Below are positions 1-42,791 of a DNA stretch of 42,791 nt, one piece after another; position 1 is the first letter of the stretch, and each line of letters starts with the position of its first letter. The position numbers and the translations under genes are program-made. The stretch lies in contig NC_068985.1 of assembly GCF_001194135.2 (NCBI RefSeq), positions 36,643,239 through 36,686,029 on the forward strand. The letters are read 5' to 3'. The notes beneath the pieces were generated by a model. That model was not told where the DNA came from, made no database searches, and was given only the letters and a program-made list of their open reading frames with translations. Source of the DNA: Octopus bimaculoides. Its lineage: Eukaryota.

Positions 1-2
1 AA

Positions 3-359
3 TGCTCCTGGGAGCTCCTCTATGCTGATGACCTTGCACTAATTGCTGAGTCACTATCAGAATTAGAGGAGAAGTTTCAGGTGTGGAAGCAAGGACTAGA
101 ATCGAAGGGCCTTAGAGTCAACTTAGCTAAAACCAAAGTCTTAATAAGTAGGAAGGTAGACAAAACACAAACACCTTCAGGTAGATGGCCCTGCTCGATC
201 TGTAGAAAAGGCGTAGGTAGAAACTCTATAAGATGTACCCAGTGCAAGCTATGGACACATAAGAGGTGCAGCAATATCAAAGGAAGGTTAATTAGGAAGT
301 TAGTTTTTGTATGTGGCAGATGTTCAGGAGCAATAAACACTGTGACTCTGGAATTATAA
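3..359 (+). mobile_element. RTE-clade LINE fragment: RT catalytic motif followed by a PHD-type zinc finger
   Basis: Open frame from 3 reads CSWELLYADDLALIAESLSELEEKFQVWKQGLESKGLRVNLAKTKVL (YADD and the RTE-like GLxVNxxKTK), then C-x2-C-x10-C-x2-C-x4-H-x2-C-x14-C-x2-C at 192-323. The element runs off the left edge of the window. Confidence 0.9.
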
Positions 360-632
360 TGCCTTCGGGTCCTGTATATGTAAATTGTATTGTATTCGTG
401 AATTGATAGTGCAGTGCTTGAAATTTTCCAACATTAAACTGTATGTTGTTTTCGGCCACATATATATTGAATTTAGGACCCGCTGTAAGCTTGTGACATC
501 GTTTTGGTTTTTTTATTGTCTGAGATAATTTTTTGTATCATCAGCATAGCTAGTGACAGTGGCTGTTCGAGTGACCGTGGGCATGTCGAAGAGGGCTATT
601 ACGAACAGAAATGGCCCCAGAACAGTGCCCAG
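345..632 (-). mobile_element. CR1/L2-group LINE reverse transcriptase fragment (frameshifted)
   Basis: Minus-strand translation gives GTVLGPFLFVIALFDMP..TSYADDTK, then DVTSLQRVLNSIYMW and AENNIQFNVGKFQALHY, matching CR1-type RT domains 4-7. Confidence 0.85.
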
Positions 633-759
633 TGTATCAAATAAATTTGATGCTTTAGTAGCATTTTAATGTTCAATAGTAGCTAAATTTTAAACGATAA
701 ATTTCTAATCACATGAACTCTGCGTTTTTCAAAGTATTTTGTTTACATTTGAAAATTCC

Positions 760-1930
760 TGAACATAGACCTCAAAGAAGTCATTTCGTAACTCATTACT
801 AAAATATACTTATTTTTCCTGAAGAGCCCTAACAATGTACCGCTTATCACATCTTAAAAGTTACAGATGCAATTGGTATCAGTTATTTAAGAGATGTAAA
901 AATAACAAGAGAAGCAAATGTTTTACCGTACGATTCAATCCAGAACCCTATGAATATTGAGGCTGATGTCATGAATTAAAATTTACCTCTGTTAAAGTGT
1001 AACTCTAAAATAAGGAGAATCTTAGGAAAATAGAAAAATAATTAAAAGCAAAATCATATTCAAGTCCCATTCATGATATTTTCAACAACTGCAAAATCAC
1101 CTAATATATAACCAGACAATTAAAAATATGCGGCAGATCGAATTGTCGAATTTGTATTAATATATCTGAAGGCTTTGAGTTTCGTCCAATTTTTAATGGG
1201 TAATTAAAAAGAAAAAAACTCTACACATCTACCAGAAAACTTAAATTAAGTTATAACACATGATGAATGTGGCGGGAGTTTTATTGGTCAAACAAGCATC
1301 TCACTCAGAATACGCACGTCGATCCACTGGCAACAATTTCGTAACCTGAGCTCTATAAATATTCAACATAGTGAGCAATTAGATAGATGTGCAGGAGCTC
1401 GGCAAGCAAATTTTAAACTTTTCTCCTGATATCAATGCACAGAAAATATGACAGAAAAACAAAGAATCCACAAAAATATATTTTCTATTGTAAAATTGTT
1501 AACCAATTACTGACCTAATTTTAAAGTTTATTTATCAATATTTACATAATTTTTCAACCTCTTTCTTTCTGAATGGTTAAAATACCAAAATTTACATATC
1601 TGCTGAATTCTAACGTACATATTATTTCCCTTGTTACCTTGTTATCTACTTCCAGTAGACACGCTAAATATTATATGAAGGGTAGTAGCTATCCATTACA
1701 CACATGCACTGTTGTGAAAATCAATTACACGGAGTGAAACCGGTTTGTGATTATGTACTGTGAAACATTATGCCGTTTTATACAATTATGTACTTTGAAA
1801 TGCTTAATAATGTAATTTGAAATAATTTGAATGTGAAAATGTACTTTGGAATGCATAATCTTGAAAGAGTTTGCTTGTAGTAATGTATTTCAGTTATATT
1901 TTTGAATACGTAATAAAATATCTTGAAATA
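760..1930 (+). mobile_element. Penelope-like element 3' relic: linker, GIY-YIG endonuclease and probable pseudo-LTR
   Basis: ICGRSNCRICINISEG (Cys linker, ~1125-1175) and ECGGSFIGQTSISLRIRTSIHWQQFR..HSEQLDRCAG (YIG half of GIY-YIG, ~1265-1400), with many stops. A degenerate hammerhead-like motif ending GAAACCGGTT lies at ~1705-1750. Boundaries are approximate. Confidence 0.75.
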
Positions 1931-1995
1931 AGTTGATTGTAATAATGTACTTTGAAATTATTTAACTGTAATATGAAAGTAATTGTTCAATTATT

Positions 1996-2155
1996 TCATC
2001 ATCATCATCATCATCATCATCATCGTCATCATCATCATCTTCTTCTTCTTCTTCTTCTTCTTCTTCTTCTTCTTCTTCTTCTTCTTCTTCTTCTTCTTCT
2101 TCTTCTTCTTCTTCTTCTTCTTCTTCAACTCCTACTTCTTCTTCAACTCCTACTC

Positions 2156-2192
<37 letters not shown>
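1996..2192. repeat. Compound microsatellite (CAT)n-(CTT)n-(TA)n
   Basis: Direct reading. Confidence 0.97.
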
Positions 2193-2197
<5 letters not shown>

Positions 2198-2547
2198 TCC
2201 CATTGATTGAACATAGCTCGGCTTTCTAGTCGACGAACGACCCTTGTGACTTTCTTTGACAAGCGCTATATACCTGTCGTGGAATTTCCGAGGGAGAACA
2301 CAGACGATTTCTTTTGCTTTACATTGGGTGTTTTTACATGACATCATCTTGTTAACTAGACACATGTTTGTTTGTCACATCTTCCTGTGCTTTTAGAAGG
2401 TAAAGAACAAAATGAAGTACTGCAAAGTTGTTTAACGCTCTAAGGAAATAATTTCGACAAGATATTTCTGTTTGTTTGTCTCTATTGTACTTTAAGTTCG
2501 TTGCCTATTAAAAACATTATGTTAGTTCCCTAACGAAGTAAACATCA

Positions 2548-2700
2548 CTGGGAACCGATAGTGTTGAGGTACTTCATTTAATCGAAAGGATGACAGGCAA
2601 AGTCAACCCCAGTAGCATTTCAGATCAAGATATAAAACCAGAAGAAATGCCGTTCAGCATTTTGTCCGGTGTTCTAACGATTCTACCAACTTGTCGCCTT
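2548..2700 (-). mobile_element. tRNA-derived SINE, family S1 (partial)
   Basis: Shares GAAAGGATGA.AGGCAAAGTC.ACC and CTAACGATTCT.CCA.CT.G.CGCCTT with the copies at 13.5, 32.0 and 38.6 kb. Confidence 0.8.
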
Positions 2701-3975
2701 CAATTCAAGAAGCTAATAAAGTGAAAGTATCAACCGAAGTTGAACCTTGTTCGCAAAGTTGAGTTTTCTGGGAATGTTACCACTACTCTACAACATTGAT
2801 ATTGCACAGTATTTGGCTACATACCAAATAATTAACGCTATACAGCAATTAATATTATGCTGTCAATAAGATGCTGTTACAGTAATTACTAAATGTCCTG
2901 TATCTAGCAGAAATCACAAGACTTTCAACCGGAAATAATATCAGTCATACCAGATGTGTTGGCACCCAACAGCGGCTGCAAGGCTGTCATATCGACCTGA
3001 CAGTGTTTATAACATCAAACAACTGGTTTCCAACTGACATCTCAAGGCTTTTCTGTTGATCATCTCATCAATACTATTAACCATAGACGTTAGATATTTA
3101 ACAAGACGCGCAAAAACTATCGCATTGAGCGGACAATATACGTCAATGAAGCCAAGCAATTGGTATCCAGCAGCGACTAGAAGACTTGTTGAACTAAATT
3201 CTGTACTAATAGTGAGCCGAAGCGTTCGTGGTTTAAACCAAAGGAAAGCAATTAAATTTCTTTAAATGAATTATTTGTTAGTTTAACTTGATCTCTCTAT
3301 TTACTCAACATCGAATGTAATACTTTCAGTTAGACGTAGTTTCATTTGTTTAACTTTCTTACAGAGCTCTCTATTAGCAGAACACACAAGCTTCTCTGGT
3401 TTCTATTGAAATACCAATTTTAATCGCATTGGCGGCATGGAGAAAGAAAGAAAGAAAGCAATAAAGAAAGTAAGAATTAATGAACTACAGAATTACAGAA
3501 TTCCAACAGATGTACCCCAAGACTCCTCTCTTTCTTCATGCACGTGGTTTCCTCTTGGGAAAGAAAAAAGTAAACAAAAACAGAAAATTCATTTCAATAA
3601 GATTTTCGAAATAAATACACAAATTAATGAAAAATGAATAAATAGTTCAGAAATTAAAAACTTCGAAAATAGCTTTCAAAATAAAATTGCATGAACTGGA
3701 CAAATAACGATAGTTTCTCATTACTGCAGATATTTATTTATTTCTAAAATTATTTACTTATTTACTGTTCAGGCAGTTTCGAGTCTTAGTTGCAAAAGTT
3801 TCTTTTTTTTTTTTGTTTCAAATTATTTACTTAGAAGGAAGAAACTCCACAACTATCGAGGAACATTCGAATTTGGATAGATTGATGCGGTTTTAAGTTT
3901 ACAATTGCATAGCAAACATGGGCGGGAAGAGAATTTCAGTAAACTGAAGTTATAGCGACAAAATATTGGTAAGCA

Positions 3976-4006
<31 letters not shown>

Positions 4007-4163
4007 TATATNNNNNNNNNNNNNNNNNNNNNNNNNNNNNNNNNNNNNNNNNNNNNNNNNNNNNNNNNNNNNNNNNNNNNNNNNNNNNNNNNNNNNNNNN
4101 NNNNNNNNNNNNNNNNNNNNNNNNNNNNNNNNNNNNNNNNNNNNNNNNNNNNNNNNNNNNNNN

Positions 4164-4233
<70 letters not shown>
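3976..4233. repeat. (TA)n and (CA)n microsatellites flanking an assembly gap
   Basis: Direct reading. Confidence 0.95.
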
Positions 4234-4237
<4 letters not shown>

Positions 4238-4481
4238 ATTATTTCTGTTTCGCTACTTTTATCTCAGTTTTCTCTCTATATCTGCTTTAAGGTTATTATG
4301 ATAACTTTCCTTGTATGTGTGTGTGTGTGTGTGGCCGTTTCAGTTCCGATCTTTTCCTTGTACTTTAACGTTTCGCCTGATTTTGTGTGGTGTTGGTTCT
4401 ACTATGTTACTTCTGTTAGGCTATGCGAGCATTTACTTCGAGTCACTGGTTAGTCACTGAGTTTCATTCACTGTGTGCATT

Positions 4482-5929
4482 CTTAGGAGGGAAAGAAAAA
4501 GTCTTGAAGATGACACAAGGTCTAGATGTCTTGCAACTACCACTGCAATCGATTGTGTTTCTTACATGGTGATGGATGACAGGCGATCGACTATGAATCA
4601 AATAGCCGATGGCATTTGCATTTCTCGTGAGAAAGTTGGGAACATTCTGAACAGTGGACTTGGTATGATGAAGGTGGATGTTACATCTTGTGGCACCTGA
4701 TCAAAAGCGCACCAGGCTGATCACATCACAGGAAAATCTAACATTGCTTTAGGCAGATGCAGCTGATTCTCTTGAATGTTTCCTAACCCAGGATGTATGC
4801 TGGGTTCATCACTCCGAGCCAGAGACAAAAAGACAACCCATGCAATGGAAACACCTCTTCTCACCTGCTCCAAAGAAAGCCAAGGTCGTTTTATCTGCAG
4901 AGAAGGTGATGGCCTCAGTTTTTGGGATGGAAAAGACAAATCATATTGAAGTCTGGTGCAGCTTGCCAGCAGCCGTCCAACTCATGCCAGCATGGACAAC
5001 GGACGTTAAACGATGATGATGGGGGTAGGTTGGTCTGTTTCTGTTGTTAATTAGCTGCATGTGGAGACATTTTCTCAAACAACCAACTGGCCCGAGGATT
5101 AAGCGAACACTTGTGTTTCTTATCAAGGCACTCAAAGAAATATCAAGGTCATCTTAATGAATAGCTGGGCCATTTCTTGACTATTTCTGGCGATAAAAAC
5201 TTCAAACGGTTTTGAGAATAAATAATTTGGATGGATTTAGTAAAATAAACTCTTCTTTGCCTTATTAAGCAGGTGTTTTGAACATATATTAATAAAAGGT
5301 TCTTGTATAAAAATTATGAGAGTTTTACTTCAGATATAAAAGGAGGTGATGACAAGTGACCGAGACCTTTGGCGGATATATTGAGAAGATTCGTCAAGCC
5401 AAGTGAAATCGTAGTCGTGGCCGATGCCGGTGTCACGTAACTGGCACCCATGCGGGTGGCATATATTTATTGACAGTCTTCAAAAGGGTCATGTCATCAA
5501 TGGAGAGTACTATGCCAACTTGCTGAGGCAGTTACGAGAGGCTACCTAGACCAAGCATCCAGGAAAACTGACGAAAGGCGTCTTGCTTTATCAGGACACT
5601 GCTCCAGCGCGTAAGTCCTTTATTTCAACGGCTGCTGTGCGTAACTGTGGGTTTGAACTTTCCCTATTCTCCTGATTTGGTTTCATCCGACTATTATCTG
5701 TTACCCAACATGAAAAAATATTTGGCTGGGAACAGTGATGATGACGTCATATCTGATATTGACCTTTTTTTGACCAACAGGATGAAAGATTCTTCACTAA
5801 AGGAATCCAAGCACTGAAACACTAATGGAAGAAGTACAGCAAGGGGTACTATGTTGAAAAATAAAGCTCATTTGGTTACATTCCATGAGAATGACTTAGT
5901 CAACTTATGAAATTTTCAGCCGACTTTCG
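4482..5929 (+). mobile_element. Mariner transposon relic (irritans-like), 5'-truncated, split by a ~520-bp insert at ~4938-5457
   Basis: Translations: EDDTRS..VMDDRRSTMNQIA..ISREKV; TQDVCWVHHSEPETKRQPMQWKH; KVMASVF; YQDTAPARKS; PYSPDLVSSDYYL. The right end TGAAATTTTCAGCCGACTTTCG|TA is TIR-like. Confidence 0.88.
4939..5021 (+). mobile_element. 3' tail of an RTE-type LINE/SINE
   Basis: GTCCAACTCATGCCAGCATGGACAACGGACGTTAAACGATGATGATG ends in a (GAT)n tail. Family assignment is from recall. Confidence 0.6.
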
Positions 5930-5957
5930 TACTTTATTTTATCCTCCTTGTCTGGAA

Positions 5958-6046
5958 GAAAGGCGCAGTTGACCTTGTCGGGATTATCTTTCAAGAACTC
6001 GCAAAGTCTTTTTCCCGACGCTCTAACGATTCTGCCAGTTCGCCCT
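5958..6046 (-). mobile_element. SINE S1 fragment
   Basis: CGACGCTCTAACGATTCTGCCAGTTCGCC is the reverse complement of the S1 head. Confidence 0.65.
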
Positions 6047-6414
6047 ACAAGTGAATAAACTAAGGTAACCACAAGGAAGAATTCCAACAGAAATAATAAA
6101 CAAAATAGAAAAACGGCTTGTAGTAAAAGATTCCACCTTCGATCAAGTGAAACACTCTCAAGATAAGAATAAACTAACAATCCCAGAACACAACAGGCCT
6201 TGAAAGAAATACTTTCTATGGAGACGATCTTAAAAACATGAATGTGCTTAATAAGCTAAAGTACACTGTAGCTGATACTGTATAGTGGGGAGCTGGATTT
6301 TGTCCTAATAAATGTACGCAAACCATTCGATTAGCTACATGAAAACAGCAGAGCGAAAAAGATATTAAATATATAATAACCAAAATGCAAAATTTGCGAA
6401 AGTTTTCATGAGGT

Positions 6415-6610
6415 CCCTCGATCTGCAAGATATAGTAGTTAAGTTAAATTTTCCTAAAACTAGATCTTACTATTTTGGAGGAGGAAAAACACTACAAAAC
6501 TTGGTCCTAGATACAGTCTTTGAAAACGAGTCAGTATTGTCAAGCTAAAATGTTTTCGATAATAGGTTAGCTCAATAAAAGCTGATTTGGAGCTAAATAA
6601 CAGCAAGAAG
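6415..6610. repeat. Interspersed repeat family S4 (diverged)
   Basis: Tail AGCTGATTTGGAGCTAAATAACAGCAA resembles the segments at 7450-7490, 16690-16740 and 37880-37910. Confidence 0.45.
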
Positions 6611-6971
6611 AGAAAGACTTACCGTGATCCTGTGGATGATAAGGGGAGAAGCCTAACTTGAAAATATATGAAAAATATAAAAAGAAACGAGAAATTTTAG
6701 GAAAATAAGATATTGAGAAAACTGAAGCTATACTACAAATGAAAAAATTGAGGCATAAGATCGTGGCAAAAGTCTTCTGGATAAGAAGACTTAAAAAATG
6801 CCAGCTCTTCTTTCAAAAGAATAAGTATTTGAAAAAAAAAAATCAAAAACAGAATATTCCGCCGGGAAATTAATGAAAATAACTTTATAATGGAATCTAA
6901 GCCAACAACAAAAGAAATTTAATCGCATTGATGGAACATATGGGAGTAAGGAACAGAACTAAGAATAATGG

Positions 6972-7010
<39 letters not shown>

Positions 7011-7049
7011 TGGAAATTTGCCGGTGAGTGAAACGTCTACACATTCATT

Positions 7050-7490
7050 TGAACTGCTAAATCTAACAGCCAACTCTCTCTACGATTACATCATGTCTTC
7101 TTAAGAAAAGGAAGGATGCATTGGATAACGCAGTCATGTACACATAAAAGAACTATAAGGTAAAAACTAGAATGTACTTGGAAAAGTATGATATAGCATA
7201 ATCAGCGGAGAATTTACCAGTATAATTAAATCTGATAGCAACTGGGAGATTCTTGGAATTGGTAAGGTCTCTAATATTTTGGCGATACGAAACAGAAGTC
7301 AAAATCTTTTTAGACTCCATTAACGGTTATTTGAAACCCTAATAAGCTATCTTATTTGGCACACACACTCTCTCCCTCCCAGTTAAATGTTATCCTTGGT
7401 TGAATAACTAACACGAAGGACATGACTGGAACAACTTTCATTATAAGCTTACTGGATCAGGGTTGACCTGGGATTAAATAACAACTACAA
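7050..7490. repeat. Interspersed repeat family S4 (split copy)
   Basis: CTGCTAAATCTAACAGCCAACTCT, GAAGGATGCATTGGATAA and GGATCAGGGTTGACCTGGGATTAAATACAAC motifs, shared with 22640-22750 (opposite strand) and 37790-37910. Confidence 0.55.
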
Positions 7491-7556
7491 CAATTCAAAA
7501 TTTATTGATTAACGAAGATAAGGCTCCATCACAGATATAACCTTTATGGAATAGAC

Positions 7557-7703
7557 TAGGCATGGGCAAAGTGCAATTCTTGGGACTTTCGAGATGGTAC
7601 ACCTAACTAAGAATTATCCTGAAAGTCTTTTAATAGTGCAGCCCGCTTGATGATGAGACATATCTAATGCGGCCTGCTTCTCGAAAAAGGTTGCCCATGT
7701 CTG
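7557..7703. mobile_element. Non-autonomous hAT (Charlie-like) MITE, 147 bp
   Basis: TIRs TAGGCATGGGCAA (7557-7569) and TTGCCCATGTCTG (7691-7703). Flanking 8-mers GAATAGAC and ACTTAGAC match at 5 of 8 positions. Confidence 0.7.
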
Positions 7704-7757
7704 ACTTAGACGACACAAAAAATTAGAGGAAATGACAGAATTATCTAGGCATAGCTG

Positions 7758-8170
7758 TGTGGGAAAGAATCTTGCTTCATAACCATATAGTTCTGGGTTC
7801 TATTCCACTGCGCGGCACCTCGGAAAATTTTTTCTACTACATCTTCGGGCTGGCAAAGGAATTTGGTAAAAGGAAATTGGGTGAAGACTCATAGTGTGTG
7901 TGTGTGTGTGTTTCACTACTGCTTGACAACCGGTGCTAATTTGTTTATGTTTCCGTAACTTAACGGTTCTGCAAATGAGACCGATAGAAGTATCAAGCTT
8001 AAAGCAAGTACTGGAGTCGATTTGTTCGACAAAACCTATCAAACAAGTAAAAGACAGAAGGTAGCAATTCAATAAACAGAGAAGTACTGGGATTGATATT
8101 ATCAGGTAAAAATATTTGTACGTGGCGCTCCAGCTAGGCCGCAATTTAATGATTGAAACTGGTGAAAGAA
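7758..8170 (+). mobile_element. tRNA-derived SINE, family S2, with internal (TG)n
   Basis: Head TGTGTGG..AG..CTTGCTTC..AACCA..TGGGTTC.ATTCC (B-box-like) matches the copy at 42694. Body GCTTGACAACCG..CGTAACTTA.CGGTTC.GCAAA.GAGACCGATAG. Confidence 0.8.
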
Positions 8171-9603
8171 TATGAGATACACAATGTTTCGAATGCGGCA
8201 AATAGAAGACAAAAATATCTGCGAGAAACAAGATAATACAATTGAAATAATGTAATTGTTGCTCAATTAGTGAGAAGATATTTTGCCACTACTTTGAAAC
8301 CAGATAAAAAGGAAACAAAAGACAACCCCCCCCCCCAAAAAAAAAACTATGGGAACACGTTATATAAAGACCGGAGAAATACAGACGAAACATTTGTTTA
8401 TCTGCCAAATATATATAACACGTACACAAACAAAGAAATGAAACTGTAATGTGAAATTCAATTTAGCTGTCCATAAACTTAGTATGAAAATGTGACATAG
8501 ACAAAAAATGTTTATCAGATTAACAAGTAGAAGGCAATGCAAAAACCCTCAACGACACATAATTTCAAGATAACAAAGAAACAAGACTGTACTAACACCT
8601 CGATATAGATGTACTAAAGAATAAACAAAAACAAGAAAGTAGTTAAATAAGAATATATTAATATATAATAACCCCTACACGAACACACCACGAATTCACA
8701 CACACGTTTGATATTTTTTTAGAAGAAGCAGAAAACGACAAAGAAATTAATTAAAAATATTGTAAGCATAGCGAAACCGAAATATGAAAAGAGGAAAGAA
8801 TATATATAAATTTAAAGTAAAATGTGGTGGTTAGTTGAAGTGGTGGAGCAGAGTTGCATGAAAATCCATTGTAACGTTAGTTTATGTTCGGTGTTCATAT
8901 TCCGAATGAATTTAGGCTCACTCTTACTATGTTGGATAAAATTGAAGTTCATCTTTGCGATGTTGACAAAATAAATATCAGTTAAAATTAGACGTTGGTA
9001 TAATGGACTGTACCATTGTAGATAGTGTCCCTTCATGACTGTATTCCAATGGCTGAAACCAGTAGGATTATAAAAGGATAAGGAAACTATTAAAAGTCAA
9101 CCTGCCGCCCGAATCCTAGTCACAAGTAGGTATTGAGATTTTATTTGACGACCGAATACAGATCAAAAAACCACTTTGCTAGTTAAAAAACAAAACACAT
9201 CACAGATATGTTGAAATGTCCAGACAGTACAATAGAAATAAAAGAGAAAAGTACAGTATATAGAAGCAATTAAACAAATATCGAACAAATGTTAGGATGG
9301 TGTTTAGTAACATCCAGCATCAAATAACTCATAACACATAATAGTGTTGCAGGTAATTCAATACGGGATCTGATCAAAAGATATCAAGTCATTTGTTATC
9401 GTATACTATGGGATATATATGCTACGAAAGGTGAGAATGGATTCGATATTGCCACGAAGGACCAAACACAACATCGATAAATACGTCAAGATTATAAAAC
9501 AAAATCATTGCAATCAGAAAGGTTAAAAATGGATAAAATATAATGAAAGCATCTGCAATTTGAAATATTTTGTGCTTTTAATTAGAAATTAAAAACAAAA
9601 CAA

Positions 9604-9634
<31 letters not shown>

Positions 9635-10224
9635 TATNNNNNNNNNNNNNNNNNNNNNNNNNNNNNNNNNNNNNNNNNNNNNNNNNNNNNNNNNNNNNNN
9701 NNNNNNNNNNNNNNNNNNNNNNNNNNNNNNNNNNNNNNNNNNNNNNNNNNNNNNNNNNNNNNNNNNNNNNNNNNNNNNNNNNNNNNNNNNNNNNNNNNNN
9801 NNNNNNNNNNNNNNNNNNNNNNNNNNNNNNNNNNNNNNNNNNNNNNNNNNNNNNNNNNNNNNNNNNNNNNNNNNNNNNNNNNNNNNNNNNNNNNNNNNNN
9901 NNNNNNNNNNNNNNNNNNNNNNNNNNNNNNNNNNNNNNNNNNNNNNNNNNNNNNNNNNNNNNNNNNNNNNNNNNNNNNNNNNNNNNNNNNNNNNNNNNNN
10001 NNNNNNNNNNNNNNNNNNNNNNNNNNNNNNNNNNNNNNNNNNNNNNNNNNNNNNNNNNNNNNNNNNNNNNNNNNNNNNNNNNNNNNNNNNNNNNNNNNNN
10101 NNNNNNNNNNNNNNNNNNNNNNNNNNNNNNNNNNNNNNNNNNNNNNNNNNNNNNNNNNNNNNNNNNNNNNNNNNNNNNNNNNNNNNNNNNNNNNNNNNNN
10201 NNNNNNNNNNNNNNNNNNNNNNNN

Positions 10225-10274
<50 letters not shown>

Positions 10275-10283
10275 GTTAAGTTT

Positions 10284-11330
10284 ATGTCCAGTCATAGAGT
10301 GACCAATGGTTTCGCATCCATAAAGGGCCTAGCCCCATGGATGGCTCGTCAGACTCTAAAGCCGAAGACACACACTTACGATAGACTTTTAGACAATTGC
10401 ATAACACAGAAATGTAGACGCGCTTCCCCGGACACATACGACAACATTAAAAGTGAAGCCAAACAGATAGGAATTAGCCTACGTATAGAAGATAGGGTAG
10501 AAATTTTAGCCAAGAGAAATGCCTTCATCACAATCAAAGTCCACAAGCCGAACTTTGCCTCTAATCCCAAATGCCGCCTGATCAACCCAGCTAAATGCGA
10601 GATTGGCTAGGCGAGCAAACATACTGAGGAAGATCAACGACGACATAGGGAAGCTTCCGCCCTCTCCCTATAGCGCAGTACAAAAGAGATGACCTCGTGG
10701 TTTAACTCCAACCGGGGGAAGGGCAGAACAAGGTTCACACAGTTCGACATAATCGACTTTTACCCGTCTATATCGAAAGGGTTGCTGATCAAAGCACTTC
10801 CCTTCGCTAAGGGCTTCACGGACATTAGCAACAGGGATATAGACGTTATCATGCACACCAGGAGAACGGTGCAGTTCAATAAAGATTCGACGTGGGTCAA
10901 GCAATCCGACCCGAGGGTTCCTACGACAGCGCCGACGTTTGTGATCTCATCGGACCTAGACACCTTAAGTAAGAAGTTTCCTTTAGTCCTTTTCGGTCTC
11001 TACAGAGATGACGTTCTGACCACCTTTAGAGGAGCCAGCAGGCACACACTTGATAGGCTTAGAAAGGAATTGATCAGCGCCCTAGGCTCCATGGGACTCA
11101 GAGTTACTATCGCGACTAACCTCACCACCGTAGACTTTCTAGATGTTACTCTAAACTTGGGCTCCGGTTCACACAGGCCCTAGCGCAAGTCAAACGAGAG
11201 GCTGTCCTGCACCAATACAGCCTCCTTCCACCCTTTAACGTGTTCAAGAACCTAGTGAAGGGTGTCAGTAAGAGTATCCCGAATCTATCCTCAGGTCAAG
11301 AAATTTTCGACGCTGCAGTCCCCTACTCTG
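10284..11330 (+). mobile_element. Penelope-like element reverse transcriptase relic (possibly Naiad-type)
   Basis: AFITIKVHKPNF..NPKCRLINPAK.EIG; QFDIIDFYPSIS; GSYDSADVCDLIG (shifted frame); GLYRDD; VDFLDVTLNL; thumb motif HP.NVFKNL.KGVSK.I.NLSS..EIFD.A.PY. It has TAG stops and frameshifts. Confidence 0.88.
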
Positions 11331-11364
11331 AGTTTCACTCAGACTAGCCTGTCAATTTTGATAC

Positions 11365-11390
11365 AACACATACACACACACACACACACA

Positions 11391-11422
<32 letters not shown>

Positions 11423-11441
11423 CACGCACGCACGCACACAT

Positions 11442-11481
<40 letters not shown>
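11365..11481. repeat. (CA)n/(CACG)n microsatellite
   Basis: Direct reading. Confidence 0.95.
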
Positions 11482-11483
<2 letters not shown>

Positions 11484-12466
11484 AGTCAGTTGTGCGATCT
11501 TTCGAGTTCAAACCTAGTGTCTGTGATTGAAAAAAGACAAGCATTGTGACGTTCCGCCTTTTCTTTAAATTAACTTCGAAAGAACACTGAAAGAGTTACA
11601 ACTAAGAATTGAAACCAGGTCGCTATCTCTGTATATGAAGGAGGTCAAGAAAGCACATACATAAACATACACACGCTTACATAAAAAATAACTTTCAAGT
11701 GTTAAATTATTGCCGCCTGTTTGAATTAAATATTCAGTTTTTGGCATTGTTATCTACTAATTAAAAATTTGCTCTCATTTTTGGCAAATAGTTTTTTTTT
11801 GTGTCACCGTGTAACAAAATGTTAGTTTATCTCATTTTACTTATCATGAGAAGTGTGAACTAATACTTTCGCTTACAGTGCAGGGTTAGATGTAGGTCAA
11901 AATTCGATTAGTCAGCCATGACTGGAATTTATAGATGATTTATTTTTGGACAGCTCATTTAATATAAGAAACACTTGATGTAAATACGATATTTAGCTGC
12001 CCACTACACCTCTAGCTACTGGTATATATGACAACATCACATTCGACAGTCTAAACCTTTCAAGAGCCACGTATAATATATACGATAGCTTTCAAGGTTT
12101 TAATAACATTATTGTATTCCAATTCCATTATATAATTTCACACATGATGTCTAATTAAAATTTCCTTTAAAATATAATCCAAACAAAAAATATATATGTT
12201 GTATGAACAAAGGGAACGAAAACTGATTCATTTTGAGGTATGAGAAACAGAAATATAGATTCCTCAAATAATCCATGATCTTCCTTTATCCCCTCATTTA
12301 TTTAAGCGACCATAAAGTTTCGCCTATACGACGGTTTTCGTGATCCAATTCTGTCTATAGGGTTAAGAGAGTGCAACATTCTAATATGGTTAAGGGAAAA
12401 TTTATTGGTGATAAAACAGATAAATGTTCGACTGGTAATAGCAGTTTGCCTGGATGGGAATGGTTT

Positions 12467-12554
12467 TTGACGTATCAGATCATCTAGATTTTCTCATCCG
12501 CCATTTTGGTTTCTCTCGAAATTTTCTTTCAGTGGCGGATGACGCATACGTCAA
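12467..12554. promoter_or_regulatory. Candidate cis-regulatory dyad (CRE-like TGACGTA plus YY1-like CCGCCATTTT)
   Basis: Non-repetitive, CpG-containing stretch. TTGACGTAT and TCATCCGCCA each recur in inverted orientation. Function is inferred only. Confidence 0.3.
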
Positions 12555-12956
12555 CAAATTTAATAACTAAATCCCTATATACGCTATATTCTCTCGCTTT
12601 GGGTATTTCGTTAGTTTTTCTCAGTCATCATGACTGCCTGATACCGATCTATGACTCTCGGAACTTCTTCATATTTCCCCCTCTTGTCTATCCGTTTGTC
12701 AGTCAGTCTGCTTTTTACTTGCAGTTGAAACCACGTCATTAATATTAACAAAAGAAAAAAAAAGAAGAAAAGTGGTTGTAAATCAAAAAGAAAATAAGAA
12801 AAAAATCCACAACTAATGAATAAGAGATTAAGGAAAAATAAACAAAATATTTAAAAAATTTATTTCGAGGGTATATTTTATGTGTAATAAATTACTTGTC
12901 TGCTATTTTTTCGTGATGAAACTTTTTTTTGCACATTCTGATATATAGGAAATTAC

Positions 12957-13042
<86 letters not shown>
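12957..13042. repeat. (ATCT)n microsatellite
   Basis: Direct reading. Confidence 0.97.
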
Positions 13043-13502
13043 TTAGTTGATTATAAGCGTTTATATGTATGTGTGTATGTATTTATTAAACTATTTTCTC
13101 ATAATTTTCTATTTCGTCTCTCTTTCTCATATAAGCATATCATATATATTGATATGTCTAAAGAAGATTCAATTGTCGGATATAAAAAAACAACCACCAA
13201 ATTTAGGCAGATGATGAATAAGGTGGCATATCATTTATCTGTTTGGTTAGCGGCATAAGATTTTTTTGATTAACAGTCCTGAGGTCAACTTCAGTGTGTT
13301 GTCTTAGCTTTTCATTTCTCATTAGATATTTACGATATCTGAAATATATATGTAAAAATAGAATAGGCACTGGACTACTTTTTGCTAATATTCTGTTGAG
13401 AGTAGCCCAAGTTTTTCAAGCTTGTTAGACCTGGGCTAATAGATTTAAGTGACTCGTCTAAAAACTTTCGATGAAATACAAACTTTATTATTACTGCTTC
13501 TT

Positions 13503-13716
13503 GAAGCGGCGAGCTGCAGAATCGTTGGCATGCCAGGTAAAATGTATAGCGGCCATTTCATCCGTCTTTATGTTCTCAGTTCAAATTCCACCGAGGTCGA
13601 CTTTGCCTTTCATCCTTTCGGGTTCGATGAAATAACTACCAGCTGAGCACTGGGGTTGATGTAATTAACTAGTCCCCTTCCTCACAATTTCAGGCCTTGT
13701 GCCTATAATGGAAAAG
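13503..13716 (+). mobile_element. tRNA-derived SINE S1, near full length
   Basis: A-box-like GGCGAGCTG.CAGAATCGTTGG, B-box-like GTTCAAATTCC, core GAGGTCGACTTTGCCTTTCATCCTTTCGGG. Flanked by the 16-bp direct repeat ATTATTACTGCTTCTT. Confidence 0.88.
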
Positions 13717-13732
13717 ATTATTACTGCTTCTT

Positions 13733-13893
13733 AAGGCGGTGAGCTGGCAGAATGCTTAACGATATTTTGCCCGTCTTTACGTTCTGAGTTCAAATTCCGC
13801 TGAAGTTGACTTTACCTTTCATCCTTTCAGGGTCGATGAAATAAGTGCCAGTCGAACGCTGAAGTTGATGTAATCGACAAGTCCCTTCCCCAC
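13733..13893 (+). mobile_element. SINE S1, second tandem copy with internal deletion
   Basis: AAGGCGGTGAGCTGGCAGAA..GAGTTCAAATTCCGC..CATCCTTTCAGGGTCGATGAAATAAG. Confidence 0.85.
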
Positions 13894-13909
13894 AATACAC
13901 ACACACAAT

Positions 13910-14125
13910 ATATATGAACATGTCTATGTATGCAACTATATGCATGAGAATACATAGATAAAGCAAAACATACAAATCTGCACATATGCATACATACAAA
14001 AATACCCTGTTGTTGATGTTGAAATTCCAATGAAGGAGTCTTGGATCTAGGTTAAAAGTCGACTCTTTCTCTATTAGCAAGAAATCTTGAAATAAAAGTG
14101 AATAATGACATACATACATACATGC
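13910..14125 (+). repeat. ~210-bp unit with a second copy at 14207-14341 plus 15592-15730
   Basis: Shared CATGTCTA..AACTATATGCATGA.AATACATA..TAAA.CAAAACA.ACA.ATCTGCACA and CAAAAATACCCT.TTG..GTTG..GAAATT.CA.TGAAGGAG.CTTGGATCTAGGTTA..GAAATCTTGAAATAAAA.TGAATAAT. Confidence 0.8.
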
Positions 14126-14274
14126 ATAAATTCGAAGACTACAGATCCAAGCCGTCACTGGAATTGTAAAAATCTGTCATACTTTCGAGAAGTTTATCAT
14201 TTAAGTATATATGAGCATGTCTAGACATGAAACTATATGCATGAAAATACATACATAAAACAAAACACACATAT

Positions 14275-14341
<67 letters not shown>

Positions 14342-14342
<1 letters not shown>

Positions 14343-15591
14343 TTGGTCATCCCATGAATAATGCATTTTTTAATACTTCTTTTATTTTTGAAAATTAAGT
14401 TCTTTTTAAATCTTCAGTTTCTACAATGCTCTTCCATCTATCTGGTAGACTTGCAAGGCTCCTCTTCCAAAATTCACTTGAAAGATACTCCTCCAGTACT
14501 GTTCTAACCTCGTCTACAGAATTCATATCTTTTCTGTCCAAATGATTTTGAAAACTGCGGAATAAATGATAATCAGATGGGGCAATGTCCGGCGAATATG
14601 TTGGATGAGGCATCATTTCTCATTCAAACTGCTCCAGCCTTTGGAATGTCATCCTCGTTATATGTAGCCGAGCATTATTCTGATGGAAGAACACTTTTCG
14701 TCTTGAAAGCAAAGATGGTCGTCTTTCTTCTTGCGCTGACTTAAGCCGCTCAAACTGTTCGCAGTAGATCTCCTTTGTTATCGTTTAGTTTGGGTTGAAA
14801 AGTTCAAAGCGGACTAAACCTTTCATATCTCACCAAACAGATAACAACACCTTACATGGGTGAAGACCTTCTTTAGCCTGGGATGCCGGTGTTTCTCTTT
14901 TCCTTACCCACTGTCTTCGGCGCTTGACATTTTTATAGAGAGCCCATTTCTCGTCACCAGTCACTATTTGGTCAAAAAAAAAAAAAAGAAAAGGTTCATT
15001 CGTGAGATGTGACTCTCTACGCGCGATTAGACTCGGAATGTTTGTGAGGAACTTATTGACCCAATTTCCCGACTTATCCGATGGCACGCAGGTGTCGATG
15101 AATGGTTGAATGACCAAATCCAAGCTTCTCTGTTAGTTCCTCAACAGTTGCAATGGGATTTTGTTCCATCAGGGTTTGCAGGACGTCCTCGTCGAGCCCT
15201 GCAGATCTTCCAGGACGAGGCTCGTCTTCTAGACTGTAGTTTCCAGCTCGAAATTTCTAGAGCCACCGTTGACCTTGGCTTACGCTCATTGTCTAATCTC
15301 CATATTGTATAAATATTCCTCGCACTTTCCGTTGCGTTGTTGCCTTTAGTGAACCCACAAAGCAAAATATGCCGAATATGCTCCTTTGTCACTTACATTA
15401 TAGCTTTGAAAAAATAACTGTTAAAATCGAACTGCACTCTTCAAAACTGACACCAAGAATAAGTGGATGGTAAAATTACTACCTGCTTTTATAGCAAGTT
15501 GAGCAAGTTGATGCCTGTAGTTTATCCTGTCCTCCTCCGACTTTTAGTTCATGCAATTGAAAAAAACCTCATTATTTATGGGATGACCCAA
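14342..15591 (-). mobile_element. Full-length (1250 bp) defective mariner transposon
   Basis: TIRs TTTGGTCATCCCATGAATAATG and CATTATTTATGGGATGACCCAA, with TA on both sides. ATG at 15398 is followed by TAA. Motifs TKEHIRHILL, IVTGDEKW, HQNNAR (second D lost) and PHPTYSPDIAPSDYHLFRS, with frameshifts. Confidence 0.95.
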
Positions 15592-15879
15592 TACATACAT
15601 ACAAAAATACCCTATTGATGTTGTTGAAATTTCAGTGAAGGAGCCTTGGATCTAGGTTAGAAACTTGCACTTTCTGTATTAGTTAGAAATCTTGAAATAA
15701 AACTGAATAATAACATACATACATACATACATACATATATAAGTATATACATATTTATGTGAAGTGCAGTCAGTAGTCACTTTCGAGAGAGTATAGCTCG
15801 GTAAAAGTATCATTTTTTCACCGTTCATTTTAAGTGTTTATGTATCCCATGATTAGCCACAGATATGCTCTCAGTTCCT

Positions 15880-16065
15880 TCATCCGTGACCGAGCGGCAC
15901 ATTCAGGACGTAACTGATGAAGGGAGAAATAGATTGGTACTTATTTATAACTGAGTGGGCTAGGAAAATGTGAAGTGAAGTGTCTTGCTCAAGGACACAA
16001 CACGCCGCACAGTTCAGAAATTGAATGATCATGAATCAGACAACCTGACCACTAGTCCACGTACC
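15880..16065 (-). mobile_element. tRNA-derived SINE, family S3 (partial)
   Basis: GAAGTGTCTTGCTCAAGGACACAACACGCCGC..CCACTAGTCCACG matches 28760-28857. Confidence 0.7.
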
Positions 16066-16077
16066 TTCACACATATA

Positions 16078-16183
16078 TTCATACATACATACATACATAC
16101 ATACATACATACATACACACATACACACACACATACATACATACGTACATACATACATACATACATACATACATACATACATA
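16078..16183. repeat. (TACA)n microsatellite
   Basis: Direct reading. Confidence 0.95.
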
Positions 16184-17694
16184 CGCACTTATATTAATGC
16201 ATATTTACATACAATACAACAAATGCATACTTGAATGGATACACATGCATATGCCTACATACACACGCGCTCTTCGCAAGCATTTCCTTAAGATAATTTA
16301 AATCTATAACCGTCTAACGAAAATAATTAGCGTTGTAGAACAGATATTCCTACCTGCAGGCCTTGCTACCAATTAAAGGCACTTAAATCTGTCAACATCT
16401 TCTAATTGGTCGGTCAAGATTCGACTTGAACAACCATGATGTGATATGAACGTGATGTTTGTTTGATTTCATCATCGTGGAGCCAGCTATATTATTATCA
16501 CGGCTAAATTAGAATCAATTAATGAACATTAAATCTAACGATGGAGTAATTCAATGATTGAAACTCTACCAGAAATAACAGTCAAATTATCCTCACGTTG
16601 CACTATCCGCCTTAAATAAGAAAAGACACGTTTAGAAATAGCAAATTTAAAAATAGACTGAGTGGTCTCGGTTCGGCTAGGGTGTTTGATCAGTGTTGAC
16701 CTGGTGCTAAACAACAGCCGCAGCGACAACAACAACATCAACTAACAAAGAACTGTTGAACTGTTGCTGAAATAGTCAAACTATATAGTATTAGTTACGA
16801 AAGAAAGAGAAAGATAGGAAGAGATAAAAAAAAAAAGGAGAGCGAATTAATAAAAATATAGAGGAAGATGGGGACGGATTAAAAGTTGTTCAATATAAGC
16901 TCTTATTGTTGGTGTTTAGTTCCAGTTTTTCCCTGACCAGGGAGGACAGGTTTGCGAATTGTGATTTAGTTGTATTTATAGTCAATGTATGTGTGGGCGC
17001 GGGTAGATGTAATAAAAGGGTCTGGTATACCCTTTTTTTTTTAAATAAAGAGTTTATTTTGACTATTAGAAAATAAAGCTAAATAAATTTAATTTGTTAG
17101 CCAATGGGGTTGTATTTAAGTGGATAGCGTGACGTGGCAATTCAAAAATAGGATAAGGCAAGACATGTTGGTATATTTGCAAGAAACGAATTCTAGGGTG
17201 CATAAAGTAGTTTTTGAAAACGGTCGTAGTTAGAGGTTATAACACAGATTAAATAGTGTAGTGTACAATGAAATGAGGCTAATGTTTGTGTGGTGTGTGT
17301 ATATGTGAGTAAAGAAATTTGGGGCGGGTACATTTGTTTTTCAGACAATGAAGGTCACAGAGTAGAATAAGGGAGAGTTTGCGTGGGATAATGTAGTGGT
17401 TGTGGAGACATGTATTACTGGTTTTCAAGTTGATTAATTTAATAGTCTATTTGACTATTTACGGGATGGTATGTGTAGTGTGTAAGAAGCAACGTTCAGT
17501 AACAGAACAAGAAAACCATATGTTGGTTTGTAAATAGCAGAGGCAGGAAGCAGAGGAGGGGGTGTCGACTAGAGCGAAAAAATCAGTCAGATAGACAGAT
17601 AGACACGAGATGCATATACTTACTAACAGACACATGCAAAAAGATATGCATGCAGAAATTCATATTTATATGTGTGGATGTATGTATGTATGTA

Positions 17695-18395
17695 CAGGTG
17701 TAAGTCGAAAATTATATGCACTCTTGTTTCTGTAATTTATTAAAACAAAAGCCGGGGTTGAACAATTACATCATTTTCGACAAAGTTTCGTAGCTCTTCG
17801 ATGCACTTCTTCCGGCGGTCCACAAGCTTGCTTATCCATCGGAGAAGAATGTTTTCGGCTGGTCGCGCAGCCATTCATACACCGCGTCCTGCATTTCTTC
17901 GTCCATAGCAAATCGATGGCCTCGTAACGGATGTTCCGAGCGGTTCAAAGAGGCGAAGTCTGGTCTGTACGCAGGGCATTCCAGTAGCCCGAAACCCAAT
18001 TTTTCAATGGTTTCAACGGTGTAGGTGGCTGTATGTTAGCGTGCAACCATAACACTTACTTTGACAATAGACTTTTACGTTAGGTGCGAATTGTTGGCTT
18101 CAGTTTGTTGGCCAGCATTTCACTATAAACTACACTGTTGACTGTAGATCCCCTTCCTTGGTAATGTTTCAGCATAGGCCCTTTGGCGCCCCTCAAATAG
18201 TAAGCATCACATTTTCTGTCAAAGGTTTGGTCTTGAATTTCTTTTTCGCTTGCGATTCAGAGTGTTTCCATTCCTTACACTGCTTTTTGAATTCTGGCTC
18301 AATGTGGTGGACACAATCTCTTCTCCTGTGACTATTCTCTCCATAAATACTTCACACTCATCATTGTAGCGGTCGAGTAAGCGTTGATAGATCTC
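17695..18395 (-). mobile_element. Mariner transposon relic, C-terminal half (irritans-like)
   Basis: Minus strand: QRLLDRYNDECEVFMERIVTG..CVHHIEPEFKKQCKEWKHSES..KKKFKTKP..VMLTI. A TIR-like end TA|CAGGTGTAAGTCGAAAATTAT lies at 17693. Confidence 0.82.
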
Positions 18396-18438
18396 TTGGT
18401 ACTCACCTCAGAAGGGAATATAAAGGCATGCATGTGTT

Positions 18439-18471
<33 letters not shown>

Positions 18472-18843
18472 TCATATATACATACAAAAATGCAAACGTA
18501 CAAAAATAAGTATAAACAGAAGGATGTGCATACCCCATGTGCATGAAATCGGGTGTGCGTAAGACTGGATGAACGCCTATACACATAAATAGGTGAGGCA
18601 TATAGATAGGCACCTATAAGGATACACACACGCACATATGCATACATATTTACGTACATACAAATACACACGCGCACACATATGACATTTCTTTTTTCTT
18701 TTCGTTTTCCGGTGTTTTCAACCTTGCACCTTTTACATCTACTTTCTTCTCGCCTTTTCTTATGGAGTAGATACGCAAAGAAGTGATTGAAAGACCAGTT
18801 CAGATATATTTGAGAGATATTTGAACTTATAAAAGGCTTTTCA

Positions 18844-19069
18844 TTGCAGTGGGGGAAAAGTTGTCGATTAAAACAAAAAAGTGTCAGAGCACCGTAGTCG
18901 GATCAGAGCGCTCTCTATTGGACTGGTGGATATGTATTGCGGACTCTTCAGTCTTCTTCAGCACCAGATACCAAAGAGACAACTCTGACATTACTGGGAC
19001 GAAAATTCCTTTTAAAAATAAATATATTAATAATATTAACTGATAGCGCATATTGGTCACTAGCTTGGA
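18844..19069 (-). mobile_element. 226-bp non-coding hammerhead-bearing insert A, flanked by a 40-bp diverged direct repeat
   Basis: Direct repeats at 18804-18843 and 19070-19109 (35/40 identical). Internal degenerate type I hammerhead at 18923-18967. Confidence 0.7.
18923..18967 (-). ncRNA. Degenerate type I hammerhead ribozyme motif (probably inactive)
   Basis: Minus strand: CTGGTG-CTGAAGA-AGAC-TGAAGA-GTCC-GCAA-TACATA-TC-CACCAG. Stem I is a perfect 6 bp. GAAA is mutated to GCAA and the first stem II pair is an A-C mismatch. Confidence 0.65.
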
Positions 19070-19217
19070 ATACATTTGTGAGATATTTGAACTCGTAAAA
19101 GTCTTTTCACAATTGTTTGCCATGGAAAAAAATATTTAAGGAAACTAGTTAAGATAATTAGAAATAACGAATTTCTAAATCTCTCAGAGAGACTTAAGCA
19201 GTAGTGATGCGATAAAG

Positions 19218-19507
19218 TAGTTGTATACTGCCAACTTAACGTGACAGTCCCAATAAGGGAATATACTACTGCTGTTTAGCCCTAGGAAGCCAGACCGCTT
19301 CCTATTAGGCCTTGACACACTTTCTGTGCCCTTATCCTTACGAAGGGGAGACAAACTCCTCCAGCCAGCCCAGCCTGCATTCAGGGACATGTTTCTGAGT
19401 CTTTGCTCGTCATCAGCCTGAAGTAGCATGACCGGCTAGCTGAAGAAATCTGTCTCAGCTTCGTAAGGATATACTATTTCAGTGAGATACTATCCACTGG
19501 TAACAAA
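19218..19507 (-). mobile_element. 290-bp non-coding hammerhead-bearing insert B (retrozyme-like), flanked by a perfect 62-bp direct repeat
   Basis: Identical 62-mers at 19156-19217 and 19508-19569. Internal type I hammerhead in a ~139-nt rod hairpin, plus smaller hairpins such as TAGGAAGC/GCTTCCTA. Confidence 0.82.
19380..19422 (-). ncRNA. Minimal type I hammerhead ribozyme motif
   Basis: Minus strand: TTCAGG-CTGATGA-CGAG-CAAAGA-CTCA-GAAA-CATG-TC-CCTGAA. All core nucleotides are present, stem I is 6 bp, stem III is the palindrome ACATGT, and the GUC cleavage triplet predicts a cut between 19386 and 19385. Confidence 0.82.
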
Positions 19508-22500
19508 AATTAGAAATAACGAATTTCTAAATCTCTCAGAGAGACTTAAGCAGTAGTGATGCGATAAAGGTTGTTTCTCATTTAATGCAGATGATTCAAT
19601 ATATATCTTTCTGTAATTGCAGATATTTGAATGTAATTGGTATATTCAGGAATTTAGGGACGATTAGAAATTATGGATTTATGAATTTATTTCCTTGCTG
19701 AAAAATTATTGAACGTTTTGAAACAACTTTCTGAATTCAACTTTGATTTGGTAAAAAATATATTCACTGTTGTGACAAATGGAACAAGTGTCATGGTTAC
19801 ATTTTGCCAGTATCAATTGTGTTATGTATATGAACTTCATTCAGTTGTTTGTGATGATTTCTTTACAGTAAAACCGTGTCAAAATCTGAAATTAGCTTAA
19901 TTATGTTTCTTGAAATGACGATAACGAGTACCTTTGAGGATAATGATTAAAATACAGATTCTACGGTTACGAATTTGGTTAAGAGTTACATCAATGTACA
20001 ACAAACTGAGCTTAGTGTAGACTTTGGCTGAAGGAAATTAAGGATTGACAATCTCATTAAAAACTGAAGACAATTGCCAGGTCATTTCGTAGGTTTCTAT
20101 TTTAAAAGAAGTGAAATACTTCAGAAATTTGTTAAAGAAGAGCATATTCATGAATTGTAATTAATTAATGATATTGTGCTGGAATGGTTCATCTGAAATG
20201 TTATTGTAATTTTTTGTTTCTTAAAAGATGTATTGAAAAAATTATGTTCGCTCGACTTTTCAAACAATAAATTTAACGCTGTTGGCACCGCGGTTGCATC
20301 GTCAAGGGAACTAATTAAAATTAAAGTTGAATAACTAAGTTGAAGAGCAACAACTTTGATCTCTGAAAAAGGCATATTTGTTTTCCTTTTAGAAAAAGTA
20401 ATTCGAGAAAATAATCCAATGTTCTTCTTGCTAAAAGAATGTGTCAAGAAAAATTCGAACAGCAAAGGAACAAAAATCTGATTGGATTCGTGAAGTATCG
20501 TTATTTGAAAAAAAAAAAAAAAATCCTTCTAACTTAGGATGTATTTGCTTCATTCTAATTTTGCCATCATAANNNNNNNNNNNNNNNNNNNNNNNNNNNN
20601 NNNNNNNNNNNNNNNNNNNNNNNNNNNNNNNNNNNNNNNNNNNNNNNNNNNNNNNNNNNNNNNNNNNNNNNNNNNNNNNNNAAAAAAAAAAAAAAAAATC
20701 CTTCTAACTTAGGATGTATTTGCTTCATTCTAATTTTGCCATCATAAGCTTGCCTGTAAAATATTTTCAAGCAAATATATGAAAGAATATGTATCCCTCT
20801 TTTAGAAAAAATTGCTTATTTCCCACATCGAAACTGAACCCATGATCTGAAGGATTTACTTTACAAAAAAGAAAAAAAAAAAGAAAAGAAAAGAAAAAAG
20901 AAAAGACCTCAGTACTGAGATTAACTCCAAGGTGAGTGCTGACTTTAATGCATACGTGAAACTTCTGACATAGCTGTTCTTTGCATAGACCATCTCTTGA
21001 AATATATGAATCAAATCATATCTTGTGCCAAAGGGGATGACTTCATTTTATAAACTTGTTTTAATTCTTGAACAATTAAGTGTTGCTCTTTATATCAAAA
21101 AGATATTAGTGCAAAAATTAGAATTCATATATTGAGGCATACATTTTATCGATGTTTTATAGAAACGAGACATACAGGCGAAACAACTCTTTTATTACTA
21201 ATTTTTCTACATGTGAAAAAGAGCGGGTGTTTAGGTTTTGTTTATGAATATCTTTATAATTAGCCACATAAGCAAAAGCATTTCAAACTTCTATACTGTT
21301 ATAAACTTTAGTGAGGGAACATCTGGAAAATGATACTTTTATTGGATCATTTAGAAATTAAATTATCAGCAAAATATAGCATCAGACATTGAGCCACTTC
21401 TTTATGGAGGGGTTGCAGTAATCTCTTTTGTGGTGGGCTTGCCATGCATTATACATTAACATTTGGCATGAATATCCACTCTTTTGATGATATTGGTCCA
21501 AAAGGGAGTGATCTAAGAAGAATACACGTATTATATGAGGTTCTGCAAAGATATTTAGGTTCCTCAGTGGTGGTAATAAGAAGCTGTTTCAGAAGATCTG
21601 GTGTATCAGCAACGACTGTTGCATCTAATGTCTCATTGGAACAGCTTATTTTTGATTACATGCCATTGAAACTTTCTTTCAGAAGTATTATAATGTCCAA
21701 GATCAAGGCTGAAAATACTCCATTTTTATTGCTCACGTATATATGACCAAGATCTCATCACTCGCTGCTTGTCACGATTTTGAGATTTCTGTCTTTCCTG
21801 GCACTGTTGCGAGTTCTTTGGTGTCTACGAGCAGTCTGTATGTTTCAAGTTGTATGTATGCAGCTAATCCTGTTGCACTCTGTTCAAGTTGTCTTTTTGT
21901 AGCCTCTCTAATTTCCTGTCTTTGTTAGTCTGAAATATTTTGTGAGCAGCATTTCTGGTATCTATTTCCGCTGCCTTTAGACTACAATTGCGTTCGTTAG
22001 CGGAGGATGTTATGAGCGTGGGACATTTTTATCGTGGTATTTTTGACGAAAAATCATCAGTATCCCACCCTACCCCACCCCAAACAGACAGTTATATGTT
22101 TAATAGAAATTACAGAAGTATGATTTTGAAGAGAGATGCAATTGCAAAGTGATGCAAATGATTTGCGAAATGAACGATGAGTATTTGATTTAAATGGCAG
22201 TAGATATGGAAACATAACCAAAGAGGTTAATTAGGAATTGGAAAGAAGCAACTGAAAGACAAAGAATGCAAGAATAGCGGATGCATGAAATTAACAGAAC
22301 ATGTAACATGTTTTATCAGTCAGTGTGTGTATGAATGATGCTTCGAAAAGAAACATCTCTATTTTAAAGCAGGCTGCATCTCTGATTCCAACTCTGACTC
22401 CCGACTTAGATTGTTGCCTGCTCAGGCATGTGCGTGTAAGAAAAGGGATATATCTTTCTTTTTACCCTTTTTCTAATGCGTGCTATTCTTTTGTTTTAGA

Positions 22501-22639
22501 AATCATGATTAAACTAAAATTTTGACTATGAAGTTCGCGCACTTTAGCAGATCCTTCATGAAAAGTGGCATGTGGACCAATTTGTAGTTGCCTGAACATT
22601 GCGATTTCGAAAAAGATGACCTTACATATAATTAGAGGA

Positions 22640-22930
22640 GATTCTTGCTGCTATTTCTAACAGGCTCCTTCTATTTACTGGTATGTTATTGTTGTTGTTG
22701 ATTAAGCTCAGGTCAACCTGATAAAACTGAATATGATCAAAGATGTGCCGTCCGAGTTAAACATTGGAATCTGAGGATGTGAACAAGACGTAGGATATAT
22801 ACAAATTTGATGTGTTGGCAGCTTACAGTCTTATAGAAGACTAATTATTATTAGAAGGTAATAATTGTTTCTAATATAGGCACGAACCTATAATTTGGGG
22901 AGGGGTTAATTGATTAAATCAACGCTAGGA
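22640..22930. repeat. Fragments of S4 and the 3' end of S1
   Basis: TGCTGCTATTTCTAACAGG, GCTCAGGTCAACCTGAT and TTCTAATATAGGCAC..TTTGGGGAGGGG..GATTAAATCAAC motifs. Confidence 0.5.
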
Positions 22931-22939
22931 TGGATAGAG

Positions 22940-23220
22940 ATATTTGGAACGTGAAAGATGAAATAAATGATAAGACAGGGAGAGAAAATGGGTTTAGGGG
23001 GGAACTTAATAGCATCAACTTGGGAGCAAGTGTGAAGCGGATGAATAGGGGAAAGAAATAGAAAGAGAAGAAGAGATGTACTGATTGTATTAGAAGAGTA
23101 AAGATAACAGATACGCATAAAAGACAGAATAAAAGAGGAATATAAAAGAAAGAGGAAGTATGTGTGCAAGAGAAAGCGTAGAAGAAAGCGAGAGAAAAGC
23201 GACGTAAGAGAAGATGATGG

Positions 23221-23258
<38 letters not shown>

Positions 23259-23720
23259 AGAAGGAGAAAGGGAGAAAGAGAGAGAGAGAAGATAAAATAA
23301 GGAGAGTGAAATTGATAAAGAACGAAGAGATATGTAAGAAGAATGAGAGGAAGTTGAATGAAAATAGAAATGAGTTTTAAGGCATTAGAGAAACAGGAGT
23401 CAGGAAAGATGGCGATCAAGAGAAGGTAGGAACAAAAGACGCAGGTAGGAAAGAGGAAGTAAGAGGTGTTAATAGTATTAGGGTTGCAAAAAAGATAACG
23501 AATATAAAGATTCACCAAACAGGGGGAAAAGGAGATAGCAAAAGAACAAAAAACAAAAAAAATGAAAACCCACTCAAAAATGTAGAATGGAAAGAGAGGG
23601 AGAGTCAGAGGAGGTGGAAGTAAGAAGTTGTAGTACTATGAGAGAGGAGAGAGAGAAAGAGAGAAAGAGCGAGAGAGAAAGCGAGAGAAAGAGCGAGAGA
23701 GAAAGCGAGAGAGAGAGAGT
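22940..23720 (+). repeat. Purine-rich (GA/GAA) low-complexity tract
   Basis: About 780 bp that is strongly A/G-biased, with (GA)n and GAGAGAAAGC units. Confidence 0.85.
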
Positions 23721-24899
23721 GTGTATGTCTGTGTGTGAGTGCGTTTGTGGCAGTGTTAGAACCTAAAACCATTGCAAAGCTCTAAAAATCAAACAATAAA
23801 TGAAAGTGGAGACAACGGCCGAAGTGGTAGAAACTCCGGTGAGAAACAGGAAAAGGTAAAGAAGTATAAGTAAGGGATTCAGCACTGTAGCGGCAGCGGA
23901 GAATTGGTGATAGGTACGTAAAGAAAAACAAATGAGAGATGTAATAGTGATGTAGATTCGAAGAGATAACTTAAACATTACAGAGAGACACAAATATACA
24001 AAATTTCTCTGAAAAATAGATGTACACGCGGACATACACATACATAATATATATATGTGTATATATGTATATACATACATATATANNNNNNNNNNNNNNN
24101 NNNNNNNNNNNNNNNNNNNNNNNNNNNNNNNNNNNNNNNNNNNNNNNNNNNNNNNNNNNNNNNNNNNNNNNNNNNNNNNNNNNNNNNNNNNNNNNNNNNN
24201 NNNNNNNNNNNNNNNNNNNNNNNNNNNNNNNNNNNNNNNNNNNNNNNNNNNNNNNNNNNNNNNNNNNNNNNNNNNNNNNNNNNNNNNNNNNNNNNNNNNN
24301 NNNNNNNNNNNNNNNNNNNNNNNNNNNNNNNNNNNNNNNNNNNNNNNNNNNNNNNNNNNNNNNNNNNNNNNNNNNNNNNNNNNNNNNNNNNNNNNNNNNN
24401 NNNNNNNNNNNNNNNNNNNNNNNNNNNNNNNNNNNNNNNNNNNNNNNNNNNNNNNNNNNNNNNNNNNNNNNNNNNNNNNNNNNNNNNNNNNNNNNNNNNN
24501 NNNNNNNNNNNNNNNNNNNNNNNNNNNNNNNNNNNNNNNNNNNNNNNNNNNNNNNNNNNNNNNNNNNNNNNNNNNNNNNNNNNNNNNNNNNNNNNNNNNN
24601 NNNNNNNNNNNNNNNNNNNNNNNNNNNNNNNNNNNNNNNNNNNNNNNNNNNNNNNNNNNNNNNNNNNNNNNNNNNNNNNNNNNNNNNNNNNNNNNNNNNN
24701 NNNNNNNNNNNNNNNNNNNNNNNNNNNNNNNNNNNNNNNNNNNNNNNNNNNNNNNNNNNNNNNNNNNNNNNNNNNNNNNNNNNNNNNNNNNNNNNNNNNN
24801 NNNNNNTACATATATACATATATGTATTAGTAGACATATATGCATATACATATATTATTATACATGCACATACACACACGCACACACACGCTGTCTCTC

Positions 24900-24948
<49 letters not shown>

Positions 24949-25440
24949 TAAACAAGGAAGGCTCTTTTGCTTTGTTGAAATGTGAAATGTGTGAGCAAGA
25001 ATGAAATCAATTACAAAAAAATAAATAAATAAATAACGAAAAAAAGCCCAGGATACTAATACTTGCAAACATACGATGCTAGATCTTCAACTATTTACGG
25101 ATGATTTAATTGAATGAACTCATATCTTAAGTTTAGAAAGCTAGGTTATGTATGTATGTATGTCTCTTGCCAGTTGCTGACTTGAAGAAAAATTAAAATA
25201 AAAACTTAGTGTTTTATAGTATATTATGCGCCTGCCAAACTACCACGTTTGAATAAACTATATTTACTATTCTGTAGAAGTAATATATCACCCGTACATG
25301 CCATATCCAAGCAAATGTCCATCTGAATTCTGAATTGCATGCATTACTGTTAAAGATAGCCATTAATACAAGTATGTGAAGAAAGACCCAATTATGAAAA
25401 CAACTAGTCTTTTTCTGTAATGCACTCATACATATAATCG

Positions 25441-26090
25441 TACGTACATACATACATACATACATACATACATACATACATACGTACGTACGTACATACG
25501 TACGTACATACATACATACATACATACATACATACATGTATACGTGCGTACATACATACGTACGTACGTGCATACACACATATATATATATATATATACA
25601 TANNNNNNNNNNNNNNNNNNNNNNNNNNNNNNNNNNNNNNNNNNNNNNNNNNNNNNNNNNNNNNNNNNNNNNNNNNNNNNNNNNNNNNNNNNNNNNNNNN
25701 NNNNNNNNNNNNNNNNNNNNNNNNNNNNNNNNNNNNNNNNNNNNNNNNNNNNNNNNNNNNNNNNNNNNNNNNNNNNNNNNNNNNNNNNNNNNNNNNNNNN
25801 NNNNNNNNNNNNNNNNNNNNNNNNNNNNNNNNNNNNNNNNNNNNNNNNNNNNNNNNNNNNNNNNNNNNNNNNNNNNNNNNNNNNNNNNNNNNNNNNNNNN
25901 NNNNNNNNNNNNNNNNNNNNNNNNNNNNNNNNNNNNNNNNNNNNNNNNNNNNNNNNNNNNNNNNNNNNNNNNNNNNNNNNNNNNNNNNNGTATGTATGTA
26001 TGTATGTATGTATGTATGTATGTATGTATGTACGTACGTACGCACGTACGTATGTATGTATGTATGTATGTATGTATGCATGTATGTGTG
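25441..26090. repeat. (TACA)n/(TACG)n and complementary (TATG)n microsatellites around a gap
   Basis: Direct reading. Confidence 0.9.
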
Positions 26091-26519
26091 CGTGTGTGTT
26101 GTAAACAAAAACATTGATCATGAATTCGCACATATACACATACGTACGCACACACACGTACATACTCAAATACATTTCACATGTACAATTAACTATTAAA
26201 GTTTTCACAAATCTTAACACCTTTTTTATTTTGCTTCATCGTTTTCTTTTGCAGATTTAATATATATAATAAAAAAAAAACGCACAACAAATACCAGAAC
26301 ATTTATTAGGAAATTTCCCCACAGGGAAATTAGTCGATAAATGACAGTGATGTTAGTGTGATGGTGGTAGAGGAATATTATTTTTCGCATAAAACCATCT
26401 CCTCTAATTAACTGTACTCGATAGATTGAGTGAATTGACACCTCTCATCCGCAGTAACTTCATACTTTTGCAAAACAAGAGCCATAACAAAAATAACAGC
26501 AACTCTGGTTCATTTGTTT

Positions 26520-27570
26520 ATTATTGTAAGCAAAATACCAAAGTTAAACATCTACGTATCAATGAATTACTGTTTGCAGACGATTGTATATTACTTGTGC
26601 CAGATGAGTTCAACATGCAAGTATGCAGGGATCAGTTCTCAAAGTCTTGCAGTAACTTTGGCCTTACTATCAGCACTACAAAAACAAGTACTGCATCAAT
26701 GTCACAGGGAATAAAAGTGGGAATGAGCTATAAAAAAGTAAAGGTTCTTCAAAATCTTGCACTGTCCTTAAATACCTGCATCGATGCTGAAGTATCATCA
26801 CCTATCGGTAAGTGCAAGGAATGTACTGGTTTTGGAAGACTGCAGCATAGATTGTGTGGCACCTAAGGCCGTCTTAGCAGTATTATAAATCCCTACCCAT
26901 CCTACCATGACTAACCTATACACTGGACCCAATAATTTTTATTTATTGACAATAAACCTCAGGATACACAGATCAGAATTGGGCCCCTAGACCTGTGAGA
27001 CCTCTTCTTCGGGCAAATCAGTGTACTGGGCCCTATACTATTTATTGATAGTAAACCACAACATACATAAATCCGAATTGGGCCTCTAGACCCATGAGGT
27101 CCCCGAAAAGAACCCAGTGTTCTCATGTTTTAAGACGGCTCTGGTGGCAACCGAATATATGCTGAGCTTCCAAAATCAAAATCTACAATTCTCTAATCTT
27201 ACCAGCTCCCCTCTCTGGTTCAGAAACTTGGACAGTGTACCAGTGCCATGTGAAAAGTTTAATTATTCTCACATATCCTGTAAAAGGAAGATTCTAAACA
27301 AAGTGGCTGGATTAAATTCTCAATTCAGAGATTCTCAGAAGGTTCTCAGTTTGTTTGTTAAGCTCAAGTTAATCCAGTTGTGTTTGGCTGGACATTCCAG
27401 AATGCTCGACTGTTACTGTCTATTCTGAGCTCGCAAAAAGGAGACACAATGTTGGTGGTACACCACATGAATATTCAAAGATGCACTGAAAGCAACCTGA
27501 AAAAACCGTAGGATAAACCCAAACTCACGGGAAGATCATGCTCGGGACAGGGCTGCACAGGAGTCGAGCA
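26520..27570 (+). mobile_element. RTE (BovB-like) LINE 3' relic, interrupted by a hAT MITE
   Basis: LRINELLFADDC..QFSKSCSNFGLTISTTKT..IDAEVSS..GFGRL. After the MITE: KIKIYNSLILP..SETWTVYQ; LAGH.RM; FKDALKA..INPNS.EDHARDRAA. Confidence 0.88.
26864..27143. mobile_element. Non-autonomous hAT MITE, 280 bp, with 8-bp TSD
   Basis: TIRs TAAGGCCGTCTTA and TAAGACGGCTCTG. TSD GTGGCACC / GTGGCAAC (7/8). Internal ~85-bp diverged tandem duplication. Confidence 0.88.
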
Positions 27571-27817
27571 CCAGGAGTCTCAAATGCTTTTGAATTTTTA
27601 TGAATCTCAATAGCAGACACTAGAAGGCTACTCAAAAATCAGTTATAGACAACTTTGGTATAAATAAACATCAGTGTGCGCACTGTGACAAATACTTCTC
27701 TACTAGAATACCCATTCCCAGTTACCGAAGAACACATAAATGAGTAATACGCTTCGGGTTTCTTTTTTTCTTTCTTCTCGTAGATCATCGTCAAATGAAG
27801 ATAAGGGACAAACTATC

Positions 27818-27820
<3 letters not shown>

Positions 27821-27890
<70 letters not shown>

Positions 27891-28150
27891 ATATCTCTAG
27901 AGTTAATACATAATACGTCATGCAGTATAGATCTTTACTGAAAGCGCAATTATCCACAGTGACTGACCGTTTTCATCTCTGTTGGGAATCTTCGGGCTGT
28001 GAGGACTGCAAGACGGAAGTTATTTATAATTATTTAGATCGGAGTTAAGTAGGTGTGTGCATGTATGTATGTATGTATGTATGTATGTATGTATGTATGT
28101 ATGTATGTATGTATGTATGTATGTATGTGTGTGTTTGTGTGTGTATATAT
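27821..28150. repeat. (CA)n at 27821-27888 and (TGTA)n at ~28058-28150
   Basis: Direct reading. Confidence 0.9.
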
Positions 28151-28544
28151 GTGTGTGGTCTGCGTATTTTGTTTAAAATTGTTGTTTTATTAGTAAGTAA
28201 AACATTTGTGTATGAATTGGTATGTTTTCTTCTTATGTGTGTGTGAGTGATGTAAGTTAATTTAAGAGAGGATTCGGGGGTATTTGATAACTGCAGGAGG
28301 TTATATCATTTTAAGAATTATCACAAACACTAAAAAAAAAAAAAACCCAAGAAATTAACGAACCAAACACATCAACGAAACAATGGAGTGAAAGATCATA
28401 ACAGCTAAAACATAAAAAGTGACGAAACCCTAAAATTTTGGTTGAAATATTTTACAAGAACATTGGAACAACACATGACTGACTTAATAAAGAGAAAAGT
28501 ATCACAATTCTATAAGCAAAGAAACCATAAAAATTACAGACTCC

Positions 28545-28857
28545 TTATCTTCTGGCACTCCGTCGGTTACAGCGACGAGGGTTCCAGTTGATCTGATAAA
28601 CGGAACAACCTGTGCATGAAATTAACGTGCAAGTGGCTGAGAACTTCACAGACACTCGTACTCTTAACGTAGTTCTTAGAGACGTTCAGTATGACACAAT
28701 ATGACAAGGCTGGCCTTGTCTACTCATTTTTGCCAGCTGAATGGACTGGAGCAACGTGGAATAAAGTGTCTTGATCAAGGACACAACGTACCGCCTGGAA
28801 TCGAACTTATGACCTAACGATCGTGAGTCGAATACCCTAACTACTAAGCCACGCGCG
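28545..28857 (-). mobile_element. tRNA-derived SINE S3, near full length
   Basis: Minus-strand head GCGTGGCTTAGTAGTTAGGGTATTCGACTCACGATCGTTAGGTCATAAGTTCGATTCC (A and B boxes), followed by GTTGTGTCCTTGATCAAGACAC. Confidence 0.88.
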
Positions 28858-28898
28858 TTGACTAACCTGTCTTACGTCACATTACAAAGCTTTAACTT

Positions 28899-29562
28899 GT
28901 GACGGGAATGCTACATTTGCCAAGACAAAATCCATCACCACTGGATATAGCAAAACAGTGATTGAAAAACTACTGACGTTGCAATTAACCAACTAGCTGA
29001 ATAAAGATTCGTTATGTGCAACAGAAGCACTATCAGATTAGAGTGACAGTCTTTGTATCATACTTAAAGCAATACATCACACAAAACTTGATTGACGGTG
29101 GTATTCGGGAGGAAATAATATCTCTCATGGATTTATCCTCTACTTATCGTAGAGGATAAATAAGCAGCTGATAAAATGATTCGTTTTTAGATTAGCAGAA
29201 TAAATACTGCAACGACACATATCTGCAAAGATCAGTTTACTGATCAATATAATCGAAAACTGTACGAATTAAGCATAACAGGTATTGAGTACAAGAAAGC
29301 TTGTTCGAAATTCTATTAACACAGTGCATCCATGTGAGATATTATCTCCTCACGTATACCACCATCAATCAATCTTTGTGTGATGTATTTGCTTTAAGTA
29401 TGATACAAAGACTGTCACTCTAATCTAATAGTGCTTCTGTTGCACATAACGAATCTTTATTCAGTTAGTTGGTTAATTGCAACGTCAGTAGTTTTTCAGT
29501 CACTGTTTTGCTATATCCAGTGGTGATGGATTTTGTCTTGGCAAATGTAGCATTCCTGTCAC
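28899..29562. repeat. Long inverted repeat: 234/235-bp arms, 195-bp spacer
   Basis: 28899-29132 versus the reverse complement of 29328-29562 differs by about 11 substitutions and 2 indels (manual count). Confidence 0.95.
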
Positions 29563-29609
29563 CACCGCTGGATGATTTCCCTTTGTTACTTATACACTTT
29601 TTGTGTCAT

Positions 29610-29730
29610 TTAACACAGTACGTCCACAAGAGATACTATCTCCGGATGAACACCACAGTTAATTAAACTTTCTGTGATGAATTTGCATTAAGTATGACAC
29701 AGAGATTGTTATTCTAATCTAATACTGCTA
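29610..29730 (+). repeat. Third, more diverged partial copy of the inverted-repeat arm
   Basis: TTAACACAGT..TCCA..GAGATA.TATCTCC..TGTGATG.ATTTGC.TTAAGTATGA.ACA.AGA.TGT.A.TCTAATCTAATA.TGCT aligns to 29317-29440. Confidence 0.8.
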
Positions 29731-29734
29731 CATA

Positions 29735-29780
<46 letters not shown>

Positions 29781-30064
29781 GCATACATACACATACATCA
29801 TACACATACACACAACACAAACACACATACACACACACACAGATATTAATTATCAAATATACAAATATACATATGTATTTGAGTATGTGTACCTGTGTGT
29901 ATGTGAGCGCGTTTGTGTGTGCATGTGCGTACATATCGACATACACTTATGCAAATTCATAAACGTATCCTTTATGTAAAGTTATATAGCTTCCCATTTA
30001 TATACACATGTATTTGTGTCTGTTTATGCGCGTGTGTGTGAGCGTGTATATGTGTGCATGTGTG

Positions 30065-30114
<50 letters not shown>

Positions 30115-30499
30115 NNNNNNNNNNNNNNNNNNNNNNNNNNNNNNNNNNNNNNNNNNNNNNNNNNNNNNNNNNNNNNNNNNNNNNNNNNNNNNNNNNNNNN
30201 NNNNNNNNNNNNNNNNNNNNNNNNNNNNNNNNNNNNNNNNNNNNNNNNNNNNNNNNNNNNNNNNNNNNNNNNNNNNNNNNNNNNNNNNNNNNNNNNNNNN
30301 NNNNNNNNNNNNNNNNNNNNNNNNNNNNNNNNNNNNNNNNNNNNNNNNNNNNNNNNNNNNNNNNNNNNNNNNNNNNNNNNNNNNNNNNNNNNNNNNNNNN
30401 NNNNNNNNNNNNNNNNNNNNNNNNNNNNNNNNNNNNNNNNNNNNNNNNNNNNNNNGCTTTTCTTATCTCACTCATTCCGGAAACTTTCTTGTCATTCCA

Positions 30500-30621
30500 A
30501 GGCAAGAAGTCCTCCTTGAATAGAATTTATGGATGGAATAAAATCAAGACATCGTGAAGGAAAAGGGGGTCTTCTGTAAATTTAAATGACCCCCTACCCC
30601 TCATACAGAACACTGGTTGAA

Positions 30622-30706
<85 letters not shown>

Positions 30707-30708
30707 TG

Positions 30709-30783
<75 letters not shown>
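30500..30783 (+). repeat. (ATG)n(ATA)n microsatellite at 30622-30783, possibly the tail of a short LINE 3' fragment
   Basis: The repeat is read directly. The LINE-tail interpretation of 30500-30621 is weak. Confidence 0.6.
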
Positions 30784-31896
30784 GCAAAAGCAGAATCTGC
30801 AACTATCATCATCAGTACGGCTGTAAAAGAGTAAATTAAAAGTGAAATAAAAATCTAATCGCAAATATAAAGAATACTGTTGGAACTGAGCTAAAAAAAG
30901 GTAATAAAATAACATAAAATAAATGAAATTATATTATATAACCAGTAAGCTGTAGTGTCACCAAGTAATTAAGAATAAACTTGGAAAAGATTAATAAAAG
31001 TTCCCAAATAGCAGAACATCATTGAAAATTAAAAGTCGTCTCTTAATCTGGACGACCGGTCGTATTTTTAACAAATCAAACGCAACCAGCAATCTTTTCC
31101 AATGAAGGTAATAAAAGTAGAGCGTTGTGATTTCATATATCCTGAAGTGAAGATATGTCATTAGGGAGAAGCGCTCATAAAAAAAAAAATCAATGAAGAA
31201 AATAAATAAAGCGAATATGAGATAGGGCAGGAAAATTGAAGGAGAAGAGCTAAAGAATAATTGGATCAGAAGTTGCACTACGCAGCTTTTTATTTTACTT
31301 GCCCATTTTTGGCGCCAGTAATTGGCCGTAAACCTCAAAGATTATCGTCTTCTTTATCGTCTGCTTCATCTGACGCTGCTTTCGGTGCTGTGTCAGCAGA
31401 TAATTGAGAAACCTTATTAACTTCCCGTATAATCACTTTCATCATAGCCTGTTTTTGAGACTGACTTTAACGAAGCTTAAGTTAGAAAACGCAAAAAGCC
31501 ATGTAGTTTTGACATCGTGTGCAGGTTCAAATGTATGCACTTTATATTTGCTGATATATTTAATCCCCACGAAATTCTACAATATTATTTGGTTTATTAT
31601 TTTTTGCTATCAGAAACAAATATTCTATATATCAAGGGAAAAGAAACAGAGTTTGACATTCTATTTGTTAGAGGAAGAGAAATAATGACTTTCTGAAAGG
31701 ATCAATAGCGTTAGTATAAATTGTAATTGTGTCAAGAGAGGATTGAAGCTATCTGTTATCGGAATAGTGAGACTTTTACTTATTGGACAATCCAAATCAC
31801 TTAGTCATTTACAGTGGTATCTGATTTTCATGTTGAGGTTAAAATTGTGTTTACCCAAAAAACATTCCCGAAAGTTCATCCTGCATTTCCCATTCT

Positions 31897-31938
<42 letters not shown>

Positions 31939-31967
31939 AAAATAATACTACTAATAATAATAATCAT

Positions 31968-32183
31968 AATCCTTTTTACTATTGGCTCAAAGCGTGAAAT
32001 TTTCGGCAAGGGGGCCAGTCGAATACATCAACCCGCATTGCCCAACGAGTACTTATTTTATCGACCCCGAAAGGATGAAAGGCAAAGCCGACCTCGGCGG
32101 AATTTCAACTCAGAACGTAAAGCCAGAAGAAATGCCGCTAAGCATTTTGTCCGGTGTGCTAACGATTCTGTCAGTTCACCGCC

Positions 32184-32185
<2 letters not shown>
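31968..32185 (-). mobile_element. tRNA-derived SINE S1, near full length and little diverged
   Basis: TTTATCGACCCCGAAAGGATGAAAGGCAAAGCCGACCTCGGCGGAATTTCAACTCAGAACGTAAAG..CTAACGATTCTGTCAGTTCACCGCCTT. Confidence 0.9.
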
Positions 32186-32266
<81 letters not shown>

Positions 32267-32698
32267 NNNNNNNNNNNNNNNNNNNNNNNNNNNNNNNNNN
32301 NNNNNNNNNNNNNNNNNNNNNNNNNNNNNNNNNNNNNNNNNNNNNNNNNNNNNNNNNNNNNNNNNNNNNNNNNNNNNNNNNNNNNNNNNNNNNNNNNNNN
32401 NNNNNNNNNNNNNNNNNNNNNNNNNNNNNNNNNNNNNNNNNNNNNNNNNNNNNNNNNNNNNNNNNNNNNNNNNNNNNNNNNNNNNNNNTTCTTTCTTTCT
32501 GCTTATTAAAAAACTGACAAAAACTGATGGTCATTTTATCAACGTATGGACGCTGGTTACTCTCGTTCATAGTTTATGTTTGGTTTCTGAAATTTTGAAT
32601 TTTCAATCACCTTTTGGTTTGAACTTGAGAAAGACAGACGTTCTGTCGCAATATTGTTCAAAAAATAAAATATCTAAAATCGCACTCTACGTCTTGAC

Positions 32699-32734
<36 letters not shown>

Positions 32735-33160
32735 GAGGAAATGGAGGAAGAGGACTGATAATTGTGGAAGACAGCTAGTGACAGTTATGAATGCGGGAGT
32801 ATTGGGAGAAGAGAAAAAAGGAAAACAAAGGAAGAAGTACAAAAAAGGACATGAAGAAGAATTATGCAAGAAGGAACTACACAATCAATTCCATGTAGTC
32901 ACAACAGAAGTTGCTGGAAAAAATAGGTGGGATTGGCTGATGAAAAGAATCCCCCAAAAAGTGACCGAGAGCACTATACTGACAGTTCAGGACCAAGCTC
33001 TGACTACGAACTGGAGGGTCAACCCGAGGAATGAGCAAGTGTCTCCGCTGTTCCGCGTCTGCAACGGAGTGGATGAAACCATTGCTCATATCACGAACGA
33101 ATACCCTAAACTTGCCCAAACCATTGAAAAGAGAAGATAGTGCCAATTATTGTTGGATCC
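32735..33160 (+). mobile_element. R4/Dong-clade non-LTR retrotransposon C-terminal relic
   Basis: RGNGGRGLIIVED; WDWLMK..TESTILTVQDQALTTNW..SPLFRVCNGVDETIAHITNEYPKLAQ (decayed CxxC..HxxxxC knuckle); VPIIVG. It starts directly after (TAA)12. Confidence 0.78.
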
Positions 33161-33172
33161 TTTCTCTCTCTT

Positions 33173-33218
<46 letters not shown>

Positions 33219-33219
<1 letters not shown>

Positions 33220-33425
33220 GAGGGGTTGCTGAAAAGTTCATGGCTTTGGGAAACAGAAAATATAGGAGGATCGGCTATTATGATTTTATTCTCCTCTCAG
33301 ATTCACACACTTATTGCAGCGGTCCTTCAGTTTTTCTAAGTCCTGTAAAAGAACTCAGGAGTTTGGCCATCCAGCCAGGCTTTTCGCGACACCCTTAGAG
33401 CAAGGAATTTTTCAGCACCCCCTCG
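33219..33425. mobile_element. Non-autonomous mariner MITE, 207 bp
   Basis: TIRs CGAGGGGTTGCTGAAAAGTTC and GAATTTTTCAGCACCCCCTCG, inserted in a (TA)n context. Confidence 0.88.
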
Positions 33426-34439
33426 TATATATATGCACACACGCATGTATATACATTAAATCTGGCTGAAGGTACATGTGTTCCAGCAATTTCGACAGTC
33501 GCCCGGATTACCTCGTCATGGGTTTGGGATATTCCCAATAGCAAGAGACAAATGTGAAAATAATAAATGAAATAAAAGAAAAGAAAAATGTAAAAATTCC
33601 TTCAATGAAATCAAATTTATTTTGGAATGTGTATACCTATATACACATGTGTGTGTAGGAATAGAAGGTGTGAGGAAGAGTGGTTGTTTGGGCTGGGCAT
33701 GAAACGATTCTTCAGGTTTTTAATAAGAATATCTGAATTAAAAGAGAAAGCGTCAGTTAAGTGTAATTTAAAAAATATTCCCAGTTATTGTAAACAATTT
33801 GATCGATTGTGATTTGAAGCAGCATCATGAGATATTATCAGTCGGTTCATTTTGTTATGAGGTCAAAGAAACAAGAAGCGGTACGTTTGAAGGTCAATCA
33901 TTTGGTCCACAATATGTCATAGTCAATAAATTCATAGGTTATCGAGTTATGACCCTATCTCACTAACAAAATGTTTGTGAGGAACCGTCATATTTTAGCA
34001 TTTCCTTTTCTGCTTTTGTTTTTGTGGGTCACAGTAGAAGTTAGAATGTGGGCCGTTTGGTCATTTATCAGAGCTGAGGACCAGGAATCGCATAGATTTG
34101 GCAGCACAATCTGCTGAAACGTAAGTTAATTATAGTTCAGGAACTCTATAGCTTAAGTAGTATGACCTCCTAAAATGTAGATTAATTTACAATAACTTTT
34201 CATGAAGTGTGTTTATCAGGATGTTCTTTATTATTTTACAATAATCAGATATAAGATATACAGTCACCGATGGAATAAATGCATTTTAACTGTTGAGTTT
34301 TGTAATCTAATATTGTCAGTAATGAAAACTTGTCATTTCATTATGAACGGGTCGTATTCTATTAATAAGCAGTAAAATCTCTTAAAATATGTAAGTAAAA
34401 ATAATTTCTTTGTGGCAATGATATATAAGAAAAATAACA

Positions 34440-35130
34440 ACGATGAACATTTTCTTAAAGACAACTTTTTTGTTCAGAGATTATCAGTAAAATGCAATGT
34501 TTTTATTTTAAAGCTTTTGGCTTCTGAAATAAGTAATTTTAAGGAAAACTTGGAATTAATGATTAGAAGCATGCTTGTGGATATTCGCAGTCACCTGAAA
34601 ATTCTGGGCATCATATGGAATGTCTTAAGAATTAGTTTGAGACGTCAATTTGATTGCAGGCTAATAAAACTATTGACAAGGAGGTGCAGTCACTTGTCGA
34701 AAAAGAACGAGAGTGATGTAAAGTTTTGAAATGTTTATTGAGCATCACACTATATTTAAATGAATAAAATTTGGCTTTGTGAAGAACTTCAGACACATTA
34801 TTTGCACCACACAATGGGCATTTTTTAGATCTTGTTGAACTACTTGTAAAATTTGATTTGACAATCGACGAACATTTACATCGAGTAGTATCTAAAGAAA
34901 GTAACATTCAGTGTTGAACAAAAAAATGTTTGAATTAAATAATCAATTTGTTGGAAAATGCTATCGAGGAAACTGTATTGAACAGACTTAAAGAAGCCGA
35001 ATACTTCAACCTTATCTTAGACTGTACACCAAATAGAAGTCAAGTGGAGTAGCTTTTAGTTACAATACGACTTTAAGATGGAAGCATTTTGAGTAAAGGA
35101 AATTTTTTGTTAGCTATAAACCAATTATAT
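34440..35130 (+). mobile_element. hAT transposase relic (ZMYM1-like type)
   Basis: NKTIDKEVQSLVEKERE..VLK..ITLYL..NLAL..SDTLFAPHNGHFLDLVELLVKFD..DEHL..RLKEAEYFNLILDCTPNRSQVE, with multiple stops. Confidence 0.85.
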
Positions 35131-35199
35131 ATTACCAGCAAACGATTATATGAAATTATACTTGATTTTTCTAAGAGTGAGTGAGAGAGAAAATAAGAG

Positions 35200-35360
<161 letters not shown>

Positions 35361-37584
35361 CCAAACTAAACTTATATAACTACAGAGGCCAAGTTAAGAT
35401 AGTGCTAACTCAAATATAAAAGAGGAAATAATGAAAAGATTCAGGCAAGGACCATGAAGGAAAATCCACGATTGTTTTGTAAGCCATAAGGAAGTTATAG
35501 CCTGAAATCGGTGATTCATAAAAGACTTGGATTCCTATAATTTCATATTTAATCGCTTTGATACATTCTAATCTATACTTCCAGATAATTTTGCATAAAT
35601 GTTTTGCAATAAGGTCTTTAAAATATTTTTTCAGTACCTACAAGGACTTAGAAGTGACATAACACTAGACACACAAAAAAAGAGAAGTTGGTTCTTGGTA
35701 ACTTGTTGCAATCGTCGGCTTTTGATTATGTAGTTTGAAGCAGTGACATAAAGTAGATAGGAGAATTTCCCAGTGATGATATACATCTGGTTTGAATAAT
35801 TAGGCAGAGTAAATGCTGTCAGCAAAACTATGTAAAGTGTCTATGTGAAACGGTCTATCATAATTTCATTAATGAATAATATAATTAATTATCTAATCAA
35901 ATATCGTGCAAATGGATAAGAGCACCAGCGTAAGCAAAAAAAAATCTTCAACATAACCCATTTTTAAAAATAACAGAATAAAGAATACTCCCATCTCAAA
36001 AAACAGTTTTATTAGGTTCCATATACAGATAATCGAGAGAGAAGATTACAAAATCATATGATTAATGTTATACTTGACACAGCTATAATTCTTTATCAGA
36101 GTAATACGAACAGTTACCAAGTTCCAATAGATACATGAGTATTTTTAAATAATAAAAGATTTCTCAGATAAAAATAAAGTGAGATTAGCATGTCTTGTTT
36201 CGAAAGATAAATCAAAGTGTATATATATATATATATNNNNNNNNNNNNNNNNNNNNNNNNNNNNNNNNNNNNNNNNNNNNNNNNNNNNNNNNNNNNNNNN
36301 NNNNNNNNNNNNNNNNNNNNNNNNNNNNNNNNNNNNNNNNNNNNNNNNNNNNNNNNNNNNNNNNNNNNNNNNNNNNNNNNNNNNNNNNNNNNNNNNNNNN
36401 NNNNNNNNNNNNNNNNNNNNNNNNNNNNNNNNNNNNNNNNNNNNNNNNNNNNNNNNNNNNNNNNNNNNNNNNNNNNNNNNNNNNNNNNNNNNNNNNNNNN
36501 NNNNNNNNNNNNNNNNNNNNNNNNNNNNNNNNNNNNNNNNNNNNNNNNNNNNNNNNNNNNNNNNNNNNNNNNNNNNNNNNNNNNNNNNNNNNNNNNNNNN
36601 NNNNNNNNNNNNNNNNNNNNNNNNNNNNNNNNNNNNNNNNNNNNNNNNNNNNNNNNNNNNNNNNNNNNNNNNNNNNNNNNNNNNNNNNNNNNNNNNNNNT
36701 TGTCTCCCTTTCTCTCTGCCTCACTCTCTCTTGTTATAAGAATGTAAGGATCTGGCATTGATATCGTGTTTGAACTGTTCTCTTTAGCTTGTATATTGTT
36801 ATAAACGCTTTATGTCTACATTTGCAACTTTTTCTTCCCTGCGAAAAAAAAAAAAAAATCATACTTGAAAGCGCTCCGAAAGCAAACCTGGGGCCACTCC
36901 TAATATACATAACAGGCTATATACATGCATAGTCTTTTGGTTATTTATCTACATTAGACACTAGGTTTCTAAATATACATTAGATACACGTATGTTTGAT
37001 GAACATATCACGTTCGTTTATATAGCGTTCACAACTGTTAAAGTATTGAAAAATTTTATTTAAGAATATGAAACTTCGCCAGTTCATAGCAGTTATTAAC
37101 AAACTACAATTCAGTTTGTTTATTTAAATTTTTCTGCATTGAATCTAATATTTTCAGCAAGTCACATCACATTTAGGTTTTGCTCTGCACAGGCGCAGAA
37201 ACATATGCATTTAATCAGTTTTCTATCCAAAATTATATATTTTTAAACAAATATCTTCGTAGATTTTATTGATAAAAATATATTGATATAAACAAATATA
37301 GAATTATATAAATGTACTCTGTTTTTTTTTCAGAGACCGAGAAATTAAAATGGCTTCGAACGCAATAAATAAAATATTTTCTGGATCCTTCTACAATTTC
37401 ACAAAATAAACAAAAACACCATATTATTAGATGACGTTTAAGTTGTTTCTTTGAAGTGGAAAGAAGGAAAAATTTCAATTATGTCTAGCTAAAAAGTATA
37501 ATAACAAAATTTCTATTATTAGTTGTTTTTATTTTCTTTTTGCAAAGAACTGCAAATATTATAAACAATGAGAAATTTAACATT

Positions 37585-38110
37585 GACACAAGGACACAAC
37601 TCCCAGAGGAAGGCTGTAGTCAATTAAATTGATCCCAGTAATTAACTGGTACTAGTCTTCTTCACCCCAGAAGAATAAAATAAAAAACCCTCCAAAACGG
37701 GGATTTAAATTCAGAGCTAATCTGAAGAAATAAAATACCGAAACATATTTTAAGACGCCTTTATGGACCACTAAGACAACATCCGTACAGTCGCTCGACC
37801 TACTACAAATAGCAGCCAAATCTTCAAAAAAATAAAGCGGATGATCCCGCCTAGAATGTTTTTGATCATAAGTCTGCTCAAATGGAGCTGATTCAGGGCT
37901 ACACAGCAACTCAGATCACAGAATTTTAGGGAAGGGGTACTGTCAATTAAATCGACTCCAGCACTTGATTAGTAGTTATTTTCATTGATCCTTGCAGAAA
38001 AAAAGGTAATCCAAGCAGGATTAGATATGAATTCAGAATTTAAGAGGTTGTAACCAAATGTTGCTTGGAATTTTGATTGGCATTCAACCAATCGTTTCCG
38101 TCAGCGGTCC
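37585..38110. repeat. Cluster of old SINE fragments (S1 at ~37585-37760 and ~37925-38110, minus strand; S4 at ~37790-37910)
   Basis: Diverged matches to motifs seen in better-preserved copies in this window. Confidence 0.5.
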
Positions 38111-38494
38111 TCCTTTTTTTGATTTGCTGTTAAGACAGAGAAGAAAGGGCAACGCCATGACCCCTTAAATATTTTTAGGGTTTCCATGATTGAGAGGAAT
38201 CACTTATCAGTGATCTTGAAGCTGGTGACATTGTTCAAATGCTTGGAATCAGTTTTGTATAATTTTATTGTTCCGCATACATATTGTATTAACAAAGTGT
38301 TTTGTAGCTACTCACTTTCTTTGTCTCTCTTAAAAAAGAAAAAAAGAAAAGGACAAGGACCTTGCAGAATATAGTCTTAGATTTTTTATATATGAATTAA
38401 GACGCAACGGCCACAGCAGGAGTCTATTTTCTTTGATTACAAGTTAGGTCGATCAAGGCTGCTCTGGGAAATTCCCCATACCCTCAATCTTTAT

Positions 38495-38716
38495 CAAAAT
38501 ATTGGTTTCAAATTTTGGCACAAAGTCAGCAATTTCGAGGAAGGGGTTAAGTCGATTCCATGGACCACAGTGATCAACTGGTATTTATTTTATCGACCCC
38601 GAAAGGATGAAAAGCAAAGTAGACCTCGGCGGAATTCGAACTCAGAACGTAAAGACAGATGAAATGCTGCTAAGCATTTTGCCCGATGTATTAACGATCC
38701 TGCCAGCTCGTCGCCG
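38495..38716 (-). mobile_element. tRNA-derived SINE S1, near full length
   Basis: TTTATCGACCCCGAAAGGATGAAAAGCAAAGTAGACCTCGGCGGAATTCGAACTCAGAACGTAAAGAC..CTGCCAGCTCGTCGCC. Confidence 0.9.
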
Positions 38717-38744
38717 TCATCTTTAGTAGAATATTCTGGGCTAA

Positions 38745-39280
38745 TTATTAGAGCATCGGACAAAATGGCTTGCAGTATTCCGTTGCAGCTGCACCATTCT
38801 ATGTTTCGAGTTAAAATCTCACGGAAATTGACTTTGCTTTTCATCATCCTGGAGTTAAAATAATTACCAGTGGAGAAATAGTTGATGAAACCAAAAACAT
38901 TACCACCGAAATTTGTTGACATTCGCTTACATTAAAAATTATAATATTCAATGGAAATACTCTGTACAAAGGTCATGTTTCCAAAAGTGTTTGCTCTACT
39001 AAATACATTTATGAAAAGCCCCTAACTTAAGCTCCTCTCTTGTGTAATGTAATTATAATAGAAGGGCGTTGAGAGGCGAAATCGTTAGAGCGTTGGACAA
39101 AATACTTTGGGGGATATATCTGACATTGTGAATTCAAATCTCACTGGGATACAAATAGCTTTTCATTCTTCAAGTGCTGGATGAAATAATGTAAAAATCA
39201 AGAACTAGGGTCGATTAAATCGACATATCCATCCAAGAAACTACGTGGCCCAGTTCCAATATTACAAAAATCACAATAGC
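38745..39280 (+). mobile_element. Two diverged S1-related SINE copies (~38745-38890 and ~39062-39280)
   Basis: TTAGAGC.T.GGACAAAAT, GAGTT.AAATCTCAC, GACTTTGCTTTTCATC and GGGTCGATTAAATCGAC motifs. Confidence 0.6.
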
Positions 39281-39295
39281 GCTTGAGCGGTTTTA

Positions 39296-39366
<71 letters not shown>

Positions 39367-39504
39367 TGTTGTTTCAAGGGCAACAGATTGTCAGAATCAG
39401 TAGAGCATCGGACCGAATTATATATTTCACACATATATTTCATACATATCTACTTACCTACTTGAGCAACATGTATGTATGTATGTTTGTATGTATGTAT
39501 ATAT

Positions 39505-39547
<43 letters not shown>

Positions 39548-39742
39548 CACACACACACACACACNNNNNNNNNNTTACCATAACGCACACACACATACAT
39601 ACATACATACATACATACATACATACATACATACATACATGTATTCATATACGTTCAAGTGCACGCGTGCAAACACACAAAGATACACACATACGCTCAC
39701 ACACACAGAGCCACACACACACATACACACACACACACACAC

Positions 39743-39782
<40 letters not shown>
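39296..39782. repeat. Compound (CA)n/(TACA)n/(TATG)n microsatellites
   Basis: Direct reading. Confidence 0.92.
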
Positions 39783-39935
39783 GTACCACGTTCGCGCTGA
39801 TGCGGACGCACATGTGTATAGAATCATAGACAGCTACATACAGAGACATGCAGCGGTTGGCATATGCAATGCACGTGATATTGACAGCCGTCTCCTAAAT
39901 AATTCCAGGGCTCAGATTCGATCAGTTATTACCAT

Positions 39936-39978
<43 letters not shown>

Positions 39979-39990
39979 TGTATTTATTTA
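39936..39990. repeat. (TTTA)n microsatellite
   Basis: Direct reading. Confidence 0.95.
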
Positions 39991-40029
39991 TTCCATTTCT
40001 ATTGTACATTTAACCATTCCATCAGTGAG

Positions 40030-40053
40030 AAGCGCAAGGAAAAGAGGGAGAGG

Positions 40054-40086
<33 letters not shown>

Positions 40087-40622
40087 TGAGAGGAGAGAAG
40101 GAAAGAGAGAGAGAGAGAAANNNNNNNNNNNNNNNNNNNNNNNNNNNNNNNNNNNNNNNNNNNNNNNNNNNNNNNNNNNNNNNNNNNNNNNNNNNNNNNN
40201 NNNNNNNNNNNNNNNNNNNNNNNNNNNNNNNNNNNNNNNNNNNNNNNNNNNNNNNNNNNNNNNNNNNNNNNNNNNNNNNNNNNNNNNNNNNNNNNNNNNN
40301 NNNNNNNNNNNNNNNNNNNNNNNNNNNNNNNNNNNNNNNNNNNNNNNNNNNNNNNNNNNNNNNNNNNNNNNNNNNNNNNNNNNNNNNNNNNNNNNNNNNN
40401 NNNNNNNNNNNNNNNNNNNNNNNNNNNNNNNNNNNNNNNNNNNNNNNNNNNNNNNNNNNNNNNNNNNNNNNNNNNNNNNNNNNNNNNNNNNNNNNNNNNN
40501 NNNNNNNNNNNNNNNNNNNNNNNNNNNNNNNNNNNNNNNNNNNNNNNNNNNNNNNNNNNNNNNNNNNNNNNNNNNNNNNNNNNNNNNNNNNNNNNNNNNN
40601 NNNNNNNNNNNNNNNNNNNNNN

Positions 40623-40692
<70 letters not shown>

Positions 40693-41142
40693 TACACACG
40701 TGAAGAGAGTGAGAGAGAGCGAGCGAAAGAAGAAGAGTGAGTGAGTGTGTGTGAGGATGAGAGAGAGAGAGAGAGAGAGAACTTATGTGCTTCGAGAGCG
40801 GGTCCTACAATGGTTACATTTATATCCAAGGAAATGTTCCGCTTGCGGAGTTTGTATTTCGGCTGGCGTTGGCCCGTGAAATTAACAAGTCGGGATGATT
40901 GACCTGACTAGGTCAATAAGCATTGTCTTTCAAATTGCCAGGCTACTTGCTCAATAATCCTGGCTTTCGTTTGCCTGTCCCTATTGTATTCTCCTTATGA
41001 TGGGATACAATGCATTCAATAGGGTGGATAGATAGCTGTTACATGAAGGTGATGTAATAGAAGGAGAGAAAGAAAGAAATAAAGAAAGTGAGAGACTGGG
41101 GAGAAAAGAGAGGGAGAGTAAGAAGAGAAGAGGAAGAGAACT

Positions 41143-41201
<59 letters not shown>

Positions 41202-41414
41202 CGTGAAAGAGTGAGAAAAAGAAAGAAAATAAGAGAGAGAAAAGGAAATACGGAGAGTGTTTATTTGGAAGACGCAAGATTGAGAGGTTATTCAGGATAA
41301 AGAGAATGTGACAGAGACAGATAGATAGATAGAGATATAGATACAGAGAGAGATAGAGAGAGAAAGAGAGAGAGAGAGAGATAGATAGAGAGAGAGAGAG
41401 AGAGATATAGATAG

Positions 41415-41469
<55 letters not shown>

Positions 41470-41608
41470 TGAGAGAGAATGTGCGTGCAAAAGTGGGAGG
41501 AAATTGTATATTGAGGAGCACAGGCGAAATGAATAGATATATGCAAAACAGTGATACAGCTAGGTAGATAATTAACTAGGTAGATACATAGACAGGTGTA
41601 TGAACTCG

Positions 41609-41662
<54 letters not shown>

Positions 41663-42032
41663 TTCAAACACACAAGAATAGAGTTAAATGAACTGGGTGG
41701 TTATAAGAAATATTAGAATAGGTAGCTACATGCATANNNNNNNNNNNNNNNNNNNNNNNNNNNNNNNNNNNNNNNNNNNNNNNNNNNNNNNNNNNNNNNN
41801 NNNNNNNNNNNNNNNNNNNNNNNNNNNNNNNNNNNNNNNNNNNNNNNNNNNNNNNNNNNNNNNNNNNNNNNNNNNNNNNNNNNNNNNNNNNNNNNNNNNN
41901 NNNNNNNNNNNNNNNNNNNNNNNNNNNNNNNNNNNNNNNNNNNNNNNNNNNNNNNNNNNNNNNNNNNNNNNNNNNNNNNNNNNNNNNNNNNNNNNNNNNN
42001 NNNNNNNNNNNNNNNNNNNNNNNNNNNNNNNN

Positions 42033-42105
<73 letters not shown>

Positions 42106-42690
42106 TTATAGAAGCAGGAAGACGAGGAGAAATAGTGATAGGAGATACGTATAGATTTCTAAATACACTGATAGACAGATAAACAGCTTAATAGATTGAT
42201 GAATAGAAAGACAAAGAGATAGGAAATAAGATAGAAAAAATAGATTAATGCATAAATAGAAAGAAGATAAAAGTAGATAGATGGATAGATGGGTAAAGCG
42301 ATAAAAGATAGATAGAAAGATAGATTGATAGATAAATAGATACGAGATCAATGAATTGTTAGAGGATGAATAGAAAGATAGAAAGGTTAATCTTGCAAGC
42401 TAGATACTTAAATGATAAATAAATTAGGTAGAAAAATAGATAAATTGATAGAACGATAGATAGATATGTAGAGGCGGATAGACATAAATACTATGCGATA
42501 AACAAAGTTTTAGATACGTAGACTAAAAATGGATTGTTAGAGAGAATGATAAAGAAATAGTAGGGAAGAGAGAAGAGAGTAATGTTAGAGAGAAAAGAAA
42601 TGGAAAAGATTCAAGGAGACAGAGAGGAAGAGACAAAGAATGAGAAAGAAAAAAAAAAGAAAAAAGAAGGCAATCATGAGTAAAGTAGAG
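40030..42690 (+). repeat. Extended GA/GATA-rich low-complexity region with gaps, (CA)n blocks and a small unique island at ~40790-41050
   Basis: Direct reading. Confidence 0.85.
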
Positions 42691-42693
42691 AGA

Positions 42694-42791
42694 TAGGCGC
42701 AGGCGTGGCTGTGTGTTAAGAAGCTTGCTTCCCAGAATGGATTTTGTAAACGGAAACCAAAAGAAGCCCGTCATATATATATATATATATA
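42694..42791 (+). mobile_element. SINE S2 head with internal deletion, running to the window edge
   Basis: TAGGCGCAGGCGTGGCTGTGTGTTAAGAAGCTTGCTTCCC..GGATTTTGTAAACGGAAACCAAAAGAAGCCCGTC, then (TA)n. Confidence 0.8.

What the first reader, a model, noticed from the sequence alone, without database searches (positions are those of the whole stretch)
19156..19569. Young 290-bp hammerhead-ribozyme element flanked by a perfect 62-bp target duplication
Seen: the 62-mer AATTAGAAATAACG...GTGATGCGATAAAG occurs identically at 19156-19217 and 19508-19569. It brackets a 290-bp insert with no recognisable coding similarity and a complete minimal type I hammerhead core on the minus strand (19380-19422) with palindromic stem III ACATGT. 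Established: minimal hammerheads with palindromic stem III occur in Penelope-like element pseudo-LTRs and in non-autonomous animal retrozymes. Typical TPRT duplications are about 5-20 bp. Inference: the repeat is duplicated target rather than an element LTR, because it appears collinear with the surrounding hAT relic. Zero mismatches suggest a recent, possibly polymorphic insertion of a retrozyme-like element by a widely staggered cut.
Basis: partly seen in the sequence, partly recalled or inferred. Interest (0 to 1): 0.88.

Follow-up and report, generated by a model that had tools for sequence, protein, structure and literature searches.

The report
Solo hammerhead retroelement with 62-bp duplication
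A 290-bp non-coding insert carrying one hammerhead-ribozyme motif sits inside a decayed hAT transposon and is flanked by a perfect 62-bp copy of the target, so it looks like a single copy of a known kind of animal ribozyme retroelement with an unusually long insertion duplication.

Summary
The 62-mer is identical at 19156-19217 and 19508-19569, and it brackets a 290-bp, GC-richer insert. The minus strand carries one type I hammerhead (19377-25). A descriptor finds only this hit, where 0.02 are expected by chance. It sits at the tip of a ~50-bp RNA hairpin whose 7 G·U pairs all lie on the ribozyme strand. It stays far below Rfam thresholds (HH9, 20 bits against 52). It has a C·A pair at the base of helix II and cannot form helix III as a monomer.

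A frameshift-aware alignment runs in frame from the right flank through one 62-mer into the left flank (p about 0.01). This favours duplicated target over element sequence, but only modestly.

Three things were not testable here: copy number, element ends and an empty allele. No public copy was reachable. The scaffold is a draft, and an unmerged 65-bp overlap lies 1 kb away.

Verdict: probably a solo copy of a non-LTR retrozyme or Penelope-derived element, inserted with a long staggered cut. It is a new member of a known kind, of moderate to low interest.

The parts
19156..19217 (.). Left copy of the perfect 62-bp direct repeat (inferred target-site duplication)
   Evidence: Identical to 19508-19569. 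GC is 32%, like the flanks. In the hAT frame it reads IIRNNEFLNLSERLKQ**CDK, collinear with the profile.
19218..19507 (-). 290-bp non-coding insert; the element RNA sense is the minus strand
   Evidence: GC is 46.6%. The minus strand folds at -128 kcal/mol (z = -8.8); the plus strand folds at -96 (z = -5.3). No protein homologue, no tRNA, and no other copy in the window.
19333..19471 (-). Long imperfect hairpin (about 50 bp) that extends helix I, with the ribozyme at its tip
   Evidence: Inverted repeat I1. The fold has 44 Watson-Crick pairs and 7 G·U pairs. All the G·U pairs are on the minus strand, and none would pair on the plus strand. It gives a generic long-hairpin Rfam hit of 38 bits.
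19377..19425 (-). Type I hammerhead motif: UAC bulge 19425-19423; helix I 19422-19417 with 19385-19380; C3-A9 19416-19410; helix II and loop 19409-19396; G12-A14 19395-19393; ACAUGU 19392-19387; C17 19386. The predicted cleavage lies between 19386 and 19385.
   Evidence: Sequence. Single descriptor hit, 0.021 expected. Hammerhead_HH9 at 20.1 bits, E = 0.0032 for the 76 nt searched, below the gathering score of 52. Helix III is impossible as a monomer because the loop would be 2 nt.
19508..19569 (.). Right copy of the perfect 62-bp direct repeat
19127..19155 (+). Left-flank tail of the hAT relic (KKYLRKLVK). It lies at the profile position predicted if one 62-mer is ancestral.
   Evidence: 5.5 bits at a fixed offset. 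p = 0.003 with fixed length and 0.01 with free length, against all genomic windows.
19570..20548 (+). Decayed BED-hAT transposase relic (with stops and frameshifts) that was interrupted by the insert
   Evidence: A 71-aa piece finds hAT proteins; P0006 contains zf-BED plus Dimer_Tnp_hAT. The family HMM hits 19603-20457 at 38.2 bits and 19697-19870 at 30.1 bits. The right-flank head GCFSFNADD scores 8.4 bits, p = 1.3e-4.

Best explanation
The 290-bp insert is one solo, unit-length or 5'-truncated copy of a non-coding retroelement that carries a canonical animal type I hammerhead. This is the class called non-LTR retrozymes, now thought to be non-autonomous derivatives of Penelope-like elements. 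Its RNA is the minus strand.

Inferred mechanism, none of it shown here:
1. A retroelement endonuclease nicked the top strand after ...GATAAAG (19217).
2. That 3'-OH primed reverse transcription from the RNA 3' end (...GUAUACAACUA).
3. The bottom strand was cut 62 bp upstream.
4. Fill-in of the stagger produced the two identical 62-mers.

The insertion landed in, and is far younger than, a dead BED-hAT transposon.

The ends of the insert do not coincide with the ribozyme cleavage site. The template was therefore an uncleaved, multimeric or circular RNA, not a cleaved linear monomer.

At this locus the ribozyme is probably inert. There is only one copy, and its helix III (ACAUGU) can form only between two copies. 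Any cleavage would need a second RNA in trans.
For: Hammerhead:
- It is the only descriptor hit in 42.8 kb on both strands, with 0.021 expected.
- The alignment to Hammerhead_HH9 puts the UAC bulge, 6-bp helix I, CUGAUGA, 4-position helix II with CAAAGA loop, GAAA and GUC all in register.
- A mismatch at the base of helix II has a precedent in active axolotl retrozyme ribozymes (U·U in HHR_Amex2, PMC7229834).

RNA element on the minus strand:
- The minus strand folds at -128 kcal/mol against -96 for the plus strand, with z = -8.8 against -5.3.
- There are 7 G·U pairs and no A·C in the 51-pair hairpin.

The 62-mer is target sequence:
- The hAT relic is verified.
- On left flank + one 62-mer + right flank, the profile alignment runs ungapped and in frame across both junctions.
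- The right flank matches from its first codon (p = 1.3e-4).
- The left-flank tail matches at the offset predicted by one 62-mer (p = 0.003 to 0.01).
- Extension past the 62-mer has p = 0.01.
- Joining the left flank directly to the right flank gives no signal (best of three frames p = 0.09).
- The GC content of the 62-mer equals that of the flanks.

Known biology:
- Penelope-like elements make target duplications of variable length, because the second-strand cut is variable (PMC8557442).
- Metazoan retrozyme duplications, when present, are 'larger than 4 bp' (PMC7229834).
- Solo monomers are common and dispersed (bioRxiv 10.64898/2026.07.22.740005).
Against: - No hammerhead model reaches its Rfam gathering score. 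Scaled to the whole window, the HH9 E-value would be about 1.8.
- The 62-mer itself scores only -1.5 bits against the profile (p = 0.07), and it contains two stop codons. The case for collinearity therefore rests mainly on 9 codons of the left flank, in a lysine- and glutamate-rich, low-information part of the profile.
- No second copy of the insert could be found in the window or in any reachable collection. Its repetitive nature and true ends are therefore unproven.
- 62 bp is far longer than usual duplications from target-primed reverse transcription.
- The scaffold is a draft with 11 gaps and a proven false duplication 1 kb away.
- There is no tail, poly(A) or other 3' signature.
Confidence: 0.6

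Rival explanations
1. The 62-mer belongs to the element. On this reading the unit is 352 nt, and the locus is a 1.18-unit copy made by more-than-one-round reverse transcription of a circular or multimeric retrozyme RNA, or it is a collapsed tandem array. The true empty site would then be the left flank joined directly to the right flank.
For: - Animal retrozymes are defined by tandem units of 170-400 nt and are proposed to integrate as more-than-unit cDNAs (PMC7229834). A 352-nt unit with 44% GC fits that range.
- In a 352-nt circle, 9 nt of the 62-mer pair with the insert.
- The ends of the insert have GC content as low as the 62-mer, so composition does not discriminate.
Against: - The hAT profile alignment needs about 21 codons between the left-flank tail and the right-flank head, and the 62-mer supplies exactly that, in frame. 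The direct left-to-right join gives no signal.
- The folding gain from adding the 62-mer (-18.4 kcal/mol) lies within the range given by neighbouring 62-mers (-2.4 to -19.7).
- A 9-bp complement of this kind is expected by chance about 6% of the time (my estimate).
- The 62-mer folds equally well on both strands (-11.0 and -10.0), unlike the insert.
Confidence: 0.12
2. It is an assembly artefact. The duplication, or the copy number between the repeats, would be wrong because of haplotype bubbles, gap closing or collapse in a short-read draft. The real duplication could be shorter, or the insert could be present on one haplotype only.
For: - There are 11 N-gaps in 42.8 kb.
- The gap at 20573-20681 is flanked by a perfect 65-bp duplicate (20508-20572 = 20683-20747), which is an unmerged contig overlap of nearly the same length, only 1 kb away.
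- These two are the only long exact non-microsatellite repeats in the window.
Against: - There are no Ns between the two 62-mers.
- The intervening 290 bp is foreign, structured sequence.
- Both junctions (62-mer to insert, and insert to 62-mer) must exist in reads for an assembler to write them. A simple overlap artefact gives adjacent duplicates around a gap, not an insert (inference).
- The 65-bp case is explained by a poly-A length difference of 16 against 17.
Confidence: 0.12
3. It is a real insertion with a real target duplication, but not made by a retroelement endonuclease. Instead a cDNA or DNA fragment of the hammerhead element would have been captured during repair of a staggered or resected break, or by replication template switching, which also duplicates flanking target.
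For: - The duplication is unusually long.
- There is no 3' tail or poly(A).
- There is a 5-nt GTTGT microhomology, offset by TA, at the left junction.
Against: Nothing here separates this from target-primed insertion. Penelope-type elements are already known for variable duplications and for lacking poly(A) (PMC8557442, PMC11167929).
Confidence: 0.1
4. The hammerhead-like motif is a coincidence inside an unrelated hairpin-forming repeat (a SINE, MITE or miRNA-like hairpin) and has no ribozyme ancestry.
For: - The Rfam score is sub-threshold.
- There is a C·A pair at 10.1/11.1.
- Helix II has only 3 Watson-Crick pairs.
- The best Rfam hit over the wider region is a generic miRNA hairpin.
Against: - The descriptor expects 0.021 hits per window, and 0.003 with a palindromic helix III.
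- The UAC bulge and CAAAGA loop, which the descriptor did not require, also align to the HH9 consensus.
- The strand of the G·U bias is the ribozyme strand.
- There are no terminal inverted repeats and no tRNA-like part.
Confidence: 0.05

Closest known systems
Metazoan non-LTR retrozymes (Cervera & de la Pena 2020, PMC7229834), especially the amphibian type with a short palindromic helix III (newt satellite 2, axolotl HHR_Amex1 and HHR_Amex2)
   Same: - Canonical type I hammerhead with a 6-bp helix I, a 4-position helix II, a CAAA-type loop 2 and a UAC bulge.
- Helix III too short to act alone, with a palindromic sequence that allows a double hammerhead.
- A mismatch at the base of helix II, as in HHR_Amex2.
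- Non-coding, about 300 nt, GC below 50%, and a highly self-paired RNA.
- Solo monomers occur dispersed in genomes.
   Different: - The locus has one ribozyme and no tandem repeat, which is the defining arrangement.
- The closing pair is C·A rather than U·U or G-C.
- Expression and circular RNA are unknown.
- The host lineage could not be confirmed here. The held literature reports no cephalopod retrozyme.
Penelope-like element pseudo-LTR hammerheads and truncated Penelope-like copies (Cervera & de la Pena 2014, PMC4209133; Craig et al. 2021, PMC8557442)
   Same: - Single dispersed hammerheads that need dimers.
- 5'-truncated insertions without poly(A).
- Target duplications of variable length.
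- Preference for AT-rich targets (PMC11167929).
   Different: - The Penelope 'minimal' motifs have a long helix II (6-8 bp), a short helix I and no loop-loop motif. This one has the canonical architecture.
- There is no reverse transcriptase or GIY-YIG coding sequence in or next to the insert.
- The 30-40-bp 'tail' could not be assessed.
Retroelements with exceptionally long target duplications (for example rotifer R9, cited in PMC8557442)
   Same: Duplication of tens of base pairs, caused by widely spaced first- and second-strand cuts.
   Different: R9 is a site-specific rDNA LINE. Here the site is a dead transposon, and the responsible enzyme is unknown.
Schistosoma Sm-alpha / Sj-alpha SINE-like hammerhead elements (reviewed in PMC6765202)
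   Same: Short non-coding invertebrate retroposons (about 300 nt) carrying a canonical type I hammerhead with the CAAAUA-type loop 2.
   Different: Those elements have a Pol III promoter and a helix III that is stable in the monomer. No A-box or B-box was recognised by eye here (not formally searched), and helix III cannot form in cis.

Membership tests
Hammerhead ribozyme, type I (Rfam clan CL00010) | Conserved core nucleotides: C3 U4 G5 A6 N7 G8 A9, G12 A13 A14, A15.1-U16.1, and H17 that is not G | tested here: met
   CUGAUGA at 19416-19410, GAA at 19395-19393, A15.1 at 19392, U16.1 at 19387, C17 at 19386.
Hammerhead ribozyme, type I (Rfam clan CL00010) | Three helices around the core, with helix I open | tested here: inconclusive
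   Helix I has 6 perfect pairs and continues into a ~50-bp stem. Helix II has 3 Watson-Crick pairs plus C·A at 10.1/11.1. Helix III cannot form in one molecule and forms only as a 6-bp intermolecular ACAUGU duplex.
Hammerhead ribozyme, type I (Rfam clan CL00010) | Reaches the curated Rfam gathering score of a hammerhead model | tested here: not met
   No hit at gathering score. No hammerhead hit at E<=10 in 901 nt. HH9 scores 20.1 bits against 52 when only 76 nt are searched.
Hammerhead ribozyme, type I (Rfam clan CL00010) | Self-cleavage 3' of H17 | not testable with these tools
   Needs in vitro transcription of monomer and dimer constructs.
Metazoan non-LTR retrozyme | Head-to-tail tandem units of 170-400 bp, each with a type I hammerhead | tested here: not met
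   One hammerhead in the window. No tandem array at the locus. The only repeat is the 62-mer (1.18 units at most).
Metazoan non-LTR retrozyme | Non-coding, low GC (below 45-50%), RNA highly self-paired | tested here: met
   GC 46.6%. z = -8.8. No protein homologue or Pfam hit for the 81-aa ORF.
Metazoan non-LTR retrozyme | Multicopy family, expressed as linear and circular RNA | not testable with these tools
   No eukaryotic genome or transcriptome search is available. Pattern scans of the metagenome, viral and prokaryote collections found nothing.
Penelope-like element (pseudo-LTR or truncated copy) | Minimal hammerhead with a 6-8-bp helix II, one extra nucleotide between A9 and G10.1, and a conserved G10.1-C11.1 pair | tested here: not met
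   Helix II has 4 positions. If the C after A9 is read as the extra nucleotide, an unmatched A remains before G12 (features from PMC4209133).
Penelope-like element (pseudo-LTR or truncated copy) | Adjacent reverse transcriptase / GIY-YIG ORF, or sequence identity to a Penelope-like pseudo-LTR | tested here: not met
   The insert is 290 bp with no protein homologue. No pseudo-LTR library is available for comparison.
Target-site duplication of a retroelement insertion | Identical direct repeats that immediately abut the insert | tested here: met
   62/62 identical.
Target-site duplication of a retroelement insertion | The repeat is pre-existing target sequence, present once in the empty site | tested here: inconclusive
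   The reconstructed empty site is collinear and in frame with the hAT profile across both junctions (p about 0.01-0.03), and the rival join gives no signal. No real empty allele was seen.
Target-site duplication of a retroelement insertion | Other copies of the element have different flanking repeats | not testable with these tools
   No other copy was reachable.
hAT superfamily transposon (the interrupted host element) | Homology to BED-zinc-finger hAT transposases across the catalytic and insertion-domain region | tested here: met
   Exhaustive phmmer finds 7 hits at E<=1e-3. P0006 has zf-BED and Dimer_Tnp_hAT. The family HMM scores 38.2 and 30.1 bits over 19603-20457. Pfam alone did not detect it.

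The most novel reading that the evidence does not exclude
This could be a clean, young integration footprint of an animal retrozyme in a lineage where none has been described. The insert is circularly permuted relative to the ribozyme cleavage site and is bounded by a 62-bp stagger. If many copies of the family show similarly long, variable duplications and permuted ends, that would be direct genomic evidence for two things: that retrozymes integrate from circular or multimeric RNA, and that they use an endonuclease with very widely spaced nicks. A second nearby pair of 40-nt repeats, at 18804-18843 and 19070-19109, hints that long duplications may recur here.
Probability: 0.15. Interest if true: 0.55.

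Novelty: new member of a known kind. Interest (0 to 1): 0.3.

Why it matters
How animal retrozymes get back into DNA is inferred, not observed. A recent insertion into a recognisable dead transposon gives an internal 'before' sequence. From it one can read off the size of the stagger (62 bp), the priming junction, and the fact that the copied RNA was not a ribozyme-cleaved linear monomer. A single locus in a draft assembly is only an anecdote. Its value is as a seed for a genome-wide census of the family. Otherwise it is an ordinary dispersed hammerhead repeat of the sort found by the thousand in invertebrate genomes.

Tried and rejected
**Finding other copies of the insert**
- The 81-aa ORF across the insert was used as a handle. 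It is not on record and has no homologue.
- Ten window ORFs were tried to fetch the same locus from other assemblies. None is in the collection.
- Exact and gapped hammerhead patterns were scanned in the metagenome (twice), viral and prokaryote-genome collections. There were no matches.
- A full-text search for the core sequence found nothing.

**Checking the hAT relic**
- Pfam on six-frame translations of the reconstructed empty site found nothing.
- A word-indexed search with a stitched 263-aa conceptual peptide also found nothing. The relic was detected only by the exhaustive search.
- Contigs that encode the closest hAT relatives (L001, L002) do not extend into the region homologous to the 62-mer.

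**Other tests that led nowhere**
- RNA folding of a 352-nt circle, to decide whether the 62-mer belongs to the RNA, was not discriminating.
- Composition of the 62-mer was not discriminating either, because the ends of the insert are equally AT-rich.
- There is no tRNA-derived SINE head and no terminal inverted repeats.
- The 226-bp segment between the 40-nt repeats has no special fold.
- Three papers with duplication lengths or dimer-hammerhead details for Penelope-like elements (PMC522041, PMC19282, PMC5785218) are not held.
Full report
**1. The observation**

The 62-mer AATTAGAAATAACGAATTTCTAAATCTCTCAGAGAGACTTAAGCAGTAGTGATGCGATAAAG occurs identically at 19156-19217 and 19508-19569.
- The repeat ends sharply. 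Of the 12 bases to its left, 7 match. To its right nothing matches without gaps.
- With a 2-nt gap, blastn adds five bases: X-TA-GTTGT on the left against X-GTTGT on the right.
- The 290 bp between the copies (19218-19507) have 46.6% GC, against 32.3% for the 62-mer and 32.5% for the window.
- The insert has no second copy in the window.
- Apart from microsatellites, the window holds only two exact repeats of 40 nt or more: this one and a 65-mer discussed in section 5.

**2. The hammerhead**

On the minus strand the sequence reads UAC UUCAGG CUGAUGA C GAG CAAAGA CUC A GAAA CAUG UC CCUGAA (19425-19380).

*Evidence for a real hammerhead*
- I wrote a type I descriptor with these requirements: CUGANGA; helix II of at least 3 bp, with up to one unpaired base on each side; GAAA; 0-12 nt; U then H; helix I of at least 5 bp.
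- It finds exactly this site and nothing else on either strand. First-order Markov randomisations of the window give 0.021 hits per window, and 0.003 with a palindromic helix III.

*Rfam results*
- Rfam does not call it. There is nothing at gathering thresholds over the window, and no hammerhead hit at E<=10 over 901 nt.
- When only 76 nt are searched, Hammerhead_HH9 (RF02275) matches 19377-19425 on the minus strand. The score is 20.1 bits against a gathering score of 52, with E = 0.0032 for that small search space. Scaled to the whole window, the E-value would be about 1.8.
- The alignment is nevertheless informative. It puts the UAC bulge, the 6-bp helix I, CUGAUGA, a 4-position helix II closing a CAAA(G)A loop, GAAA and GUC all in register. 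It flags a single non-standard pair, C·A at 10.1/11.1, and a truncated helix III.

*Which kind of hammerhead*
- This is the canonical metazoan type I architecture described in PMC4209133. It is not the Penelope 'minimal' variant, which has a 6-8-bp helix II.
- A mismatch at the base of helix II has a natural precedent in the axolotl retrozyme ribozyme HHR_Amex2 (U·U), which cleaves efficiently as a dimer (PMC7229834).
- Helix III here would be 2 bp closed by a 2-nt loop. That is sterically impossible in one molecule. ACAUGU is self-complementary, so two copies could form a 6-bp intermolecular helix III. This is the classical double hammerhead of newt and Penelope-type motifs (PMC4209133).

**3. 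The element is an RNA of minus polarity**
- The minus strand of the insert folds at -128 kcal/mol (z = -8.8 against 200 dinucleotide shuffles). The plus strand folds at -96 (z = -5.3).
- The ribozyme sits at the tip of a hairpin of about 50 bp (19333-19471) that prolongs helix I.
- In this hairpin 44 pairs are Watson-Crick and 7 are G·U on the minus strand. No mismatch would be a G·U on the plus strand.
- If transitions fell on the two arms at random, seven out of seven has a probability of about 0.8% (my calculation).
- There is no tRNA-like part and there are no terminal inverted repeats.
- An 81-aa ORF (19429-19184) starts just upstream of helix I. It has no homologue or domain.

**4. Is the 62-mer target or element?**

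*The relic is real*
- Pfam on six-frame translations did not show it, and neither did a word-indexed protein search.
- The exhaustive HMMER search with a stop-free 71-aa stretch (19685-19897) found 7 proteins at E<=1e-3.
- Among them is P0006, which has a BED zinc finger and the hAT dimerisation domain.
- I built a profile from 21 relatives. It matches the window at 19603-20457 (38.2 bits) and at 19697-19870 (30.1 bits), with stops and frameshifts. This is a dead BED-hAT transposase on the plus strand.

*Collinearity test*
- I aligned the profile to DNA with a frameshift-tolerant dynamic programme.
- On the reconstructed empty site (left flank + one 62-mer + right flank) the alignment continues upstream from the strong region. 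It passes through the first codons of the right flank (GCFSFNADD against rfSlslDE) and through the 62-mer (IIRNNEFLNLSERLKQ**CDK). It then runs 9 codons into the left flank (KKYLRKLVK against ektvkklvl). It is ungapped and in one frame throughout.
- Frame and offset are fixed by the right flank. The upstream pieces can therefore be scored with no free parameter against every same-length stretch of the window on both strands:

| Piece | Score | p against the genomic null |
|---|---|---|
| Right-flank head | 8.4 bits | 1.3e-4 |
| 62-mer | -1.5 bits (null mean -9.1) | 0.07 |
| Left-flank tail | 5.5 bits | 0.003 |
| 62-mer plus left-flank tail | 4.0 bits | 0.003 |

- With the extension length left free, the p-values are 0.03 for any extension, 0.01 for extension beyond the 62-mer, and 0.01 for the left-flank tail.
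- If the 62-mer is removed and the left flank is joined directly to the right flank, the best of three frames gives p = 0.09.

*Conclusion on this point*
- The ancestral sequence most likely contained the 62-mer once, so the repeat is duplicated target.
- The support is real but modest. That part of the profile is rich in lysine and glutamate and carries little information.
- Composition and RNA folding do not help. The ends of the insert are as AT-rich as the 62-mer. The folding gain from adding the 62-mer to a circle is no better than with neighbouring 62-mers.

**5. The assembly caveat**
- The window is a draft scaffold with 11 runs of N.
- The gap at 20573-20681 is flanked by a perfect 65-bp duplicate (20508-20572 = 20683-20747). 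The two copies differ only in a poly-A of 16 against 17, which marks an unmerged contig overlap.
- False duplications of about this length therefore exist 1 kb from the finding.
- The hammerhead locus differs in three ways. It has no Ns, there are 290 bp of foreign structured sequence between the copies, and both junctions must be supported by reads to be written at all (inference).
- I regard a wholly artefactual duplication as unlikely. I cannot exclude a collapsed copy number or a haplotype-specific structure.

**6. Mechanism**

*Best supported reading*
- The insert is a solo copy of a non-coding, hammerhead-bearing retroelement of the non-LTR retrozyme or Penelope-derived class.
- It inserted in antisense into a dead hAT transposon.

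*Inferred steps*
1. The top strand was nicked after 19217.
2. cDNA synthesis was primed from the RNA 3' end.
3. The bottom strand was nicked 62 bp upstream.
4. Fill-in produced the duplication.

*Fit with known biology*
- Penelope-like elements are known for variable spacing between the two cuts, and hence for variable duplications (PMC8557442).
- They prefer AT-rich targets and lack poly(A) (PMC11167929).
- Retrozyme duplications are described only as 'larger than 4 bp' (PMC7229834).
- Retrozymes are now argued to derive from Penelope-like pseudo-LTRs, and dispersed solo monomers are common (bioRxiv 10.64898/2026.07.22.740005).

*Further points*
- The predicted cleavage site (between 19386 and 19385) is internal to the insert. 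The template was therefore not a ribozyme-cleaved linear monomer. It was uncleaved, multimeric or circular.
- This locus has one ribozyme that cannot fold alone, so it should not release a circular RNA by itself.
- On age: zero differences in 62 bp only bounds pairwise divergence below about 5% at the 95% level (my calculation). 'Young' is relative to the heavily decayed hAT relic. Polymorphism is untested.

**7. Comparison and novelty**
- The closest known things are amphibian-type retrozyme ribozymes and dispersed hammerhead repeats related to Penelope-like elements.
- The locus fails the defining tandem arrangement of retrozymes and the Rfam thresholds. I therefore file it as 'works like', and probably descends from, that class, rather than as a demonstrated member.
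- I found no report of cephalopod retrozymes in the held literature, and I could not confirm the host lineage.
- The unusual feature is the length of the duplication. Long duplications are known for other retroelements, for example R9 (cited in PMC8557442).
- This is a new member of a known kind.

**8. What could not be done**
- No eukaryotic genome or read set is reachable with these tools.
- Four pattern scans and several protein-handle look-ups found nothing.
- Copy number, element ends, flanking repeats of other copies, an empty allele, expression and cleavage all remain open. They are listed as next steps.

Noticed in passing
window 20508-20747: The assembly gap of 109 N (20573-20681) is flanked by a perfect 65-bp duplicate (20508-20572 = 20683-20747). 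The copies differ only in a poly-A of 16 against 17. This is an unmerged contig overlap, that is, a false duplication in the scaffold.
   Followed up: yes
window 18804-19109: A 40-nt direct repeat (18804-18843 / 19070-19109; 87.5% identity; blastn E = 5e-8) brackets 226 bp with no special RNA fold. It may be an older insertion with a long target duplication in the same hAT relic, or a local duplication.
   Followed up: partly
window 19570-20548 (and possibly 18365-18436): A decayed BED-zinc-finger hAT transposase relic lies on the plus strand. Pfam does not detect it, but exhaustive HMMER and a family profile do. A possible BED-finger remnant (CSGRVSVDRSLGTHLRREYKGMH) lies upstream; its significance was not assessed.
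   Followed up: partly
window 14830-15392 and 17832-17999, minus strand: Mariner/Mos1-type transposase relic. HTH_48 matches 15141-15392 and the partial DDE domain Transposase_1 matches 14830-15123. A C-terminal-looking fragment near 17832-17999 has no Pfam hit.
   Followed up: partly
window 10284-11183 and 26426-26866, plus strand: Reverse-transcriptase relics. 26426-26866 matches RVT_1 at E = 6.6e-5. 10689-11183 (FDIIDFYPSI...YRDD) matches RVT_1 only at E = 0.079, and its clade is unknown. Either could mark a retroelement family able to mobilise non-autonomous elements.
   Followed up: partly
window 19217-19224 vs 19569-19574: At the left junction the insert begins TA-GTTGT-ATAC, while the displaced target after the right 62-mer begins GTTGT-TTCTC. 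This is a 5-nt identity offset by TA. It could be microhomology at the inferred priming site, or chance.
   Followed up: no
window 19184-19429, minus strand: An 81-aa ORF starts 5 nt upstream of hammerhead helix I, runs through the rest of the insert and ends inside the left 62-mer. It has no homologue or domain. In some Penelope-like elements the ORF also starts at the ribozyme, so the position may not be accidental.
   Followed up: partly
window 37619-38612 and 32053-32080: Several diverged copies of a SINE-like repeat (GTCAATTAAATTGATCCCAGTAATTAACTGGTAC...; the 28-mer TTATTTTATCGACCCCGAAAGGATGAAA occurs twice exactly). Many gaps in the scaffold abut microsatellites.
   Followed up: no

What the first reader, a model, noticed from the sequence alone, without database searches (positions are those of the whole stretch)
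28899..29562. Long, near-perfect inverted repeat of non-TE-like sequence with an identity gradient
Seen: arms of 234 and 235 bp, about 94% identical. The outer ~170 bp has only 4 substitutions, while the inner ~60 bp has 7 substitutions and 2 indels. The spacer is 195 bp, there is no flanking TSD (TTTAACTT versus CACCGCTG), and I recognise no transposase or SINE motif. Established: a transcribed repeat of this size forms dsRNA that is a substrate for ADAR and Dicer, and coleoids have very high A-to-I editing. Inference: a hairpin-RNA or endo-siRNA locus, an editing-inducing element, a foldback element, or a palindrome homogenised by arm-to-arm gene conversion.
Basis: partly seen in the sequence, partly recalled or inferred. 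Interest (0 to 1): 0.7.

Follow-up and report, generated by a model that had tools for sequence, protein, structure and literature searches.

The report
Young local inverted duplicate, non-coding
The 234-base inverted repeat is real, but it looks like an ordinary, neutrally drifting local duplicate of a small non-coding repeat unit in transposon- and microsatellite-rich DNA; it would make double-stranded RNA only if it is transcribed, and nothing here shows that it is.

Summary
Arms 28899-29132 and 29328-29562 are 234 and 235 nt, 94.9% identical (E 7e-104), with a 195-nt spacer. They differ by 11 substitutions and 1 indel, not 2 indels.

The arm sequence is not unique. A third, older partial copy (79% identical) lies at 29610-29738, in the same orientation as the right arm. 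Its homology starts 12 nt inside the "spacer", so the repeated unit is at least 247 bp (29316-29562). All three copies sit within 840 bp and nowhere else in the 39 kb of called sequence.

I found no target-site duplication, tandem subrepeats, coding capacity, tRNA or Rfam match.

The identity gradient is weak: p=0.04 after correcting for the chosen cut, and p=0.08 once the same inner-faster trend in the right-arm/third-copy comparison is allowed for. Both arms have accumulated changes, and neither strand preserves RNA pairing preferentially.

Best reading: a young in-situ inverted duplication of a local repeat unit, evolving neutrally. It could be an ADAR/Dicer substrate if transcribed. Such local inverted repeats are reported as unusually common in Octopus bimaculoides (PMC5625713).

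Genome-wide copy number, the MITE test, could not be done because no cephalopod DNA collection was on hand. Interest is low.

The parts
28899..29132 (-). Left arm: inverted copy of repeat-unit positions 13-247
   Evidence: 94.9% identical to the reverse complement of 29328-29562, E 7e-104
29131..29161 (.). Perfect 13-bp mini-hairpin (ATTTATCCTCTAC / GTAGAGGATAAAT, 5-nt loop). It starts exactly where left-right arm homology ends.
   Evidence: the repeat finder I6; visible in the folds
29133..29315 (.). Spacer proper, AT-rich. It holds no significant further copy of the unit.
   Evidence: Smith-Waterman against the unit on both strands, compared with 500 shuffles: p=0.27
29316..29562 (+). Repeat unit, most complete copy. 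29328-29562 is the right arm. 29316-29327 (TTAACACAGTGC) is shared only with the third copy.
   Evidence: Alignments
29563..29609 (.). 47-nt linker between the right arm and the third copy, with no homology to the unit
29610..29738 (+). Third, older partial copy of the unit (positions 1 to ~135), 79% identical to the right arm, cut short by a microsatellite
   Evidence: blastn E 1e-24; alignment
29735..29841 (.). (AC)n microsatellite that replaces the rest of the third copy
   Evidence: Tandem Repeats Finder

Best explanation
This is a real, evolutionarily young inverted duplicate made in place. A ~235-bp stretch of a non-coding repeat unit (most complete copy 29316-29562) already had an older neighbouring copy at 29610-29738. 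That stretch was copied in reverse orientation about 195 bp upstream, by a replication or repair template switch or by break repair (inferred).

Since then both arms have drifted apart neutrally to about 5% divergence. The locus sits in transposon- and microsatellite-rich non-coding DNA and shows no sign of a dedicated function.

Its only predictable activity is passive. If it lies inside a transcribed region, the RNA folds into a ~235-bp near-perfect duplex. That is the generic substrate of ADAR hyper-editing, and possibly of Dicer.

Shown here: the structure, the third copy, the clustering, the lack of transposon hallmarks, and changes on both arms. Inferred: the duplication mechanism, neutrality, and any RNA fate.
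For: - The inverted repeat is real and far beyond chance.
- The third copy, at 79%, shares 12 extra nt with the right arm only. The right arm is therefore the ancestral context and the left arm the derived copy.
- All three copies lie within 840 bp and none elsewhere in 39,001 called bases. This has p about 0.0014 under independent placement. A real dispersed SINE family in the same window has 5 scattered copies at ~78%.
- There is no target-site duplication at any offset, for the whole structure or for single units. There are no tandem subrepeats in the arms and no tRNA or Rfam match. The longest stop-free frames are 36-65 aa.
- Using the third copy as outgroup, 5 arm differences fall on the left lineage, 3 on the right, and 1 is unresolved.
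- The substitutions are 7 transitions and 4 transversions, at least two at CpG sites. Wobble-preserving changes are 3 versus 4 between the strands.
- Arms diverged by 5%, with a longest identical run of 57 nt, argue against an assembly fold-back artefact. The nearest N gap is at 30115.
- Base rate: in O. bimaculoides 0.44% of random 50-bp sites have a >95% identical inverted match of at least 40 bp within 2 kb. The authors call this exceptionally high among the species they compared (PMC5625713).
Against: - Genome-wide copy number is unknown, so a low- to middle-copy transposon family with these arms as terminal repeats is not excluded.
- The copies have coincident edges. The right arm and third copy start together at TTAACACAG. 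The left and right arms end together at GTCAC. The left arm stops only 12 nt short of the unit start. A discrete mobile unit would give this pattern more naturally than two unrelated duplication breakpoints (about 8% by chance).
- There is no convincing microhomology at the inferred switch points (0-2 nt).
Confidence: 0.55

Rival explanations
1. It is a non-autonomous DNA transposon, either a long-TIR MITE (MULE-like) or a foldback-type element. The element would span 28899-29562 with 234-bp terminal inverted repeats. The third copy would be a solo-arm remnant of a second insertion, and the family would be multi-copy in the genome.
For: The size (664 bp), non-coding content and long terminal inverted repeats fit. 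A third copy shows the arm sequence is repeated. The copies have sharp, shared edges. The window is full of transposon remains, including mariner and RT fragments.
Against: There is no target-site duplication of 2-10 bp at any offset, although the arms are only 5% diverged. There are no tandem subrepeats of the FB type. No copy lies outside the 840-bp cluster in 39 kb. The third copy's homology runs 12 nt past the inner TIR edge and then stops, which needs an extra coincidence.
Confidence: 0.22
2. It is a palindrome whose arms are kept alike by arm-to-arm gene conversion. A recent conversion tract over the outer ~174 nt would explain the identity gradient.
For: The outer 174 nt has 4 differences and the inner 61 columns have 8 (Fisher p=0.003; permutation over cuts p=0.042).
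Against: The inner segment also diverges about 2.1 times faster between the right arm and the third copy (17/61 versus 7/47). Allowing for that, the gradient has p=0.08. Overall identity of 94.9% is far below conversion-maintained palindromes. Both arms carry derived changes.
Confidence: 0.1
3. It is a selected hairpin-RNA gene (hpRNA/endo-siRNA precursor) or an editing-inducing element that recruits ADAR to a neighbouring transcript.
For: The predicted duplex is ~235 bp on either strand. It has the same architecture as Drosophila hpRNA loci (PMC10317233 and PMC10292708, listed). Coleoids show very high ADAR activity (PMC5625713).
Against: No strand-specific preservation of pairing is seen (3 versus 4 wobble-compatible transitions), and 4 transversions break pairs on both strands. 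No coding or target-gene signal appears in the arms (the control also failed, so this is weak). There are no exons and no Rfam hit nearby. An AATAAA hexamer lies about 100 nt into the first arm met by a transcript of either strand (read). The base rate of such repeats is high.
Confidence: 0.05
4. It is an assembly artefact: an inverted mis-join or chimeric fold-back in a gapped short-read scaffold.
For: The window is a draft scaffold with 11 N runs. It contains at least one gap-edge duplication artefact, 20508-20572 = 20683-20747.
Against: The arms differ at 12 positions, with no identical run longer than 57 nt. A diverged third copy exists. The structure is 550 bp from the nearest gap. Fold-back artefacts are normally perfect and have no spacer.
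Confidence: 0.04

Closest known systems
Neighbouring inverted repeat pairs that form intramolecular dsRNA (ADAR hyper-editing substrates; Porath et al. 2017, PMC5625713; Zhang et al. 2023, PMC9989829)
   Same: Two oppositely oriented copies of a repeat lie within 2 kb. The outer part is >95% identical over far more than 40 nt. The predicted duplex is long and nearly perfect.
   Different: In the published cases the copies usually belong to abundant dispersed families such as SINEs. Here the unit is seen only in this 840-bp cluster. Neither transcription nor editing is shown.
Drosophila hairpin-RNA (hpRNA) loci that produce endo-siRNAs
   Same: It has inverted-repeat arms of a few hundred bp with a short loop and is evolutionarily young. 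A neighbouring extra copy recalls the tandem hairpin units of some hpRNA loci (from my own knowledge).
   Different: hpRNA arms derive from, and target, a protein-coding gene and yield Dicer-2/AGO2 siRNAs. Here no gene-derived signal was found and no small-RNA data exist.
Long-TIR MITEs / MULE-like non-autonomous elements and foldback (FB) elements
   Same: It is a short non-coding element consisting mostly of two long inverted arms.
   Different: It has no target-site duplication and no FB-type internal tandem subrepeats. Copy number is unknown.
Template-switch or fold-back inverted duplications (replication-based mechanisms; established concept, cited from my own knowledge)
   Same: An inverted copy of nearby sequence was inserted close to its source without a target-site duplication. 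A perfect 13-bp mini-palindrome sits at one junction.
   Different: The mini-palindrome is not at the centre of symmetry. Microhomology at the junctions is only 0-2 nt, so the mechanism is inferred and not demonstrated.

Membership tests
MITE / long-TIR non-autonomous DNA transposon | Terminal inverted repeats at the element ends | tested here: met
   234/235-nt arms, 94.9% identical
MITE / long-TIR non-autonomous DNA transposon | Target-site duplication flanking the element | tested here: not met
   No 2-10-bp direct repeat at offsets of +/-8 nt. Flanks are TTTAACTT and CACCGCTG.
MITE / long-TIR non-autonomous DNA transposon | Many dispersed copies with the same ends | not testable with these tools
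   No cephalopod genome is on hand. Arm patterns are absent from the metagenome and viral collections. The six-frame protein search was null, but its control also failed. Within the window, copies occur only in the 840-bp cluster.
Foldback (FB) element | Arms built of short tandem subrepeats | tested here: not met
   Tandem Repeats Finder reports no array between 28899 and 29562. The repeat finder shows no internal subrepeats.
Foldback (FB) element | Target-site duplication (9 bp in Drosophila FB, from my own knowledge) | tested here: not met
SINE / retroposed repeat | tRNA/5S/7SL-derived head with pol III boxes, a 3' tail and flanking duplications | tested here: not met
   ARAGORN finds none. 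Rfam gives nothing at gathering threshold or at E<=1 in the arms. No A-rich or simple-repeat tail lies at either unit end.
hpRNA / endo-siRNA locus | The transcript can fold into a long, near-perfect hairpin | tested here: met
   MFE -430 and -432 kcal/mol for the + and - strands, z about -42. This shows potential only.
hpRNA / endo-siRNA locus | Arms homologous to a target gene | tested here: inconclusive
   No frame is open beyond 65 aa. The six-frame search found nothing, but a control with the neighbouring SINE also found nothing.
hpRNA / endo-siRNA locus | Dicer-dependent 21-22-nt small RNAs from the arms | not testable with these tools
   No small-RNA data
Potential ADAR hyper-editing locus (sequence criterion of PMC5625713) | A reverse-oriented match >95% identical and at least 40 bp long within +/-2 kb | tested here: met
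   The outer 174 nt is 98% identical, with partners 316 nt apart. Criterion quoted.
Potential ADAR hyper-editing locus (sequence criterion of PMC5625713) | Clusters of A-to-G mismatches in RNA reads | not testable with these tools
   No RNA-seq data
Gene-conversion-maintained palindrome | Arm identity far above neutral expectation, with conversion tracts | tested here: inconclusive
   Identity is 94.9% overall. The gradient has p=0.042 after correction and p=0.08 after allowing for site-rate heterogeneity.

The most novel reading that the evidence does not exclude
The locus is a transcribed hairpin-RNA gene of a coleoid cephalopod. It would yield endo-siRNAs, or act as an ADAR-recruiting element for a host transcript, and would have arisen recently by inverted duplication as Drosophila hpRNAs do. 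I am not aware of a characterised cephalopod hpRNA locus. A less novel alternative is the founding copy of an undescribed long-TIR transposon family that leaves no target-site duplication.
Probability: 0.05. Interest if true: 0.5.

Novelty: new member of a known kind. Interest (0 to 1): 0.13.

Why it matters
It matters little as it stands. Closely spaced inverted copies of non-coding repeats are the standard source of endogenous dsRNA in animals, and they are reported to be unusually frequent in octopus. This locus is one more example.

It could serve as a clean test case: a 235-bp duplex, a 195-nt loop, and arm-specific SNPs that let reads be assigned to each arm. That would suit a study of how coleoid ADARs and Dicer handle a young hairpin, or of how inverted duplications arise next to a short palindrome.

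It would become interesting only if small-RNA or editing data showed strong, specific processing, or if the structure proved conserved.

Tried and rejected
**Copy number outside the window**
- Exact 21- and 22-mers from the arm found nothing in metagenome contigs or viral contigs. This is uninformative, because those collections are not expected to hold cephalopod DNA.
- A concatenated six-frame translation of the unit, with X at stops, found no hit among 5.8 billion proteins. The same trick with the neighbouring SINE as a positive control also found nothing. I therefore discard the null.
- Exact look-ups of 20 window ORFs found none in the collection.
- The longest RT-like ORF had best hits of only 33-54% identity, all from ENA assemblies. 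This genome and close relatives are not represented, so I could not fetch cephalopod contigs to count copies.
- A full-text search for six 18-19-mers of the arm found no paper.

**Ideas tested on the window and rejected**
- A fourth degenerate copy in the spacer, suggested by short matches, is not significant against shuffles (p=0.27).
- I checked by eye for Helitron, piggyBac (TTAA), Tc1/mariner (TA) and Transib-like ends. No consistent termini or duplications appeared.
- A larger palindrome around the repeat is not there. The flanks match only through (TG)n/(CA)n microsatellites.
- Selection for RNA pairing on one strand is rejected (3 versus 4 wobble-compatible transitions).

Full report
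**Observation**

The repeat finder reports it as two collinear pieces. One is 28899-29072 / 29389-29562 (174 nt, 98% complementary). The other is 29071-29132 / 29328-29389 (62 nt, 89%). blastn joins them into 234/235-nt arms at 94.9% identity, E 7e-104, separated by 195 nt.

A base-by-base alignment shows 12 differences: 11 substitutions (7 transitions, 4 transversions) and one single-base indel. Four differences, all transitions, lie in the outer 174 nt, and eight lie in the inner 61 columns. The flanks (…TTTAACTT | GTGAC…GTCAC | CACCGCTG…) carry no direct repeat.

The arm sequence occurs a third time. Positions 29610-29729 match 29316-29435 at 79% identity (E 1e-24). After a short deletion the match continues to about 29738, where an (AC)n microsatellite takes over. 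This copy has the same orientation as the right arm and starts 47 nt after it.

The homology between the right arm and the third copy begins at 29316 (TTAACACAGT…). That is 12 nt deeper into the "spacer" than the left-right homology. The repeated unit is therefore at least 247 bp (29316-29562). The right arm sits in the ancestral context, and the left arm is the derived copy, covering unit positions 13-247.

No other copy exists in the window (blastn word 9, E 1e-3; whole-window self-comparison). The spacer holds no significant degenerate copy (p=0.27 against shuffles).

**Context**

The window is a draft scaffold with 11 runs of N. The nearest lies at 30115, about 550 bp from the repeat. The surroundings are non-coding and full of mobile-element debris:
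- RT fragments at 3-356 and 26408-26863.
- A mariner-type transposase remnant around 14.4-15.4 kb (Pfam).
- A dispersed SINE-like family with five ~78% identical copies.
- A tRNA-derived SINE-like element on the minus strand at ~28545-28865, 34 bp from the left arm (read).
- Many (AC)n and (ATGT)n microsatellites.

I saw no host exon. ARAGORN and Rfam find nothing in or near the repeat, even at E<=1. I could not verify the organism.

**Independent insertions, a composite transposon, or a local duplication?**

Three copies within 840 bp and none in the other ~38 kb is unlikely if copies were placed independently (about 3×(840/39001)² = 0.0014). The copies therefore arose together or from one another.

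Transposon hallmarks are missing:
- No target-site duplication of 2-10 bp at any boundary offset, for the whole structure or for single units.
- No tandem subrepeats in the arms.
- No tail and no pol III head.
- No open frame longer than 65 aa.

With arms only 5% diverged, a duplication of 8-9 bp should still be visible.

One point favours a discrete mobile unit. The copies have coincident edges, and the left arm ends only 12 nt from the unit start. I estimate this at about 8% by chance for unrelated breakpoints.

A perfect 13-bp mini-hairpin (29131-29161) begins exactly at the inner end of the left arm. Short palindromes at junctions are typical of template-switch or fold-back repair. However, this one is not at the centre of symmetry, and junction microhomology is only 0-2 nt. 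The mechanism therefore remains an inference.

**The identity gradient**

When the cut is chosen by the data, a permutation test gives p=0.042.

The right-arm/third-copy comparison shows the same trend: 17/61 differences in the inner segment against 7/47 in the next one, a rate ratio of 2.1. Allowing for that heterogeneity, 8 of 12 differences falling in the inner part has p=0.08. A faster-evolving inner segment explains the pattern as well as a conversion tract does.

**Signs of selection or conversion**

With the third copy as outgroup, nine arm differences can be examined. Five changes lie on the left-arm lineage, three on the right-arm lineage, and one is unresolved. At least two transitions are at CpG sites.

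Transitions that would keep a G·U pair number three for a plus-strand transcript and four for a minus-strand transcript. The four transversions break pairing on both strands. This is the pattern of two neutrally drifting paralogues.

**Artefact?**

An artefact is unlikely. The arms differ at 12 sites, the longest identical run is 57 nt, a diverged third copy exists, and no gap adjoins the structure. The scaffold does contain a gap-edge artefact elsewhere (20508-20572 = 20683-20747), so confirmation with long reads is still worthwhile.

**What it would do**

Either strand, if transcribed across both arms, folds into a ~235-bp duplex (-430 and -432 kcal/mol; shuffles about -145; z about -42). 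By established knowledge this is a substrate for ADAR hyper-editing and possibly for Dicer.

The locus meets the sequence criterion Porath et al. used for potential dsRNA (>95% identity, at least 40 bp, within 2 kb). Those authors report that 0.44% of random 50-bp sites in Octopus bimaculoides meet it. They call that figure exceptionally high and attribute most such structures to neighbouring inverted repeats (PMC5625713; see also PMC9989829). If the window is from an octopus, one such structure per ~100 kb is expected, so finding one here is ordinary.

An AATAAA hexamer sits about 100 nt into whichever arm a transcript meets first (29000-29005 on the plus strand, with its mirror image in the right arm). 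This is a minor point against efficient read-through.

**What could not be done**

Genome-wide copy number, cross-species conservation, transcription, editing and small RNAs are the decisive tests, and none was possible. The DNA collections hold no match. The protein collection does not contain this genome's ORFs. My six-frame work-around failed its own positive control. No paper prints the sequence.

**Verdict**

This is a genuine, young inverted duplicate of a small non-coding repeat unit. It was most likely made in place and is drifting neutrally. It can form dsRNA only passively. A low-copy long-TIR transposon remains a serious rival, at about one in five. A dedicated hairpin-RNA function is possible but unsupported, at about one in twenty. 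Interest is low.

Noticed in passing
window 29131-29161: Perfect 13-bp palindromic mini-hairpin (ATTTATCCTCTAC…GTAGAGGATAAAT, 5-nt loop), far beyond chance for its length. It starts exactly at the inner junction of the left arm. It may be a footprint of the template switch or repair event that made the duplicate. A second small palindrome, GATCAGTttACTGATC, lies at about 29230-29245.
   Followed up: partly
window ~28545-28865 (- strand): tRNA-derived SINE-like element with box A/B-like motifs at its 28865 end, 34 bp from the left arm. ARAGORN and Rfam do not call it. It is the only copy in the window.
   Followed up: partly
window 2583-2719, 13485-13722, 13746-13878, 31966-32202, 38498-38719: Five copies, about 78% identical and in mixed orientation, of another dispersed SINE-like repeat. 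They served as an internal yardstick for what a truly dispersed family looks like in this window.
   Followed up: partly
window 20508-20572 and 20683-20747: A 65-bp direct duplicate, 100% identical, on both edges of the N run 20573-20681. This is a typical gap-edge assembly artefact.
   Followed up: no
window 14398-15392 (-); also 17835-18407 (-) and 4461-5814 (+): Decayed mariner-type transposase reading frames (Pfam Transposase_1 E 1e-7 plus HTH hits for the first). The other two look similar by eye only.
   Followed up: partly
window 3-356, 10284-11183, 26408-26863, 32700-33140 (+): Reverse-transcriptase fragments of non-LTR-type elements: RVT_1 with a PHD finger at 3-356, RVT_1 at 26408-26863, and a weak zf-RVT at 32700-33140. 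The element at ~26.4-27.8 kb appears to end in an (AC)34 tract at 27821-27888. The best database relatives of the 10674-11180 ORF are only 33-54% identical.
   Followed up: partly
window 29000-29005 (+) and its mirror at about 29452-29462 (-): A canonical AATAAA hexamer lies about 100 nt inside each arm, on the strand that a transcript entering that arm would carry. If used, it would stop transcripts before the second arm. It may be chance in AT-rich DNA.
   Followed up: no
window 30527-30915 and 32000-32270: Long trinucleotide or simple-repeat tracts that read as poly-L/S/Y/H or poly-N ORFs, next to N gaps. This is low-complexity DNA, not genes.
   Followed up: no
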